DNA of 62,647 bases, the filler included, from Neophaeotheca triangularis (lineage: Eukaryota): NCBI GenBank assembly GCA_054600435.1. It is 4 parts of 4 records of this genome, joined end to end, with 100 filler letters (N's around TTAATTAATTAA, not from the genome) between each part and the next. Parts side by side here need not be neighbours in the genome. Positions count along the whole stretch, not along the records: positions 33,891 to 48,619 come from BAAIJX010000121.1; 3 more parts are not named here. One strand, written 5' to 3'. The first letter of the stretch is position 1, and each line of letters starts with the position of its first letter. Shown here piece after piece: positions 1 through 62,647 of this stretch. A program made the position numbers and the translations under genes. The notes under the pieces are model-generated. The model worked only from the letters and a program-made list of their open reading frames with translations. It was not told the origin of the DNA and ran no database searches.

Positions 1-1821
1 TATTTCTTACATTACCCGTAAAACACCCCAACTCACTCCCCGTTTCAAACGGTGGCCCCCAGCCCCCCCCCCCCCCCCCTTTCCATCCATCTACCTCACC
101 CCAACTCGTCTCGATCCCGTTTCGAGACAGCATGATCAAGTTCAGAAGCTCGCCTTACATAGTTCGCCGGGTCGCGTTTGCTTCTGACAGAGATCGACCT
201 TTCAAGCGTAGGTGAGAGATGAACTCTTTGGAAAGAATGTTGCAAAACGAGGGTGAAATGAAAAAACACCAAGGACGCTGCCAAGGGACGCTGGTAAGCT
301 ATGTAGTCTATAGGTTACAGCTGACCGAAGCGCGGAGGAGTTGAAAGGATGTCGAGCGCCGTTGAGGGAATGGGAAGATTTTGCTGGGAGATCCTGCCAG
401 AGGTTGAGCGTGCAGAGGTCTTTTGAGAATCGAGATTTTGACGTTTAGATTCCTAGACGACCTCATGCCTTGGCTACCTTCGTCACTATGCGGCTCACTC
501 TCCTCTTCATAACCAAGCAAGATGAGGCAGCTAGAAGGCTAACAGCTCAAGATTAATTCTAGCTATATATTCAACTCAGCAATGAACCCTTCCAGAAAGT
601 GGCGCGATGGCTCAAAGGTATGTCCCCTAACCCCCAAATGTCCTAATACAGACTCACTGACCCAAAACAGATTCCACCCACAAAGTGCGCACGTTCGAGT
701 CCCCGACTCCCCTAGTCTCCAAAAAAAAAAAAGAAAAAGAAAAAAAAGAAGCAAACCGGCCTTGAATTGACATATTCAAGGTGCGTGTGGGTTAAATGCC
801 CCATTTTCTCTTCTCCCACAGGGAGTTTCTCTTTTGCTTTTGCAGGCGCCCATTTGATTACAGGGGAAACGGCGCGGGTAGTTGAGCGAGGCCTTGGGTA
901 ACCATGCTTGATGCTTGCCTGCCTCAGGTAGCAGATAAACGGCCTGCGATCGCGCTGGTTACTGGTAATCCCCTCCCCTCTAGTCAAAAGCCCCTAGGAG
1001 GAGAAGGGAACGAACCTCCAAGCGTAAGATAGATAAGCGAAAACAACACCAAGCTCAAGACCCGTCGAGTGAGAGCAAAGGGGACGTGAAGAAGGAAAAA
1101 GCAAAGTAATCGACTCACTCAGCGGCCCCAAAGATAGAGAGAAGAAAAATCAAAGGACCCGAGGAAAATAGAAGTGGTCAAAAGTAGACTAAAGACTAGA
1201 TACATGCAAACCCCTGGCAAGCTCGCAAAGAGAAAACGGCAACACCCCTGGTATCATAAACAGTGCGTAGCATAAGTAGTCAGCGAAAGCGAAATCGCCG
1301 TGTGCCGTAAGAAGCGTCGAAAAAAAATACCCCCCCCCCCCCCCCCGCTATCTGCCCCAGGACAGATATCTCGAGAATTACCTGCCCTGCCCTGCCCTGC
1401 TTTGACCACATGCCCAGTAAACATAGCAACCATCTGACCTGAGACACAACGCCGCAAGCCCGGACATGACCTCCTTTCACCATGCGCCCCTTCTCTCGCT
1501 TTCTCTCTAGACAACCTGCAGGCAGCCCCTGCATACGTCAAGAGGGCAGGCATCCGATATCCGGCACCCGCGAGCTTCAGAAAGCCTGCTATCATCATCG
1601 AGGCGCCACGCCCAGCTCAACAACAATCAAACCCCTTGATCCTCGAGCAATCGGGCTCAACAAGTCCGTCGCCAAACTTTTGCCAAACGAGCTCGGCCCT
1701 GTTCCTTGATGAGGCGAACTCGAAGGACTTTCGACTCGTGAGTAAGCTAAGCGGCGTGGGCATGACAACGCCCACGATTCTTCTTGGCTGAGGTGTATCA
1801 GACCGTCTCAAACCGTGCCGT

Positions 1822-3933
1822 TCAACTCCGCTCTTCCCGCGTCGGCTCTTCCCCAGCCTCACCCAGCTCCCCATCCGCCTCGCCCTCTCCCCTCACCTCT
1901 CCATCCCCTTCCCCCTCACCCATATTCCCCCTCCCCCTTCTCCGCCTATGCCGCCCATGCACCTTCCCCTTCCCCCGATCCCGCGGCAAAGGTCCATAAT
2001 CATTAACAACCTTGCCCAACTTGGCCTTCTTCTTCAACTTCTGATCATGGCCAACTTCACTCCACAAATCCCTCTCCCCACCCACCCCACCCACCCCACC
2101 CTCACCCGCGAGCTTATCGCCCAAACCCGCTTGCCCGCGTCCCGGACCAAAAGCCGAGCCGCCTCCGGGGGAATCGTGAAGTCGCGCTTCCACAGCATCG
2201 AGGTCTTCTTCGTCGGACGAGGAGACGGAGGAAGTGTCGTCGCTGTCACTGCCAGGTCCCTGCATGAAGACGACTTGGCCCGAGCCCTCTTCGGCTTTGC
2301 GCTCGCGCTGCTCGGTTTTCATTTTCGCCATCAGGTCGGCGTCGGCGACGCAGTCGAGGGTTAGGATGTGTAGGCCTGGTAGGGATTGGGAGAGGAAGGT
2401 TTTGAGCATGGGTAAGAGGGAGGCGTTGGGCCGGTAGGTGCCGCTGTCGTTGTCGATGACTAGTTCGTAGTATTCGGGGTCCTTTGGGGGAGGGGAGTCT
2501 GGGGGGCCGTGGGGGAGGTGGGAGGGCGGGTGCGTGGGGTTCTCCTTCTCGGTTTCCGAGGCGGTGGCCGGGGGTTGTGGCTGGGATTGGGAGGTTTGGA
2601 TTGTGGGTTCGGGAGGTTCTGGGCGGTCGGGGTGTGCGAGGCGGCGGATGAAGAATTCGCCCGCCCAGGCGAGGTACAGGGCTTTGTCGCTGTGCATGTT
2701 GTGTTTGGAGAGCATGTCGACGCCGAACTCGGGGCCGGTTTCGGTGAAGCGCAGGCAGGCGTCGAGGGTGAGGACAAAGGTGAAGATGCGGCCGCCTTGG
2801 TCGTGGCGGACGAGCTCGAGGAAGGCTTGTGTCATACTGCGTGAGGGGCCCGAGGGGAAATGGCCCCAGCGCGTTTCGCGGTCGAAGTGGTAGACGCGGT
2901 TGTGTTGGTGGTGGAGAGCTTTTCCTAAAGCGTAACCGCGGAGACCTGACAAGTTGAACATTCGCGCTACCCAGGGTTTGAATTCGACGAAGCGGTGGTA
3001 AAGTTGGGAGGGGACTGGGCCGCGGAGTTGAAACTGATTGGCTTGGAAGTTGTAGCGTTCGGGGGATTTCTTTTGGGGGGGTTTGGATTTGACGAGCCCG
3101 CCGTGCTGGGTTTCTGTGTCGGGTTCCTTGCGGTTGGTGAGGCGGCCGAGCATGGGGGAGTAGTGTCGGATCCAGTATGAAGGGCCGACTGTATAAGCGC
3201 GAGCTCCTTGGCCGATGTCCTGGGTTCGACCTAGGAGTTGCACGCTGATGTGGAGGCTGCCGTGCATGGCCTTGCCACCATCGAAGCAGGCCGCGCAGCT
3301 CCGAACTAAGTATGCGCGTTTACTACCAGAGCGTTTGTTGATCTTGAATGCTTGATCGCGTATCCCTTCCCATCTATCGTCGATGCCCTTGACATGCACA
3401 TGCGCATTCCCCAACCTATCGTCCGAATCGGTGGGATCCTCATCAACTACCCGGAATTTCAGCGTGAAACCCGACCCTGGCACTCCCGCGACAATCCACT
3501 CAGTATTCCATTCTGGGTCCGTGTTCTTCCTCACCGTCTCCGTTCGTGTTTTTATCAACGGGTCTTCTCTATGTCTTCGTGGTAGTTGGGTGTCCAGTTC
3601 CGCTTCTACGTAAGGGTCGGAGCTGAGGGAGTTGACGTCGGCCATTGGGAGGTTGGTTGCGCGGTGAATGGTGATTTTGATTGTATAGGTGGGTAGATTT
3701 GCTTGCGGAAGGGGTGTGCTGTCGTAGCCGCCTGGAGGACCATCCTGCCCGCTATTGGATGAGGCTGCCGAGGACGAGGATCTGGATCTTGTTGGTGGTG
3801 GTGGTGGTGCCGCTGCTGCCACCCGTTTTTCGCCGTCCGCGGCCATTTGTGCTTCAGCCTGCGCCGGCTTCTCATGCCTTCCTTCCGGTCCTCCACCAGA
3901 CGACACAGCCTTCTCGTTCGAGTCCTCCTGCAT
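1822..3933 (-). CDS. C2 domain-containing protein (fungal family)
   Basis: 703-aa ORF. N-terminal C2 pattern TIKITIHRATNLPMADVNSLSSDPYV...TRTETVRKNTDPEWN...FRVVDED...DDRLG, then a globular region (YNFQANQFQLRGPVP, LSKHNMHSD, IDNDSGTYRP). A 3' splice-site-like CCCTAG lies just upstream of the ATG, so an upstream exon is possible. Confidence 0.85.
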   Translation of the reverse strand: MQEDSNEKAVSSGGGPEGRHEKPAQAEAQMAADGEKRVAAAAPPPPPTRSRSSSSAASSNSGQDGPPGGYDSTPLPQANLPTYTIKITIHRATNLPMADVNSLSSDPYVEAELDTQLPRRHREDPLIKTRTETVRKNTDPEWNTEWIVAGVPGSGFTLKFRVVDEDPTDSDDRLGNAHVHVKGIDDRWEGIRDQAFKINKRSGSKRAYLVRSCAACFDGGKAMHGSLHISVQLLGRTQDIGQGARAYTVGPSYWIRHYSPMLGRLTNRKEPDTETQHGGLVKSKPPQKKSPERYNFQANQFQLRGPVPSQLYHRFVEFKPWVARMFNLSGLRGYALGKALHHQHNRVYHFDRETRWGHFPSGPSRSMTQAFLELVRHDQGGRIFTFVLTLDACLRFTETGPEFGVDMLSKHNMHSDKALYLAWAGEFFIRRLAHPDRPEPPEPTIQTSQSQPQPPATASETEKENPTHPPSHLPHGPPDSPPPKDPEYYELVIDNDSGTYRPNASLLPMLKTFLSQSLPGLHILTLDCVADADLMAKMKTEQRERKAEEGSGQVVFMQGPGSDSDDTSSVSSSDEEDLDAVEARLHDSPGGGSAFGPGRGQAGLGDKLAGEGGVGGVGGERDLWSEVGHDQKLKKKAKLGKVVNDYGPLPRDRGKGKVHGRHRRRRGRGNMGEGEGDGEVRGEGEADGELGEAGEEPTREERS

Positions 3934-5267
3934 GATAGGCTAGGGTATGCGTCCGTCGCGCTCAGTACTACCGCATCGCCCCAGATGCAAGCTTTTTGAC
4001 TGGTAACTCTCACCAAGGGGTGCAATCCAAGAACAAAGAGGAGTCGAGAGAGGGGGAGTAGTAACAACAAGCAAAGAAGAGCACCTCATGCATACCTATC
4101 TGAGGTAAGGACTGTACCAACCTCTAGGTAGGAGGTGGGTAGGTCGACTACGTAACCTTCCCTACTACCGACCCCCCACGCAGCCACCGGGCGATAGCGA
4201 GCTAGGCTAAGCAAACTAGTCAAGCGTGCCAGAGACAGACAGACATACAGTAGTAGTACTAGGCAGGGCAAGTGTCAAGAAAAACCTGAAACTTGGACAG
4301 ACGCGGCGCCGAGACGGATGAACAGGCCAACCGTCCCGTTGTTGCTCGAAGATCTTGAGCCGTTCGAGTTAGCGGGGGATTCGTCACGCATCACAAGCTC
4401 GCCAAGCTTTACTCCCAAGCTTCGTCCCGTCGTCTTCTGAGCCCGATTCGGTCGGCCTTATCGTAAGGCTGGGGAGGACTCGATTTTCCACCTCTACCGT
4501 CCCGTCTCCAGATCACGAACATCGACCTGTCTCGAACGAGGCAATCTTGGAACCCGTACAAGGCATGCGATACCAAGGAAAATGATGAGATGAAATGAGA
4601 TGTTCCGAGCAACCACCCCAAAACCAAGACGGGCAGAGAAGCGACACCAAAAACTCTAATCGCCAGCCCTACCAGATCCAGCCCCAGCCACCGACCTCAC
4701 ATCCCCAAACCGGCAGCTGTCACGCCATTTCTGGAGGTACGTGTCTACGTGTCCCAGAACCGTGTCAGGAGAGTCGAGCGGGGTAGTTGGTCTGATTGTA
4801 GGTTGGACTCAGTTGCTACATCAGGAATCGTCTGCTAGAGGTCGAGCAGTTCGACATTGTTATGTGCTGCCTACGTTACCTATCGTGTACTGTTGTCATC
4901 ACGTGGCAACGACTCTCCCGAGTTTGCATGAGCAGCATTCTATGAGTTAATGAACTTCAGGCGTGGTATTACGGCTATTTCGAGCCACCAACCCCGCTGC
5001 TTTTGTCGTGTACGCTGCTCGATTAAGGTATGATGGACTGGATAAGAAGCGTCATGTAATGTGATGCAGAGCAAGAGATAAAAGTAGCATACAACATGAC
5101 CTTAGCGAAAGTGGTGGTATCTCTGGTTTCCCAATAGCAACGAACGCACGCCGGATTCAAACGCCGAGACCCACGATCAAGGCCTCCTTTTGCTGATCTC
5201 GCTTCCTGCTTCCCAGTGCCGCGGGCTATCCTCTTGGACAGATAAGAATTAATGAATCACATCTCAT

Positions 5268-6521
5268 TCACTCCAAGACGACCTCATCCAGCTGGAAAGC
5301 CTCCTCGTCCTCGTTCTGTTCCTCGTTCCGCTTCTTCTGGCCATCTCCCCCCAACTCCCCCAACACCAAGTCGTCCTCCTCCCCAGTGCGACCCAAGTTC
5401 AGCCCCAACAGCTTGTCCAACGTCGTGCCCCCAACAGTCTTACCTCCCTCGCCATCCTCACGCGCATTCTCACCCCTCCCCTCCTCCTTTAAAACCCCCG
5501 ACAGTGGCTTCCTCGCGGCCCCCGAGACCGCCCTCCCCTTCGAGTAACCAAGCGTAGTATTGGAGGCAACCCTCGCAGCCGTGTGTCTCGGATTGCCCTT
5601 CCCAGTAGCAGCCCCACGCGTCGTCTCCCTGGATGTAGCTCTCTTCCCAACAACCAGGGGCTTCCGCGCCTTAGTCGCAACAGTCGGCGCAGCAAAACCC
5701 GGAACTCCACTCGAAGCGGACGAAAGCGCCGAAGCCGCAGACCGCGAACGCAGCGTCGACGGCTCCTTCTTCGCAGCCACCGCCAACGGATCCCTCGCAG
5801 TCCCCTGCAGCACCGGCGCCGCCTTTTTGCCAGGCGTCCCCCTCTTCACCTTCCGCCCCTCTACTTCCCGAATCTTCGTCTCCAAATCACTAAAACCCTC
5901 CTCCTCATCCTCACTCCCCTTGGCACCGCGGTCGGAGAAGGCGCCCCACCAACCGCGCGAGAAATTCGCGCCCTCAAACTGCGGGTATGTGCGTTCCGCG
6001 GGCCAGAGGTCGGGGGATGGGTGGTCTGGGAGCGGGGTCTCGCGAGCGGGCATGTGCTCGATGGGCGGGAGGAGGGCTTCTTCATCTTCTGCTTCTTGCT
6101 CTTCGGAGGCGGTTGGGTCGTGGATTTTGAGGAGGCCACGGCGGTGGCGCGGGCTCGCGGCTTTGGGAGCTTGGGATTTGGGAGCGGCGAGAGAGGTGGG
6201 GTTGTTATTGTTAGGGTGGAGGGTTTTGGCGTTGGTGGTTTTTTGGCCTAGGGGGGCGCGGTTGGTGCGGGGTGCAGGGGTTTGAAAGGCGTTTCGTTTG
6301 GAGGAGTCGAAGAGGGCATTGTCTTGCTTGGGTTTGCCTGTCGTGGGTTTGTTGAAAAGAAGTTGAGTGTTTTCGTCCGGTTTGAAGGGGGTTTTGGGGG
6401 CTTTGTTGTTGCTGGGGGTTTTGGGAGCTAGGGGTTTGAGGTTTTGGTTGGCGGGTTTGGCGGCGGCGGCGGTTTGTTGTGAGTAGATTGCATTTTCTTG
6501 ATTCGCTCTTGCGGCGAACAT
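5268..6521 (-). CDS. securin-like cell-cycle protein (probable APC/C substrate)
   Basis: ORF from ATG 6521 (MFAARANQEN...), 417 aa, mostly disordered. Contains D-box RAPLGQKTTN (RxxLxxxxN), many TP/SP sites and an acidic stretch followed by PPIEHMP resembling the securin separase-binding segment. Confidence 0.6.
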   Translation of the reverse strand: MFAARANQENAIYSQQTAAAAKPANQNLKPLAPKTPSNNKAPKTPFKPDENTQLLFNKPTTGKPKQDNALFDSSKRNAFQTPAPRTNRAPLGQKTTNAKTLHPNNNNPTSLAAPKSQAPKAASPRHRRGLLKIHDPTASEEQEAEDEEALLPPIEHMPARETPLPDHPSPDLWPAERTYPQFEGANFSRGWWGAFSDRGAKGSEDEEEGFSDLETKIREVEGRKVKRGTPGKKAAPVLQGTARDPLAVAAKKEPSTLRSRSAASALSSASSGVPGFAAPTVATKARKPLVVGKRATSRETTRGAATGKGNPRHTAARVASNTTLGYSKGRAVSGAARKPLSGVLKEEGRGENAREDGEGGKTVGGTTLDKLLGLNLGRTGEEDDLVLGELGGDGQKKRNEEQNEDEEAFQLDEVVLE

Positions 6522-6918
6522 GTTTCTGTTATCAAGATACAATGAGTGATGCCGCTATCATTCCTCAGTGGTATTGGTAATGGTTGTGCTTTCAATGTTG
6601 ATCACGCTTCTTGCCCCGTGTTTAGATTTTTCCTATTCGAGACGAGCATGGGTGTCGCCAGGAAGGATAGCCGAGAATTACGCTTTAGCTGCATGGAAAC
6701 GAAACGCCGAGCGACCCTGAGGCGGGCTTGAGCTGCACTTTGTCAACACCGACTTCCACATCTATTCACATCCACTGAACGACTACTACCTCACATCCCA
6801 CTCGACTTCTCTCGACAGACCGACACTTCACACCACCAATACATACCGGCACTCCACTTCGATCTTATCTCAATCTCACTCTCCACACTCTCTCAATACC
6901 ACACACCTACCCGCAAAC

Positions 6919-7619
6919 ATGGACGCCATCAAAAAGGTAAGCAAAACACCAGGCATCTGCCCCTCATTCCCACTCCCCTTCACCCCTGTTCACCGCTTGA
7001 AAAGCAACAAACTTTCCAAACCCAACCTTCTCAAACCGCCATTCAGCAGTCCCCACTGACACACCCAACCCCAGCGCATGAACGCCCTCCGCATCGAAGC
7101 CGACGACAGCGCCGCCAAAGTCGAAGACCTCTCCAGCAAAGTCAAGACGCTCGAGCAAGAGAACCTGCAAAAGGAGCAAGAAATCACTTCACTCACGCAC
7201 CGCAACCAACTGCTGGAAGCCGAAGTCGAGAAGCTGGAGGGTTTACACAAGGACGCCAAATCGGCCGCCGAGGAAGGGGCGCAGGGGGCCACACAGAACG
7301 AGACCCTTACTCGTCGGCTGCAGTTGCTCGAGGAGGAGGCGGACGAGAATGAGAAGAACTTGAGGGAAACGAATGAGAAGTGAGCTTTTCCATCCTTTGT
7401 CCTCTTTCTTCTGCATTCGCGGAGATGACGAATGCTAACACTTCCACCCCACCTAGACTCCGCCAAACCGACGTCAAAGCCGGCCACTTTGAGCGCAAAG
7501 TGCAAGCCCTCGAGGCCTCTCGCGACCAATGGGAGACAAAGTACGAAGAGATGGCCAAGAAGTACGCCGACACGCGCAAGGAGCTTGACGATTTCGTCGC
7601 CGAGATTGGTAACATCTAA
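6919..7619 (+). CDS. TPM1: tropomyosin
   Basis: Exons 6919-6936, 7075-7379, 7457-7619 (GTAAGC..CAG; GTGAGC..TAG with GCTAAC branch). Product is 161 aa, MDAIKKRMNALRIEAD...LRQTDVKAGHFERKVQALE...EIGNI, the size and sequence of fungal tropomyosin (Cdc8/Tpm1). Confidence 0.95.
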
Positions 7620-8375
7620 ACCCATCACACACATCATCACCACATACCCCTCAAGCAAAAGCACAGCCAGAAATCCGAAATCCTCAAGTATTATTCTATT
7701 TTCCATACTCATCTCATGGACTTTTCCGTCTCCCCTCTTCAGCGTGCTGAAAGTCACACATTTACACACACACACACACATTCACATCTCTGATTTGTGC
7801 CGTGTGATTTTTCCGGCATAAAGGCGCGTTCGATCCGACTTCTTTCTCGCCGGCTACGCCCTCTTCGCCAAAAATCTCGACAGCGGCGAATTCGAGGGAT
7901 GTTTTTGTTGCAAAGGAGTCGTTCAAGAGTGGTGATTACAAGAGGTGAACTGGTTTGAAGAAGACGGTTTGAGCTATGGGCTTTCAATGGGGCTTTCGAT
8001 GGACGATGTGGTTGTTATGGCTTTGAAGGAGCGGCTGGTGTGATCGGGAGAGTTTCCTGCGGTCGTAGCTGATGATGAGAAATTTGATTCCCTGAGTATT
8101 TTACGGAGTTTCACCTGGTATGGCGGTTTTTTGTAATGATCTCTCTCAGCAGAGTGTGAGATTGCCAACGTCGGTTCAGGGGCGGGTTAAGTCATGAGGT
8201 TGGACCGAATATCCGATCCTGTACAGACACACCATGGACAAGCCGTCCTCATACAGACAGACAGACATAAAGGGGGGTATCAACGCTCGTCGACGTACAA
8301 ACGCACCCTCGCATCGTAATCCACATCTCCCCATAGCCCCAAAACCCTATACATGCACTAACTTTTACGCTTATT

Positions 8376-9276
8376 TCACTCCCCCTTCCTCGCCTTAGCA
8401 GCTTTAGCATTCCGACTCTTCTGCTTAAACCTCGTAACTTTCCGCTCAGCTTTACTCTCATACCGAAACTTCTTCTTCTTCTCCTTGCGAACCCTCTCCT
8501 CCTTTCTCCCGGCGCTCCGCTGTTTCAGTTTCTTCGCCCGAGCTTCATCATCTTCGATTTTCTTCTTCAAAGCAATTTCAGCCGCCAGTCGGGTTTCCTC
8601 ATCGTCCTCGTCGTCGTCCGGGGCGTCTTCCATGGGCGCCACCGTTACCGTCGTGAATTTGTCTTCGTCTACGTAGTCTTCGTCTTCCGGGACGGGTTGT
8701 TGGGGGGTTTCCGCTGGGGTTTCATCGTCGTCGTCATCGGAGGAGGTCGAGTTGCTCGAAGCTTTTTCCGGCTTGTTGTCGACTTCGTTGAGGATGTCTT
8801 GTTGTTTTTGGAATTCGGCTTTGATGGCTTCGTAGTGTTTTTGGTGGTCTTGCTTGCGTTGTTCCCGGAGCTGTGGTGCGAGTATCGAATGATTAGCCCT
8901 GTATGCTTTACCCCCACCTACTAGGATGTCCCCTTGCAAGCCCAGAATATGATGTCGTCCTCTGCAGACTCCTGCTATTTCACCCTCTTCGTGTTCCATA
9001 GTAAACCCCCTTCACACTCCACTTCCCTCAGCGCAGACAAAGAGAAATTGCCAAAAAACTCACCTCCCGCCTCTCCCGTACCCTCTCCTCCTTTTCTTTG
9101 GCTTGCGCGGTACTTTGTGCTTTCTCCTTGCGCTCTACTTTCCGCTTGTGGAAACCAGTCAAATAATCCTGGCGAGCTGCCGGGTCAAAGGATAAATCTT
9201 GCACCGGCTCGTGTTTGGGCGGGCGAGAGAGTTTGAGCTTTTTCGCTGGATTGGGGTTTTTGCCTTGGTAGACCAT
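8376..9276 (-). CDS. RRP17: ribosomal RNA-processing protein 17 (Nop25/Rrp17 family)
   Basis: Exons 9276-9064 and 8870-8376 (intron GTGAGT..CAG with GCTAAT branch). Motifs SFDPAARQDYLTGFHKRKVERK, VDEDKFTTVTV and KKKKFRYESKAERK. Confidence 0.9.
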
Positions 9277-9559
9277 ATTGGGCGGTATGCAGGGTAAAAG
9301 GGTGGTGGGTTCGTGGTGAACGGTTGGAATGGTGATGGGAGGTGGTATTGGTGAGCGTGAATGTCTTTTTTTCACGTGAAAGTTGCGGATTTGAGAAAGC
9401 TCGGGCCTGCGGTTGCCGATTGAGCTTCTTTGGGAAGGAAGCTTGTTCGAGGTCGGGTCGTCTGATCTCATGCTACAGAGTTACTTCTCTTCAATCACTA
9501 CTACCCAGTCCAACAACCTACCTACCTACCTACCTACATGGCTGGAAGAGACCAACAAC

Positions 9560-12500
9560 ATGGACGACTTCCATACTTTTGCCTCCGACGACGATGACGG
9601 TCTCGACAACGACTTTGGCAAATACCTCGGCGTGCTCAATGCCCGTGACACCACCATCCAAATCCTCCTCTCTGCAGCCTTGGGAATAACCGCCTTCCTC
9701 GCCTTTTGCTTCCTCCGCCCACGATGGCCGGGTCTTTACTCCGCCCGCAAACAGCACAAAGATGAAAGCGATGCTCTTCCTGACCTACCCGACACCTTTT
9801 TCGGCTGGATAATGCCCCTATGGCGCATCACAGACCAACAAGTACTCGCTTCGGCAGGCTTGGACGCTTATGTCTTTCTAGCGTTTTTCAAACTGGCAAT
9901 CAAGTTCTTGACCATTACCTTCTTCTTATCCCTCATCATCATCAAGCCTGTTCATGATGCTTACCCGGAAGAGGACTCTCCCGGCAAGAACGGAACCAAA
10001 CACAATTCCACTAAACATCACCATGGCGGGCATGAGTATAACTTCCTTGGCGGCAGATCGATTGATTTGCAGGCGTATAATGGTTCCTACAACTTCCTAC
10101 CCGACGATTTCGAAACCGATTACCTTTGGATGTATGTTGCTTTCGCCTACTTGTTCACGGGGATTGCTGTGTATTTGGTGATTTCGGAAACCCGCCGTAT
10201 TATTGAAGTGCGGCAAGAGTTTCTTGGTGGACAGACGACCATAACGGATCGGACGATACGATTGTCTGGCGTTCCCCGTGAGTTGCAGGATGAGGCGAAG
10301 ATCAAGGAGTTTATTGAGAGTTTGGACATTGGCAAGGTGGACAGCGTCATGCTTTGTCGGAAGTGGAAGGAATTGGATGATGCTATGGTTGCGAGGATGG
10401 ATACTTTGAGGAGATTGGAAGAAGCCTATTCAATTCATGCTGGGAATAGGAGTGTGGAGAGGAATTTGGAGAGCTTGCCTGTTGCGCAGCCGGAGCCACC
10501 GGAGCCGCTGATCGAAGGATTGGATGAGGAGGAGGGCAGGGAAGGGGAGGGAGATGGATTACTTGGTGGAAATGGCGCGCCGGCTGCTCCATCGCCGACG
10601 GTCCGCCCACCGTACGCACATATGCGACCTACCACTAAAGTGCGATACGGTCGTTTCAAACTCCGGAGTAAAACAGTCGACGCCATCACTCACTACGAGC
10701 AACTCCTCCGCGAAGCCGACGAAGAAATCGCCACGCTCCGCAAGAAGGATTTTGAACCGACCCCCCTCGCCTTTGTAACAATGGACTCGGTCGCCTCTTG
10801 CCAGATGGCCGTTCAAGCCGTCCTAGACCCCTCCCCACTCCAACTAATCGCAAACCAATCCCCAGCACCGGCCGATGTCATCTGGCCAAACACTTACATT
10901 TCTCGTCGAGGCCGCATGTTTCGCTCTTGGTCCATAACTCTTCTTATCGTTCTCCTCACCATTTTCTGGTCGGCCGTCTTTGTCCCTATCGCCGGTCTTC
11001 TCAACACATCCGCCATAGGCAAAGTCCTTCCACAGCTCGCCGAGTTCCTCGAAGACCACCGCAACCTTTCCTCCCTCGTCAACACGCAGTTGCCCACGCT
11101 CATAGCCTCGCTGCTTATGGTCCTAGTGCCCTATCTCTACTACTACCTCTCCACCCACCAAGGCTTCATCTCGCAAGGCGAAATCGAGCTATCGACAATC
11201 AGCAAAAACTTCTTCTTCACGTTCTTCAATTTTTTCGTCATCTTTACTGTCTTGGGCACGGCGAGCAAGTTTTACCAATTCTTCGAACGATTTGGGGACG
11301 CCATTAAGGACTTCAGGAAAGTGGCCTATACGCTTGCGTTGTCTTTGCAGCGGTTATTGAACTTTTACGTCGATTTTATCATTTTGCAGGGGTTTGGACT
11401 ATTTCCTTTCCGTTTGTTGGAAGTGGGAAGCGTGGTCATGTACCCACTCATGCTGATGGGAGCGAAGACCCCAAGAGGTAAGAACTAACCCCCTTCTTAC
11501 TATCCTATCCCTAACTAATATTCTCCAGACTACGCCGAATTAATCCAACCCCCCGTCTTCAGCTACGGCTTCTATCTACCTTCGGCCCTACTAATCTTCA
11601 TCATCGCTCTCGTCTACAGCGTCCTCCGCTCCTCCTGGCAGGTCCTCCTCGCCTCCCTCGCCTACTTCACCCTCGGCCACGCCGTCTACAAATACCAACT
11701 CCTCTACGCCATGGACCATGGCCAACACTCGACTGGCGCCGGCTGGGGCATGATCTGCGACCGCATCTTTGTCGGCCTCGTCTTCTTCCAACTCACAACT
11801 GCCGGCCAGCTCCTCCTCAAACAAGCCGTCACCCGCTCCCTCCTCATGGTCCCGCTCGTCATCGCCACCGTCTGGTTCTGCGTCGTCTACGGCCGCACTT
11901 ACAAACCCCTCATGCGGTTTATTGCCCTCCGTAGTGTCCGCACCGCTTCGATGCGTGCCTCCGCTCCCGCCGGCTACCGCGACTCCTCACCCGTGGGTGA
12001 AGGCGAAGTCTCCCAAGGAGGTCAAGGCATGGACGCCGCGGCCGATGCAAGCATGAGCGACGAGCTCGCGACCGCGGCCCTGGCGGAGAATGTCTGGGCT
12101 TCGTCGTCATCGACGCCGGAGTCTTCTACCCCCAAAGGTGTGCCCAGCAGGCGTGGCGACGAAACGCTCAGGCGCTTGAGGTATGCGCGTGAGACTCGCG
12201 CGGGTAGGTATGTTGATGAGAGTCGCGAGAGTGGGGTTAGGTTTATCAATCCTAGTTTGGTCGCGCCGTGAGTCTTTGCCCTCTTTTCCTTTTATCCTCC
12301 CCTTCCCATTCGCCGTGAGTGGGGTCAGGGAGTTTTTGAACTACTGGCTGCATGGCTGGATTTAGTTTCGAAGGTGCTCAGCTGTCCGCGAGGTTCCAAT
12401 CTCAGCATCAGTTCTCCGAGGAGGCTCTGCTGGAATCGGACCCGAGGCGACAAGCTCGTCTCTCCAGCTATCCACATGCATCTCCCACTAGCCGTCGGGT

Positions 12501-12713
12501 TCGAGTTCGCCGAAAAAATCCCTCGCCATCACTACTTTGATCGTCTCGATATAAATACTAATCTCCTTCCCTCTCCTTCAATACAGACTTACCAAAACCT
12601 GGCGTCCTGATGGTGACGAATCAAATCACAAGAAGCTCGGAGATGATGTTTTGGATGGACGCATGCGAGGGCAGTATCAAGACGAGCGGCGGCGGGATGA
12701 AGAAGATGGTTGA
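9560..12713 (+). CDS. CSC1/OSCA1/TMEM63-like (RSN1/DUF221) calcium-permeable stress-gated cation channel
   Basis: Exons 9560-11477, 11529-12267, and probably 12587-12713. Multiple TM helices; motifs LRPRWPGLYSAR, SAGLDAYVFL, AFVTM, PAPADVIWPN, YKYQLLY, FINPSLVAP|LTKTW. The last exon is my choice between two in-frame acceptors. Confidence 0.9.
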
Positions 12714-14164
12714 GTCGGATTGGGGTTAGGGGGGTTTGGGGACTTGGGGGTTGTTTTATTAGAGACGAAGGGGGGAGGGGAGTTAGTTTCTTTGGGCTTT
12801 GGGAGGTGGATTTGGGCTTTTTTTATTTTTTGAGTCGAGGGTTCATGTCGGTTCTCTTTTGCTCGATACCCACCCCTTAATTTCCTTTTTTTTTTTTTTG
12901 GATGTGCCAACGACGTGTACGTGAAGCGAAGCATTCTCGACGAGCTTGTACGTGAATAGGTGTGTAAGTTTGGGTGTAATGGTTGAGGAGGAGGGGGATG
13001 TAGGACTAGTGCTGCTACTGCTGCTCTATCTATATGACTTTTGAAGTTAGACTCATTGCGTTGTCGAAGTGTAGGTACATGTAGGTTCGGAGTAGGTAGG
13101 TAGGTAGGTAGGTATGTACGTGTGTATGGTATGTTTGTATGCATGTATGTACATATGCATGTACCTATGCTATAGTAGGTACCTAGTAGTCAGTCAGTCA
13201 GTCATCAGTCAGTACCTAGGTAGGTAGTAGTCACGGCACGCTTTCGCTCCCGTCTCCGATGGGTTGACAGTTGACCGGCTCTCCTACATTAACCCGTATG
13301 TAGGTACTACCTAGTATGTAAGGTATTTACATCAACGTGCGTTAGGTAGGTAGGTACATGGCCGCTTTCCTTGATTTAGTTACCTACTTTCATTGGGCAA
13401 AAGCCTCCTCTGTCATTAACTCGGATACACGGCACATGGTGGTCTGTCTGACTTGGGGGCTAGATCGGGAGGGGGAAGGCTAGAACGGTCGGTACGATGG
13501 GTACCGTACCTTGGTACTTGAGTCTACTACTACTACTACTATTACTACTAGTAGTAAATACTATTACTACTGTCTTTACCAGACATACTGAATACCTTAC
13601 GGTGGGATTAATCTAGCCATGTAGATATCTTGTGTAACTGTTTCTTCAACGTCGCACCGTCTTCTAATGATTGCAGCCTGCGCATTTGACGACGGACCCG
13701 GACCGACTTCCGTCAAGAAATACTAATACTAGCCTAGTAGTACTTGGAAGTCTGGCTGACGTTGGACTTGTCTGGCCAGGCTAGACTTTCTGCTTACACG
13801 CTTATTATTATGCCTACACTAACTTATCACTACTACTACTACTACGTACTTCCTCCTACTTTACATCGCAATAGACTTTTATGCTGTCGTCGACAACGAG
13901 AGCGAGAACTGACCCCTCGTTACCGTGCATTGTTCCTTCATTCATTCTTATTCATTCATTCCCTAGGGCTACCTGTACTCTTTACTTTACTGATTCACCC
14001 ACCTCCCTCTGCTGGACAGAAAGACATCCACTTCCTTACCTCAGCTCCTGTTCTTCTCACCCATTCGCCTCCGAAGTATCCCCTCGACAACGCCTCCTCC
14101 CATCACATCACATTGCATGCTGTAGTAACTCGTCTAGGCATCGTACGGTTCAAAACCCAATACA

Positions 14165-17100
14165 ATGCCCAACAACACCAAACATACCCCGATTCCCCTC
14201 TCCCGCCAATCCATCTGCTTCCCCCAACCGGGCACGAGAAATGTCCTCCAACACAATAGCACCGGCTTCCTCTCGGAAATCTCCCGCCTCTACGACCCCA
14301 GCGAAAACAACGCCATGGAGCAACTGGTAGCGCTCAAAACCCATCTCCGTACCCTCTCAACCCCGCAATTCTGGTCCGCCCTCACCGAAGCCATGTCCAC
14401 CATCCTCGGTGCCGAAATGACCTTTGTCTTCAAACGCGTTCTCATGGACGAGCAGAACGCGGCCGTTGAGATGCCGCCCCTGGGCCAACAGGGTTCGTGC
14501 ATGATGGCCGCCGCTTTTTACTACGGCGGCCACGCTACGGGACCAAAAGACCAGCTCAAAGGTTTCAAGTTCCACGCTTACGGCTGTCCTTGCGCTTACA
14601 TGCGCCATGACAAGGTCTTTCTCATCCCTGAACGCTTGAACGACTTCATCACCGATAATCCCAACAAGCTACCCGTGCCTGCCGAGGCCTACATGGCCGT
14701 CCCGCTATTTGCCCAAGGCAAGTGTTTTGCCCATTTCGGGGCCATGTGGTCAAAGGAGGGGTTGGAGGCATTGTCGCTTTCCTGGGCTTTTGTCGAGATG
14801 CTACTCCATTCGTTGGAGGATCAGGTGCTGGCGCGGTTTATGGAGGGTTCTGAATTAGCGACCGCTTCCTCGCAACAGCCTTCTACCAATGGGGAAAAGG
14901 CGAGAGTGATTCCCCACGAGGCTGTTACCGCGGCGCAGTCGTTAAGACCATATGCTGGGAGTCTGTCTCATGAACTGCGCACGCCCATGCAGGGGGTGGT
15001 TGGTATGTTGGATGTAATGTACGCGACCGTGCAAGAAGCCATTGACGGACAGATGAATCCCGAAGTGCGGCGGGTTTTTGAGGCGCTAAAGGACAACATC
15101 GAGGTCGTACAGGACAGTTCCAGACGCGCCGTCGAAGCTGCCGATAATGTGGTGCATGCTTATGATATGGATATGAGTGTGCCGGAGAAGCCGCATTCAT
15201 TACCCATGGAGGACTCAACCGAGACGACGAGTGCGGGTTCTCCTTTTTCGGTCTCTGCTGGGCTTGCTGCTGCGGCGGCGGAGAAGAGGCCGGAGATTCT
15301 GGTTGCCGGGAGTAATTTGCCTTTTGCTAGATCGCAGAAGAGGAGGAGGAATGACGCTTTCCCTTCAAGATTGGGTGGGAGTTGTCCGAAAGTGGCGAGA
15401 AGGGAGTCTACAGGGGAAGAATTCTTCACGGGGCAAGTGCTGGACAGTACCGAGCATCATGTCGAGGTAAATGAAGAGCAGGGTGCAGAGGCGGGCGATG
15501 AGGAAGTCGAGCACTCCACTTCACCAGACCCAGGACGATCAATAGCTCCCGGCCTCCGCCATGCTGATATACGTGATACCCTCCAGTACGTAATCAGCGA
15601 GGGACTCAAAATGGGAGGCCGGCCAGACTCGGCAACATCCTTCGAAACCGACTTTGGGGAACGTATTGAAGTACGCACGCGCGGCTCCGACGGGACAACA
15701 AGTTTCAAAACAATCGACTGGACCGTCGACCCCAACGTGCCAGAGACCATGTTCATTGATGAAAAAGACCTATCCAAACTCGTCTCGTGCGTCTTCCTCA
15801 ATGCCATCAAATTCGCAGATCCCGTCCATGGTCTTGTCAAACTGCGCGTCAAAATGTCTCACAAGTCACGCTACATCACTCTCAAAATTTCCGACAACGG
15901 GCCCGGCATCCCACCAGCCTTCTTACCCAAACTCTTCAAACCCTTTTCCCAAGAAAACAACTCCATAACTCGACAATCCGAAGGGCTAGGCTTAGGCCTT
16001 ATGGTCGCCAAAGGCATCGCGCGCAAACTCGGCGGCGACCTCATCTGCTCGCGCGCCGAAACCGCCGGTCCCGCTCACGGCTGCGAGTTTGAAATCAAAA
16101 TCCCCCTCATGGCAGGCGAGACCATCAGCCGTCCCAGCTCGCCCTTTGGATCCCCTTTACCCCGTCAAGCCCGCTTACACCACTCGGTGCGAACCCCACC
16201 ACTGGCCCCGAAACCTATGAGTCCCGCTCGCGTCACCCACGCTCTCAACGGCGTCGTCGAGGATCAGTTGCTGGATTGCTTCGCTCTGGATGGCTCTCAA
16301 ACCTCGTCGCCTTTGTATAAACCCAAGCACAACACGCAACCCCCGATTTCTTCGGCCGTTCCTAGCGATGTGCGAACCCGCCGACCGCCACTACCAGCCT
16401 CTCCCCCTCCTTCCGACTCTTCGACTGCTACGTCTGGGTCCGCTTCGTATTCTTTGCAGCAGCAGCATCAACACCATCACCATCAACATCAACCACAACA
16501 TCAACGTCAACATCAACATCAACAACATCAGCAACAAGAACAAGAACAAGAACAAGAACAACATCAATTTCAATTTCAATATAAACAACAGCATCAACAA
16601 CAACAACAACAACAACACCACCCCCCCGAAAAACCCCCCCACCACCCCCGCCGCCGCAAACCCCCCCACAACGCCCCCCTAAACAAAAACCTAGCCCTCC
16701 AATACCCTCTCAACATCCTCGTGGCCGAAGACAACAAAATCAACCGCCGCCTGCTGGTCAACATGCTGGGCAAACTGGGTTACAAGGGCGTGTACGAAGC
16801 TCACGATGGCGTCGAGGCCGTTCGTCAGTGTTGCGAGGTTGAGAGGGCCGAGGGTCAGGGGGTCGATTTGGTTTTGATGGATTTGTGGATGCCTAGGTTG
16901 GATGGGTATGGGGCTGCTGGGGTTATTTTGGGGGTGGGGGGTGAGGAGGGGACTGGGGGTGGGGCTGGGGCTGGGGCTGGGGTTGGGGAGGGGAGGGGGA
17001 GGGGGACTGTGACTGGGGCTGGGACTGGGACTAGGACTGGGAGGGATTGTGGTTGTAGTCGTGGGGGCAATTGTGTTGTTGAAGGAGAGTGTGGTTGTGA

Positions 17101-17533
17101 TACCGATTGCGACTGTGATTGTGATTGTCATCGCATTATTGAGGGGGGTAATGGTAATGGGGTTGGCGACGATGACGGTGATGGTGACAGAGCAGATTGC
17201 GCCACTACTTTTGCCGCCGCCACCGCTGCTACCACTGCCGATGCCGCTGCCGCTGCCGCTGCCGCCACTACCACTACCACTACCACTCCAGCAACAACAG
17301 CAATAACAACAGCAACAACAGCAACTCCAGCAACAACAACAACAACCCCAACCAACCCTCCGACTAGACTCCCAACTAAACCAACCATCCTAGCCGTCAC
17401 AGCTGACGTCACCGATGGCGCTCTCGAGCGTGCCGCTGCAGTCGGTATGAAGGGTTTCATGACTAAACCGTATAAACTTTGTGATTTGCAGAGGTTGATT
17501 GCTGAGACTTGTGCGCGGTTGGTTGATGAGTAG
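14165..17533 (+). CDS. hybrid sensor histidine kinase / response regulator
   Basis: 1122-aa ORF. GAF-like N-terminus, H box LSHELRTPMQGV, N box FLNAIKF, G1 ISDNGPGI, F box LFKPFSQ, G2 GLGLGL. Receiver motifs ILVAEDNKINRRLL, DLVLMDLWMPRLDG, ILAVTAD, GFMTKPY. Confidence 0.93.
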   Translation: MPNNTKHTPIPLSRQSICFPQPGTRNVLQHNSTGFLSEISRLYDPSENNAMEQLVALKTHLRTLSTPQFWSALTEAMSTILGAEMTFVFKRVLMDEQNAAVEMPPLGQQGSCMMAAAFYYGGHATGPKDQLKGFKFHAYGCPCAYMRHDKVFLIPERLNDFITDNPNKLPVPAEAYMAVPLFAQGKCFAHFGAMWSKEGLEALSLSWAFVEMLLHSLEDQVLARFMEGSELATASSQQPSTNGEKARVIPHEAVTAAQSLRPYAGSLSHELRTPMQGVVGMLDVMYATVQEAIDGQMNPEVRRVFEALKDNIEVVQDSSRRAVEAADNVVHAYDMDMSVPEKPHSLPMEDSTETTSAGSPFSVSAGLAAAAAEKRPEILVAGSNLPFARSQKRRRNDAFPSRLGGSCPKVARRESTGEEFFTGQVLDSTEHHVEVNEEQGAEAGDEEVEHSTSPDPGRSIAPGLRHADIRDTLQYVISEGLKMGGRPDSATSFETDFGERIEVRTRGSDGTTSFKTIDWTVDPNVPETMFIDEKDLSKLVSCVFLNAIKFADPVHGLVKLRVKMSHKSRYITLKISDNGPGIPPAFLPKLFKPFSQENNSITRQSEGLGLGLMVAKGIARKLGGDLICSRAETAGPAHGCEFEIKIPLMAGETISRPSSPFGSPLPRQARLHHSVRTPPLAPKPMSPARVTHALNGVVEDQLLDCFALDGSQTSSPLYKPKHNTQPPISSAVPSDVRTRRPPLPASPPPSDSSTATSGSASYSLQQQHQHHHHQHQPQHQRQHQHQQHQQQEQEQEQEQHQFQFQYKQQHQQQQQQQHHPPEKPPHHPRRRKPPHNAPLNKNLALQYPLNILVAEDNKINRRLLVNMLGKLGYKGVYEAHDGVEAVRQCCEVERAEGQGVDLVLMDLWMPRLDGYGAAGVILGVGGEEGTGGGAGAGAGVGEGRGRGTVTGAGTGTRTGRDCGCSRGGNCVVEGECGCDTDCDCDCDCHRIIEGGNGNGVGDDDGDGDRADCATTFAAATAATTADAAAAAAAATTTTTTTPATTAITTATTATPATTTTTPTNPPTRLPTKPTILAVTADVTDGALERAAAVGMKGFMTKPYKLCDLQRLIAETCARLVDE

Positions 17534-17630
17534 GGAGGAGGTTGATGAGGAGGGAGGGGGTTGGTGAGGAGGGAGGGGGTTGGTGAGGAGGGAGGGGGTT
17601 GATAAGGAGGGAGGGGGTTGATAAGGAGGG
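17521..17630 (+). repeat. 19-bp G-rich tandem repeat (GGTTGRTRAGGAGGGAGGG), about 5.8 copies, running into an assembly gap
   Basis: Units start at 17521, 17540, 17559, 17578, 17597 and 17616. The first unit overlaps the kinase stop codon. Confidence 0.85.
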
Positions 17631-17730
17631 NNNNNNNNNNNNNNNNNNNNNNNNNNNNNNNNNNNNNNNNNNNNTTAATTAATTAANNNNNNNNNNNNNN
17701 NNNNNNNNNNNNNNNNNNNNNNNNNNNNNN
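17631..17730. other. artificial assembly spacer (N44-TTAATTAATTAA-N44)
   Basis: 100-nt spacer whose palindromic core puts TAA in all six frames; followed by a ~95-nt poly-C tract. Confidence 0.97.
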
Positions 17731-17749
17731 GCGCCCCCCCCCGCCCCCG

Positions 17750-17829
<80 letters not shown>

Positions 17830-18586
17830 CCACGTCGTGCTGTGACTACACTAACCTATGTATGCATATATGTACGTATATATATATACATACACATCTC
17901 ATAAACCGCGTCGTCTCGCTAACCCAAGGCCATTCGTCGCGGGGCCAGCTCACAGGTACACAATACCGAGAGTCGAAGCGCTAGAAGGGTTCCGTCGTCA
18001 AGACGCTTAGAACCGGACGGGAAAGGTTCGTATCACGCATGCAAGCGGTCTGCCCTTTTTCGATTGTCGACAGACGCGTTCTCGCGGGAGAGTCAGAGAA
18101 ACAGTGATGTCAGGGCGTGGCGCACCCATCCATCGCTTCAGAGCAGTCTAGAGCTGCAGCTCTAGCACCACCGACAGTTTCGCTTTGCCCGACTGAGAAC
18201 AGGCGTCGTTGGAGGCGAGATGCGTGAGTCGAAGGGGGGGTTGAGTAGCGTGGTCGTTTTTCCAGTACGGAGAAGAACTACATACCTATGTGGACGGCCG
18301 ACTAGCCAGTGCCATACACGCAAAAACGCTAGAACGCGATTTCCTTACGCCGATCCTGATCCTTGGGGGCTGTGTTTTATGCCAGCCGATGCTGCGTATC
18401 CCCCTACCATCCTGTTTCAAAAAGTGCTCAAAAAAAAAAAAGGAAGAGATCAGTGAAACGCCGAATGCCCTCATTTTGGTATCATCGCAGCCGTTCCGAC
18501 CCCCAAAAAAAAAACACCAAAAAAACAGAACAAACCCACAAACGCAACAAAAAACCCCCCAAACCCCCTACGCTACCACTCCAGTT

Positions 18587-19870
18587 CTAGACCCCGCCAG
18601 TCGTAGCCCTAGGCATCATACTAACAACCCTGGGCTTCTTCAACAATTTCGGCCCAGTAGCGCCGGTCTTTGCCTGCTCTTGGCGCAGGACTTCGGCCGG
18701 AGCGGAGAATTTCCTCGTCGGCCCGCCGCGAACTCGCAGGTCGAAATCGCCGTCGACGTCGGTGGGGCAGGGTGGGAGTTCCAGCACTGGGGCACGGTAG
18801 CTGGCGCCGCGGGCGATCATTTTCGACCTCACGCTGCCCGAGGAGGTTTTGGGGCGGAGTTGGGAGAGCGGGGAGGGTTCGTCGCGGGAGAGGGCGGGTG
18901 GTTGTGGGCTTTTGGGTGTTGTGGGCGAGGCGGGTTTGGATGTTGTGTTGCTGCGGCTTAGGCCGAAGCGGCTGAGGTTGAAGAAGGAGGTTGATTGACG
19001 GGGTTGTTTGCGGGGAGGGGTGGATTTTGGTGATTGCGGCATCGGAGGAGAGTATTCGAGGGGCGAGTTGGGGTCGTCTTTGAAAAGGCCCATGCTTCTG
19101 TGGGAGATTGTTGTTGTTCCCGAGGATGTGGTGGGTCGTTTGGGGGAGTTGTTGTAGGCGGCGTCTAAGGTGAGTGTGCTGGGTTGTCGACGTAGCGACT
19201 TGCTCTTTGGGAATTCTTCTTGCTCGGCGACGGAGCTGGGTGCTGTTGATGTTGCTTTATCGATGGATGATCGAGGGCTGGACTTTGCGTTGCTGCTCTG
19301 GTCGTCGGTGTCGTACTCTGCCAATTCCATATGGCTAAGGCGAGACACTGGAGGCTTGAGCGAGGATCTCCGTCGAGTGGTCGACTCTGACGAGGTACTG
19401 TTGGTTTTGACAATCTTGGGCATGGATACTACTTTAGCCCGGCCAGCTGGGACGATGGTGACGGTCTGAGCCTGGGTGCATCGAGATTGCGTGGAGTTGC
19501 CAGTTGCTGTGGTTTGCTGCTTGGACGATGGCAGGGCCGATGTCGAGGCCTCGACAATCTCGGCGTCGTCGAAACTATCGATGGAGTGGACGCTCATGTC
19601 GTCGTCTTCGATGGGCGAGGGGGCCTCTTCGTCTGAGGTGTACCCTTGCATGTAGGCAGACTCTCGAGGCAAGGTTTCAAACGCAGGTGTGGCCCCCTTT
19701 GTCTTGGCGGCCATGTCAAATGTAGTTGTGGTAGTCGTCTCCATGGCGGTGGTATAGACGGAGTCCTCGGCGATTGTTGTTGGGCAGAAGGTGTTGTAAG
19801 AAGGGCTGAGGCCTATCGTGGGATGGACGAGGAAGACTTCCATCCTTCTCGAAGACGGAGAGGGAGGCAT
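18587..19870 (-). CDS. hypothetical Ser/Thr/Pro-rich disordered protein
   Basis: 427-aa uninterrupted ORF with ATG start. Short motif-like islands (CTQAQTVTIVPAGRAKVVSMPK; KMIARGASYRAPVLELPPCP) sit in low-complexity sequence. The true start Met is uncertain. Confidence 0.7.
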   Translation of the reverse strand: MPPSPSSRRMEVFLVHPTIGLSPSYNTFCPTTIAEDSVYTTAMETTTTTTFDMAAKTKGATPAFETLPRESAYMQGYTSDEEAPSPIEDDDMSVHSIDSFDDAEIVEASTSALPSSKQQTTATGNSTQSRCTQAQTVTIVPAGRAKVVSMPKIVKTNSTSSESTTRRRSSLKPPVSRLSHMELAEYDTDDQSSNAKSSPRSSIDKATSTAPSSVAEQEEFPKSKSLRRQPSTLTLDAAYNNSPKRPTTSSGTTTISHRSMGLFKDDPNSPLEYSPPMPQSPKSTPPRKQPRQSTSFFNLSRFGLSRSNTTSKPASPTTPKSPQPPALSRDEPSPLSQLRPKTSSGSVRSKMIARGASYRAPVLELPPCPTDVDGDFDLRVRGGPTRKFSAPAEVLRQEQAKTGATGPKLLKKPRVVSMMPRATTGGV

Positions 19871-22800
19871 AAACTAGGTAAGGTTAACGCTCGTGACGGC
19901 GTGTCCCGTGCTTCAGGGCTACCACCACTCCACCACCATCATGCCACACTACGGTGCCTGAAGGGGAAGAGTCTACTAAAAGTAAACGGGGGCCTCGAGC
20001 GGGCGCCGCTCGCAATTTGGAAAGAGCGGGTCTCGAAAGAAGAAGAAAGTGGACAAGCGAGTGTTTTAGTGGCTCAAGCGAGAGAGAGGGTTCTGCAGGG
20101 GGTTGTAAAGTTGTAACAGAAGTAAAAAGCACCCGAAGTTATGTGCAGATGAAAGTTTATTGTCGCGGTTAGACTGCGGGTCGGGTAGATTCGTCACGAA
20201 TCGTGCAGCCAAGCGGTAAGTGGTGCTTTAAAGTACTAGAGTACCTAGTATACGTACTTGTAGCTCTAGTAGAAAAAGGGTACGGTACCTCGGGTACTTA
20301 GGTAGTAGTAGTGAACTAGTAGTGCCTGAAGATCCATGTGGGGACGGCTTGCCCTCGTACCCTGAAGACTATCTGTGTACTTTGTACCTCATCTAGTCGT
20401 TGCCGTGCCGAGTCCCTGACATGTACCTTGGTATAATGGACATGGTCACGGGCCTTCGCCTTCGAATAGATTATTACAGATATCACCGACAGTAGGTAAT
20501 AATAACTAAACAATTTGTGAAGATGAAGATACGCCCTGTCCTTGGCATCCAGCGCGGATAGCGAAGAGTTCAAGTAAAACGGAAGTGTAAGAAGAGGAGC
20601 TTGAGGGTCAGAGGGAAGTAGAGTTCAGCGTCGGGTCTTTTGCATAATAATGCTGCAGACTATGTACGGAAGCGCAAGTACTTGTAGGTAGGTATCTAGG
20701 TAGTTAACCGGATCTTCGACGCAGCAGTAGGTAGTAGTCTCTAGTCTCGAGACACTCAACACAGGAACTGCAGCTTCCCGCCCTTTCCTGCCGTGTTACA
20801 CGATAGAGTCTGAGAGGCTTCTGCAATCGCGTGGAGCAGGTCGCATTCATATTCATGTATGACAGTAGTAGTATGAGGCGTGTCTCGATGCAGCCAGTCA
20901 TCAGCGTTGCGAGAAAGTACCTTGGGCTGCAGAGGGCTACTATTATTATCACATCACCAATGTCAGGTCTCCCCCCATCACACTACCGTCCGTGGCTCGT
21001 GGGTTCGACTGTGTCTTCACCATGTTTGCTTCCAAAAGGTATGATGATGATATGACCGACCGGTACTAGTCCACTGGAGGTGTTGAATATGGGATGGGGG
21101 AGAAAAGTAGGAGGAGAAAGAGTGAACAGAGAAAGTGTTTGGAATTACCGTAGGTACTATGTTTCAGAACGACGGTATATGAGTACGTATCTTTCCGATA
21201 GCGCCCATGTTAGCGCATCGCATCTGCAGGCGTGACCACTGACCGAGCTGCAGGCAAGTATTGGACGGGAGCTAGAAAAAGCCGGCGAAACATGGAATTA
21301 TCATTCCCCAATTATCATTATTATTGGAGCCTCATCGAGCCTCATCAATCATCTCACGACCCGGCTCCTCGGCAACGACGTCTTGGCCAGACGTCTCTCT
21401 CTACCTTCGACTGCTGCTGAGCTGTCTGCCTGTCGAATAACTAAAATACCCAACTGCCGTTGACGTTGACGGTTGAGAGACACTCATTCGTGTACAGACA
21501 GACTACGAGTCGTGAAAACACCTCATCAGTCATGGCCACCGGAAGAACTGAAATTTCATGCCCACGTTGAGTGTTATATTACTATTGACACTCTCACCGC
21601 CACTTGACCCTCTCCCCTCATGAACAAACAGGACCTTTTCGCCAAAATCTCGTAATCCGCCCATTTGCTCTCGTGTCCGAGACTTGCACTCCCCCTGCCG
21701 TCATCGTCTCGCAACAGCAATAGGAAGATGCTCGAACCGCCATTTTCTGCTGCATTTCCCCAAGACAGCGACGTTTCAGGAAACAGCATGGCAAGACAAT
21801 CCCCAGCCGCTCTCGCTTCCACAACATCATCACCTCTCCCTTTAGGGCATCGAAACCGACAAAATGGCATGAACCAAGCAAGCAATTCTCGGCAAAGCCG
21901 CGATAACTGCATCGGGTACCACCAGCACGCGACGCAATGCGAGGAGCAGGCATCCGTCCCCGCTCTGTATTCCGAGCACGTGCTGTTCAGCGCTCTTGCA
22001 GATGCATATGCTGTAGCTGTTGGCCGCGTCTCTCGGTGCATGGAGCTGTGGCTCAACGTACAGTATGTTTCGAGTCGGAGCTCGCTGGTATGAGGTTGAT
22101 GAGGCTACCCTCCCTACTCATCAGCAACGGCGCTCGTTTTGGAGTGCTCAGGTTTGTTGTACGGGGGATTTTCATTGCCTTGTCTTGTCTTGCCCTGCCC
22201 TGCCTTGCATCTTGTCTCGTCTTGCTTGCAGTCGTCTGCCCGGACATGTCTGGAACGCGGGGCAGAGGCCGTAAAGAAAACGCATCTTCGTATCATGACG
22301 TTTCCGAGATCGGTAGGCAAGTAACAAGATGCCCTCTTCGTCTGTCGTGAGAGGAATAAGCTCGATCTACCAGCCACTGCAAATCACTCCCAGAACCAGT
22401 AAGCTACTCTCTGTCTACTATTGGAAAGCAGCACGTTGGAGAATCGTGCAGGTCTCCAGAATTTCTAGTGTATCTGCTCAGCAAAACATTCCAAGTATGC
22501 GACTGGAGGCGTCTAGAGCGAAAGCTGGGTCCTGCGGATGGATACCACCGCTAGCTTGTGCTTTTTCGTGGCATGGTGTTCTTGTAATTCCTCCACTAGC
22601 ATCTCTGCCGTCCAGTGTTGGGCGAGTCGAGGAGCATTTGAAGAGGTGAGGAATAGTAGCAGGTAAACATGTTGCCATCACTCCGACAAGGCAGCAAAAC
22701 ACGCCTTGGCACGTGTCCAACGAGTATCCCCTACACTACAGCTCCCAAACTTACCTTACCGAGCAGCTAGTAGGTAATCGCCCTTCCTAAGCCATCCCCA

Positions 22801-23833
22801 AGACTGCTGGACTTTCGCGAGATGTTTGCAGCCCCGCATGCAACGACACCGTACCCTGAGCCGGACTTTGCGCTTCTCATCGCCTACCACTGAGCCTGAC
22901 CCTCGCAAAGAACGGCACGCACTAGGCCACCGTCACCCAAACCGCGATCAACGCATCAACGAAGCGGCTATAACCACAAACGGCATCATGCACAGTCGGC
23001 ACAACACCAAGACCGCCCCCCGAAAGGGACGGCGGTTTCCACGCTCGCACCTTCCCAATCGCTCCATCCCCTCCCCATCCCCATCCCATCCGCGTCCAAA
23101 CCAACCACCAGCAAGCAGCAACAAGCCCTCCTCCACCGCCAGCCACACGGCACCATCCACAGCATCTTCCGCCTCGCGCACTTCTTGTTTCTATCTATCT
23201 ATCTATCCATCCATCCATCCATCCACCCCTACCTCCTCCCTTCGAACCAAAGCCGTCACGCCCTCATTTTCCCCCCCCCCCCCCCCCCCCCCCACCCGCG
23301 CAAGCCGTCACCCATAGCGAGATACCATTCTTCATGTACACGTACCCGCTCTCGGATGGATTTCATTTTAGAGTAACCTCGCTAGGCACGATCGTGGTTC
23401 GCCGTACCGCGCGTCCAGTCTACTGCGGAGTATGATAAAACCTTTTTTTTTTTTAAAAAAAAGAAGTTTCCAGCGAAGCGTTGGCTAGAGGGAGGGGAGT
23501 GAGCGAGCGCTATACGGCTGTCGCGCACGAGCGGGCGTGCGTAGCCTATGTAGAAGGTCAAGCTTCGAGGTGTTTGTGAACGTGAGAAGTCCGGCGCGGG
23601 AAAAAAGAAAAAAAGAACTTTCACGTCCTCGATCGAGAAGATGGGTCTTTGACATGGGGCACATGATCGTATACTTAGACCTGGGTCGTAGACTCTGGGG
23701 GTGGTAATCTAGCTAGAACACCGACTTGGGGGGAAAATAAAAGTGGAAAGGAGCGATATATCGTCCCAGAGCTGGTTCTAATCGGCCCAACAAGATGTGT
23801 ATGCAATCTAAACGCCGGAAATGCATCAGTGCC

Positions 23834-26081
23834 TCAAAGCTTGCTCGCGGGCGCTTCGGCTTGCGCCAACACCTCGTCCTTTGCGAATTGGTAGTAAAAG
23901 TCCAGACAGTCCTTGTTGGCCAGCGTATCCGAAGGCTTGACCGTCTTGCCGCTGACGATCTGCTTGACTGGCAATTCGACCTTTTTGAGATTGATGGTAG
24001 TCTGGATGAGAGAGAGAGAGAGAGAGGGTCAGCGAAGAATATGTGACCACAACCAAACTACCCTCGGGGTATTGGGACACAAGGGGGGAAAGAAAGAACG
24101 AAAGAAAAGCAACAGTAGTAGCAAAACTCACAGGAATCTCCGGCGTCTCGAAGACAAACTTCGGCACACACCTCCTGCCCGCATGCGTGGCAATAGCCTC
24201 CTTGACACCCCTGACCAGCTGCCGCGAAAACGTCTTGCCAGGCTTCATCATCAAAAACAACAAAACCCGCTCATCCTCATCCTGCGGCCGGCGCTGGCCC
24301 ACGCAAATCGAATCCTGCACCTCGGCAGCGAAATGCTGGTCGACGACGTTGTAGATTTCGGCGCTCCCGAAGCGCACGCCGCTGGGGTTGAGAACGCCGT
24401 CGGCGCGGCCGAGGAAGTAGATTTGCTTCGTCCGCGCGTCGACTTGGATGAAATCGCCGTGCGTCCAGACGTCGTCGAAGCGCGCAAAGTAGGCGTTGAA
24501 GTATTTTTCCGCCCCGTCGGCGCCCCAGAATTTGATGGGCATGGTTGGGAACGGCCGGGTGCAGACGAGCTCGCCCGGCTCGCCCGGAGTGCTGACTTCG
24601 CGGCCCGCTTGCCCGGCGCCGCCTTCGATGGTTTGGTCGAAGACTTGGACTTTGAGCCCGAGCCCGAGGGTTTGGCACCCGCCGACGTAGAGCGGTTTGA
24701 GCGGCGTGTCGCAGGCGAAGCAGGCCGCAAGGTCGGTGCCGCCGCTGATGTTGGCGAGTTGGACGTGAGGCGGGAAGCCTTGGTCGTAGAACCAGTGGAA
24801 TTGGGCTTCGGAGAGGACCATGCCGGTGCTGCTGACGCGTTTGAGGGACGAGAGGTCCGTGACGTTTTTGGGAAAGATGGGGGGTTTGGCGGACGCGAGG
24901 GTTTGCAGGTAGCGGGGGGAGATGCCGAGGTCGGTGACTTTTTGGTCGCCGACGAGTTTGAGGAAGGTCGTGAGGTCGGGTTGGAAGGGCGAGCCGTCGT
25001 ACAGGACTGCGCGCGCGCCGTGTTGCATTACTTGGCAGCTGGTGAGGTACATGATCCAGCCTGTGGTGGTGTATTGCAAGACTGTTGAGGAAGGGCCGAC
25101 GTCCCGGTGGAGGATGCCTTCCTTTTTGCTGTTGATGAGAACGCCTCCAGTGGAGTGGACGATGCATTTCGGTATCCCCGTCGTTCCGCTAGAGTAGACG
25201 ACGATGAAGGGGTCGTCGAAAGCAATCTTCTCAAACCGCAGCGTCGAGTCGCCTTTTGCCGCCGAGAGGAAACTGGACAGAAGCTGCGTGCGTGGTACGC
25301 CACTGATATCTTCCGGCTTGTCTTGCCACCTGGGCATGCTAACAAGCCCCTTGAACTCACCAATCCCCTTCATCCCTTCGACAATCTCCCTCATCTTCGG
25401 CCGCAAATCGATAGACTTGCCATTGTAAACCGCCCAATCGTCCACAAACACAAAATCCGGCTTAATCTGCGTCAACCGATCCAAAACCCCCTTGGTCCCC
25501 ATATCGGTCGACGAAGACGAAAACAAGCCCCCAACAGCAGTGACGGCATAAAAGACAACCAACGTATCGAGCGAATTCGAAGCGACAACAGCCACACGAT
25601 CCCCCTTGCCAACCCCATTAGCCCGCATAGCATTGGCCAAAGCCCCAACCCTCTGCCTCAGCTCCTTCCAACTCACATCCCTGACCTCGGTACACCCCTC
25701 CCTGACTTCAGTACAAGCGATCTTGCCGTCCTCCTTCCCGGTTGTCGTCCCCCGACTCGCATCCGTAGGGTCAGCAGTGAACAGCACATTCTCGGCGAAA
25801 TTGACGCGCACGCCCTCGAACCAGCGGGGCACGCTGTCCATGCGGGCGGCTGTGTCGTAGACTCTGCTGTAGCTGCCGGAATGGATGATGGGGTGTTGGT
25901 GGAAGACTTGTTCCCAAAAGGCCGGGATATCGGTGACGCTCCAGTCGTAGAGGGCGTCCCAAGACTGCAGGTTGAGGTTGTGGGTGCGGTTCACCGTTTG
26001 CATGAAGCGGAAGGCGGCTGTGGATTGTGGGTTTGGGTGTTCCCAGAGTTTGCGCGGGAGTTGGGACATTTCTGCTGTCAT
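23834..26081 (-). CDS. acetoacetyl-CoA synthetase (acetoacetate-CoA ligase), C-terminal PTS1
   Basis: Exons 26081-24132 and 24001-23834 (intron GTGAGT..CAG). AMP-binding motif YSSGTTGIPKCIVH, ISGGTD, WTHGDF, GRADGVLNPSGVRFGSAEIY. Spliced end is IP|TTINLKKVELPVK...APASKL*. Confidence 0.93.
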
Positions 26082-27004
26082 GGTAGATGTTTCTGAGGGG
26101 TGTTGGATTATTGGGGTCTTTAGATTTTGGTTATGGATTGGTTGGTCGTTTTGAAGCGGTTCCCGATTGCTGGGCTTTGATGGTCTTGATGGGTTTCTAC
26201 GGTAGATTGCACAATGATGAAGATTGGAAAGCACAAGCAAGAAGAGTACGGCACATGGTTAGTGGCGAAGATTGAGAAGAGTACTATGTACTCACAGTCA
26301 CCGCGTTGATGAGTTGATAAGGTATATAGCGGGGGGCGTACACCAACCACACCACCAACCCGCGGTGGACGTCGGCTCTTGAGGAGGGGTACAGCAGGCA
26401 TATTGCCGAAGTCTCCCTAGTACTAAAACCATTCCAGCACCGCATCCTTTCACATTGTTGATCGCTGCACCAGGTGGACACTAGAAGACCTGACTTGAGA
26501 TAGGAGGCTCGATTGAACAAGGCACGATGGAGTGAGTCGTGAGTGAGTGAGAGAGAGAATACATACATAGTACTTGCCAGGCAGGTAGTGGCATGGATCT
26601 TCTCGGATCGCGCGGGTTCCGGAGAAAAGGCGCCAAGATTGAAGACTTATCAAACAGCAAAAATGTTAGACTTTTGCACACGAAACACACAAAACAGCAG
26701 CGCTCAAATTGCGAGTGTTTGACCTGTCGACAAGCTTGCATTCCACTTGTCAACGCTTAGCAGAGACTTCCCACGGGGCTCAGCATGCATGCATATAGAA
26801 GCAGTCGCGACTCGCAGCCATCGAACTAGGTACATAGTAGGTGGGTAGGTAGTAGGTAGGTAAGGTACAGCAGGCACCTTATTAGGTGCTCACCGACAAT
26901 TTATTACGGTAACGCTCGTTGTATTTCTCACTGCTGCGTTTCGACACTTCCCGCGTTGCTTCTTCGCTACTTTGAACACTCCTCGCAAATTCTCCGGAGC
27001 AAGT

Positions 27005-28555
27005 ATGCCGCCCAAGACAAGACGACAGGCAGTGCGAGGAAGTCTCTCGCGCGGCTTCAGCGACGCCACCGTGGCGAGTGTCATGGTGGACGGACAGCTG
27101 CCAAAAGACGCCAGACCAAGACCGTCTCCGAGTCATCTTCTCAGCTCAGAGCTCGCGGATGACGACAGCAACAGCAACAACACCTGGTCAACGCGTGCAG
27201 ATGGCTTGCGAGCGGCTGATGACCCGGTTGAACTTCCCGCTTTCACCATCGATCTCGCTCTACCGCCCGAGCAACGCTGGCTGGAAGTTTGCTCGGCCAT
27301 GAGGGAGGAGATTCAGGGTATTACGGGCTTGTTTGATGAGGTTGTGGGGGGGTTGTTGCCTTTGCTTCCACTCTATTGGGTTCACAGGAGTTGCGCCTTC
27401 TTTTTGCGGAGGATTGCTAATGTGGAGGAGACCAGGGAGTTGAACGGTATCAGTGCTGCGACGGGCGTGGGGCTGTATTTGCTCGTCTGTCTGAACGTAC
27501 TGCTGGATCTCTTCTTGGGCTGTTCGAGCGGCGGTGTACGCGTGCAAGACGATAATGGCGGGACCAAGATGGTGCACTTCCGGACTTTGGACTGGGGCAT
27601 GCCAGCCCTACGACGTATCCTCGTGCGGCTGGACTACAAATATGGAACCGACGGAGAAATCCTCGCTTCCGTAATCACCTACGCAGGCTTCACAGGAGTG
27701 CTCACAGGCGTCCGTAAAGACCTAAGCATGAGCCTAAACTTCCGGCCCAACCACAACAACAGCCACCAACGCCTGACGAACCTCCAATACCGCTGGCAAC
27801 AAGCAATGGTGGTGCTAGGTTTCCGGCCGAGCATCGCAAGCCGCCTCCGCGAAAACCTGCTAACCCCGACCCTCAACCTCTCGGAAGGCGAAAAGACCCT
27901 CCGCCACCAACTATCCCGCACAACATACACTTCCATCACGACCCTCATGCGCAGCGCAAACCTCTCAACAACCTCCTGCTACCTGATCCTCAGCGACGGC
28001 GACACAACCACAGTCCTCGAACGCGACCGCGTCTCGGCTCACGCTCGCAGCGATACCGACTTCATCATCGCCACCAACGGCGACCACGATGCCATGATCC
28101 CCGATCCTCCCCCCTCCCTGACCTCAAACCCCACACCTACAACAACCACAACCACAACCAACGGCCCCACCACCGGCCCCTTCCCCCGCTCCAAAACTCC
28201 CATCCAAACCGCCACTTTAACGGACATCCTCAGCGACGCCCAAGACCGCGCCCAGTGCGCTGAGAGCAATTACCGACGCCTCACCGCAGCAAGACCGAAG
28301 GGAGACTCGCAATCAGAGAGACTCTTGCAATCAAACAGAGTCCCACGAGCAGAGACCACCCGACGACCAGAAGAGGCCAAGTTGCAAACCGCCCAAGTCG
28401 TCGACGAACTCCTGCTGAAATTCCCCACGACCAACGAAACGACGCATTACGCTTGTGTCATGGATCCTCGGACGGGGCGGTTTGCGTGGCATGGAGCGTG
28501 GATGGCGCCGGTGGGGGTGCGGTGGATTAGGGCGCATTTGAGTGAGGGGTATTAG
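27005..28555 (+). CDS. acid ceramidase / N-acylethanolamine acid amidase-like Ntn hydrolase
   Basis: FTIDLALPPEQRW alpha-subunit motif, autoprocessing site LG|CSS with nucleophile Cys, HFRTLDW, YAGFTGVLTGVR. ATG at 27005. Confidence 0.85.
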   Translation: MPPKTRRQAVRGSLSRGFSDATVASVMVDGQLPKDARPRPSPSHLLSSELADDDSNSNNTWSTRADGLRAADDPVELPAFTIDLALPPEQRWLEVCSAMREEIQGITGLFDEVVGGLLPLLPLYWVHRSCAFFLRRIANVEETRELNGISAATGVGLYLLVCLNVLLDLFLGCSSGGVRVQDDNGGTKMVHFRTLDWGMPALRRILVRLDYKYGTDGEILASVITYAGFTGVLTGVRKDLSMSLNFRPNHNNSHQRLTNLQYRWQQAMVVLGFRPSIASRLRENLLTPTLNLSEGEKTLRHQLSRTTYTSITTLMRSANLSTTSCYLILSDGDTTTVLERDRVSAHARSDTDFIIATNGDHDAMIPDPPPSLTSNPTPTTTTTTTNGPTTGPFPRSKTPIQTATLTDILSDAQDRAQCAESNYRRLTAARPKGDSQSERLLQSNRVPRAETTRRPEEAKLQTAQVVDELLLKFPTTNETTHYACVMDPRTGRFAWHGAWMAPVGVRWIRAHLSEGY

Positions 28556-30025
28556 ATGGGAGCTTGGGAGGGGGGGTTTGGGGGAGGGAGGGAGGGAGGG
28601 ATTGGCGCGTACGGTATCTACCTAGGTAGTATAGCTAGTGCACTGGGTGGCTGGGTTCTCTGACAAGTGATCTTGTTCTGCTAGCAGCAGCGACCTTTGG
28701 GCGTGGATTTTCGCCCGCTGACTGGGACTGTACGGTAGTTAAGTTACCGGAACCAACGACGAGCGGGTGTGCTTTGTCTGGTCGCCAACAACCACTGGCA
28801 GCATGGCGGGCTCCCGGACTAGACACGGGTCACTGGTCACGCATATTCACGTTGGCTCGTGGCGTCTTCGGGCATGAGACGCGGGGGTAGTATTAGAAAT
28901 GAACGACATGTTGGCACCGAGCTTGGCCATTCACACACACACACACATACAGCTGTTTTAATTGCGAAGGGCAGGTCAAGACTTGATGATCGGATCGAAG
29001 ACGACACGATGGGGTGGGGTGGATAGATGTCCAGGTTGCAAACACGACTCGAATGCCCATTTGTCGCGGTGGCAGGAGTGGGAAGAAAAGTGTGTGTTTT
29101 GGTTGTTTGTTCTGGGGGCAATTAATAATGTCTCGTCGAATTGGCATTTCCCTCATCTTCCACTGGGGCTCGCGTATAGTTGGACGTTTTCTACATCAGC
29201 CGTACTTGCATACTGGGTAGTTGTGCAATAGGAGGTAATGGCACAAGTCAAATGATATGAAATGTAGAATGTGGTCCCGATACCTATGTAGGTAGCAGGT
29301 ACTAGAGATGACTCGGGAGAGACGGGAGAGAGAGAGAGAGAGCGGGTGTGGAGAGAGAGAGAGGCCAAGGTAAAAGGGCCGAAGGAGCGGCCAAGCAATC
29401 TCCCTCCAGTCTCGGCAACGGGAAAACGTGACTTGTGCAAAACTACTTGTGCTTGAACAATAATAATAAAGCAGGGCATGCTTGACTCTTGAGGTGGTTG
29501 GTAGTGTTGGTTGAGAAATGATGATGAAAAAAAACCGCCCCACGGATTTTAAAAGTACTAGTACCTCGTAGATGGGGACGTGAGCGTTTGCCTTCGTTTA
29601 GTGCTGCGGAGAAAGCAATGGACAGTCTGGAGAGAGCTTAGGTCTTGGTCTGGAACTTTTTTTTGGCTACTTTTTGTACTTGGTTGGGTGTTGGTGTTCT
29701 CAGCGATAAACGTTAGGGTATTATTGGTATGGTGTTGAGAATTGTCCGTGTTGACTGTAGGGTCAGGTACCTTGGATTCAACATTGTTTGGGAGAGTTGA
29801 CTTGATAATAATTATTGAGGGGTTTGCTTTGGTGGAGCTCTACTGTTCACGTGGCTGTCGTTGTCAGAAGGCCAAGGTAGGAGGAGGTAGGAGGTGGTGG
29901 ACGGGGCAAGCGCAATGCCATTGGATGCTCGCCGGTCGCGCATCTGCCCTCCAGCTGGGTTGGAGTCGGGTGGGACACTACTAGTACTGCCAGGTGCAGG
30001 TGGGAAGTGGGAGGAGTTGGAGAGC

Positions 30026-30057
<32 letters not shown>
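30026..30057. repeat. (TAG)n microsatellite
   Basis: About 10.7 perfect TAG units upstream of glycogen synthase. Confidence 0.9.
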
Positions 30058-30509
30058 AGCTAATCTAGCTCCAAGGTAGCTAGCTAGGTACAGTTCTCTC
30101 TTCCTCCATCGCTACTACCCATCTACATCTACATCTACACCTACACCTATACCTACGCCTACTTACATACTACACCTCCATAGATACATCTTTTACACCT
30201 TTTTTCTCATTACCTCCGCACCTACACCTGCCGCTCCTACTTCCCACTACTCTGCTCACTATTGCATGGCGGTTGGGTAGAGACACGCTCGATTCCGCTG
30301 CCATTGTAGCTTTGCCTGCCGAACGAGGTACGTCTACACAACAACCCAGCTACCATTCACACCCTTACGCACTCACACCACTGTTTTCCTCACTACCTCA
30401 TCCCCCCGCATCTTTCCAGACAAGAGCTGACCATCATCCACTCAGCTCGAAACCTCTCTCTCACCCCGAAACCTATCCACTCCCCCACCGCCAGACCCGC
30501 TCTCTCAAC

Positions 30510-32918
30510 ATGTCTGACACACCGCGCCGAGACGTGCGCAATCATGTGCTTTTCGAAGTAGCAACAGAAGTAGCAAACAGGGTCGGCGGCATCTATTCGG
30601 TCCTCAAGTCCAAAGCCCAAGTCACAACGGCAGAGTATGGCTCGACCTACACCCTCTTGGGCCCGCTCAACCGAGCTTCGGCAGCTGTTGAGGTGGAAGA
30701 AATAGCCCCCAAGGACCCGGCCATGATAGCCACCATCAGGTCCATGAATGACCGCGGTATCCAGACCCTCTACGGTCGGTGGTTGATTGACGGCGCGCCG
30801 AGGGTGCTGCTCTTTGATACTGGTACTGGCTATTACAAGCTGGATGAGTGGAAGGGAGACTTGTGGTCTACCGCCGGAATCCCATCCCCTCCAGACGACC
30901 ACGAGACGAACGAGGCTATCGTCTTCGGATATCTGATTGCGTGGTTTCTGGGAGAGGTGCGTGCTAGTTTGTTTGGCAGCAAATTGTAATCTGACCACTT
31001 TACTAACTACCCACACAGTACGTCTACCATGAAAAGGAGCGGGCTGTCATTGCGCAATTCCACGAATGGCTCGCCGGTGTTGCTCTTCCTCTGTGCAAGA
31101 AGCGCAGAATAGACGTGACTACCATCTTCACCACCCACGCTACCCTTCTCGGCCGCTACCTCTGCGCCGGCTCCGTCGATTTCTACAACAACTTGCAATA
31201 TTTTGACTGCGATGCTGAAGCCGGCAAGCGTGGCATCTACCACCGTTACTGCATTGAGCGCGGCGCTGCCCACTCGGCTGACGTCTTCACCACTGTCTCC
31301 CACATCACCGCATATGAAAGCGAACATCTCCTCAAGCGCAAGCCCGACGGAGTCCTACCAAATGGTCTGAATGTCAAAAAGTTCAGCGCTACCCACGAGT
31401 TCCAGAATCTGCATCAGACCAACAAGGAGCGCATCAACGATTTCGTGCGCGGTCACTTTTACGGCCACAACGATTTCGACCCAGACAAGACGCTCTACTT
31501 CTTCACGGCGGGAAGGTACGAGTACAGGAATAAAGGTGTGGACATGTTCATCGAGTCGTTGGCACGTCTAAACCACCGCATGAAGGCAGCTGGCTCCGAT
31601 GTCACTGTCGTGGCCTTTATCATCATGCCTGCGCAAACCACCTCGCTGGCCGTCGAGGCACTCAAAGGCCAAGCTGTCATCAAGTCTCTACGGGATACCA
31701 TTGGCATGATCGAGCACAATGTTGGGAAGAAGCTCTTCGACAAGTCGCTCGCCTGGCATGAAGGTCAAGATCCCCCAGATGACAAAGATCTACTTTCTGC
31801 CCAGGACAAGATCATGCTCCGTCGCCGTCTCTACGCCATGAAGCGCTACAACCTCCCGCCGATAGTAACGCACAATATGATAAACGACCAAGAAGACCCA
31901 ATTCTAAACCAAATCCGACGCTGCCAACTCTTCAACCACCCCTCAGACCGCGTCAAAGTCGTCTTCCATCCCGAGTTCCTCTCATCCGGCAACCCAGTCC
32001 TCCCAATGGACTACGACGACTTCGTCCGTGGGACACATATGGGCATTTTCTCGTCATACTACGAACCCTGGGGCTACACACCCGCCGAGTGTACCGTCAT
32101 GGGTGTCCCCAGCATCACCACCAACCTCTCCGGTTTCGGCTGCTACATGGAAGAGCTGATTGAAAACGCTTCCGACTACGGCATCTACATTGTCGACAGG
32201 CGAATGAAAGGTATTGACGAGAGCGTTGATCAGCTCGCCCACTTCATGCACGAATTCACCAAGAAGAGCAAACGCCAACGCATCAACCAGCGCAACCGTA
32301 CAGAACGCCTCAGCGACCTCCTCGACTGGAAGCGCATGGGTATGGAGTACGTGAAAGCAAGGCAGCTCGCTTTGCGGAGAGGTAAGTTTTCCCAAGCTAA
32401 TCCCCAACAATGTCAATACCACCAAGAACTAACCCCCGCCCGTGTTTCTAGCCTACCCATCCTCCTTCGACACCTCCATGTCCGACGAAATCTCCTTCTT
32501 CGACGCCGCCGACCAACAGAAAATCTCCCGTCCCCTCTCCGCTCCCGGCTCGCCGCGCGAACGCTCTGGCATGATGACCCCCGGCGATTTCGCCTCTCTG
32601 CAAGAAGGCCGCGAGGGCCTGAGTACTGAGGATTATATCGCTTGGAAATTGCCCGAGGAGGAGGAGACGGAGGACTATCCCTTTACGTTGACGTTGAAGG
32701 TTAAGAATAAGGATGGTGGTGGGGGTGAGGGGGGAAGTGGGGTTGGGACGCCTACTTTGGCTGGGAATACGGATACGAGTGCGGGTGTAGGTGTAGGTGT
32801 GGGTGCGGGTGCAGGTGCAGGTGCGGGTACGGGTATGCCTGGGGGTTTTGGTGGCGCCGCGGGGACTGCGAATGCGAATGGCGCGCAAGGGGTTAATGGC
32901 GCGTCTTCGGGGGTTTAG
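30510..32918 (+). CDS. GSY1: glycogen synthase (GT3)
   Basis: Exons 30510-30956, 31019-32381, 32452-32918. Motifs [53 protein letters not shown], and C-terminal phosphosite region [11 protein letters not shown]...MTPGD. Confidence 0.97.
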
Positions 32919-33585
32919 TACTCGCCCAGGTTGAGGGGGGTTTATCGATGGTGTTGAGTAGGCTAGACGACTACAAGACTGTTTGATCGTGTCTGCGAGC
33001 TTGGAGAGGTGAAGAGTTTTCGTCGCTCTTCCGGGAGAGGGGGGGGGGGGTCTTGTTCGCGAAGGGAAGGAAGGGTTAAATTCGAGATGAGCGTTCCATG
33101 GCAGTGAAGCGTCAGGGTGGGGTTGCGTTGCGATTGGGAGTGTGCTTTGGTTTAATTAGCAAAGGATAGGGGGGGAGAAGGACGGAGGAGGGAGGCAAGG
33201 GGCGCTTTGGCTGGCTGTGTTGGCTGCGTTTCCTCGTCTCCTCCCTGTCCATCCATCTATCTATCTATTCGAGTCTGTCCTGTTATATCTACATACTACT
33301 GACCCTGTCTTGCTTTTGTTCCTTTTCGTTTCTTTCCTTTTCCTTTTTTTCCTTTGGTTTTTTTCCTTTGGTTTTTGTTCTTTCTCCCCCCTTATTCTTT
33401 CTTTCAGTTCCCCTTTCTGTGAGAATCTTGTAGTTGCGCTTGCGTTTGCAATTGTCTCTTTTGCCCCCTTTTTATTTTTTATTTTCCTGCTCGGGAGGTC
33501 CTTGTTATGGGTTTGTCTTTGGAGCCTTTTCTTTTTCTTTTTCTGTTTCCCTTTTTTTTTTTTTGGTGGCTACTGTGGGTTTGTA

Positions 33586-33666
33586 GGGCTTGTAGAGGGA
33601 GGGCTTATAGGGGGAGGGCTTGTAGAGGGAGGGCTTGTAGAGGGAGGGCTTGTAGAGGGAGGGCTT
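33586..33666 (+). repeat. 15-bp tandem repeat GGGCTTGTAGAGGGA, about 5.4 copies
   Basis: Units at 33586, 33601, 33616, 33631, 33646 and a partial unit at 33661. Confidence 0.9.
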
Positions 33667-33790
33667 ACTAGCGGGCGTGAGGGGATGGGGGGGGGGGGGG
33701 GGGGGGGGGGTTTTTTTTTTTTTTTTTAAGTAATTTAGGTTTAAAAAAAAAATAATTATAAAGGGTTGGTGGGATTAAAAAAAAAATTTA

Positions 33791-33890
33791 NNNNNNNNNN
33801 NNNNNNNNNNNNNNNNNNNNNNNNNNNNNNNNNNTTAATTAATTAANNNNNNNNNNNNNNNNNNNNNNNNNNNNNNNNNNNNNNNNNNNN
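33791..33890. other. artificial assembly spacer (N44-TTAATTAATTAA-N44)
   Basis: Identical to the spacer at 17631; near poly-G/poly-T upstream and followed by poly-C. Confidence 0.97.
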
Positions 33891-33925
33891 TCCCCCCCCC
33901 CCCCCCCCCCCCCCCCCCGCCCTCG

Positions 33926-33969
<44 letters not shown>

Positions 33970-34061
33970 GCTCAGACCTTGCCTTCCGGAACTACTATGT
34001 CAGGCTCTCGAAAGGTTGGGGCTTCACCTTCGATTTCTCTCCGACACCCACAGCACTCACT

Positions 34062-34663
34062 ATGGACGGCACAAGCTCTTCCACTAGAGTAAGTCCAGCT
34101 ATCCCACCTTCAGTGAAACGGACCACCTACTAACGCACCCTCAGTACGAGCCCAACCCAGGCAAAAACACCCGCGGCCGCGCCTACGCCATGGCCGAGCA
34201 CAACCATCTGCAAGCGCAATACCACTGCACGCCGCTCGAAATCATCCCGGTCGAGCTCCGCGGCACCCACGCGCTCACCGACGCCTTCATTCACTATCTC
34301 TACCTCATCAGTCGCCGCGTCCCGCGTCTAGATCACTTGCAAGATCTCATGCACCTTGAAGTGAGCCAGAGGCGGTCGAAGAGGCCGCGCTCGGTGGCGA
34401 ATGTGGCGGCCAACGACATGCGCACTATTCTTGGCAAGGTGAAGACTGCGCATGGGAGGGCGAGGGCTAGGGCGATGGTGGAGGATGCTAGGGAGGAGGA
34501 GGAGAGCAAGGAGGAGGAGAGGAAGGAGGCTGAGGTGAAGGGAGGTGATGGAGAGGGCAAGGAGGCTGAGGAGGCTGAGGAGGCGGAGAGTGAAGCGAAC
34601 GAGAACGCTGTAGAGGAGGAGGTTGAAGCTGGTACTACCCGTTCAGGTAGGAACTTCACTTGA
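34062..34663 (+). CDS. hypothetical protein (~181 aa, acidic C-terminus)
   Basis: Exon 34062-34088, intron 34089-34144 with near-perfect signals (GTAAGT, TACTAAC, CAG), exon 34145-34663 in frame with the 157-aa ORF. Confidence 0.65.
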
Positions 34664-34822
34664 GTATGGTACATGCTGTATGTAGATCGCTCACTCCATC
34701 TACGATTCCTTTTCACCTATTTGCCGCTAAGAAATAAATGTAATTGTCGTTCGAAAGCTGCACGCGATCTGAACTCAACACCTCAATGGAGGGGTTTCTT
34801 TTTCTGTTTTCATTTTTCAAGG

Positions 34823-34830
34823 TATATATT
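34823..34830 (+). promoter_or_regulatory. TATA box of the putative Pol III ncRNA gene
   Basis: TATATATT starts 29 nt upstream of the 5' strand of the RNA closing helix. Confidence 0.5.
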
Positions 34831-34851
34831 CAACTTACACCCAGGTTCCTT

Positions 34852-34946
34852 GTCGTGAGTCCCTACGGACAGTTTCTCAGCGCGAGTGTCGCCGGCACAA
34901 GATCGCCCGCGGAAGGGGGTAGCGTTTAGTGATACCCTACGACGCC
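34852..34946 (+). ncRNA. putative small structured RNA (four-way junction), probably Pol III-transcribed; family not identified
   Basis: Closing helix GTCGT(34852-56)/ACGAC(34939-43). Hairpin GTCC-CTAC-GGAC. Long arm TTTC/GGAA, GCGA/TCGC, GTGTC/GGCAC. Hairpin GGGGTA/TACCCT. Upstream TATA, T12 run and downstream B box. Confidence 0.65.
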
Positions 34947-34958
34947 TTTTTTTTTTTT
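34947..34958 (+). terminator. oligo-T Pol III-type terminator
   Basis: 12 consecutive T starting 4 nt after the closing helix. Confidence 0.55.
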
Positions 34959-34994
34959 GTCCCGATTCGGCCGAACAGCGGCGGCGAGGTCGAG

Positions 34995-35004
34995 GGTTCG
35001 AGTC
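34995..35004 (+). promoter_or_regulatory. TFIIIC B-box-like element downstream of the putative ncRNA
   Basis: GGTTCGAGTC matches the B-box consensus GGTTCGANTC. Confidence 0.5.
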
Positions 35005-35108
35005 TTGCAACAGCTTCGATTCTTTTTGCACGGCAATAATCCTACAAATACCGCCGCCCGCCGACCTCACCTCACACCTACGTCACAACCAACCGTCCCC
35101 TCAACCCT

Positions 35109-36870
35109 TCACCCACTCTTCACCTTGCCCTCCACCCACGTCCCCTCCAACGCAGCCTCACCCACATCCAAAACCAACCCACCCACGGCCTCAGCGAAAG
35201 CAACGACAGGCTCCACCCCCGGCCTCTGAACCACCCACTCCCAAAGCCTCAGAACCGCAACTAGCACCAACAAAAACAACCTCAGCAGCCAATCCGCCCA
35301 GCCCAACTCCGGCCGATGCCCTCTCGACTCCCTCGCATCGACAAACTCCCAAGGAACTTTCGCGGCTAGCTGATCGATAGCGACGCGTAACCCGGAGCTG
35401 AAACCGTCTTCATGGAAGCCATAGCTCGTCCAGGCGCCTGCGTAGCTGACAGCGCGTTTGCCTTGGATGGAGGGTAAGCGGTTTTGGGCGCGGACTGCGG
35501 CGACGGTGTAGAGCGGGTGACGGTAGGTGTAGGTTCCTTGAGTGAGCGAGGGGGAAGGCGGGTGTGGGGGGTTGAGGGTGACGAGGACGTCTGAGTAGCT
35601 GGACGTGGGGAGGTGTTGGAGGGTGTTCATGTTGTAGGTTAGGCTTACGCCTGTCTGAGGGGGGGACGAGTGAGGCGACTTTGGGGTTGGTGACATTTGG
35701 TTTGGAGTTGTCGTTAGGTAGTTCCAGGCTGTCCAGACTGCGCGGCGCTTGGGCATCAGGGAGAGGTCGGAGTGCATGTAGGCGGTGTTGGGGGTTGTGC
35801 GGAAGGCGGTGAAGATTTCCGTTTCTTCGCGGGAGATGGAGGTTGTAGCGCTGGGGTTGTGGGTCGAGGTGCGGTCGTAGTGGCCCTTTTCGTGGCTCAC
35901 GAGTAAGGGGAGGATCTCATCTCCATGGCAGGCTAGGATTGCGTGGACGAATTCTTCGGTCTCGGTACGGTTCGAAGTGGCATTTTTCCAGGTTACGGAC
36001 ACAGGATCTTCGCTTCCTTCTGCTGGGCGGATGATATTGCCGACTTCGCTATTGGTGTGGATGTGCAGGCGATCTTGCGGGAAGCTCTTGATGATGGCAT
36101 CAATATAGCGCTGCGAGCCTCCTGGAATCGTGAGCCAAGGAGGGCGTACTGCGATTGTGGAGAGTAGATGATGGTTCCACATGAAGCGCACGAGAGTTTG
36201 CGCGGGAAAGTCAAGACTCGCCTTGTCTGGGCTGGTACTCCAAACTGCTGCAGTCATGGGGATGAGGTAGTCGTCCCGGAAACTGGACGAGTAGCCTTCA
36301 CGCTCGAGGTACTCGCCAATGGTCAGATCGCGGACGTCCTTCCGCCACTGAGTCGAGGAACCTAGTCGGCCATCATCGGAGTCTGCAGAGAGCAAGTCGA
36401 GAGCGAATTGGTTGAAGCGGATGATGTCGAAGATCATGCGCCAGTGTCGTGGTCGGAAGAGATTGCGGCGTTGGGCGAAGATGCCTTTGCCCGATCCACT
36501 CCATTCGAAAGCGCCTCCATCACGGGACACGCCAAAAGTCATCTCAGTCTCGATCGTGTCGACGCCGACGTCTTTGAGAAAGCGGAGGAAGTTTGCTATT
36601 ATTGTCAGTCAACGGCGCCGTCTATTCAAGCGCGCTGGCTGGGTAGACCTCACGGTAGGTGGCAGTGTTCATGACGATAAAGCCAGTATCGACGGGCGTC
36701 TCCTTGCCCTGATGTCGCCATGTCTGTGTGTTTGTATGGCCGCCTAGCTTGGAAGAGCGCTCGAAGATGTGGACGTCGTACTCGCTGTCTTTGAGAGCCC
36801 AGGCTGCACCGAGTCCGGCACAACCGCTACCGACAATGGCGACCTTTTTGCGCTGGTTCGATGGCTTCAT
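35109..36870 (-). CDS. FAD/NAD(P)-binding oxidoreductase (amine-oxidase fold, COG2907-like), C-terminal membrane anchor
   Basis: Exons 36870-36654 and 36595-35109. Rossmann motif VAIVGSGCAGLGAAWAL, LGGHTNT, PVDTGFIVMNTATYPNF, YAGAWTSYGFHEDGFSSG. Hydrophobic tail ending KVKSG. Confidence 0.88.
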
Positions 36871-37258
36871 TGTGAAAACGCTTTTGCGATCACGTGAGCG
36901 AGTTGAGTATGAAAGTACAAAAAGGTAACTTACGTCTTAAGACATAAGGGAGAGGTAAAGTACGTACGTATGTTCATGTATTGGAAGGCCTGCCTACTTT
37001 TTCTGGCATGTGATGATGCACATGTGGTCCGGACGAGCCCGCGCGGCAACTTCACCCAAAGCGGCTGAAGCCATCATCGCAGACAACTTCCTACAGAAAC
37101 AATAGTAGGCCTTGGAACGACGGCACAACTACGCAAGAGCAACAGTAGATGGTGAAAGAAATTCGTAGCAATTCAGACAGTATGTACAGACTTGGAAAAG
37201 GATTGACCCGCCTCGTAAAACTTCCACTCTCACCACCCTCTCCTTCCATAATCCCACC

Positions 37259-39471
37259 TCAACTCCCATTCTTGATATCATCCGCAATCTTCTCCGCGAG
37301 CGCATAAACCGTACTCATCGGATGACCCGGCGGCAGCAAGTTAAACGCACTGGCATCCACGACCCTCAAGCCCTGCACGCCCATGACCCTAGCCTTGGAA
37401 TCGACAACCGCAGTCGGGTCGTCAGCCGCACCCATTTTGCAAGTACAAGCCGCGTGCCAAACCGTCATCAACGTGTCTTGGTAATTCTTGAGAATCTGCG
37501 CGTCGGTTTGCACCTCGGGACCGGGAAAGTACTCGGCGCCGACGGTGGTCTGCTGCATGAAATCGGTAGCAAAAGCCTGGCGGGCGCGCTTGAAAGCCGC
37601 GACGGCGACTTCTTGGTCCGTGGGGTGGGTGAGCCAGTTGGGGTTGATCGAGGGAAGGTCGCTCGTGTCGTCCGAGACGATGCTGACGTTTCCTCGTGAT
37701 AGAGGGGCGACGATGGTGGAGAGGATGGTCGCGTACTGTCTGTAAGGCGGCAAGCCGTTGCGAGGCTGGTCGAGGAGCAGATTGCCAAAGTCTCCGATGT
37801 AGCCGGCACCGGAGACGTACTCAATGTCGGGCCAGTCTCCCGGGAAGGAGTCTAGATCTGCTCGTGCTCTGTCGGAGAGTTGTGATCGCAGGTTCGCGGG
37901 CACCTTCTCCCAGCCGAGGAAGTCGGAGACGGGGTTTGTTAGCGGTCCTCTCTTCCGGAGGTTGTAGTCGACGAATTTGGCCGCAAGGTAGACAGGGTCT
38001 GTTGCGATCCTTGTAAGTGTCTCGAGGGCGACCTGGAACGTGGGGCCGGCGAATACGTGGTCCCACATGTTTTGGCCTACGTTGGCGTTCTCGTGGACAA
38101 TATCGATACCGAGGGAGTTCAGCTGGTCCGCCGGTCCGATTCCTGATACCATGAGGAGTTGAGGCGACTGGAAAACGCCAGCGGATAACTAAGACGAATC
38201 GTTGTGGTCAGTAATGCGAATGAATCCGACAACGCATAATCACCGACGTACAATAACCTCTCTGCGAGCATTCAAGGTGAATTGACGAGTACCCGCGACT
38301 CGGACACCAGTTGCCCTTTTGTCACTATTGAAAAGGATCCTCTTTGCCGTAGTGAGCGAGAAGACCTTGAGATTTCGGCCTAGACAGGTCAGCACCTCAT
38401 GTATCAAGTTTATCAAGACGCAAATCACTTACGTCGCTGGGATTGCGCGGCATTGAGGTAGGTGACCTGCGAAGAGGCACGCCTCTGGGTGCTCGGATCG
38501 ATTGTCGATGTGCCTTGCAATCAGGTCAGCCGCAGGCTTGATGAAGCATGCGAGAGGGTGCAGCTCACAGTAAGCAGTTCCCATCAACTCGCCATCGTTG
38601 AAGCCGTTGCGTTTGGACATGCCAATAGCATTCAAACCACCTTCCATGTAGCTGGAGAAGGTCTGGGCATAGTTTGCGTAGGATACTTGGCCCGGTCCGC
38701 TGCTGTCGAAGCTGCCCGGGTTGTATTCAGCAGTTGCATTGCTTGCCCTCCTGCTGGTGTCTGGTGGCGTGAACTGCATGCCTTTCTTGTAGTACGGCAA
38801 CATGTTCTCGAAAGTGTAGCTCTGGTCGTTCACATCGTCGGCCCATCGCTGTAGAGAGGCCACTGTAGGACGCTGGTAAATCATGTAATTGCTGCGTTTT
38901 GGTCAGAGGTAGCACCAAACAACAATGGCGATGAGAAACGACACTGACCGAGCTGAGCTGCCCCCGAGGCATTTGCCCCGAGCGTAGGAGACTTCACGGT
39001 TCGACGCGCCGGCTTGTGGCTCGGTCACGAAGCCCCAGTCCACCAAGGGGTTAGTATCACTTGGATCGGAGCCCGAAAAGATGACATCGCCGGCGGGAGT
39101 GGAAGAAAGAGCTGGGTTGGTGACTTGATAAAACGAGCCTGCTTCAACGAGCGCGACGCTCACACTTGGGTCTTCGGACAGTCTGTACGCCAGTGGGATA
39201 CCTGGAGAGAACCTTGGTTATTTATACGATGCGGTTCAGTGTGTGGGAAGGTTTCGTTACCCGCGTTGCCTGCGCCCACTATCACGTAGTCAAACGTTTG
39301 ATCTCTTGCAACAATGCCCGATGCGAGACTTCCCAAGGTTCCCAAGGCATCTCCGATTATTGACCCGATAGAGCCAAAGAGTTGACGACGCTCGTTCCCG
39401 GTGGGTTCACTGGGAAGAGACGTGACCAAGCCCAGGCAGGCGGAAGCCGTCAGAAGCGATTTCACGGACAT
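37259..39471 (-). CDS. secreted GMC (AA3) oxidoreductase, versicolorin B synthase/PatE-like
   Basis: Six exons: 39471-39261, 39201-38949, 38891-38569, 38513-38433, 38379-38252, 38188-37259. Signal peptide, FDYVIVGAGNAG, RGKCLGGSSARNYMIYQR, SAGVFQSPQLLMVSGIGP, WHAACTCKMG, LRVVDAS, GHP. Confidence 0.92.
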
Positions 39472-41265
39472 GAAGACTAACTGCAAGGCAAGAGAAGAAA
39501 GCGATTAAGATGATCCGGATTGTACGACAGAATAACGCACACTTAGGTTGCCAGTGTCGAACGGCCATGTCAAATGGGCAAGCAGGACTTCTTTTATAAT
39601 CGCGACGGCCGTGACAAGAGTTCGCTGGCCTAGTCGATTGGCAATATTATTGAAGTCTAAAGAGACCAACTTCTGCTTGTTTCAGGTGCGAGCTATTGAT
39701 GTATAACGTGAGCGATACTTTTACCAAGAAGCAGATGGCTAGGACTTGCCACCGATACCTCAATTAACTGCATCACCTGGCATTGTTGTAGTGAAGCAAG
39801 AGAACTCTCTCTCCACTGGTTGACTCATGCGTCGTTTCAGGCGAGCGGTACTCGATACTGATCGACTGATCTTCATTCCGGATTGTCACGACTTGGGTGG
39901 AAAACGGGATCGTCATCTCAATGGTTAATCGAACGTATCCTAGACTGAAGGCGCCATCTTAAATCCCCAGGGGTTACTCCAAGGAAGCAAAAAGTGCCTC
40001 TCTTCATCCCTTACCTTCTTGGGACGCCACCTCCCTGCGGCATCTCGAGTGTTGCCCGTCTTCGATTCATCAGTGACTTGCAGAGTCTGGATTCTAGACC
40101 CCTGGAGAAAGACCCAAAGGAGGAAAGCAAAGAGAAGACGGGAGACGGGAGCGAGTCCGATACGACTCTCGGCATAGCAAAGTGCAGCTCTCTCTCTCTC
40201 GTCTGCCACTTCTCGTCGCTTGGTATGGAACGAATCCGGCCAGAGGAGGCGGGCGTGACGCATTGATCATGTGCTAGTTTCGACACCTAGCATCGCTGGC
40301 AAACCGTGTTGCCAGGCTCATCCTATGCAAACATGAAGCCAGTCTTGCGCCTTCTTCGTCCGGCGGATACGACTGACAATGACGAGTTGACAAAGTTTTA
40401 GTAAAGTCGGGAGCGTGAAGTAGACGGTAGGAAGTCCCTGTTTCATGTAGTACCTAGGTACATAGTAGTACCTTAGGTAGTAGGTTGTCAAGGTTACTTG
40501 GAAGCTATGGCGAACGTCTTCTAGAACACGTGGACGAAACTCGAGCACGTATCTCTTTCACGTGACGCTGGAGCCTCCATTAACTTCCGAATGAAGTTCA
40601 TCAACTTCCAGTCATCTGAACAACCTCGAGGCTCGCCCGGCCTCTCTCTAGCTATCATCAATGCTGCCGGAGAGCTACCAAACGTAGCGAGCACGATGTC
40701 CACAAGGGCAAGCGATTGTACCACGCCCACGTGCACGCTTTATCTGCATTTGATGCGATGGCGCGAGAGTGAAACGAGTGATGAGGAGTGAGTTCTGCGC
40801 GGACCAAGAGGGATGCCTGAGGCACAGATAGACACATTAGGGTCACGTGCCAAGTCACATGCACTGCCCCGGTGGATGATGGTGGTGTACTGGCAACGCC
40901 CATAGAAAAAGCAATTCAGGTTGCAAGTGTATGATGAGATTAGAAAGCGGAAAAGTTGTTCTTTCGATGGTTTCATGTCCAAGGAAGTGAAGCGGCAAAA
41001 GCGGGACCGCCACGTGATATGCAACCTCACCTTCCCGAGCTCCAGCCAGGATCTGGGGGGCCTGGGCGCTCATTACTCAAACGTCATCTCCTCTAGATAG
41101 TAAATACACAAACTTGGTCACTTTCAACAGTAGTAAACCGCAATTCCTCCATCAAACACACGGCCGAGTGTCGCAGCCAGAGCATCACCCAATAGCCCAA
41201 CAGCCCAACTCCCCGGGTCCAAAACTACCACCCCAACCCACAACCTCTTCAAGTTTCAATCCACA

Positions 41266-42075
41266 ATGTCCGACCAAGCGACCGACCTCTTCATAAACTA
41301 CGAAGCCGAACTCCGCCTGCTACAAGCCGACTTGACGCAAAAGCTCGAAACCCTACCCACCCTAAGCGGCGAACCGCGCAAAGCCGCACTAGCAGCGGCC
41401 TCGCGCTCGCTCGAAGAAGCGCACGAACTGCTCGACAGCCTCCGGCTGGAAAAGCAAAACATCCCACAACCGGCGAAACCGAAAATCAACGCGCGCTTCC
41501 GGAACCACGAAAGCGACGTGGACGGGCTGGAGCGGAAACTCAAGAGCTTGCAAGACGACCGGGCGGCGCTGTTCGGGGGCAGGTATCGGGATGAAGAGAG
41601 CGCGAGCGGCGGCGACGAGCAGTTGGCGCAGCGGCAGCAGTTGCTCAGCGGGACGGATCGGTTGGATCGCAGCACGGGCCGGTTGAGGGAGAGTCAGCGC
41701 GTTGCGCTCGAGACGGAGGATATTGGCCGCAATACGCTGGCGGATTTGAGCAGGCAGAGGGAGACGATTGAGCATACCCGGGGCACGCTGTTGGAGAGTG
41801 AGGGGTATACGGATCGGAGCAATAAGACTTTACGCGGGATGGCTAGACGGTGGGTTCCTTCTTTTTGGTAGTTGTGGGAATGGCCTGACTTTGGGATGTC
41901 TCTGCTGCACCGCTAAAGGGGATGGTGGTGTCGGTGACGTTTTCTTGATTGAACGGTTTTGCTGACTTTTTTCATCCATGATTGCAGGATGGCTACGAAC
42001 AAGATCGTCACGATTGCGATCATTACCGTCTTGGTGGTGCTGATTGTCGCCGTCATCGTGAGCAAGTTCAGATGA
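41266..42075 (+). CDS. VTI1: vesicle transport v-SNARE Vti1
   Basis: Exons 41266-41849 and 41988-42075. Habc domain (LFINYEAEL..GEPRKA), SNARE motif (QRQQLLSGTDRL..ETEDIG..LSRQRE), C-terminal TM IVTIAIITVLVVLIVAVIV. Confidence 0.95.
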
Positions 42076-42544
42076 GAGGCGCCGGGATATGGCAATAGGC
42101 GCATGGGGTATTGGCGTTAGAAGGAGCCGCGTGTAGGAGAGCAGGCGTATTAATGTAGAACTAATATCCCCGGGTGCAGAAAACATGGAAGCACTCGTGG
42201 GGCTCAATTCGAAGCCTCTTTTCTTTCGCTGCTTGTTTGGCTCTCCTCGTTGAGCGCAAAAGAGGGCAAAAAGATTGTGTCGCCAGAGTGCTACCTCTTT
42301 TTCTTTGAGAACATGCGACAACCACGTGTCAGCAAATCACAAATACACTCATTTCAACATTTGCCAAGGGCAGTGAGTAGTGGAGCCCACCCATATAACC
42401 AGCCATTTCAGACACATGAGACAAGTACGACTCTCAAAAGAAGCCTGCCTGGGTAAGGAATCATCACAATCTCACAACCAAGAAGCCCACACTCTAGTAC
42501 CCATACCCAGTCCCTAAGATAGACACACCACAACTCCCACTCCC

Positions 42545-43528
42545 TCAAGCCCACTTCGCAACAAACTCCAAAACCGCCCCCTCAACTTCGTCAGGATGAC
42601 TAAAACTCAAAAAGTGCTCCCCACCCTCCACGACCCTTACCTCCCTCTCCGGCGCCTGAGCAAAAAGCCCAATCTCCTCCTTAGCATTCGCAACCGAATA
42701 GACCCTATCCTGCGTCCCATGCAGCCAAAGCACGGGACATTGGACATCCCAGCACCTCGCATGCAAGCCATCGCGGTCGCGGAGGTTGATAGCGGCCATG
42801 CGGATGCGGCGCCTGCCCGAGTCGCCGGCGTAGTTGGAGCGGATTTTGCGGACCCAGAAATCACGGGTTGGTTGCGGGCAGGACGGGCCGAAACCAGTGT
42901 CGATGAGGAAGTTGGCGTAGTCGGTTGAGGGCGCGAAGTCCGGGGTAGCGGAGGCGGTTGTCCAGGATTGGATGTTGGGGGTTAGGAGCGTCGGGGCGTC
43001 CCAGCAGGAGAGTGAGCGGGTTCGTGGGGTTTCGGCGTCCATGGAGGTGCCGAGGGGGATGATGCCGGCGACCTTTTGGGGAAGGAGGTTGGTTGGTCGG
43101 GGAGGTTTGAGACGGTCTTAATGGGGCAAAACTGGGGCAAAACTTACGATTTCTGGCGCCAGTACAGCCATGCGTACGGTGACCCAGCCACCTTGGCTGG
43201 TTCCTAGGACGAAAATTTTGCCCTCGCCCCTTTTACCCAGACCGAGCGCTTCGAGGACTTGCAGGTTCATGATTGCCGTGTCCCAATAGGTGAAGTTTTC
43301 GCTCTTAGTACGCGTTTGGCCATGACCGAGCAGCTCGATGGCCAGGAGGTTGAGTTTGCTGGTGAGGTCTTTGTTGGCAAATTGGGCGCCGTACAGGTCG
43401 CTGTCGGTTGTGAAGGAGTTTACGAGTACGAGAGTCGGTTTGGAAGGGTCGGGGGTCTCGTTGTTGGGGGTTGCGTAGGATGCGGTTGTGCCGCCTAGAT
43501 GCGGGACCTGTATGGTTTGGGTGGGCAT
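42545..43528 (-). CDS. alpha/beta hydrolase
   Basis: Exons 43528-43148 and 43072-42545 (GTAAGT..AAG). ELLGHGQT, nucleophile elbow GTSQGG, PVLWLHGTQD, GGEH. Confidence 0.9.
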
Positions 43529-43976
43529 TTTGAAGAGTTCTTGAGGGTAAGGGAAGAATCTGAGGGTCTGATGGAGCAACTCCCGTCAATGCTAGGTACC
43601 TACCTACCTTGTACTACGCATGCTCCCTTTTCCCAGCGATCGGATGAGTATTCCATGACAACCTGGAGTGACCTCAAGTGGGGTCAAGGCGGGAGATGCG
43701 CGCAGCTGCGGGGCAAAGGGAGGAAGCCACTTACTTATAAACATGTAGGTAACTATCAAGACTTCTTGCTCCTTGAGACGGAGACGAGGAAAGGCAACAG
43801 ACTGCAGCATCTAGCTTACACCAACAGTCGCCTCTTCCTGCATACACCACTAATCGAGGCCGAATCAGGATCTTAGGTAAAGGATCACAGGGTTAAGTTA
43901 GCAGTCTCTCTCTACCTTAGGGTCAGAGTTTGTGTTCTCCTTTCCCTGGCGAAGAGGCACCTGAGACCACACCAAC

Positions 43977-45257
43977 ATGAACGGAATTGAGCAGACTCCT
44001 CTCAATGCGACCGAAAATGCAGTACCCAAAAGAATCAACGGTATCAACCAAGCCAGTCCCCCCAAATTACCAACCTACGAAATCCACGCTACAGGCCTCA
44101 ACGCCCACAACCAACTCCCCCGCTGCCCGGATGCCAAAGACCACACCAGCACCCAGGGAAAAGACCTCCATACTCCATTTCTACAAATAAAACACCACAG
44201 CCAGCAACCAATCCAAGTCCTCTCAACCTGGAGCAGCACGCACTTCATCCTCGACAACCACCTCCATAGCTCCGGGACGGGCTACGAAACCACCACCACC
44301 ACAGCCATCCCAACAACACCAGAACCAAAAACCGCAGCAACCCCCTCTCCAGCTCCAATCCCCATAGGCGACCACAACGGCCTCCTAGCCCTACTCTCCC
44401 CAACCGGGACCCTCCACCTCAGCACCCCTCACTGCCCCACCCCATCAGCACCCCGAACCCACCTGCCCGCCTTTCATCCCTCACGCAACCCCAGCCCGCC
44501 ACCCCTCCAATCCCTCGCCCTAGCCACCAACAACACCCTCGCCCTCACTTTCCGCCAATCCCCCAACGCCGGTCTAAGCCACATAACCACTTTCCCCGCC
44601 TTCCCCGCCTTTCGCGCCTGGTATGAAGACCCCGCGAACCCTGACTACAAGCCCGAAGCGCACTTTATGCTGCCCGGGCACGTGGTGAAGCTCGCAGCGG
44701 GCGCGGGAGTCTTTTTGGCGTTGATGGATGATGGCGGCGTGTACAGTTGGGGGGACGCGAGGTATTTGAGTCTAGGGCGGGGAATTGGCGATGGAGCGTC
44801 GGCGGAGAGGCCTGGGGTTGTGGAGGCGTTGGGGGGGTTGCGAATTGTGGATGTTGGGGTTGGGGGTTGGGTTTGCGGGGGTTTGAGTGAGGATGGGGTT
44901 TTGTATTTGTGGGGCTTGGGGGTGATGCCTGGTGGCGGAGGAGGTGGCGGAAGGGGGATCAGGTGTTTGAGGGAAGCGGGAGAGGAGGAGGTTGTTGTCG
45001 CCGAGATTCTTGCCGAAGAGATAGGGGAGGTTTTGGATGTTGTGGGGTTTGGGGTTGGGGAGGGGTTTGTGGTTGTTGTTACCGAGGGGGGAGGGGTATG
45101 GGGGGTCGGCGAGAATGGGAATGGACAGTTGGGGCTTGGGGAGGGAGGGGAGGCGTTTGTAGAGGATTGGACGCAGATGCAGGGGGTGCCTGAGGGGGTT
45201 GTCGGGGTGACTTGTGGGCCGAAAGCGACGTTTTTGCATTGTAAGAGGGAGGGTTAA
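43977..45257 (+). CDS. RCC1/BLIP-II repeat protein (Ats1/Saf1-like)
   Basis: 426-aa ORF. GLNAHNQL, GGVYSWGD..LGRG, GVLYLWG, VWGVGENGNGQLGLG repeats. Confidence 0.85.
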   Translation: MNGIEQTPLNATENAVPKRINGINQASPPKLPTYEIHATGLNAHNQLPRCPDAKDHTSTQGKDLHTPFLQIKHHSQQPIQVLSTWSSTHFILDNHLHSSGTGYETTTTTAIPTTPEPKTAATPSPAPIPIGDHNGLLALLSPTGTLHLSTPHCPTPSAPRTHLPAFHPSRNPSPPPLQSLALATNNTLALTFRQSPNAGLSHITTFPAFPAFRAWYEDPANPDYKPEAHFMLPGHVVKLAAGAGVFLALMDDGGVYSWGDARYLSLGRGIGDGASAERPGVVEALGGLRIVDVGVGGWVCGGLSEDGVLYLWGLGVMPGGGGGGGRGIRCLREAGEEEVVVAEILAEEIGEVLDVVGFGVGEGFVVVVTEGGGVWGVGENGNGQLGLGEGGEAFVEDWTQMQGVPEGVVGVTCGPKATFLHCKREG

Positions 45258-46321
45258 GGTCATGTCGCGATTTTGGATAGATGTTAGAGCTTGAAATTGC
45301 TGGTGAAAGCCGTCAGAGTAGAGTAGTGGCTTATCGTTTGATAGAGACCCAAGCTCAAATGTTCTGAAAAGAACAGATCACTCAACATCCATCCGAGCCA
45401 GAATATTCGGGCACAAGTTCCTTTACAGCCGTTCCCCAGAACCATGCCAGGGCACGGTATTCGCATGATACACAATACCGCAAACCGCCGACTCGCGACG
45501 ATACTCCGCCAGAAACATCCCGCCGGAGACAGTCTCTCTCAATCTAGTTTCCACAGATACCGGAGTAATGGCTCATTCGCGGCGAGCTGACAGGTGCTAC
45601 CCTGTTCCCGACAATGGCTCTCGCATGTACGAGCCAGGGATTAGAGCTTCTCGCGCATAGCACCCTGGTCTCAAAGAGTTAGAAAGGTCGTAGCATGGGC
45701 TAAAAGCGCCGGAGAAGACCTGAACGACAGCACTGCAGCTGTTGGCAGTCGTGATTCGAGATGCTTGGTAAGTTGCTGTCGAGACTGGCTTTGAATTGAG
45801 GGTGGTGCGGTGGGTGTGGTTCAGTGGTTGAGTACTCTTGTTTTCGTCTTCGACCAAGTGGTATCGCGTCAGCTGTGGGCTGATGGTGACTGGGTGTCAA
45901 TCAAGCTCCTTGATGGTGTTGTGGATAACAAGTCTTGTAGCTAGTAGGGACCGGTGCACAGCGCAATGCCCGTGCTGGCGTGCTCTTAAGGGACATTGCG
46001 TTGAGTTGACGCGTGGTGTTTGAGCGGGGAGCGATCCAGGGTTCTCACTCCTTGTGTCTTCTTCTTCTTCTCTTCATGGTGAAGGTAGTTGAATGGCATA
46101 GATCTTCCTTCTGCCGGGAGAACCGGTAAGAGGCCCCAAGGCCACGTCCGATGCACGCCTCCCACCCACCCCCAGCGCGAGTGACCGTGGGGAGTATCAA
46201 TATGACATCCCAGGCTATAGCGACAGCGCGACGCCAACTCACATGCCTCAGCAAAGTAGACACAGAGACATGCCTCCCCCTCGTTCTCACAAGACCCAAA
46301 CACCCTACCAACTCAAAAATC

Positions 46322-47200
46322 TCAGTTGGCCAACCTCAAAAATCCAAACGTAAGATTAACCAAAAATCCACTCAGCACGGCCACCCTCCTTCTCTGACTC
46401 CAAACCCCCTCTTCCCTGGACAACCAACAAACCGCCGCCACGGGCCAGAAAAACCCGGCCAGATTCCCGTAAAGCATGTCCTCCAACGCGCCACTGTCTT
46501 CGGCCCCGAAACCACCTGAATCCTGCTGACCGCCGGGAGAATTCGATTGTCCGTTGTCCAGCCAGCGCTCCTCTAGGTCTAGGAGTTCTGAACCTCGCGG
46601 CATGGTGTCGGGGGTGTGGGAGTGGGATTGGATTGCGAGGAATTGGGAGCGAAGTTGCGAGACTTCGGCGGGGGTGAAGCCGGTGGAGAGGAGGCGGTCA
46701 AAACCGCGGGGGGCGGGGGTGGTGGTTGTAGTGGAGGCGGCATTGGGGGCCTCGTCGGGGGAAGGATGGGTCTGCGAGGAGGTTGAGAGGAGCGCGGTGT
46801 CGGCGGTCTTGGATGTTTCCTGCTCGGTCGCGAGATCCGAGGCGGAGAGGGTGTCGCCGATGCTGCAGTGGAGGTAGAGGCGCGGAGCGGGGTCGCGCAG
46901 GGGAAGTTTGCCTGCCGTTTTGCTCGGGGGGTTAGAAGAAGGGGGTGGGGGTGGTTTGGCTGCGGCACCAAGGCTTTGGGAGAGGGAGACGGTATCTTGG
47001 AGGACGCGGCCGGAGTGGATGAGGCGGAGACGGCTTTTGGAGGCTGAAGGGGGGAGTTGGGCGCGGATTTGTTGTTTTAGGGTAGCGAGGGAGGTAGTGG
47101 AGAGGTTGTCTTGGGTAAGTTCCTGGTCGGGAATGGAAGTAGAGAAGCGGATGATCAGGTGGAGTTTGGGGGAGCCGGATTGGGGCGTGTCTGAAGACAT
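46322..47200 (-). CDS. DSC3: DSC E3 ubiquitin ligase complex subunit 3 (DUF2407)
   Basis: Ubiquitin-like N-terminus (IRFSTSIPD..RLRLIHSGRVL..YLHCSIGD), PRGFDRLLSTGF..EVSQLRSQF, LEERWLDN, GFFWP and a TM tail. Confidence 0.9.
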   Translation of the reverse strand: MSSDTPQSGSPKLHLIIRFSTSIPDQELTQDNLSTTSLATLKQQIRAQLPPSASKSRLRLIHSGRVLQDTVSLSQSLGAAAKPPPPPSSNPPSKTAGKLPLRDPAPRLYLHCSIGDTLSASDLATEQETSKTADTALLSTSSQTHPSPDEAPNAASTTTTTPAPRGFDRLLSTGFTPAEVSQLRSQFLAIQSHSHTPDTMPRGSELLDLEERWLDNGQSNSPGGQQDSGGFGAEDSGALEDMLYGNLAGFFWPVAAVCWLSREEGVWSQRRRVAVLSGFLVNLTFGFLRLAN

Positions 47201-47736
47201 GTTTGGGGTTATCTTCCTTTTCCCTACGTATGGTATGGTACAGGTGGTCGTAGATGCTCTGCCGTCCTGAACGCGTTCAATGCTTCACCTCGTGTTGGGC
47301 TGTCTCAGTGTTTATAACCACCACTTTCCCTACATCTTCTCCCTGGCTACGACAGTCAAGACCAGACAGACCCTCCAACGGGACCTGGATAGGTATGGTA
47401 TAGTATAGATCCGATGTAGTATGTAGGAGGTAGGAGAAATATCGCAAAGCCACGACTCTCGACATGGAAGCTGAGGTTAGGTTGCCCAGGTGGAGCTGGG
47501 GTGCGCAGTGGAGGCTCTCCACTGAACGTCATCGTTATAGCCTTTTGCCGCATCGAGTATCGACGGCGTCTAACAATACCGTACCTCCATCTCATGAAAT
47601 TATCAAACTCATCCAGATCATCCTTCACGAGCTCCTCCATCGAAAGTTCAAACACTTACAGCGATAATACAACAGTTCGGACCCGTCAATCCATCCATCC
47701 ATCGCCCAACACCCACCCATTTTCAACACCAAAACA

Positions 47737-48449
47737 ATGGCACCAATTACTCACATAGTAATCTTCCAATTCGCCGCGACAGCCAGTAGCGAACAGATCA
47801 AAGACGTACGTACCCAATCAATCAATCAATCAATTAAACGAGAGCCGACCTCGAGACAACCAAACGCACGAACATGTCAACCGAACCCACCCAACTCCAA
47901 CCCCAACTCTGACCGACCACACTCCAACAAACGCATCCACGCTAAAACACATCATAATTCGTAGGTCTGCCAAAGAATGCACGCCCTCCCCCAAACCTGC
48001 AAACATCCAGAGACAGGCGAACCCTACGCCCAAGGTCTCGGAGGCGGGAAAGACAATTCACCCGAGGGGAAGAACGTGAGATTCCCCCCTTTTCCTCTAT
48101 CCCTCTCTCACCCCCTGGCGTTCCGGCCTACCGCCTTGACCTCTCCGCCTTGATTGCTGTTGCCAGAAACCCCTATTTGAACCAAGAAACCAACACCACC
48201 TTCCTCTCCACCACACTACACCAAAAGCCCCTCCCCCAAACCGCTAACACTCAGCCCCAACACCCCAACTAAGCCTCCAACTAAACGTCCCAGGGCGGTT
48301 TCACCCACGCCTTCGTAATGCAATTCAAAACTCACGCCGACCGCCACTATTACCTAAACCAAGACCCGACACATCTCGCCTTTGTCGAGAGTTTGGCAGG
48401 AGTGGTTGAGGATGCGCGGATTGTGGATTTTGTTGATGGGGTTTTTTAA
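47737..48449 (+). CDS. stress-responsive A/B barrel (Dabb family) protein, 111 aa
   Basis: Exons 47737-47805, 47965-48075, 48294-48449. MAPITHIVIFQF...CKHPETGEPY..GGKDNSPEGKNGGFTHAFVMQF..DRHYYLNQDPTHLAFV..VDFVDGVF. Only exon 1 appears in the ORF track. Confidence 0.9.
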
Positions 48450-48619
48450 TTTTTTAACTTTTTGCGAAGGGGAAGTTGGGGGGCCGGGGGGGGGGGGGGG
48501 GGGGGGGGGGGGTTTTGGTTTGGCAACCGGATAAGGGGGTTTAAAATTTGTTTATTGGAAATGATGTGAGGGAGACAGGGATTATGGAAGGTTTTTGAAG
48601 GATGAAGGGGGTGTTGGGG

Positions 48620-48719
48620 NNNNNNNNNNNNNNNNNNNNNNNNNNNNNNNNNNNNNNNNNNNNTTAATTAATTAANNNNNNNNNNNNNNNNNNNNNNNNN
48701 NNNNNNNNNNNNNNNNNNN
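48620..48719. other. artificial assembly spacer (N44-TTAATTAATTAA-N44)
   Basis: Third identical spacer, with poly-G tracts nearby on both sides. Confidence 0.97.
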
Positions 48720-50432
48720 GGGGGGGGGGCGTAGTCTGGGGACGTTTCGCGAGCGGTTTTTCGCGCGCTGGGAGTTCCGGGATCCGCACAATGTCCCATC
48801 CATCTATGGCGGTCTAACGTGTGGGTAGTTGTGAGGGGTGCGCCCGCCGCGTTGGGAGTGGATCGAGGACCGGGCAAGCCCGACGGGACGCGCCTGCGAA
48901 GGCTAAAAGCGGCTAAGGGGGGGAGCGTCGGGATTGTCGAGGGTTCGCGCTGCTTGTGGTGGGGAGGGAGGGGGAGGGGTGTGTGTCTTCCGCATCGGAT
49001 GGCAATGGCCTGTTTCGAAATGCGTGGCCGTTGTCGCCATCTCCCGGTGTGCCGGGGGGGGGGGGGGGGACTGTTCATGGCGGGTGTGCCTGGAGAAGGG
49101 AACCATTGGGCGCGGGCGCGCTGCCTGCGCAAGCAGAGATCCAGACGGCCGGTGAGTTTGATGGATTAGATTTATCTCGCGGCAGAAGGTAGGGGAAAAA
49201 AAAAAGACTTCGAGAACAGCCAATGGGGTCAAGACGTCGCGGAAATGAATTAGAAGCAAAACCGTCCCCGATTTAGCGTGGGATTGGAGGCAACCAACGA
49301 GGTACATACATACAGTAGGTGGGCTTGAAGATTTTCCGCTTTAACGATCCCGCAATCGCGGTCGAAAATAAGCGTAGTGGGCTAGTTTTGAAACCATGAG
49401 GAAACAAGTCTTCACGCTCGGCCAATGCTGCTAGCACGAATGCTCAGAGTGGTTGCTCCCCGTCCTCGTCCTGGAAGCACCACACAGGTCACCACAACTC
49501 ACTCTCACGCGCTCACTACCTTACCTACTACCCCACTCGTTCCCAACAAGTCGCGACTCCCCAAGGTTACCAAAAACCCTCACCATCGCATACCTTACCT
49601 ACCTCACCCGGCTTTCCAAAAGCAGCGGCATCAAAGAACCGTCCGGAGGGGAAGTGGAAAAAGACAAAAAGCCCCATTATATCGTAAACATAAACCCTAC
49701 AGCACCCTGGTGTAGACTAAACCCTACGCTCACGGAAAGAGCTATCCGGCCACTGTCCCTTCAGTCCACTGTCCCCATCCATCTCCCATCTATACACAGA
49801 CACATACAAACACATGACCCCCTCGCCTACCTAAAAAGAATTAGGAAAAAAAAGAAAAAAAAAAGCAACCCAAAACCCCGTTCCCCCAAACCCCAGCCCC
49901 GGCCCTAGCCTGGTATCGAGCGAAAAAAAAAAAAGATAAAGGCGCAAAAACAGCACCCGCCAGTGTTGAGATACAACGCCCTTAGCCCCCCCCCCCCCCC
50001 CCCCCCTCCAAGTCGACTGTCTATCGTATCCCGCTCCTTTCGTCTCCGTGCTCGTATATGTACAAGCCCCATTGCCGAAGTGTCCGTGTTGCGTCGTAGT
50101 AGCGGAACCGTCGTCAGCTACCTAGCCATGATTCAAAGGCGGTGCGGAAAGCTGGAAAGTAAAATACTAAAAACAAGGCAGGCTGCTGTGAACGCCTGAT
50201 TCCGCGATGGAAAAAACAAGAATCGCCCGCCGTAGACCTTGTTCAGCAAAGGTGGAAGGAGCCCTGCTAATCCGCTACCCGACGCTTTCCCGCGCTCCTT
50301 GTTGTCGCGTCGAAAAGACGCCGCGTTCGCGGTCCCTAAACATGCGGCCGCGGACCAGGCTTTCCTCTCTGCAGGCCTATCCAGCGCTGGGAATCGAAAC
50401 CACCAGCTGAAATTTCACTTCACTTCTCTCAT

Positions 50433-52376
50433 TCATTTCCGCCACCCTACATTCCAAATCACGTGCGCGATATCCCTAGCCGTATTGATAGTATCGCTAA
50501 CTCGGCCAAAAAGGCCCGCGGCAACCTCGTCGTCTTCATCCTCCTCGTACGGCATGAACATGCCGCTATTAGTCCTGCGCATCCCAGCGCCAAATTCTCC
50601 ACTCCCGCTGCCGGAACCGCCGGCACCAGCGCCATACTCTCGTGGTCCGTATCCCATTGACCGAGCTTTGCTCCTGGTCTCGGCGGCATCGGGCGGGATC
50701 TCGGAATCTTCGTCCAAAACGGATGAGGAACTGCTGTTGGAGCCACCGAGGGCGGATTTTGGGTTCGAGGCGCCAAAGGACCAGGCTGAATTTTCTTCGT
50801 TGGGGTCGGAGTCGTCGTCGTCGAGGAGGAAGTTGCGCGAGGGGCGGGTGGGTTTGAGAGTTTCCTGGCTGGGGGAGGGACTCAGTCGGCCGGCGCCCCA
50901 GCTTCGGCCGAAAGGTTGAGGGGGTTGTTGTTGAGAATTGTTGTCGGGGCTGTCGGTGCGGTATTTGAGAGTGGTATTTGGTAGGGGCTCGATGATTTTC
51001 TTCTTACCGCCCGTGTTTGTTAAGGAGCTGTCACGGCTTGTGCGGGTGTCGTTGCTATGGCACTTGCTGAGGTTGGGTCTGCGGCGGCGTTTCATCATGA
51101 CCACACCGTCATCGCTACTTGAGCTGGATGAGCTGTTACGGCGGCGGAGGCAGTTGTCGTCTTCGCTTTCGCTGGATGAGTCGTCGTCGTCTTCGGGCTT
51201 GCCGTCCACGGCGATGCATTGCTCTACCGTGTCGTCGAAGCGGATGTGGCGCCGTGGTTGGCAATCGCACGGTGTGATGGCGCCATTGGAGCTTTCGCTT
51301 CGGCTGGAAGAAAAGTAGTCGGTGGGTTCCCTGCTGGGCGATTCCGAAGGGTAGTTGTCGTTGAAGAGGTCATTGTGGGACAATCGCCTTTGTCGGTTCT
51401 GTGCCTGTGCGCTCGTTGCCGCTTGTTGTACTAGAGAGGAGGTGGAGATTGATTTTTGCAACATGACTTCGGACATGGTGCGTTTCTTCAGAATCGGTTT
51501 CTTGGGGTTCACGAATGAATTGCTCTTGGAAAGTCGCGATGTGGGCTCCGAGGTGCCATGGGAGTAAGATGACGGTTTCAGGGGGCCGTAAAGCCATGTG
51601 ACGTCGGATTCCTTGAGCCTGCCACCGTGTTAGTATATTCCCACCGGGATGTCAGGAAGAGGAACGAACCAATTCAATGTCTCGGGTGAGACTGTCGCGA
51701 GCTTGTACTTTGATTTCGCCCAAGTCCTCCACGAAGCGTTTTCTAATCTCGATCTTTGACCGTATACCCGTCGCTGCGATACAATATGTCTCCACGATGA
51801 CCAGATATCCTCTTCTTTCCAATCGTGGCTCAAGTAGTCGACATGTCTCGACGGCTCGATTTTGATTGCGGTATCGTCTGCCACGGCGGGAGTAGGCAGT
51901 GGAGAGTCTGATATGGTGCTTTCCGTAGCTGACGCGGTCGAAGGAACTTGCTCGGCACCGGAAGATTGGTTTTGCGCGGGAGTTGTGGATTCTATGTGCT
52001 GGGTCGTGAATTGTGTCTTGTCGAAATCGGCGAAATCTGGCTCGTCATCGCTCGCGTACTTGTGCTCTAATGAAACGGCGCCACTGGCGGGTGTTGAACT
52101 GCGGAAGAAGGGTTCGGCAAAGTCAAAGGCAGACTCGGGAGGGGACGAGGGAGTTGTGGAAAGAGGAGAGTCGTGGATCGAGTCTTGCTGTTCGCTCCCG
52201 GCCGTCTCGGAATGCTTTGGACTTGAGGAGGCTGATGATGATGAGGGGGGCGATGTAGCGCCGGCGGCAAAGAGGTTTGACGAGGAAGGCGATGAACGAA
52301 TGAGGCCACTGGTAGACTGAGACTCGTAATAAGACTGGCCGTCAACGCGTCGCGGGATTCCCATGACGTCGGCCAT
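50433..52376 (-). CDS. REG1: protein phosphatase 1 regulatory subunit, Reg1/Hex2-like (DUF1752)
   Basis: Exons 52376-51670 and 51618-50433. PSRHVDYLSHDWKEEDIWSSW, RLENASWRTWAK, LNW|LKESDVTWLYGP, KPILKKR, PP1-docking RVxF-like RHIRF, C-terminal NTARDIAHVIWNVGW. Confidence 0.88.
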
Positions 52377-52667
52377 GTTGTGCGACGAAAGTGCGTGGGT
52401 GTGAAATGGAGGTGCCAGTAGCAGTGAATGCTACCAATGCCGACTCAGAAGACAGAGAGTGGATGTTGCGTAGTGTTTGTACTGTCGCTTGTCGTGGGAC
52501 GTTGTGGCTGATCAAAACCGCTTCCGGATGTGCGTGTTCTCGTCGGTCAAGGTGTTAGCGGCATGTCTTCTCTCGAGAGATGCCGGTGAGGGGAGTGTGC
52601 GCTGCCGTAGGACAGGAATGGTGACGACCTGGGCGTGTTGTCGAATGGCAGACCAGAGTGAGAGAGA

Positions 52668-52702
52668 GTGTGTGTGTGCGTGTGTGTGTGTGTGTGTGTG
52701 TG
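52668..52702. repeat. (GT)n microsatellite upstream of REG1
   Basis: About 17 GT units with one interruption. Confidence 0.9.
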
Positions 52703-55700
52703 AGGAAGACAGTCGAAGTTGGTATGTACGGGCGATTACTCGGAGCTGTGCGATTGCGTTCACAGGGCAGGGAATGCAAAGAGACTAATTTGAACTAGCT
52801 CGTTTCGTGGAATCGGGAAGAGGGTTGCGCTCCCGGTCTAGCCTGAGGTCTCGAGCAGCGTATCAGGGGATTAAGTGTTGTTAGCAGATGGCGCGTTAGA
52901 GTTGGGGTGAAAGTCTGAGTTATGTGCGGAATCTAGAATACCTGCTAGGAGGTATGTAGTAGTAGTAGTAGTTCAAGCCGTGGGGCGGCCGGTCGTGCTC
53001 TCGGCCAAATCGGGGTCGCACCAAGTGGATTTCTTAACACGCGGAGAAAGGCGGGGACCTGTTCCCTTTGCGAATCGTCAATGATGAAACTATTAACCTT
53101 TGTTATAATCAATAATGATAATAATTCAAGTCATGTGTACGTACGTATGTATGTATGTATGTATGTATGTATATACAATATTTATACGTTTTATCTTCAT
53201 CGTGCTACATCCCGTCTACTAGGCTAAAGTACCACTGTAGCTATTGCCATTGCTACCTACCTAATATACCTAGGTACTTGTAGGTACATACATACTACTA
53301 TGTATCGTCCTATGGCCGATGGCGATGGCGATGGCTTGCTTGCTTACTTGCTCAAATTCCTACACGCGCGTCCTGCTACATTTCTCGTCTCCAAGAACTT
53401 GGGGTTGGTAAATGTTGACTGATGACTCGCTTCACGCGCATTGATTCGTTTTTCTTGGACAATGCATGCTCGTCGAGGTGGAGAGAGTTTCTTTTTTGCC
53501 GCATGCGTCGGCCGGTCTAATTCGATCCTTAGCTTCCCCGGCGCGGGCGAGAAGATCCGAGTCAAACAAAGACGGTCCAACTCAATCGACAATCATGATA
53601 ATAATGGGAGTTTACCACACCCAGATCCTGTCGACTAACTACTACTGTCGTCACTCCTACTCCCACCTCAGTCTCTGAGTCCCATCCCTTGATCGACTAT
53701 TTCCATTCTTACGTTGTATACTGTGATGCGATGATCATTTTGCTATCTTGTCATGTTTACAGCCTCTCGCACATAATAGTAATAGAAAAAGTCGCCATAT
53801 AAACCTACCCACCCCTGAAGCAGCTTCTCAACGCTTGCCCCTTCCATACACACCTCCCAAGCCCAAGCCTCATAACCGAGATAGATATGCGACAACCTTA
53901 GCTCTCGCATCACAGAGCCTGGGACGACTACTACTATTATGCTTTGTTTGTGGCATAGTAGTGATAGGGCCTTGCTAACTTGCACCAATCAAGGCCGAGG
54001 ACTCTGCCATTCTATCAGACAGCTACCTACCTAGTACCTTACCTAGCTACACGTTTCCATGATGATTTGCTATCTATGCCCTGTCAAGTGTCAACCTGCG
54101 AGGGGCTGCGGGGCGTTATCAAAGGCCAAGGTACATGACTACTATGTACCTAATACCTTGGTAGTCGTTACCACCGTTGTGGAACTGAGCAACGCCCCGA
54201 ATATGCGCATTGCACACCCGTGGCGGGGACATTCATAAGATACCTAAGGTGATGTATGAGATAACAACAAGAAACCCTTATAGCTACATAGTAAGCCGGC
54301 CCGCCCTCAGGGCTCGAGGCTTGTCCAAGGTCTGTTGCAGCTAGGAGGTACAGAAGGGGGTACCTAGGAGCTACCAATGCCAGCATACTAGTAGTATATC
54401 AACGGGATCCTCAGGGCCCGCGCCACAGGCCGGCAGGCGACACTCACTACCTACCTACCTAGCTCATTACTGCCTAGTAGTACTGCCTACCAAGGAACTG
54501 TACTACTACTGCTGTGAGGCCATCCGAGCAGTCTACGTACTCTTTCAACGCTTTCTCGAAACAACACTAACGCTGCACATGTCAGAACGGCTCAGCTTCT
54601 CTCTCACCGGCAGCACAACCGAGACTGCTGCTGCTGCCATGCATGCTTCTACCTCCACCTCTACCTCCACCTCCACCTCCATCTCCACCTCGACGCCTGC
54701 ACCAACGAAGCCCGACGGTACAGGATAGTACATGGAGGCTGCCTTGGTGAACGCCCCCGCTGTAATAATAATGAGCACGCTGCACGCCTGACCAAGCTTC
54801 CTTTCTCGCCGACCTGTCACTCAAGACGGCGCCTCCGCAAACGTGCTGGTTTTGCTATCTTGAACACCTTTCCATGAGTCAATGCCAACCCACTTAGCGC
54901 CATCCGGATCGAATCCCCCAGGACAGGACCTGCACCAGCTATCTACTCCCGCAGAAGTGACAGCACCCGGCATCTACCTCACCCAAAACCATTTTGTGCA
55001 CCAATGCTACATGAAGCCAGTTCAACGTGGCAGCTACCATGATCCTGCCGCTATTACATGCAGCGACCGAGGCTTGCACCTCCTGCAAGCCCTGTCTCTA
55101 CAAAGCGCTTATGTCTACACCAATACTTCAAACCGGCTCTATCCACTGCCGGACTCGTCTAGTCTCGCGTAACACCATGGCGCAATAGTTCGGATAGAGT
55201 CGGGGCTCGAAATATTCAACGCTACAACTGCCTTGGAGACGTCAACGATGTTTCCAAAAAAAAAAGAAAAAAAAGAAAAAAAAAGAAAACCTATTCTGCC
55301 AAAGACACTTGAACGGACGAAAAGTACTTTATAGATCAATAGCAACGTAGATTGCAAGACCGTAAGGATTCGAGAATTACCCTGCCAACCCAGTCTCTGA
55401 ATGCCGCGACATTCCCTACCCCATTCTTCACGAAGCGACTCCATGCGAGCTGGCTGTTACACAGCATCTACTCCACCACACGCAAAGACGTGCCCCTCCG
55501 CAGCGACTCAATTACAACGATTCGCGGCACACCTCAATCTTAAAAGCGGCGCTTTTCAAGATGCTTCGCTGGCATCCAGCTTGCACCTCGGGTGCTTGTA
55601 GTCTGGTCAGTAAACGCCCTTTTTGCCAAGATTGTGCATGGCAAAACGAACAGCTCATAGGAGCAACGCTTTCACTCGTCCAAGCTCAGTTCTCGAAGAA

Positions 55701-56299
55701 GCGGAGTAAGTAAGTGACTCTGTCGGCAAGTACAGCCTGCATGCCCTGGCCGTACATGGCGGAGCAAAAGGCAGGCGCCTCTCTTTTCGTTTTAGATCTA
55801 AATCCACTTGACGCTTCACACGAGGATGGAAAGCAAACCGCTCAGGTGGACTTCCACGTACAACAGCCGAGGGTCAAGGCGTTCTTTCTATCCGTTAAAA
55901 CGCTTGAAGGTACATATAAGCAAGCATGTCGACCTCCTACACCCCAGCTCGGCTTGCAACTTCCCGCCACCTCGCCTCCCCCTGTTCGCGCAACGTCTCG
56001 CCCGCTAGCTACCGGCTCTACCCCATTCCTGCCCGCTCCGCTAGGAGTGGCGACGAGAAAGTGCCGCGAGCGCTTCCCCGTTTGCGAGGTACGTACACTC
56101 GGCACTAAGAAAGCTCGAGGCCATCGACATGGATCTAGCTAGGTAGGTGAGGCGAGCGGTACGTCTTGCTCTGGTCGTCGTTGCCGCATTTGGGCGCCAA
56201 GGGACATGCTATCCGATTTCACCTCGTGGCCGAGCCGGGAGGTAGACTGTTGCGACTTGCCAGTCTTGTGAGGGGAAACATTGCAGCAGTCTCGTAGAA

Positions 56300-57480
56300 G
56301 CTGCCAGGGGACTAATCGACTCCGGCTTCAGCCCAAGATCTGGGGGCTCCGCATCGCACGGTTCAAAGTTCATTCGGCGACCAAGCTCATCACTCTGATT
56401 AAACAGTCTTTGACCGCTGTAGCTGAACACTTTTTACCCAAGCGGAGAGCAAAAGAGGGCTATCCATGTGGCTAGGAGCCTGGAATTGTGCCGCTGAAAG
56501 ACAAACTCCGGAAACGCCTTTTTTATCAATCACCGTTCCAGCTCTCGACTGGAATGCTCGGCGTCACACGCTCTCCGGTTTCATTTGCCCACGGTGCTCG
56601 GCGCCCTCATTAAAGAGCCTTCAGCTGCTACGAGCTACTTGAAGTTTTCCTTCTCCACAGCAAGAAGCAAAACAGAGCTAACCATACCACGGAAGCCGGC
56701 GGGATTACGAGTTGGGAATACCAACGCCGCCTTCATCGGTCACTTCTCTGGCCTAGCTTGCAATCCTCGGCGTCATACGTGTTGGAGGTTTGTTTGCCTG
56801 CAATGGGCAATGTTACGATAGACCATTCAGGTACTGCGGGCTTCTTGAATCCCTTGTCCTTTCCGCAAGAAGCTAAAAAAAAAGCGCCGTGCATTGCAGT
56901 GAGTCGAAGCCGTTTCACGAGTCGAGAATGCTAATAGCGTCTCCATCGATCACCAAGTACCTCGGCTTACCAATTCAGCTTGCAATGCTCGGCATCACAC
57001 GCTTTCGGTTCCTTTACCTACGACTCTCGGCGCCAGTAGCTACATTTCAAGAAAACTTCGCTGCTAGCACTTCTCAGACATTATCTTTCTCCAGCCGAGA
57101 ACATTGACGGGCTGATTCCGTGCAGTGCGCGACCGCCTGGAAGCCCCGGAGGACTGCCGTTCTCCTAAACCTGGGAGCGGCCTTGGTCGATCACTGCTGC
57201 TCTTCTAGGCTAGGAAGCTCGGCATCACACGCTCCGTGGTCTTGCTGTCTACAACTCTCCGGCGGTGGCGCCTATACAAAACGACTTCCGCCGCTGACGC
57301 TGCTCTTTCTCTCTTCGATAGGGAGCAAAAGAGTGCTAATCGTTTGGACTACGAGACTGTCCGGGAGCAGCGGTGGACTGCCCGTTAGAGCGATCTCGGT
57401 CGATCACCGCTTCTCTTATAGGTCGTAAAGCTCGGCACCGCAAGCTCTGTAGTTCTATCGTTCACGATCTTCGGCCTTTG
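56300..57480. repeat. degenerate tandem array, at least 6 units of ~210-230 bp
   Basis: Core GCTCGGCRTCACACGC-like at 56346, 56556, 56765, 56987, 57217, 57430 (spacing 210, 209, 222, 230, 213). Most cores are preceded by a RTCGATCAC-like motif. Confidence 0.75.
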
Positions 57481-58002
57481 TGCAGTCTGTGCGCTCAGTA
57501 GACCCGGTGACAAAAAATTCCTGGGCGTTTGCTACTTACGTTACGACGTTTCCGGTGCGGTCACGGGAATCGGGATTTGTCGCGGCGACGAGTGGGAACT
57601 GGAAGAATGTCTGCGGCATGCAATGTTTGCGTGGGCATGTCAAGATAAAGACTATCATTGACGTTGCACTTTTCTTCGCTGTCAATACTGCAGAGCATGA
57701 TGAGGGTTTTTGGTAGTCAATGGAATGAACTTTGGAAAAGGAGGTACAAAAGTTCCCTCTTCTCTACAAAGCATACAGAAACCTTTCCAACTACCACGCT
57801 GCCTCTTCAAGCTGTACCAGTTGATCTCCCAGCACTAAGCCGCCTAAGCTGAACATTGAGAACCATCACCCTCCCTGTCAGCGGCAGGCTCCGAACATTC
57901 AGATCTGGTCAGTGCCACCAACCGCGCTCTGGCTGTCACTCGCCTCGCTAGCCAGGGCCATGCCTCCAATTCCATCATCAAGAGCTGACGATTGATAGCA
58001 CG

Positions 58003-58569
58003 ATGGAGCAGATTTCAAAACAAACGACTCCCGATCCCAAGCGCGAAGCCCCTAGACCCCCTTTCGATTTCAACCCATCGAGCAACGACCAACCCCACCA
58101 CAACTGTGTCCGTGAAAACAGCTTCAATAACCAGTCTGCGCAGCAACACCCAAGCGAGCCAGCAAACATCACAACTCCAGCCCTATCAGCCCACTCGCGC
58201 AACGCTCCCAACACGCCATCAATCACTCCTCCAGTCCCCTTGCCCACGTCTACAACCCCTGGCGGCGAACACACCAGCCACGAGCCTCTCACCCGCCATC
58301 GATCCGCGCCCGGAAGTCTAGACACTTTCCCGACAATCCAAGGCAGCCCAACAAGCTCCGCCGTCGAGGAGCTCGAAGCGCGATTCCAAGACCGGCTGGT
58401 GGGCTTCGAGCGTGCTTTCAGAAACTACCAGCGGTGGAAGGAGGAGATGCACGTGTTGTTTGTCGATGGGGATCCTGGGTTTGCGTCGGATGGCCGTTCT
58501 CTTCGGCGACTGGGTGCGATTGGGACGGACAGTGGCGAGGGCGGAGACTTTTCCGAGAGGATCGATTGA
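58003..58569 (+). CDS. hypothetical protein (188 aa)
   Basis: ATG-initiated ORF with a Pro/Ser/Thr-rich N-terminus and a helical segment (AVEELEARFQDRLVGFERAFRNYQRWKEEM). No recognisable domain. Confidence 0.4.
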   Translation: MEQISKQTTPDPKREAPRPPFDFNPSSNDQPHHNCVRENSFNNQSAQQHPSEPANITTPALSAHSRNAPNTPSITPPVPLPTSTTPGGEHTSHEPLTRHRSAPGSLDTFPTIQGSPTSSAVEELEARFQDRLVGFERAFRNYQRWKEEMHVLFVDGDPGFASDGRSLRRLGAIGTDSGEGGDFSERID

Positions 58570-60459
58570 GCTTTCGGTCCGGCGGTTGAGTTGCGCTGCC
58601 TGGTGTTTTCCTTTTTTTCTGTCCCCTCCCTTATGGTCTGGCGGATTGCTTTGGACTTGATCCTGGCTTTTCCTAACTCTGCACCATCTATACCTCGACC
58701 CATTTGACTTCGGTATTTGCTACCTTAATTCATCCTTTGCTGTTTCTCGAGAGGAGCACATTCCACACCAACATCGATGCCCTAAAGCAGGGCCGTCGAC
58801 AACGACTTCTCACCAGACTAGACGACACGCTCTCTGGTGCCGTAATACCATCGATCGCAAACCTTTCCAAGTCGAGCGTTCCTCACGAAGAAGAAAAAAC
58901 CTCACTCGACGAGACCCACAGCGACTGACATGTCTCGAACTCTCCCTCGTGAATGCCAGGCACACAACGTCTATGCACACGTGTGCTTGTCTCGCGCAGC
59001 TACAAAACCCGGCTTCATAGTTCTTTGGCCTTTCTCGACCTCTCTGAAACGACGACTTCGAGACATATTTGGAAGGATATCACTGCCCTTCCTTGCCCAA
59101 AGGATACTTGCAAGACCACTGCCGTTGATGCCATGACAGGGGGAAGCCTCTCGGGCCCTATGAACGGCTGCAGACCGATCACGCCCGAGTCCTGAGTACT
59201 TTACTTCGCTTCCTCGACGATTTCAGGTAGGCTTAATACAACATCGCGCGTGGTTATTTTAACCGTGCTGACCAAGTCTATCCGGATATTTCCACCCCTC
59301 AACACTACTAGAGGGGGCGGCATAGGGGTTTTGGGGCAGCGGTAGTGGCTCGTTACCTTGTAGGTCGTGCCTGGCCAGTATCTCGGGTGGATCGGCTTGG
59401 GCTCGAGGGGTGGTATTAGAGGGCAATAGGGCCGGTGGCATTCTGCACCCAGCGTCGTCTTATGCAAGCTTAGAGTACTTCACGCCCGGAAAGGTATCAC
59501 TCTGGAAAAGCAACCAATGTCAATTTCAGATGTAGTGGTGGAAAAGCACTATTGGCTTATGATGTCCACGGGCACTCCGCTTCGTATTGTCTAGTCGACG
59601 ATGTTAGCGTACTCTTGCACACCTAAAATGTGCTTAGTAGAGTAGGACAGTCCCTGGCGTTGTATACTGCTCGGGAGTCTCCAACAGTGAATGCGGGTAG
59701 CTAGCTGCCTATGCTTGCGTTCTACTTGAATTATCAGATGGTTCCGCGGTAGAACAGAAGAGAAGACCTTGCCGGAGACACACTCGACCTACCAGTTTCT
59801 TTCAAACGCTTCTGTCTCCCGGCGAACTCTCACCAACGGGGTCGCTATCCCACTAGAATTACCTCGAAGGCCCGGGGGCACTTCAGCTCAGGTCTTGAGA
59901 CCCCGCAAGGATAGAAACACAGCTGACATCCGCCCGGCGCCTTCGAGACCCGGTTTCGTTATAGTAGCATGGCACGCTCTCGGCGCGTACAAGAGGCTCT
60001 CATGCTGTGTGGGTAGGGGCTCTTTTCTGCAATGCCAACCTCTGCGTCTGCCTTGCGACGGTTATGGTCTTGCAGACTGATTACGCTCTAGTCGCTGAGA
60101 GCGAGGGACGGGTAACAATCTCCTCTTCCATGCTGACCTGCTGTTGCAGTTCAGCCTGGCGGGGAAACGAATGCGGTGTTGCATCGACCACTGGCAGTCG
60201 ATGCCACGACGAGTTTCGAGGCCGTCTCGAGATGAGGTCAGCAGATGTGATGCAGAAGGTGCACGGCCCGCTCCGACTTCACCTCATGTCTCTTGCTGGC
60301 TTGCGGGGAGAGCTTCGAGCATCACCTGATGCTACCATCCGGCTGTCTTCAAGGCCACCCATCGACGCTGAGGTAGGTCAAAGGCCTTCCTTGTATTCAC
60401 TCTAAAGCCCATCTGTCATACCCTCACGTCTTCTATCTGGCCAAACAGACGACGTCAAT

Positions 60460-61841
60460 ATGTTCCAATTCAAGCTTCCCGACCTCTCTTCCTTCTTTCC
60501 CACTGTCTCTGGACCAGTCAAGATCTCCAAGTCAGAAGTGCACGATGTCGAGGAAAACCCAGACAAGAGAGCGCGATCGCTCAAGCATCTTCTGAAAGCC
60601 AACCATATCAATCACAGCATCATCTACAACGAACTGCGCTTCCATAACCACGCACCGCACATACTGGGATCTGCCTACATACTGGGAGCGGACGGCAACC
60701 AGCTAAACCACATCTACGAAGCCGAAAGCAAGCACCTTGAGCCATGGAAAGATAGCCCAGGGGAAATAGCGTTGCATGATTGGAGAGACTTCTTGGGGAA
60801 GAGAGAGTAGGCACATCACAAAGCAAGAGCACGTCCTCGACACGGCTGACGGTTTGGTGTAGATATCAGCGGGCGTTTGTCGACTTCTTTGAGGACCAAT
60901 TAGTCAAGCATGGCTACGACTGGAAGGCGTTGCTCAACGAATTCATGTTCACGGGCAGAGAGCCTTTGATCAACAACCTCATAGCTGGGTTGGGTCACCC
61001 ACTGATCCATCTTGGCTATGCCTTTGAGCTCGAATCTCGCACAGTAGCCATGGAAGCACTCGGTCTCGCAGCTTGCTTCTACAACGACTGGCACGTCTAC
61101 CTCGATGACCCGAAATACACGAAACCCTCTTCAAACCCCACCGACTCCCTCTTCACGATCCTCGACCGAGTAGCTAGCGACAAAACATTCGACAATCTCT
61201 TCGACAACAACCGCGGCAGCGACAACATCGCCACTCTACTTTCCGACCCCGCCGCCAGCGCCGCAGCCCTGGACTACTGGAATCAGTGGGACCTGAAAAA
61301 GCCGACAGAGCAATTCGCCGAATCCCAAAAACTCGCCGTCGCTCTGCTAGTAGCCGCACAAAGCGGTTCACAAGAAGACGACAAATATGACTTCTTCGCC
61401 GTCCACCTACTCACGACCTCCCACGCCGTCCGTATCCTCCTCCCCACCGTGCCACCCAAACATCAGATCCCCCTCATCCGACAGTGGTGGCTCTTCACGC
61501 TGCTCGTGTACATTGCCCAACTCCGTCCGGACATCAACATCGACCGCATCAAGCTGGTGGAGCTCGAGGGCCGCGATTGGAAGTACGTGACCAACAAGGC
61601 TGTGCATGGAAGGTTCAAGACGGATGCGCATTACGTCAAAGCCCTGCGGTGTATGCATGAGGCGAGCAAGACATGGGGGGATGCGAACCAGTATTATCTC
61701 AAGGCGGCTGTTAAGATGAGCGAGGAGTTTGATGGGTGGGGTGGTTTTGGGCCGAGGGATGAGGAGCTGAAGGAGGAGGAGACTGCAAAGGTAATGGCTA
61801 GGAGGTATAGTGGGCAAGGACATTCGTTGGAGCAGAGCTAG
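60460..61841 (+). CDS. questin oxidase / oxidoreductase AflY-like protein (DUF4243, MGS207-like)
   Basis: Exons 60460-60806 and 60863-61841. Motifs LKHLLKANH, FHNHAPH, WRDFLGKRE|YQRAFVDFF, GLGHPLIHLGYAFE, YDFFAVHLLT, DAHYVKALR. Confidence 0.85.
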
Positions 61842-62647
61842 TGGGTTTGAGCGCAATTGGGACAGAGCTATGTATGTACGATTTGACGAGACGATGAGTA
61901 TCATGCCAAGATGAATGCTGCGGGCTTTGTGCTGATGGGCAGAGCCGAGCCGAGCTGGGCTCATCAACACGGCCTGCGAATAGGACTGTCTTCAATCACG
62001 TCTAAACGCGACGCGGCATCAGTGTGGTCAACTCCAGACGCTTCGGTCTTTTCTAGGCCCCAGTATGTAAGTCTTGCGCCTTCCGTTCATCTTACCATGT
62101 CTTGCCGTCTTTCCTGTAACGGAGGCTTTCACTGGTCGTCTCCTCGCCGTGCTGGGCCTACTCTATTCCTCTGACTCTAGCTCTTCCAATCGCCCAAAAC
62201 GCGAGCGAGAACCGGTAGCCCAAGAGCCCCACGCCGGGCCTCATCAACAAGTCCACTCTTTCTCGCGATACCCCCGACCCCAAGGCTCGACCACGAAACA
62301 AAAGCAGCAGCAGCAGCCTCCTCGGCCTCGTCACGGCAGCTCTCCAACAGCAAAGAACCGCGTCGCATCTTTCGGCGTCCTCGAGTTTCCCAAATCTAGC
62401 CGGATCTGCTGCCAAGGCCCCATAAACCCCTGACGTGCCGTCTTGGGTGCCGTGAAGCTCGGGTTGGAAAGCGGAGAAGACTGTCACAGTCACATGTTGA
62501 GAGTGCGGGCAGGGGCTGCGCGAGAAAGGCCGAGAAAGGAGAAGCGAAGGAAGCAGTCGCCGACAGGGGGGGGGGGGGGGGGGGGGGGGGAAAAAAAAAA
62601 GTTAAAAAACAACAACAAAAAAAGAAAATATTTGGGGAAGGGGAGTA

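What the first reader, a model, noticed from the sequence alone, without database searches (positions are those of the whole stretch)
34823..35004. Candidate RNA polymerase III gene for a ~92-nt four-way-junction RNA with U6-like promoter architecture
Seen, in order on the + strand in a short intergenic gap: TATATATT (34823-30); 29 nt later a compact fold closed by GTCGT(34852-56)/ACGAC(34939-43) that encloses three arms, namely GTCC-CTAC-GGAC (34859-70), a bulged long arm TTTC/GGAA + GCGA/TCGC + GTGTC-GCC-GGCAC (34873-34914), and GGGGTA/TACCCT (34916-38); then T12 (34947-58); then GGTTCGAGTC (34995-35004). Established: upstream TATA, oligo-T terminator and a B box downstream of the terminator is the architecture of the S. 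cerevisiae U6 (SNR6) Pol III gene. The sequence lacks U6 (ACAGAGA), tRNA (internal TTCRA loop), 5S and snoRNA hallmarks. Inference: an independent Pol III small RNA with cloverleaf-like topology and unknown function. It may belong to a poorly characterised fungal sRNA family; I cannot tell without a search.
Basis: partly seen in the sequence, partly recalled or inferred. Interest (0 to 1): 0.8.

Follow-up and report, generated by a model that had tools for sequence, protein, structure and literature searches.

The report
Unproven Pol III small-RNA gene candidate
A fungal gene spacer carries a TATA box, a T-run and a tRNA-type B box laid out like the yeast U6 gene, but nothing yet shows that a small RNA is made there, so it is a lead and not a finding.

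Summary
Every motif and all 28 proposed base pairs sit at the stated coordinates. The locus is a 445-bp spacer between two convergent genes of a Dothideomycete; the protein database names an identical protein as Neophaeotheca triangularis.

For a gene:
- The layout (TATA, about 95 nt, T12, exact B-box core) is expected only about 5e-4 times per window by chance.
- An end-closed fold with 3 or more arms occurs in only 2-3% of controls.
- The same 13-mer TATA block recurs once, at 564, again followed by GTTCGAGTC.

Against a gene:
- Folding energy is average (z +0.2).
- There is no A block, no Rfam or tRNA match, and no homologue in 79 related fungal loci.
- No expression data could be reached.
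- TATATA and homopolymer runs are ordinary in such spacers, and the B box alone is expected 0.57 times per window.

Verdict: unresolved. I put about 45% on an ordinary spacer with coincident motifs and about one third on a real RNA polymerase III (Pol III) gene. Cheap follow-up is justified.

The parts
34816..34835 (+). TATA block. TATATATT is at 34823-34830, inside a 20-mer that matches 557-576 at 18 of 20 positions. The 13-mer TATATATTCAACT is identical at both places.
   Evidence: 2 exact copies; 0.37 expected at up to 2 mismatches; pairwise blastn E 0.009.
34852..34946 (+). Putative transcribed segment of 95 nt. It begins with G after T, 29 nt from the first T of the TATA block, and ends 3 nt after the closing stem.
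   Evidence: There is no ATG for 420 nt after 34823.
34852..34943 (+). Robust helices: closing stem 34852-56/34939-43, first arm 34859-62/34867-70, last arm 34916-21/34933-38.
   Evidence: MFE and centroid; pair list; energy -25.8 against MFE -30.2.
34947..34958 (+). T12 run, a possible Pol III terminator. It reads as A12 on the strand of the convergent gene.
   Evidence: It is one of about 15 T>=10 runs in the window.
34987..35008 (+). Exact B-box core GGTTCGAGTC (34995-35004) in a context resembling a tRNA T arm: AGGTC, then GAGGG/TTCGAGT/CTTGC, which pairs at 4 of 5 positions including two G-U.
   Evidence: The T-arm reading is my own; the Rfam tRNA model gives no match.
35013..35028 (+). 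Second, weaker B-like 11-mer GCTTCGATTCT (2 mismatches), followed directly by T5 at 35024-35028.
34190..34663 (+). Last exon of the upstream gene, an orphan hypothetical protein with a Glu-rich tail. Its stop is at 34661-34663, and AATAAA lies at 34733-34738.
35109..36608 (-). Last large exon of the convergent FAD/NAD-type oxidoreductase gene. Its stop at 35109-35111 is 105 nt from the B box, so its 3' UTR probably runs antisense through the B box.
   Evidence: relatives align to residues 6-485 of 499; N-terminal exon matches NAD_binding_8 and Amino_oxidase.
557..702 (+). Second place with the same two boxes: the TATA block at 557-576, and CGTTCGAGTCC at 692-702, 129 nt after the TATA start.

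Best explanation
Most likely there is no dedicated small-RNA gene here. The 445-bp stretch is the spacer between two convergent Pol II genes, and three common or chance elements happen to line up in it.
- TATATATT reads the same on both strands. It fits a Pol II-type TATA or core-promoter block, since the same 13-mer recurs at 564. It also fits the UAUAUA efficiency element of yeast-type 3'-end signals (recalled knowledge). On the minus strand it is followed by an A-rich tract, as such signals are.
- T12 is one of many homopolymer runs in this genome's non-coding DNA.
- The B-box match is either chance or the relic T arm of a decayed tRNA gene.
- The cloverleaf-like fold is what a GC-rich 95-mer gives by chance in a few per cent of cases.

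Shown here: the positions, the frequencies and the fold statistics. Inferred: that the elements are not used together.
For: - The fold is no more stable than shuffles: z +0.21, and 514 of 1000 shuffles fold as well.
- The B box alone is expected 0.57 times per window. Four distinct non-tRNA matches occur in 447,928 nt of other fungal DNA.
- There is no A block at up to 2 mismatches anywhere between 34443 and 35222.
- There are 52 T>=6 runs and about 15 T>=10 runs in 62.6 kb.
- The spacer lies between the stops of convergent genes at 34661-63 and 35109-11. 3'-end signals are therefore expected there. AATAAA is at 34733-38, and the minus strand has A-rich tracts after TATATA.
- There is no Rfam or tRNA match.
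- With about 4.6e-4 chance composites per window, a scan of many fungal windows will meet such cases.
Against: - The ordered triple is rare within one window (4.6e-4).
- The fold is closed exactly between TATA+29 and the T-run, a topology seen in only 2-3% of controls.
- The only two copies of the 13-mer TATA block are each followed on the same strand by GTTCGAGTC. That accounts for 2 of the 3 GTTCGANTC sites in the window. No such pair exists in 448 kb of other fungal loci.
- There is no ATG for 420 nt after the TATA, so it is not an ordinary mRNA promoter.
Confidence: 0.45

Rival explanations
1. One reading: an independent Pol III gene. TFIIIC binds the B box at 34995-35004 and helps TFIIIB onto the TATA block at 34823-30. 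Pol III starts near G34852 and stops in T12. The product is an RNA of about 96-100 nt with an oligo-U tail, whose paired ends close a tRNA-shaped four-way junction. Its function is unknown. It may be one of a lineage-specific set of genes that share the 13-mer TATA block and a B box.
For: - Geometry: the TATA starts 29 nt before a pyrimidine/purine start; T12 begins 3 nt after the closing stem; an exact 10-of-10 B-box core lies 37 nt after the run on the same strand.
- The chance expectation is 4.6e-4 per window.
- The end-closed multi-arm fold is rare: 28 of 1000 shuffles and 32 of 1500 genomic 95-mers.
- A second place (564/693) carries both boxes in the same order and on the same strand.
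- There is no ATG within 420 nt.
- Precedents (passages read): the SNR6 layout, and the flexible use of TATA, A and B elements in fungal U6 genes (PMC5855946). Neurospora intergenic loci are transcribed by Pol III from TATA-like elements and carry poly-T tracts; milR-1 has no A or B box (PMC3547838).
Against: - There is no A block at up to 2 mismatches.
- Folding energy is average, and the central arm is not supported.
- No family match, and no homologue in 79 related loci, although these are distant and not syntenic.
- The second place has no T>=5 run within 320 nt and contains an intron-like stretch, which does not suit Pol III.
- The tRNA genes seen in the other fungal loci have no TATAWAW upstream.
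Confidence: 0.33
2. The TATA block is a Pol II core promoter, and the segment is the 5' part of a non-coding Pol II transcript. That transcript runs antisense into the 3' end of the oxidoreductase gene. T12 and the B box play no part.
For: - The same 13-mer at 564 sits just before an ATG (582) and an intron-like GTATGT...CTGAC...CAG stretch, which suggests a Pol II unit.
- The other TATAWAW sites in the window mostly precede ATGs by 30-140 nt.
- No ORF follows 34823.
Against: - The 62-aa ORF after 564 has no homologue or annotated counterpart of 34-109 aa, so a Pol II mRNA is not shown there either.
- This reading leaves the B box after both copies unexplained.
Confidence: 0.1
3. The B-box region is the remnant T arm and trailer of a decayed tRNA gene. 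It may still bind TFIIIC alone, as an ETC-like site acting as a boundary between the convergent genes. No RNA is made from the upstream fold.
For: - AGGTC directly precedes a T-arm-like GAGGG/TTCGAGT/CTTGC, which pairs at 4 of 5 positions, and T5 lies 16 nt after it (my own reading).
- None of the four chance B-box matches in other loci has a pairable stem.
- ETC sites are B-box sites in Pol II intergenes that bind TFIIIC without the polymerase (PMC3395662, passages).
Against: - The Rfam tRNA model gives no match even on 101 nt.
- No 5' half can be found.
- The relaxed ARAGORN call at 34871-35017 is noise: 8 such calls per 62 kb.
- Six of the eight yeast ETC sites lie between divergent genes, not convergent ones, and they carry a 10-base extension that I could not test.
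Confidence: 0.07

Closest known systems
S. cerevisiae SNR6 (U6 snRNA gene) split Pol III promoter
   Same: An upstream TATA box about 30 nt before the start, a T-run terminator, and a B block downstream of the terminator on the same strand (PMC5855946, passages).
   Different: - There is no internal A block at up to 2 mismatches.
- The B box is only 37 nt past the terminator, about 144 nt from the start. The review gives an A-B distance of about 200 bp for SNR6.
- The RNA has no U6 similarity: no Rfam match and no ACAGAGA.
Neurospora crassa Pol III-transcribed milRNA loci
   Same: These are intergenic loci in Pezizomycotina with TATA-like elements and poly-T tracts, and they belong to no conserved RNA family. 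milR-1 works without A or B boxes (PMC3547838, passages).
   Different: No small-RNA or Argonaute data exist here. The fold is a multi-arm junction and not a long hairpin. An exact B box is present.
Extra-TFIIIC (ETC) and COC sites
   Same: An isolated B box in a spacer between Pol II genes (PMC3395662, passages).
   Different: The flanking genes here are convergent, whereas most ETC sites lie between divergent genes. The extended ETC consensus was not tested. The TATA and T-run are placed as for a transcription unit.
tRNA genes and tRNA-like RNAs
   Same: A four-way junction with a 2-nt linker after the closing stem, a 4-bp first arm, and a last arm stacked directly on the closing stem. The B box sits in a T-arm-like context.
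   Different: The closing stem has only 5 bp, the loops are the wrong size, and there are no A or B boxes inside the fold. ARAGORN (with and without introns) and the Rfam tRNA models are negative.
Yeast-type mRNA 3'-end signals (UAUAUA efficiency element plus A-rich positioning element; recalled knowledge, not read here)
   Same: TATATA with flanking A-rich (minus strand) or U-rich (plus strand) tracts, 160-280 nt after the stops of two convergent genes.
   Different: This does not explain the exact B box or the recurrence of the 13-mer together with GTTCGAGTC at 564/693.

Membership tests
SNR6-type Pol III gene | TATA box about 30 nt upstream of the start | tested here: met
   TATATATT at 34823-30 lies 29 nt before G34852, which follows a T. 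The start itself is inferred.
SNR6-type Pol III gene | Internal A block (TRGCNNAGTGG-like) | tested here: not met
   No match at up to 2 mismatches between 34443 and 35222 on either strand. The review notes that fungal U6 genes may lack identifiable A blocks.
SNR6-type Pol III gene | Oligo-T terminator at the RNA's 3' end | tested here: met
   T12 at 34947-58, beginning 3 nt after the closing stem.
SNR6-type Pol III gene | B block downstream of the terminator on the same strand | tested here: met
   GGTTCGAGTC at 34995-35004, the only match in the window.
SNR6-type Pol III gene | A discrete Pol III transcript, with Pol III and TFIIIC occupancy | not testable with these tools
   No RNA holder is listed, and no contig was laid on the candidate. 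No ChIP data could be reached.
U6 snRNA (Rfam RF00026) | Match to the covariance model; ACAGAGA box | tested here: not met
   No match even at E up to 10. ACAGAGA is absent from 34852-34946.
tRNA or tRNA-Sec | Cloverleaf accepted by ARAGORN or the Rfam tRNA models; internal A and B boxes | tested here: not met
   ARAGORN finds 0 genes, with introns allowed as well. Rfam gives nothing. The call at the 90% threshold is noise.
Any Rfam 15 family, including the Aspergillus fumigatus sRNA and snoRNA families | Covariance-model match | tested here: not met
   There are 0 matches at gathering score in the window. The only other match is HOTTIP_2, at 12.6 bits against a cut-off of 80.
ETC (extra-TFIIIC) site | B box with a conserved 10-base 3' extension; TFIIIC without Pol III; mostly in divergent intergenes | tested here: inconclusive
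   The B-box core is present. The flanking genes are convergent. The letters of the extension were not available to me, and occupancy cannot be tested.
Conserved structured ncRNA in general | Homologues with compensatory base changes | tested here: inconclusive
   No homologue in 79 loci (447,928 nt) of fungi whose oxidoreductase is at most 63% identical over its full length. These loci are not syntenic. No closer genome could be reached.

The most novel reading that the evidence does not exclude
A lineage-specific class of Pol III small-RNA genes in Neophaeotheca or other Dothideomycetes. It would be defined by a conserved 13-nt TATA block (TATATATTCAACT) plus a tRNA-type B box placed after or inside the transcribed part, without an A block. 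The member at 34852-34946 would yield a tRNA-shaped RNA of about 95 nt, not a tRNA, with an oligo-U tail. The site at 564-702 would be a second member.
Probability: 0.3. Interest if true: 0.65.

Novelty: not a real feature. Interest (0 to 1): 0.4.

Why it matters
Outside tRNA, 5S, U6, SRP RNA and RNase P RNA, the Pol III transcriptome of filamentous fungi is barely charted. The Neurospora milRNA work shows that lineage-specific Pol III units do exist there (PMC3547838).

If this locus is transcribed, it would be a new Pol III RNA that uses the otherwise U6-specific split promoter. The shared 13-mer would then give a handle for finding the whole family in a genome scan.

If it is not transcribed, it is a useful calibration case. 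A textbook-looking TATA/T-run/B-box layout with a closed cloverleaf can arise in a gene spacer at a rate of a few per ten thousand windows.

Tried and rejected
- **Whole genome.** None is held for this window. The metagenome records behind the loci cannot be searched either.
- **Sequencing runs.** Eight holders are listed and none is on record as RNA. I laid four of the nine listed runs (X3, X4, X5, X8). Only one 155-nt X4 contig was laid, on 34600-34717, and nothing lay on the candidate. This says nothing about expression or conservation.
- **Synteny route.** I fetched 79 metagenome loci holding relatives of the oxidoreductase.
  - blastn and nhmmer of the spacer gave only 12-26-nt matches at E of at least 0.79, and no nhmmer hit.
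  - The 14-mer shared with L003 and L004 lies in what reads as coding sequence of a different downstream gene.
  - The upstream orphan protein has no match in the loci (E of at least 3.5).
- **Earlier notes of this scan.** Nothing by place or by sequence. The word search returned only a yeast SNR6 case and a Naegleria case.
- **tRNA.**
  - The built-in ARAGORN tool found none of the intron-bearing tRNAs in the 11 loci I gave it, so I reran ARAGORN with introns allowed (output cut after L071).
  - Lowering its threshold to 90% yields a 'tRNA-Thr' at 34871-35017 with a 50-nt 'intron' that contains T9. I rejected this as noise: there are 23 such calls in the window, 8 of them with introns of at most 100 nt.
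  - A search for a 5' acceptor strand to pair with the 3' side found nothing usable.
- **Segmental duplication between 1-1800 and 33900-35600.** Rejected. Only the 20-mer is shared, and the global alignment is uninformative.
- **Second place at 564-770.** No Rfam match of any weight, fold z 0.00, and the ORF has no homologue. Its nature stays open.
- **Other non-tRNA B-box matches.** L043 and L062 were read and show no similar layout.
- **Literature.** The survey of fungal U6 promoters (Canzler et al. 2016, PMC4829304) is not held, so I could not check how Dothideomycete U6 genes place their B block. A search by the species name listed 8 of 14 papers; judged by title and abstract, none concerns small RNAs or Pol III.

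Full report
**What is there.**
- TATATATT is at 34823-34830.
- A 95-nt segment spans 34852-34946.
- T12 is at 34947-34958.
- GGTTCGAGTC is at 34995-35004.
- All 28 base pairs of the six proposed helices are standard pairs, three of them G-U.

**Setting.** The window is fungal. An identical protein in the protein database is named by its source as a hypothetical protein of Neophaeotheca triangularis, a Dothideomycete.

The candidate lies in a 445-bp spacer between two convergent genes.
- Upstream, on the plus strand, is an orphan gene with a Glu-rich tail. Its stop is at 34661-63. It has only one database match, which is itself.
- Downstream, on the minus strand, is an FAD/NAD-type oxidoreductase gene. 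Its stop is at 35109-11. Relatives align up to residue 485 of 499, so that stop is probably the true one.

The B box is therefore 105 nt past the stop of the minus-strand gene, and the TATA block is 160 nt past the stop of the plus-strand gene. This is a place where mRNA 3'-end signals are expected. AATAAA is at 34733-38. On the minus strand TATATA is followed by A-rich tracts. That layout fits the yeast-type efficiency and positioning elements, which I recall and did not read here.

**Known families.**
- Rfam 15 gives no match at gathering score in the whole window.
- With permissive thresholds on 601 nt it gives only a meaningless lncRNA match (12.6 bits against a cut-off of 80).
- On 101 nt around the B box it gives three chance matches, none to tRNA.
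- ARAGORN finds no tRNA, and none with introns allowed either.
- Lowering its threshold to 90% gives a 'tRNA-Thr' at 34871-35017. The same setting gives 23 calls in the window, 8 of them with introns of at most 100 nt, so this call is noise.

**The fold.**
- The MFE is -30.2 kcal/mol, against a mean of -30.9 for 200 shuffles (z +0.21; 123 fold at least as well). In a second test 514 of 1000 shuffles did so.
- The opposite strand is equally unremarkable (z +0.15).
Its long central arm appears in neither the MFE nor the centroid. Only the closing stem and the first and last arms are kept.
- Stability therefore gives no support, but the topology is uncommon. A fold closed by its own ends with 3 or more arms occurs in 28 of 1000 shuffles, 18 of them with a closing stem of at least 5 bp.
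- It occurs in 32 of 1500 random 95-mers of the window, and in 2 of 47 segments upstream of T>=6 runs, one of which is the candidate.
- The segment's ends were set by the TATA distance and the T-run, so this 2-3% figure is a fair, modest point in favour.

**The motifs.**
- The B-box core has 1 match against 0.57 expected.
- In 447,928 nt of other fungal loci it occurs 11 times. Three of these (L057, L059, L070) lie in tRNA genes that ARAGORN called with introns allowed.
- L071 and L074 share the flanks of those tRNA genes, but the listing was cut before them.
- Four distinct sequences are not in tRNAs (L043, L051, L056, and L062 = L063 = L064). That is about one per 100 kb, the chance rate.
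- T>=6 runs number 52 and T>=10 runs about 15 in the window. TATAWAW is rarer, at 6 overlapping matches per strand.
- I placed a B box at every position of the window and asked two things: is there a T>=6 run ending within 100 nt upstream, and does that run have a TATAWAW 80-170 nt before it? The first holds at 3.1% of positions and both hold at 0.081%. That gives about 4.6e-4 chance composites per window.
- This is roughly 0.2 per genome of 19-36 Mb (size from the abstract of PMC13064199). It would be more with the freedom a reader has in choosing motif variants and spacings.
- The internal A block that belongs to the SNR6 scheme (PMC5855946, passages) is absent. No TRGCNNAGTGG match at up to 2 mismatches lies between 34443 and 35222.

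**A second place with the same two boxes.**
- TATATATTCAACT occurs exactly twice in the window, at 564 and 34823, both on the plus strand. It sits inside a 20-mer that matches at 18 of 20 positions.
- GTTCGANTC occurs three times, at 693, 3916 and 34996. The sites at 693 and 34996 lie 129 and 173 nt after the two 13-mers on the same strand. The third is inside a coding region.
- For a pre-named site, the chance of such a 9-mer within 200 nt is about 0.005.
- None of the 79 other fungal loci has a TATAWAW 80-260 nt before GTTCGANTC.
- Nothing else is shared between the two places, so they are not a recent duplication.
- The place at 564 has no T>=5 run within 320 nt. It has an intron-like GTATGT...CTGAC...CAG stretch and an A-rich tract. 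Its 62-aa ORF has no homologue, it has no Rfam match, and its fold is average (z 0.00).
- This raises the odds that the TATA block is a functional element. It does not say which polymerase uses it, and the features at 564 suit Pol II better than Pol III.
- After 34823 there is no ATG for 420 nt, so any transcript from there would be non-coding.

**Context of the B box.** Read as a tRNA, 34987-35008 would be a variable loop (AGGTC) plus a T arm: GAGGG/TTCGAGT/CTTGC, with 4 of 5 pairs including two G-U. A weaker B-like 11-mer and a T5 follow. The four chance B-box matches in other loci have no pairable stem. This is my own reading. The tRNA covariance model does not report it, and I found no 5' half. 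It leaves open that the B box is a relic of a tRNA gene and not pure chance.

**What could not be done.**
- No genome of the organism or of close relatives could be searched.
- The one run search listed no RNA run, and the one laying call put no contig on the candidate.
- The related loci are too distant and are not syntenic. Their oxidoreductase is at most 63% identical over its full length.

**Weighing.**
- For a Pol III gene: the exact geometry; the rarity of the triple; the closed topology; the second locus; and precedent for lineage-specific Pol III units with TATA-like elements in Pezizomycotina (PMC3547838, passages), with flexible promoter make-up in fungal U6 genes (PMC5855946).
- Against a Pol III gene: average folding energy; no A block; no family; no homologue. 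TATATA, homopolymer runs and a lone B box are all ordinary in such spacers. The look-elsewhere effect of a large scan also counts against it.
- My odds: 45% an ordinary spacer with coincident motifs; 33% a real Pol III gene; 10% a Pol II non-coding transcript from the TATA block; 7% a tRNA relic or TFIIIC-only site.
- I label it 'not a real feature' only because that is the single most likely outcome. The finding is not refuted, and the tests listed under next steps are cheap.

Noticed in passing
window 557-770: A second copy of the 13-mer TATATATTCAACT is at 564-576. It is followed by an ATG at 582, an intron-like GTATGT...CTGAC...CAG stretch (about 621-671), CGTTCGAGTCC at 692-702, and an A12GA5GA8 tract at 721-750. 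The 62-aa ORF 582-767 has no homologue and no Rfam match. This is an unannotated unit of unknown kind.
   Followed up: partly
window 34823-35242: There is no ATG on the plus strand for 420 nt after the TATA block, although much of this stretch is antisense to a coding region. This is unusual for that length, and I have no explanation.
   Followed up: no
window 34190-34663: The upstream gene is an orphan. Its only database match is itself, a 181-aa hypothetical protein. It has no Pfam domain and carries a Glu/Lys-rich tail, so it may not be a real gene.
   Followed up: partly
window 33160-34090: This is a long low-complexity stretch with T-rich runs up to T17, GGAGG-type repeats and proline-coding repeats. 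A run of unread bases (N) near 33840-33890 marks an assembly gap about 1 kb upstream of the candidate.
   Followed up: no
window 748-842, minus strand: This is the only other segment upstream of a T>=6 run with an end-closed fold of 3 arms. It lies beside the second TATA-block place. The pairing is largely purine-rich against pyrimidine-rich low complexity, so it is probably trivial.
   Followed up: no
L057 19-119, L059 8335-8491, L070 2706-2807: The built-in tRNA tool does not report intron-containing fungal tRNA genes. ARAGORN with introns allowed finds tRNA-Ser and tRNA-Ala genes in these loci. A 'no tRNA' answer from the tool is therefore weak for eukaryotic windows.
   Followed up: yes
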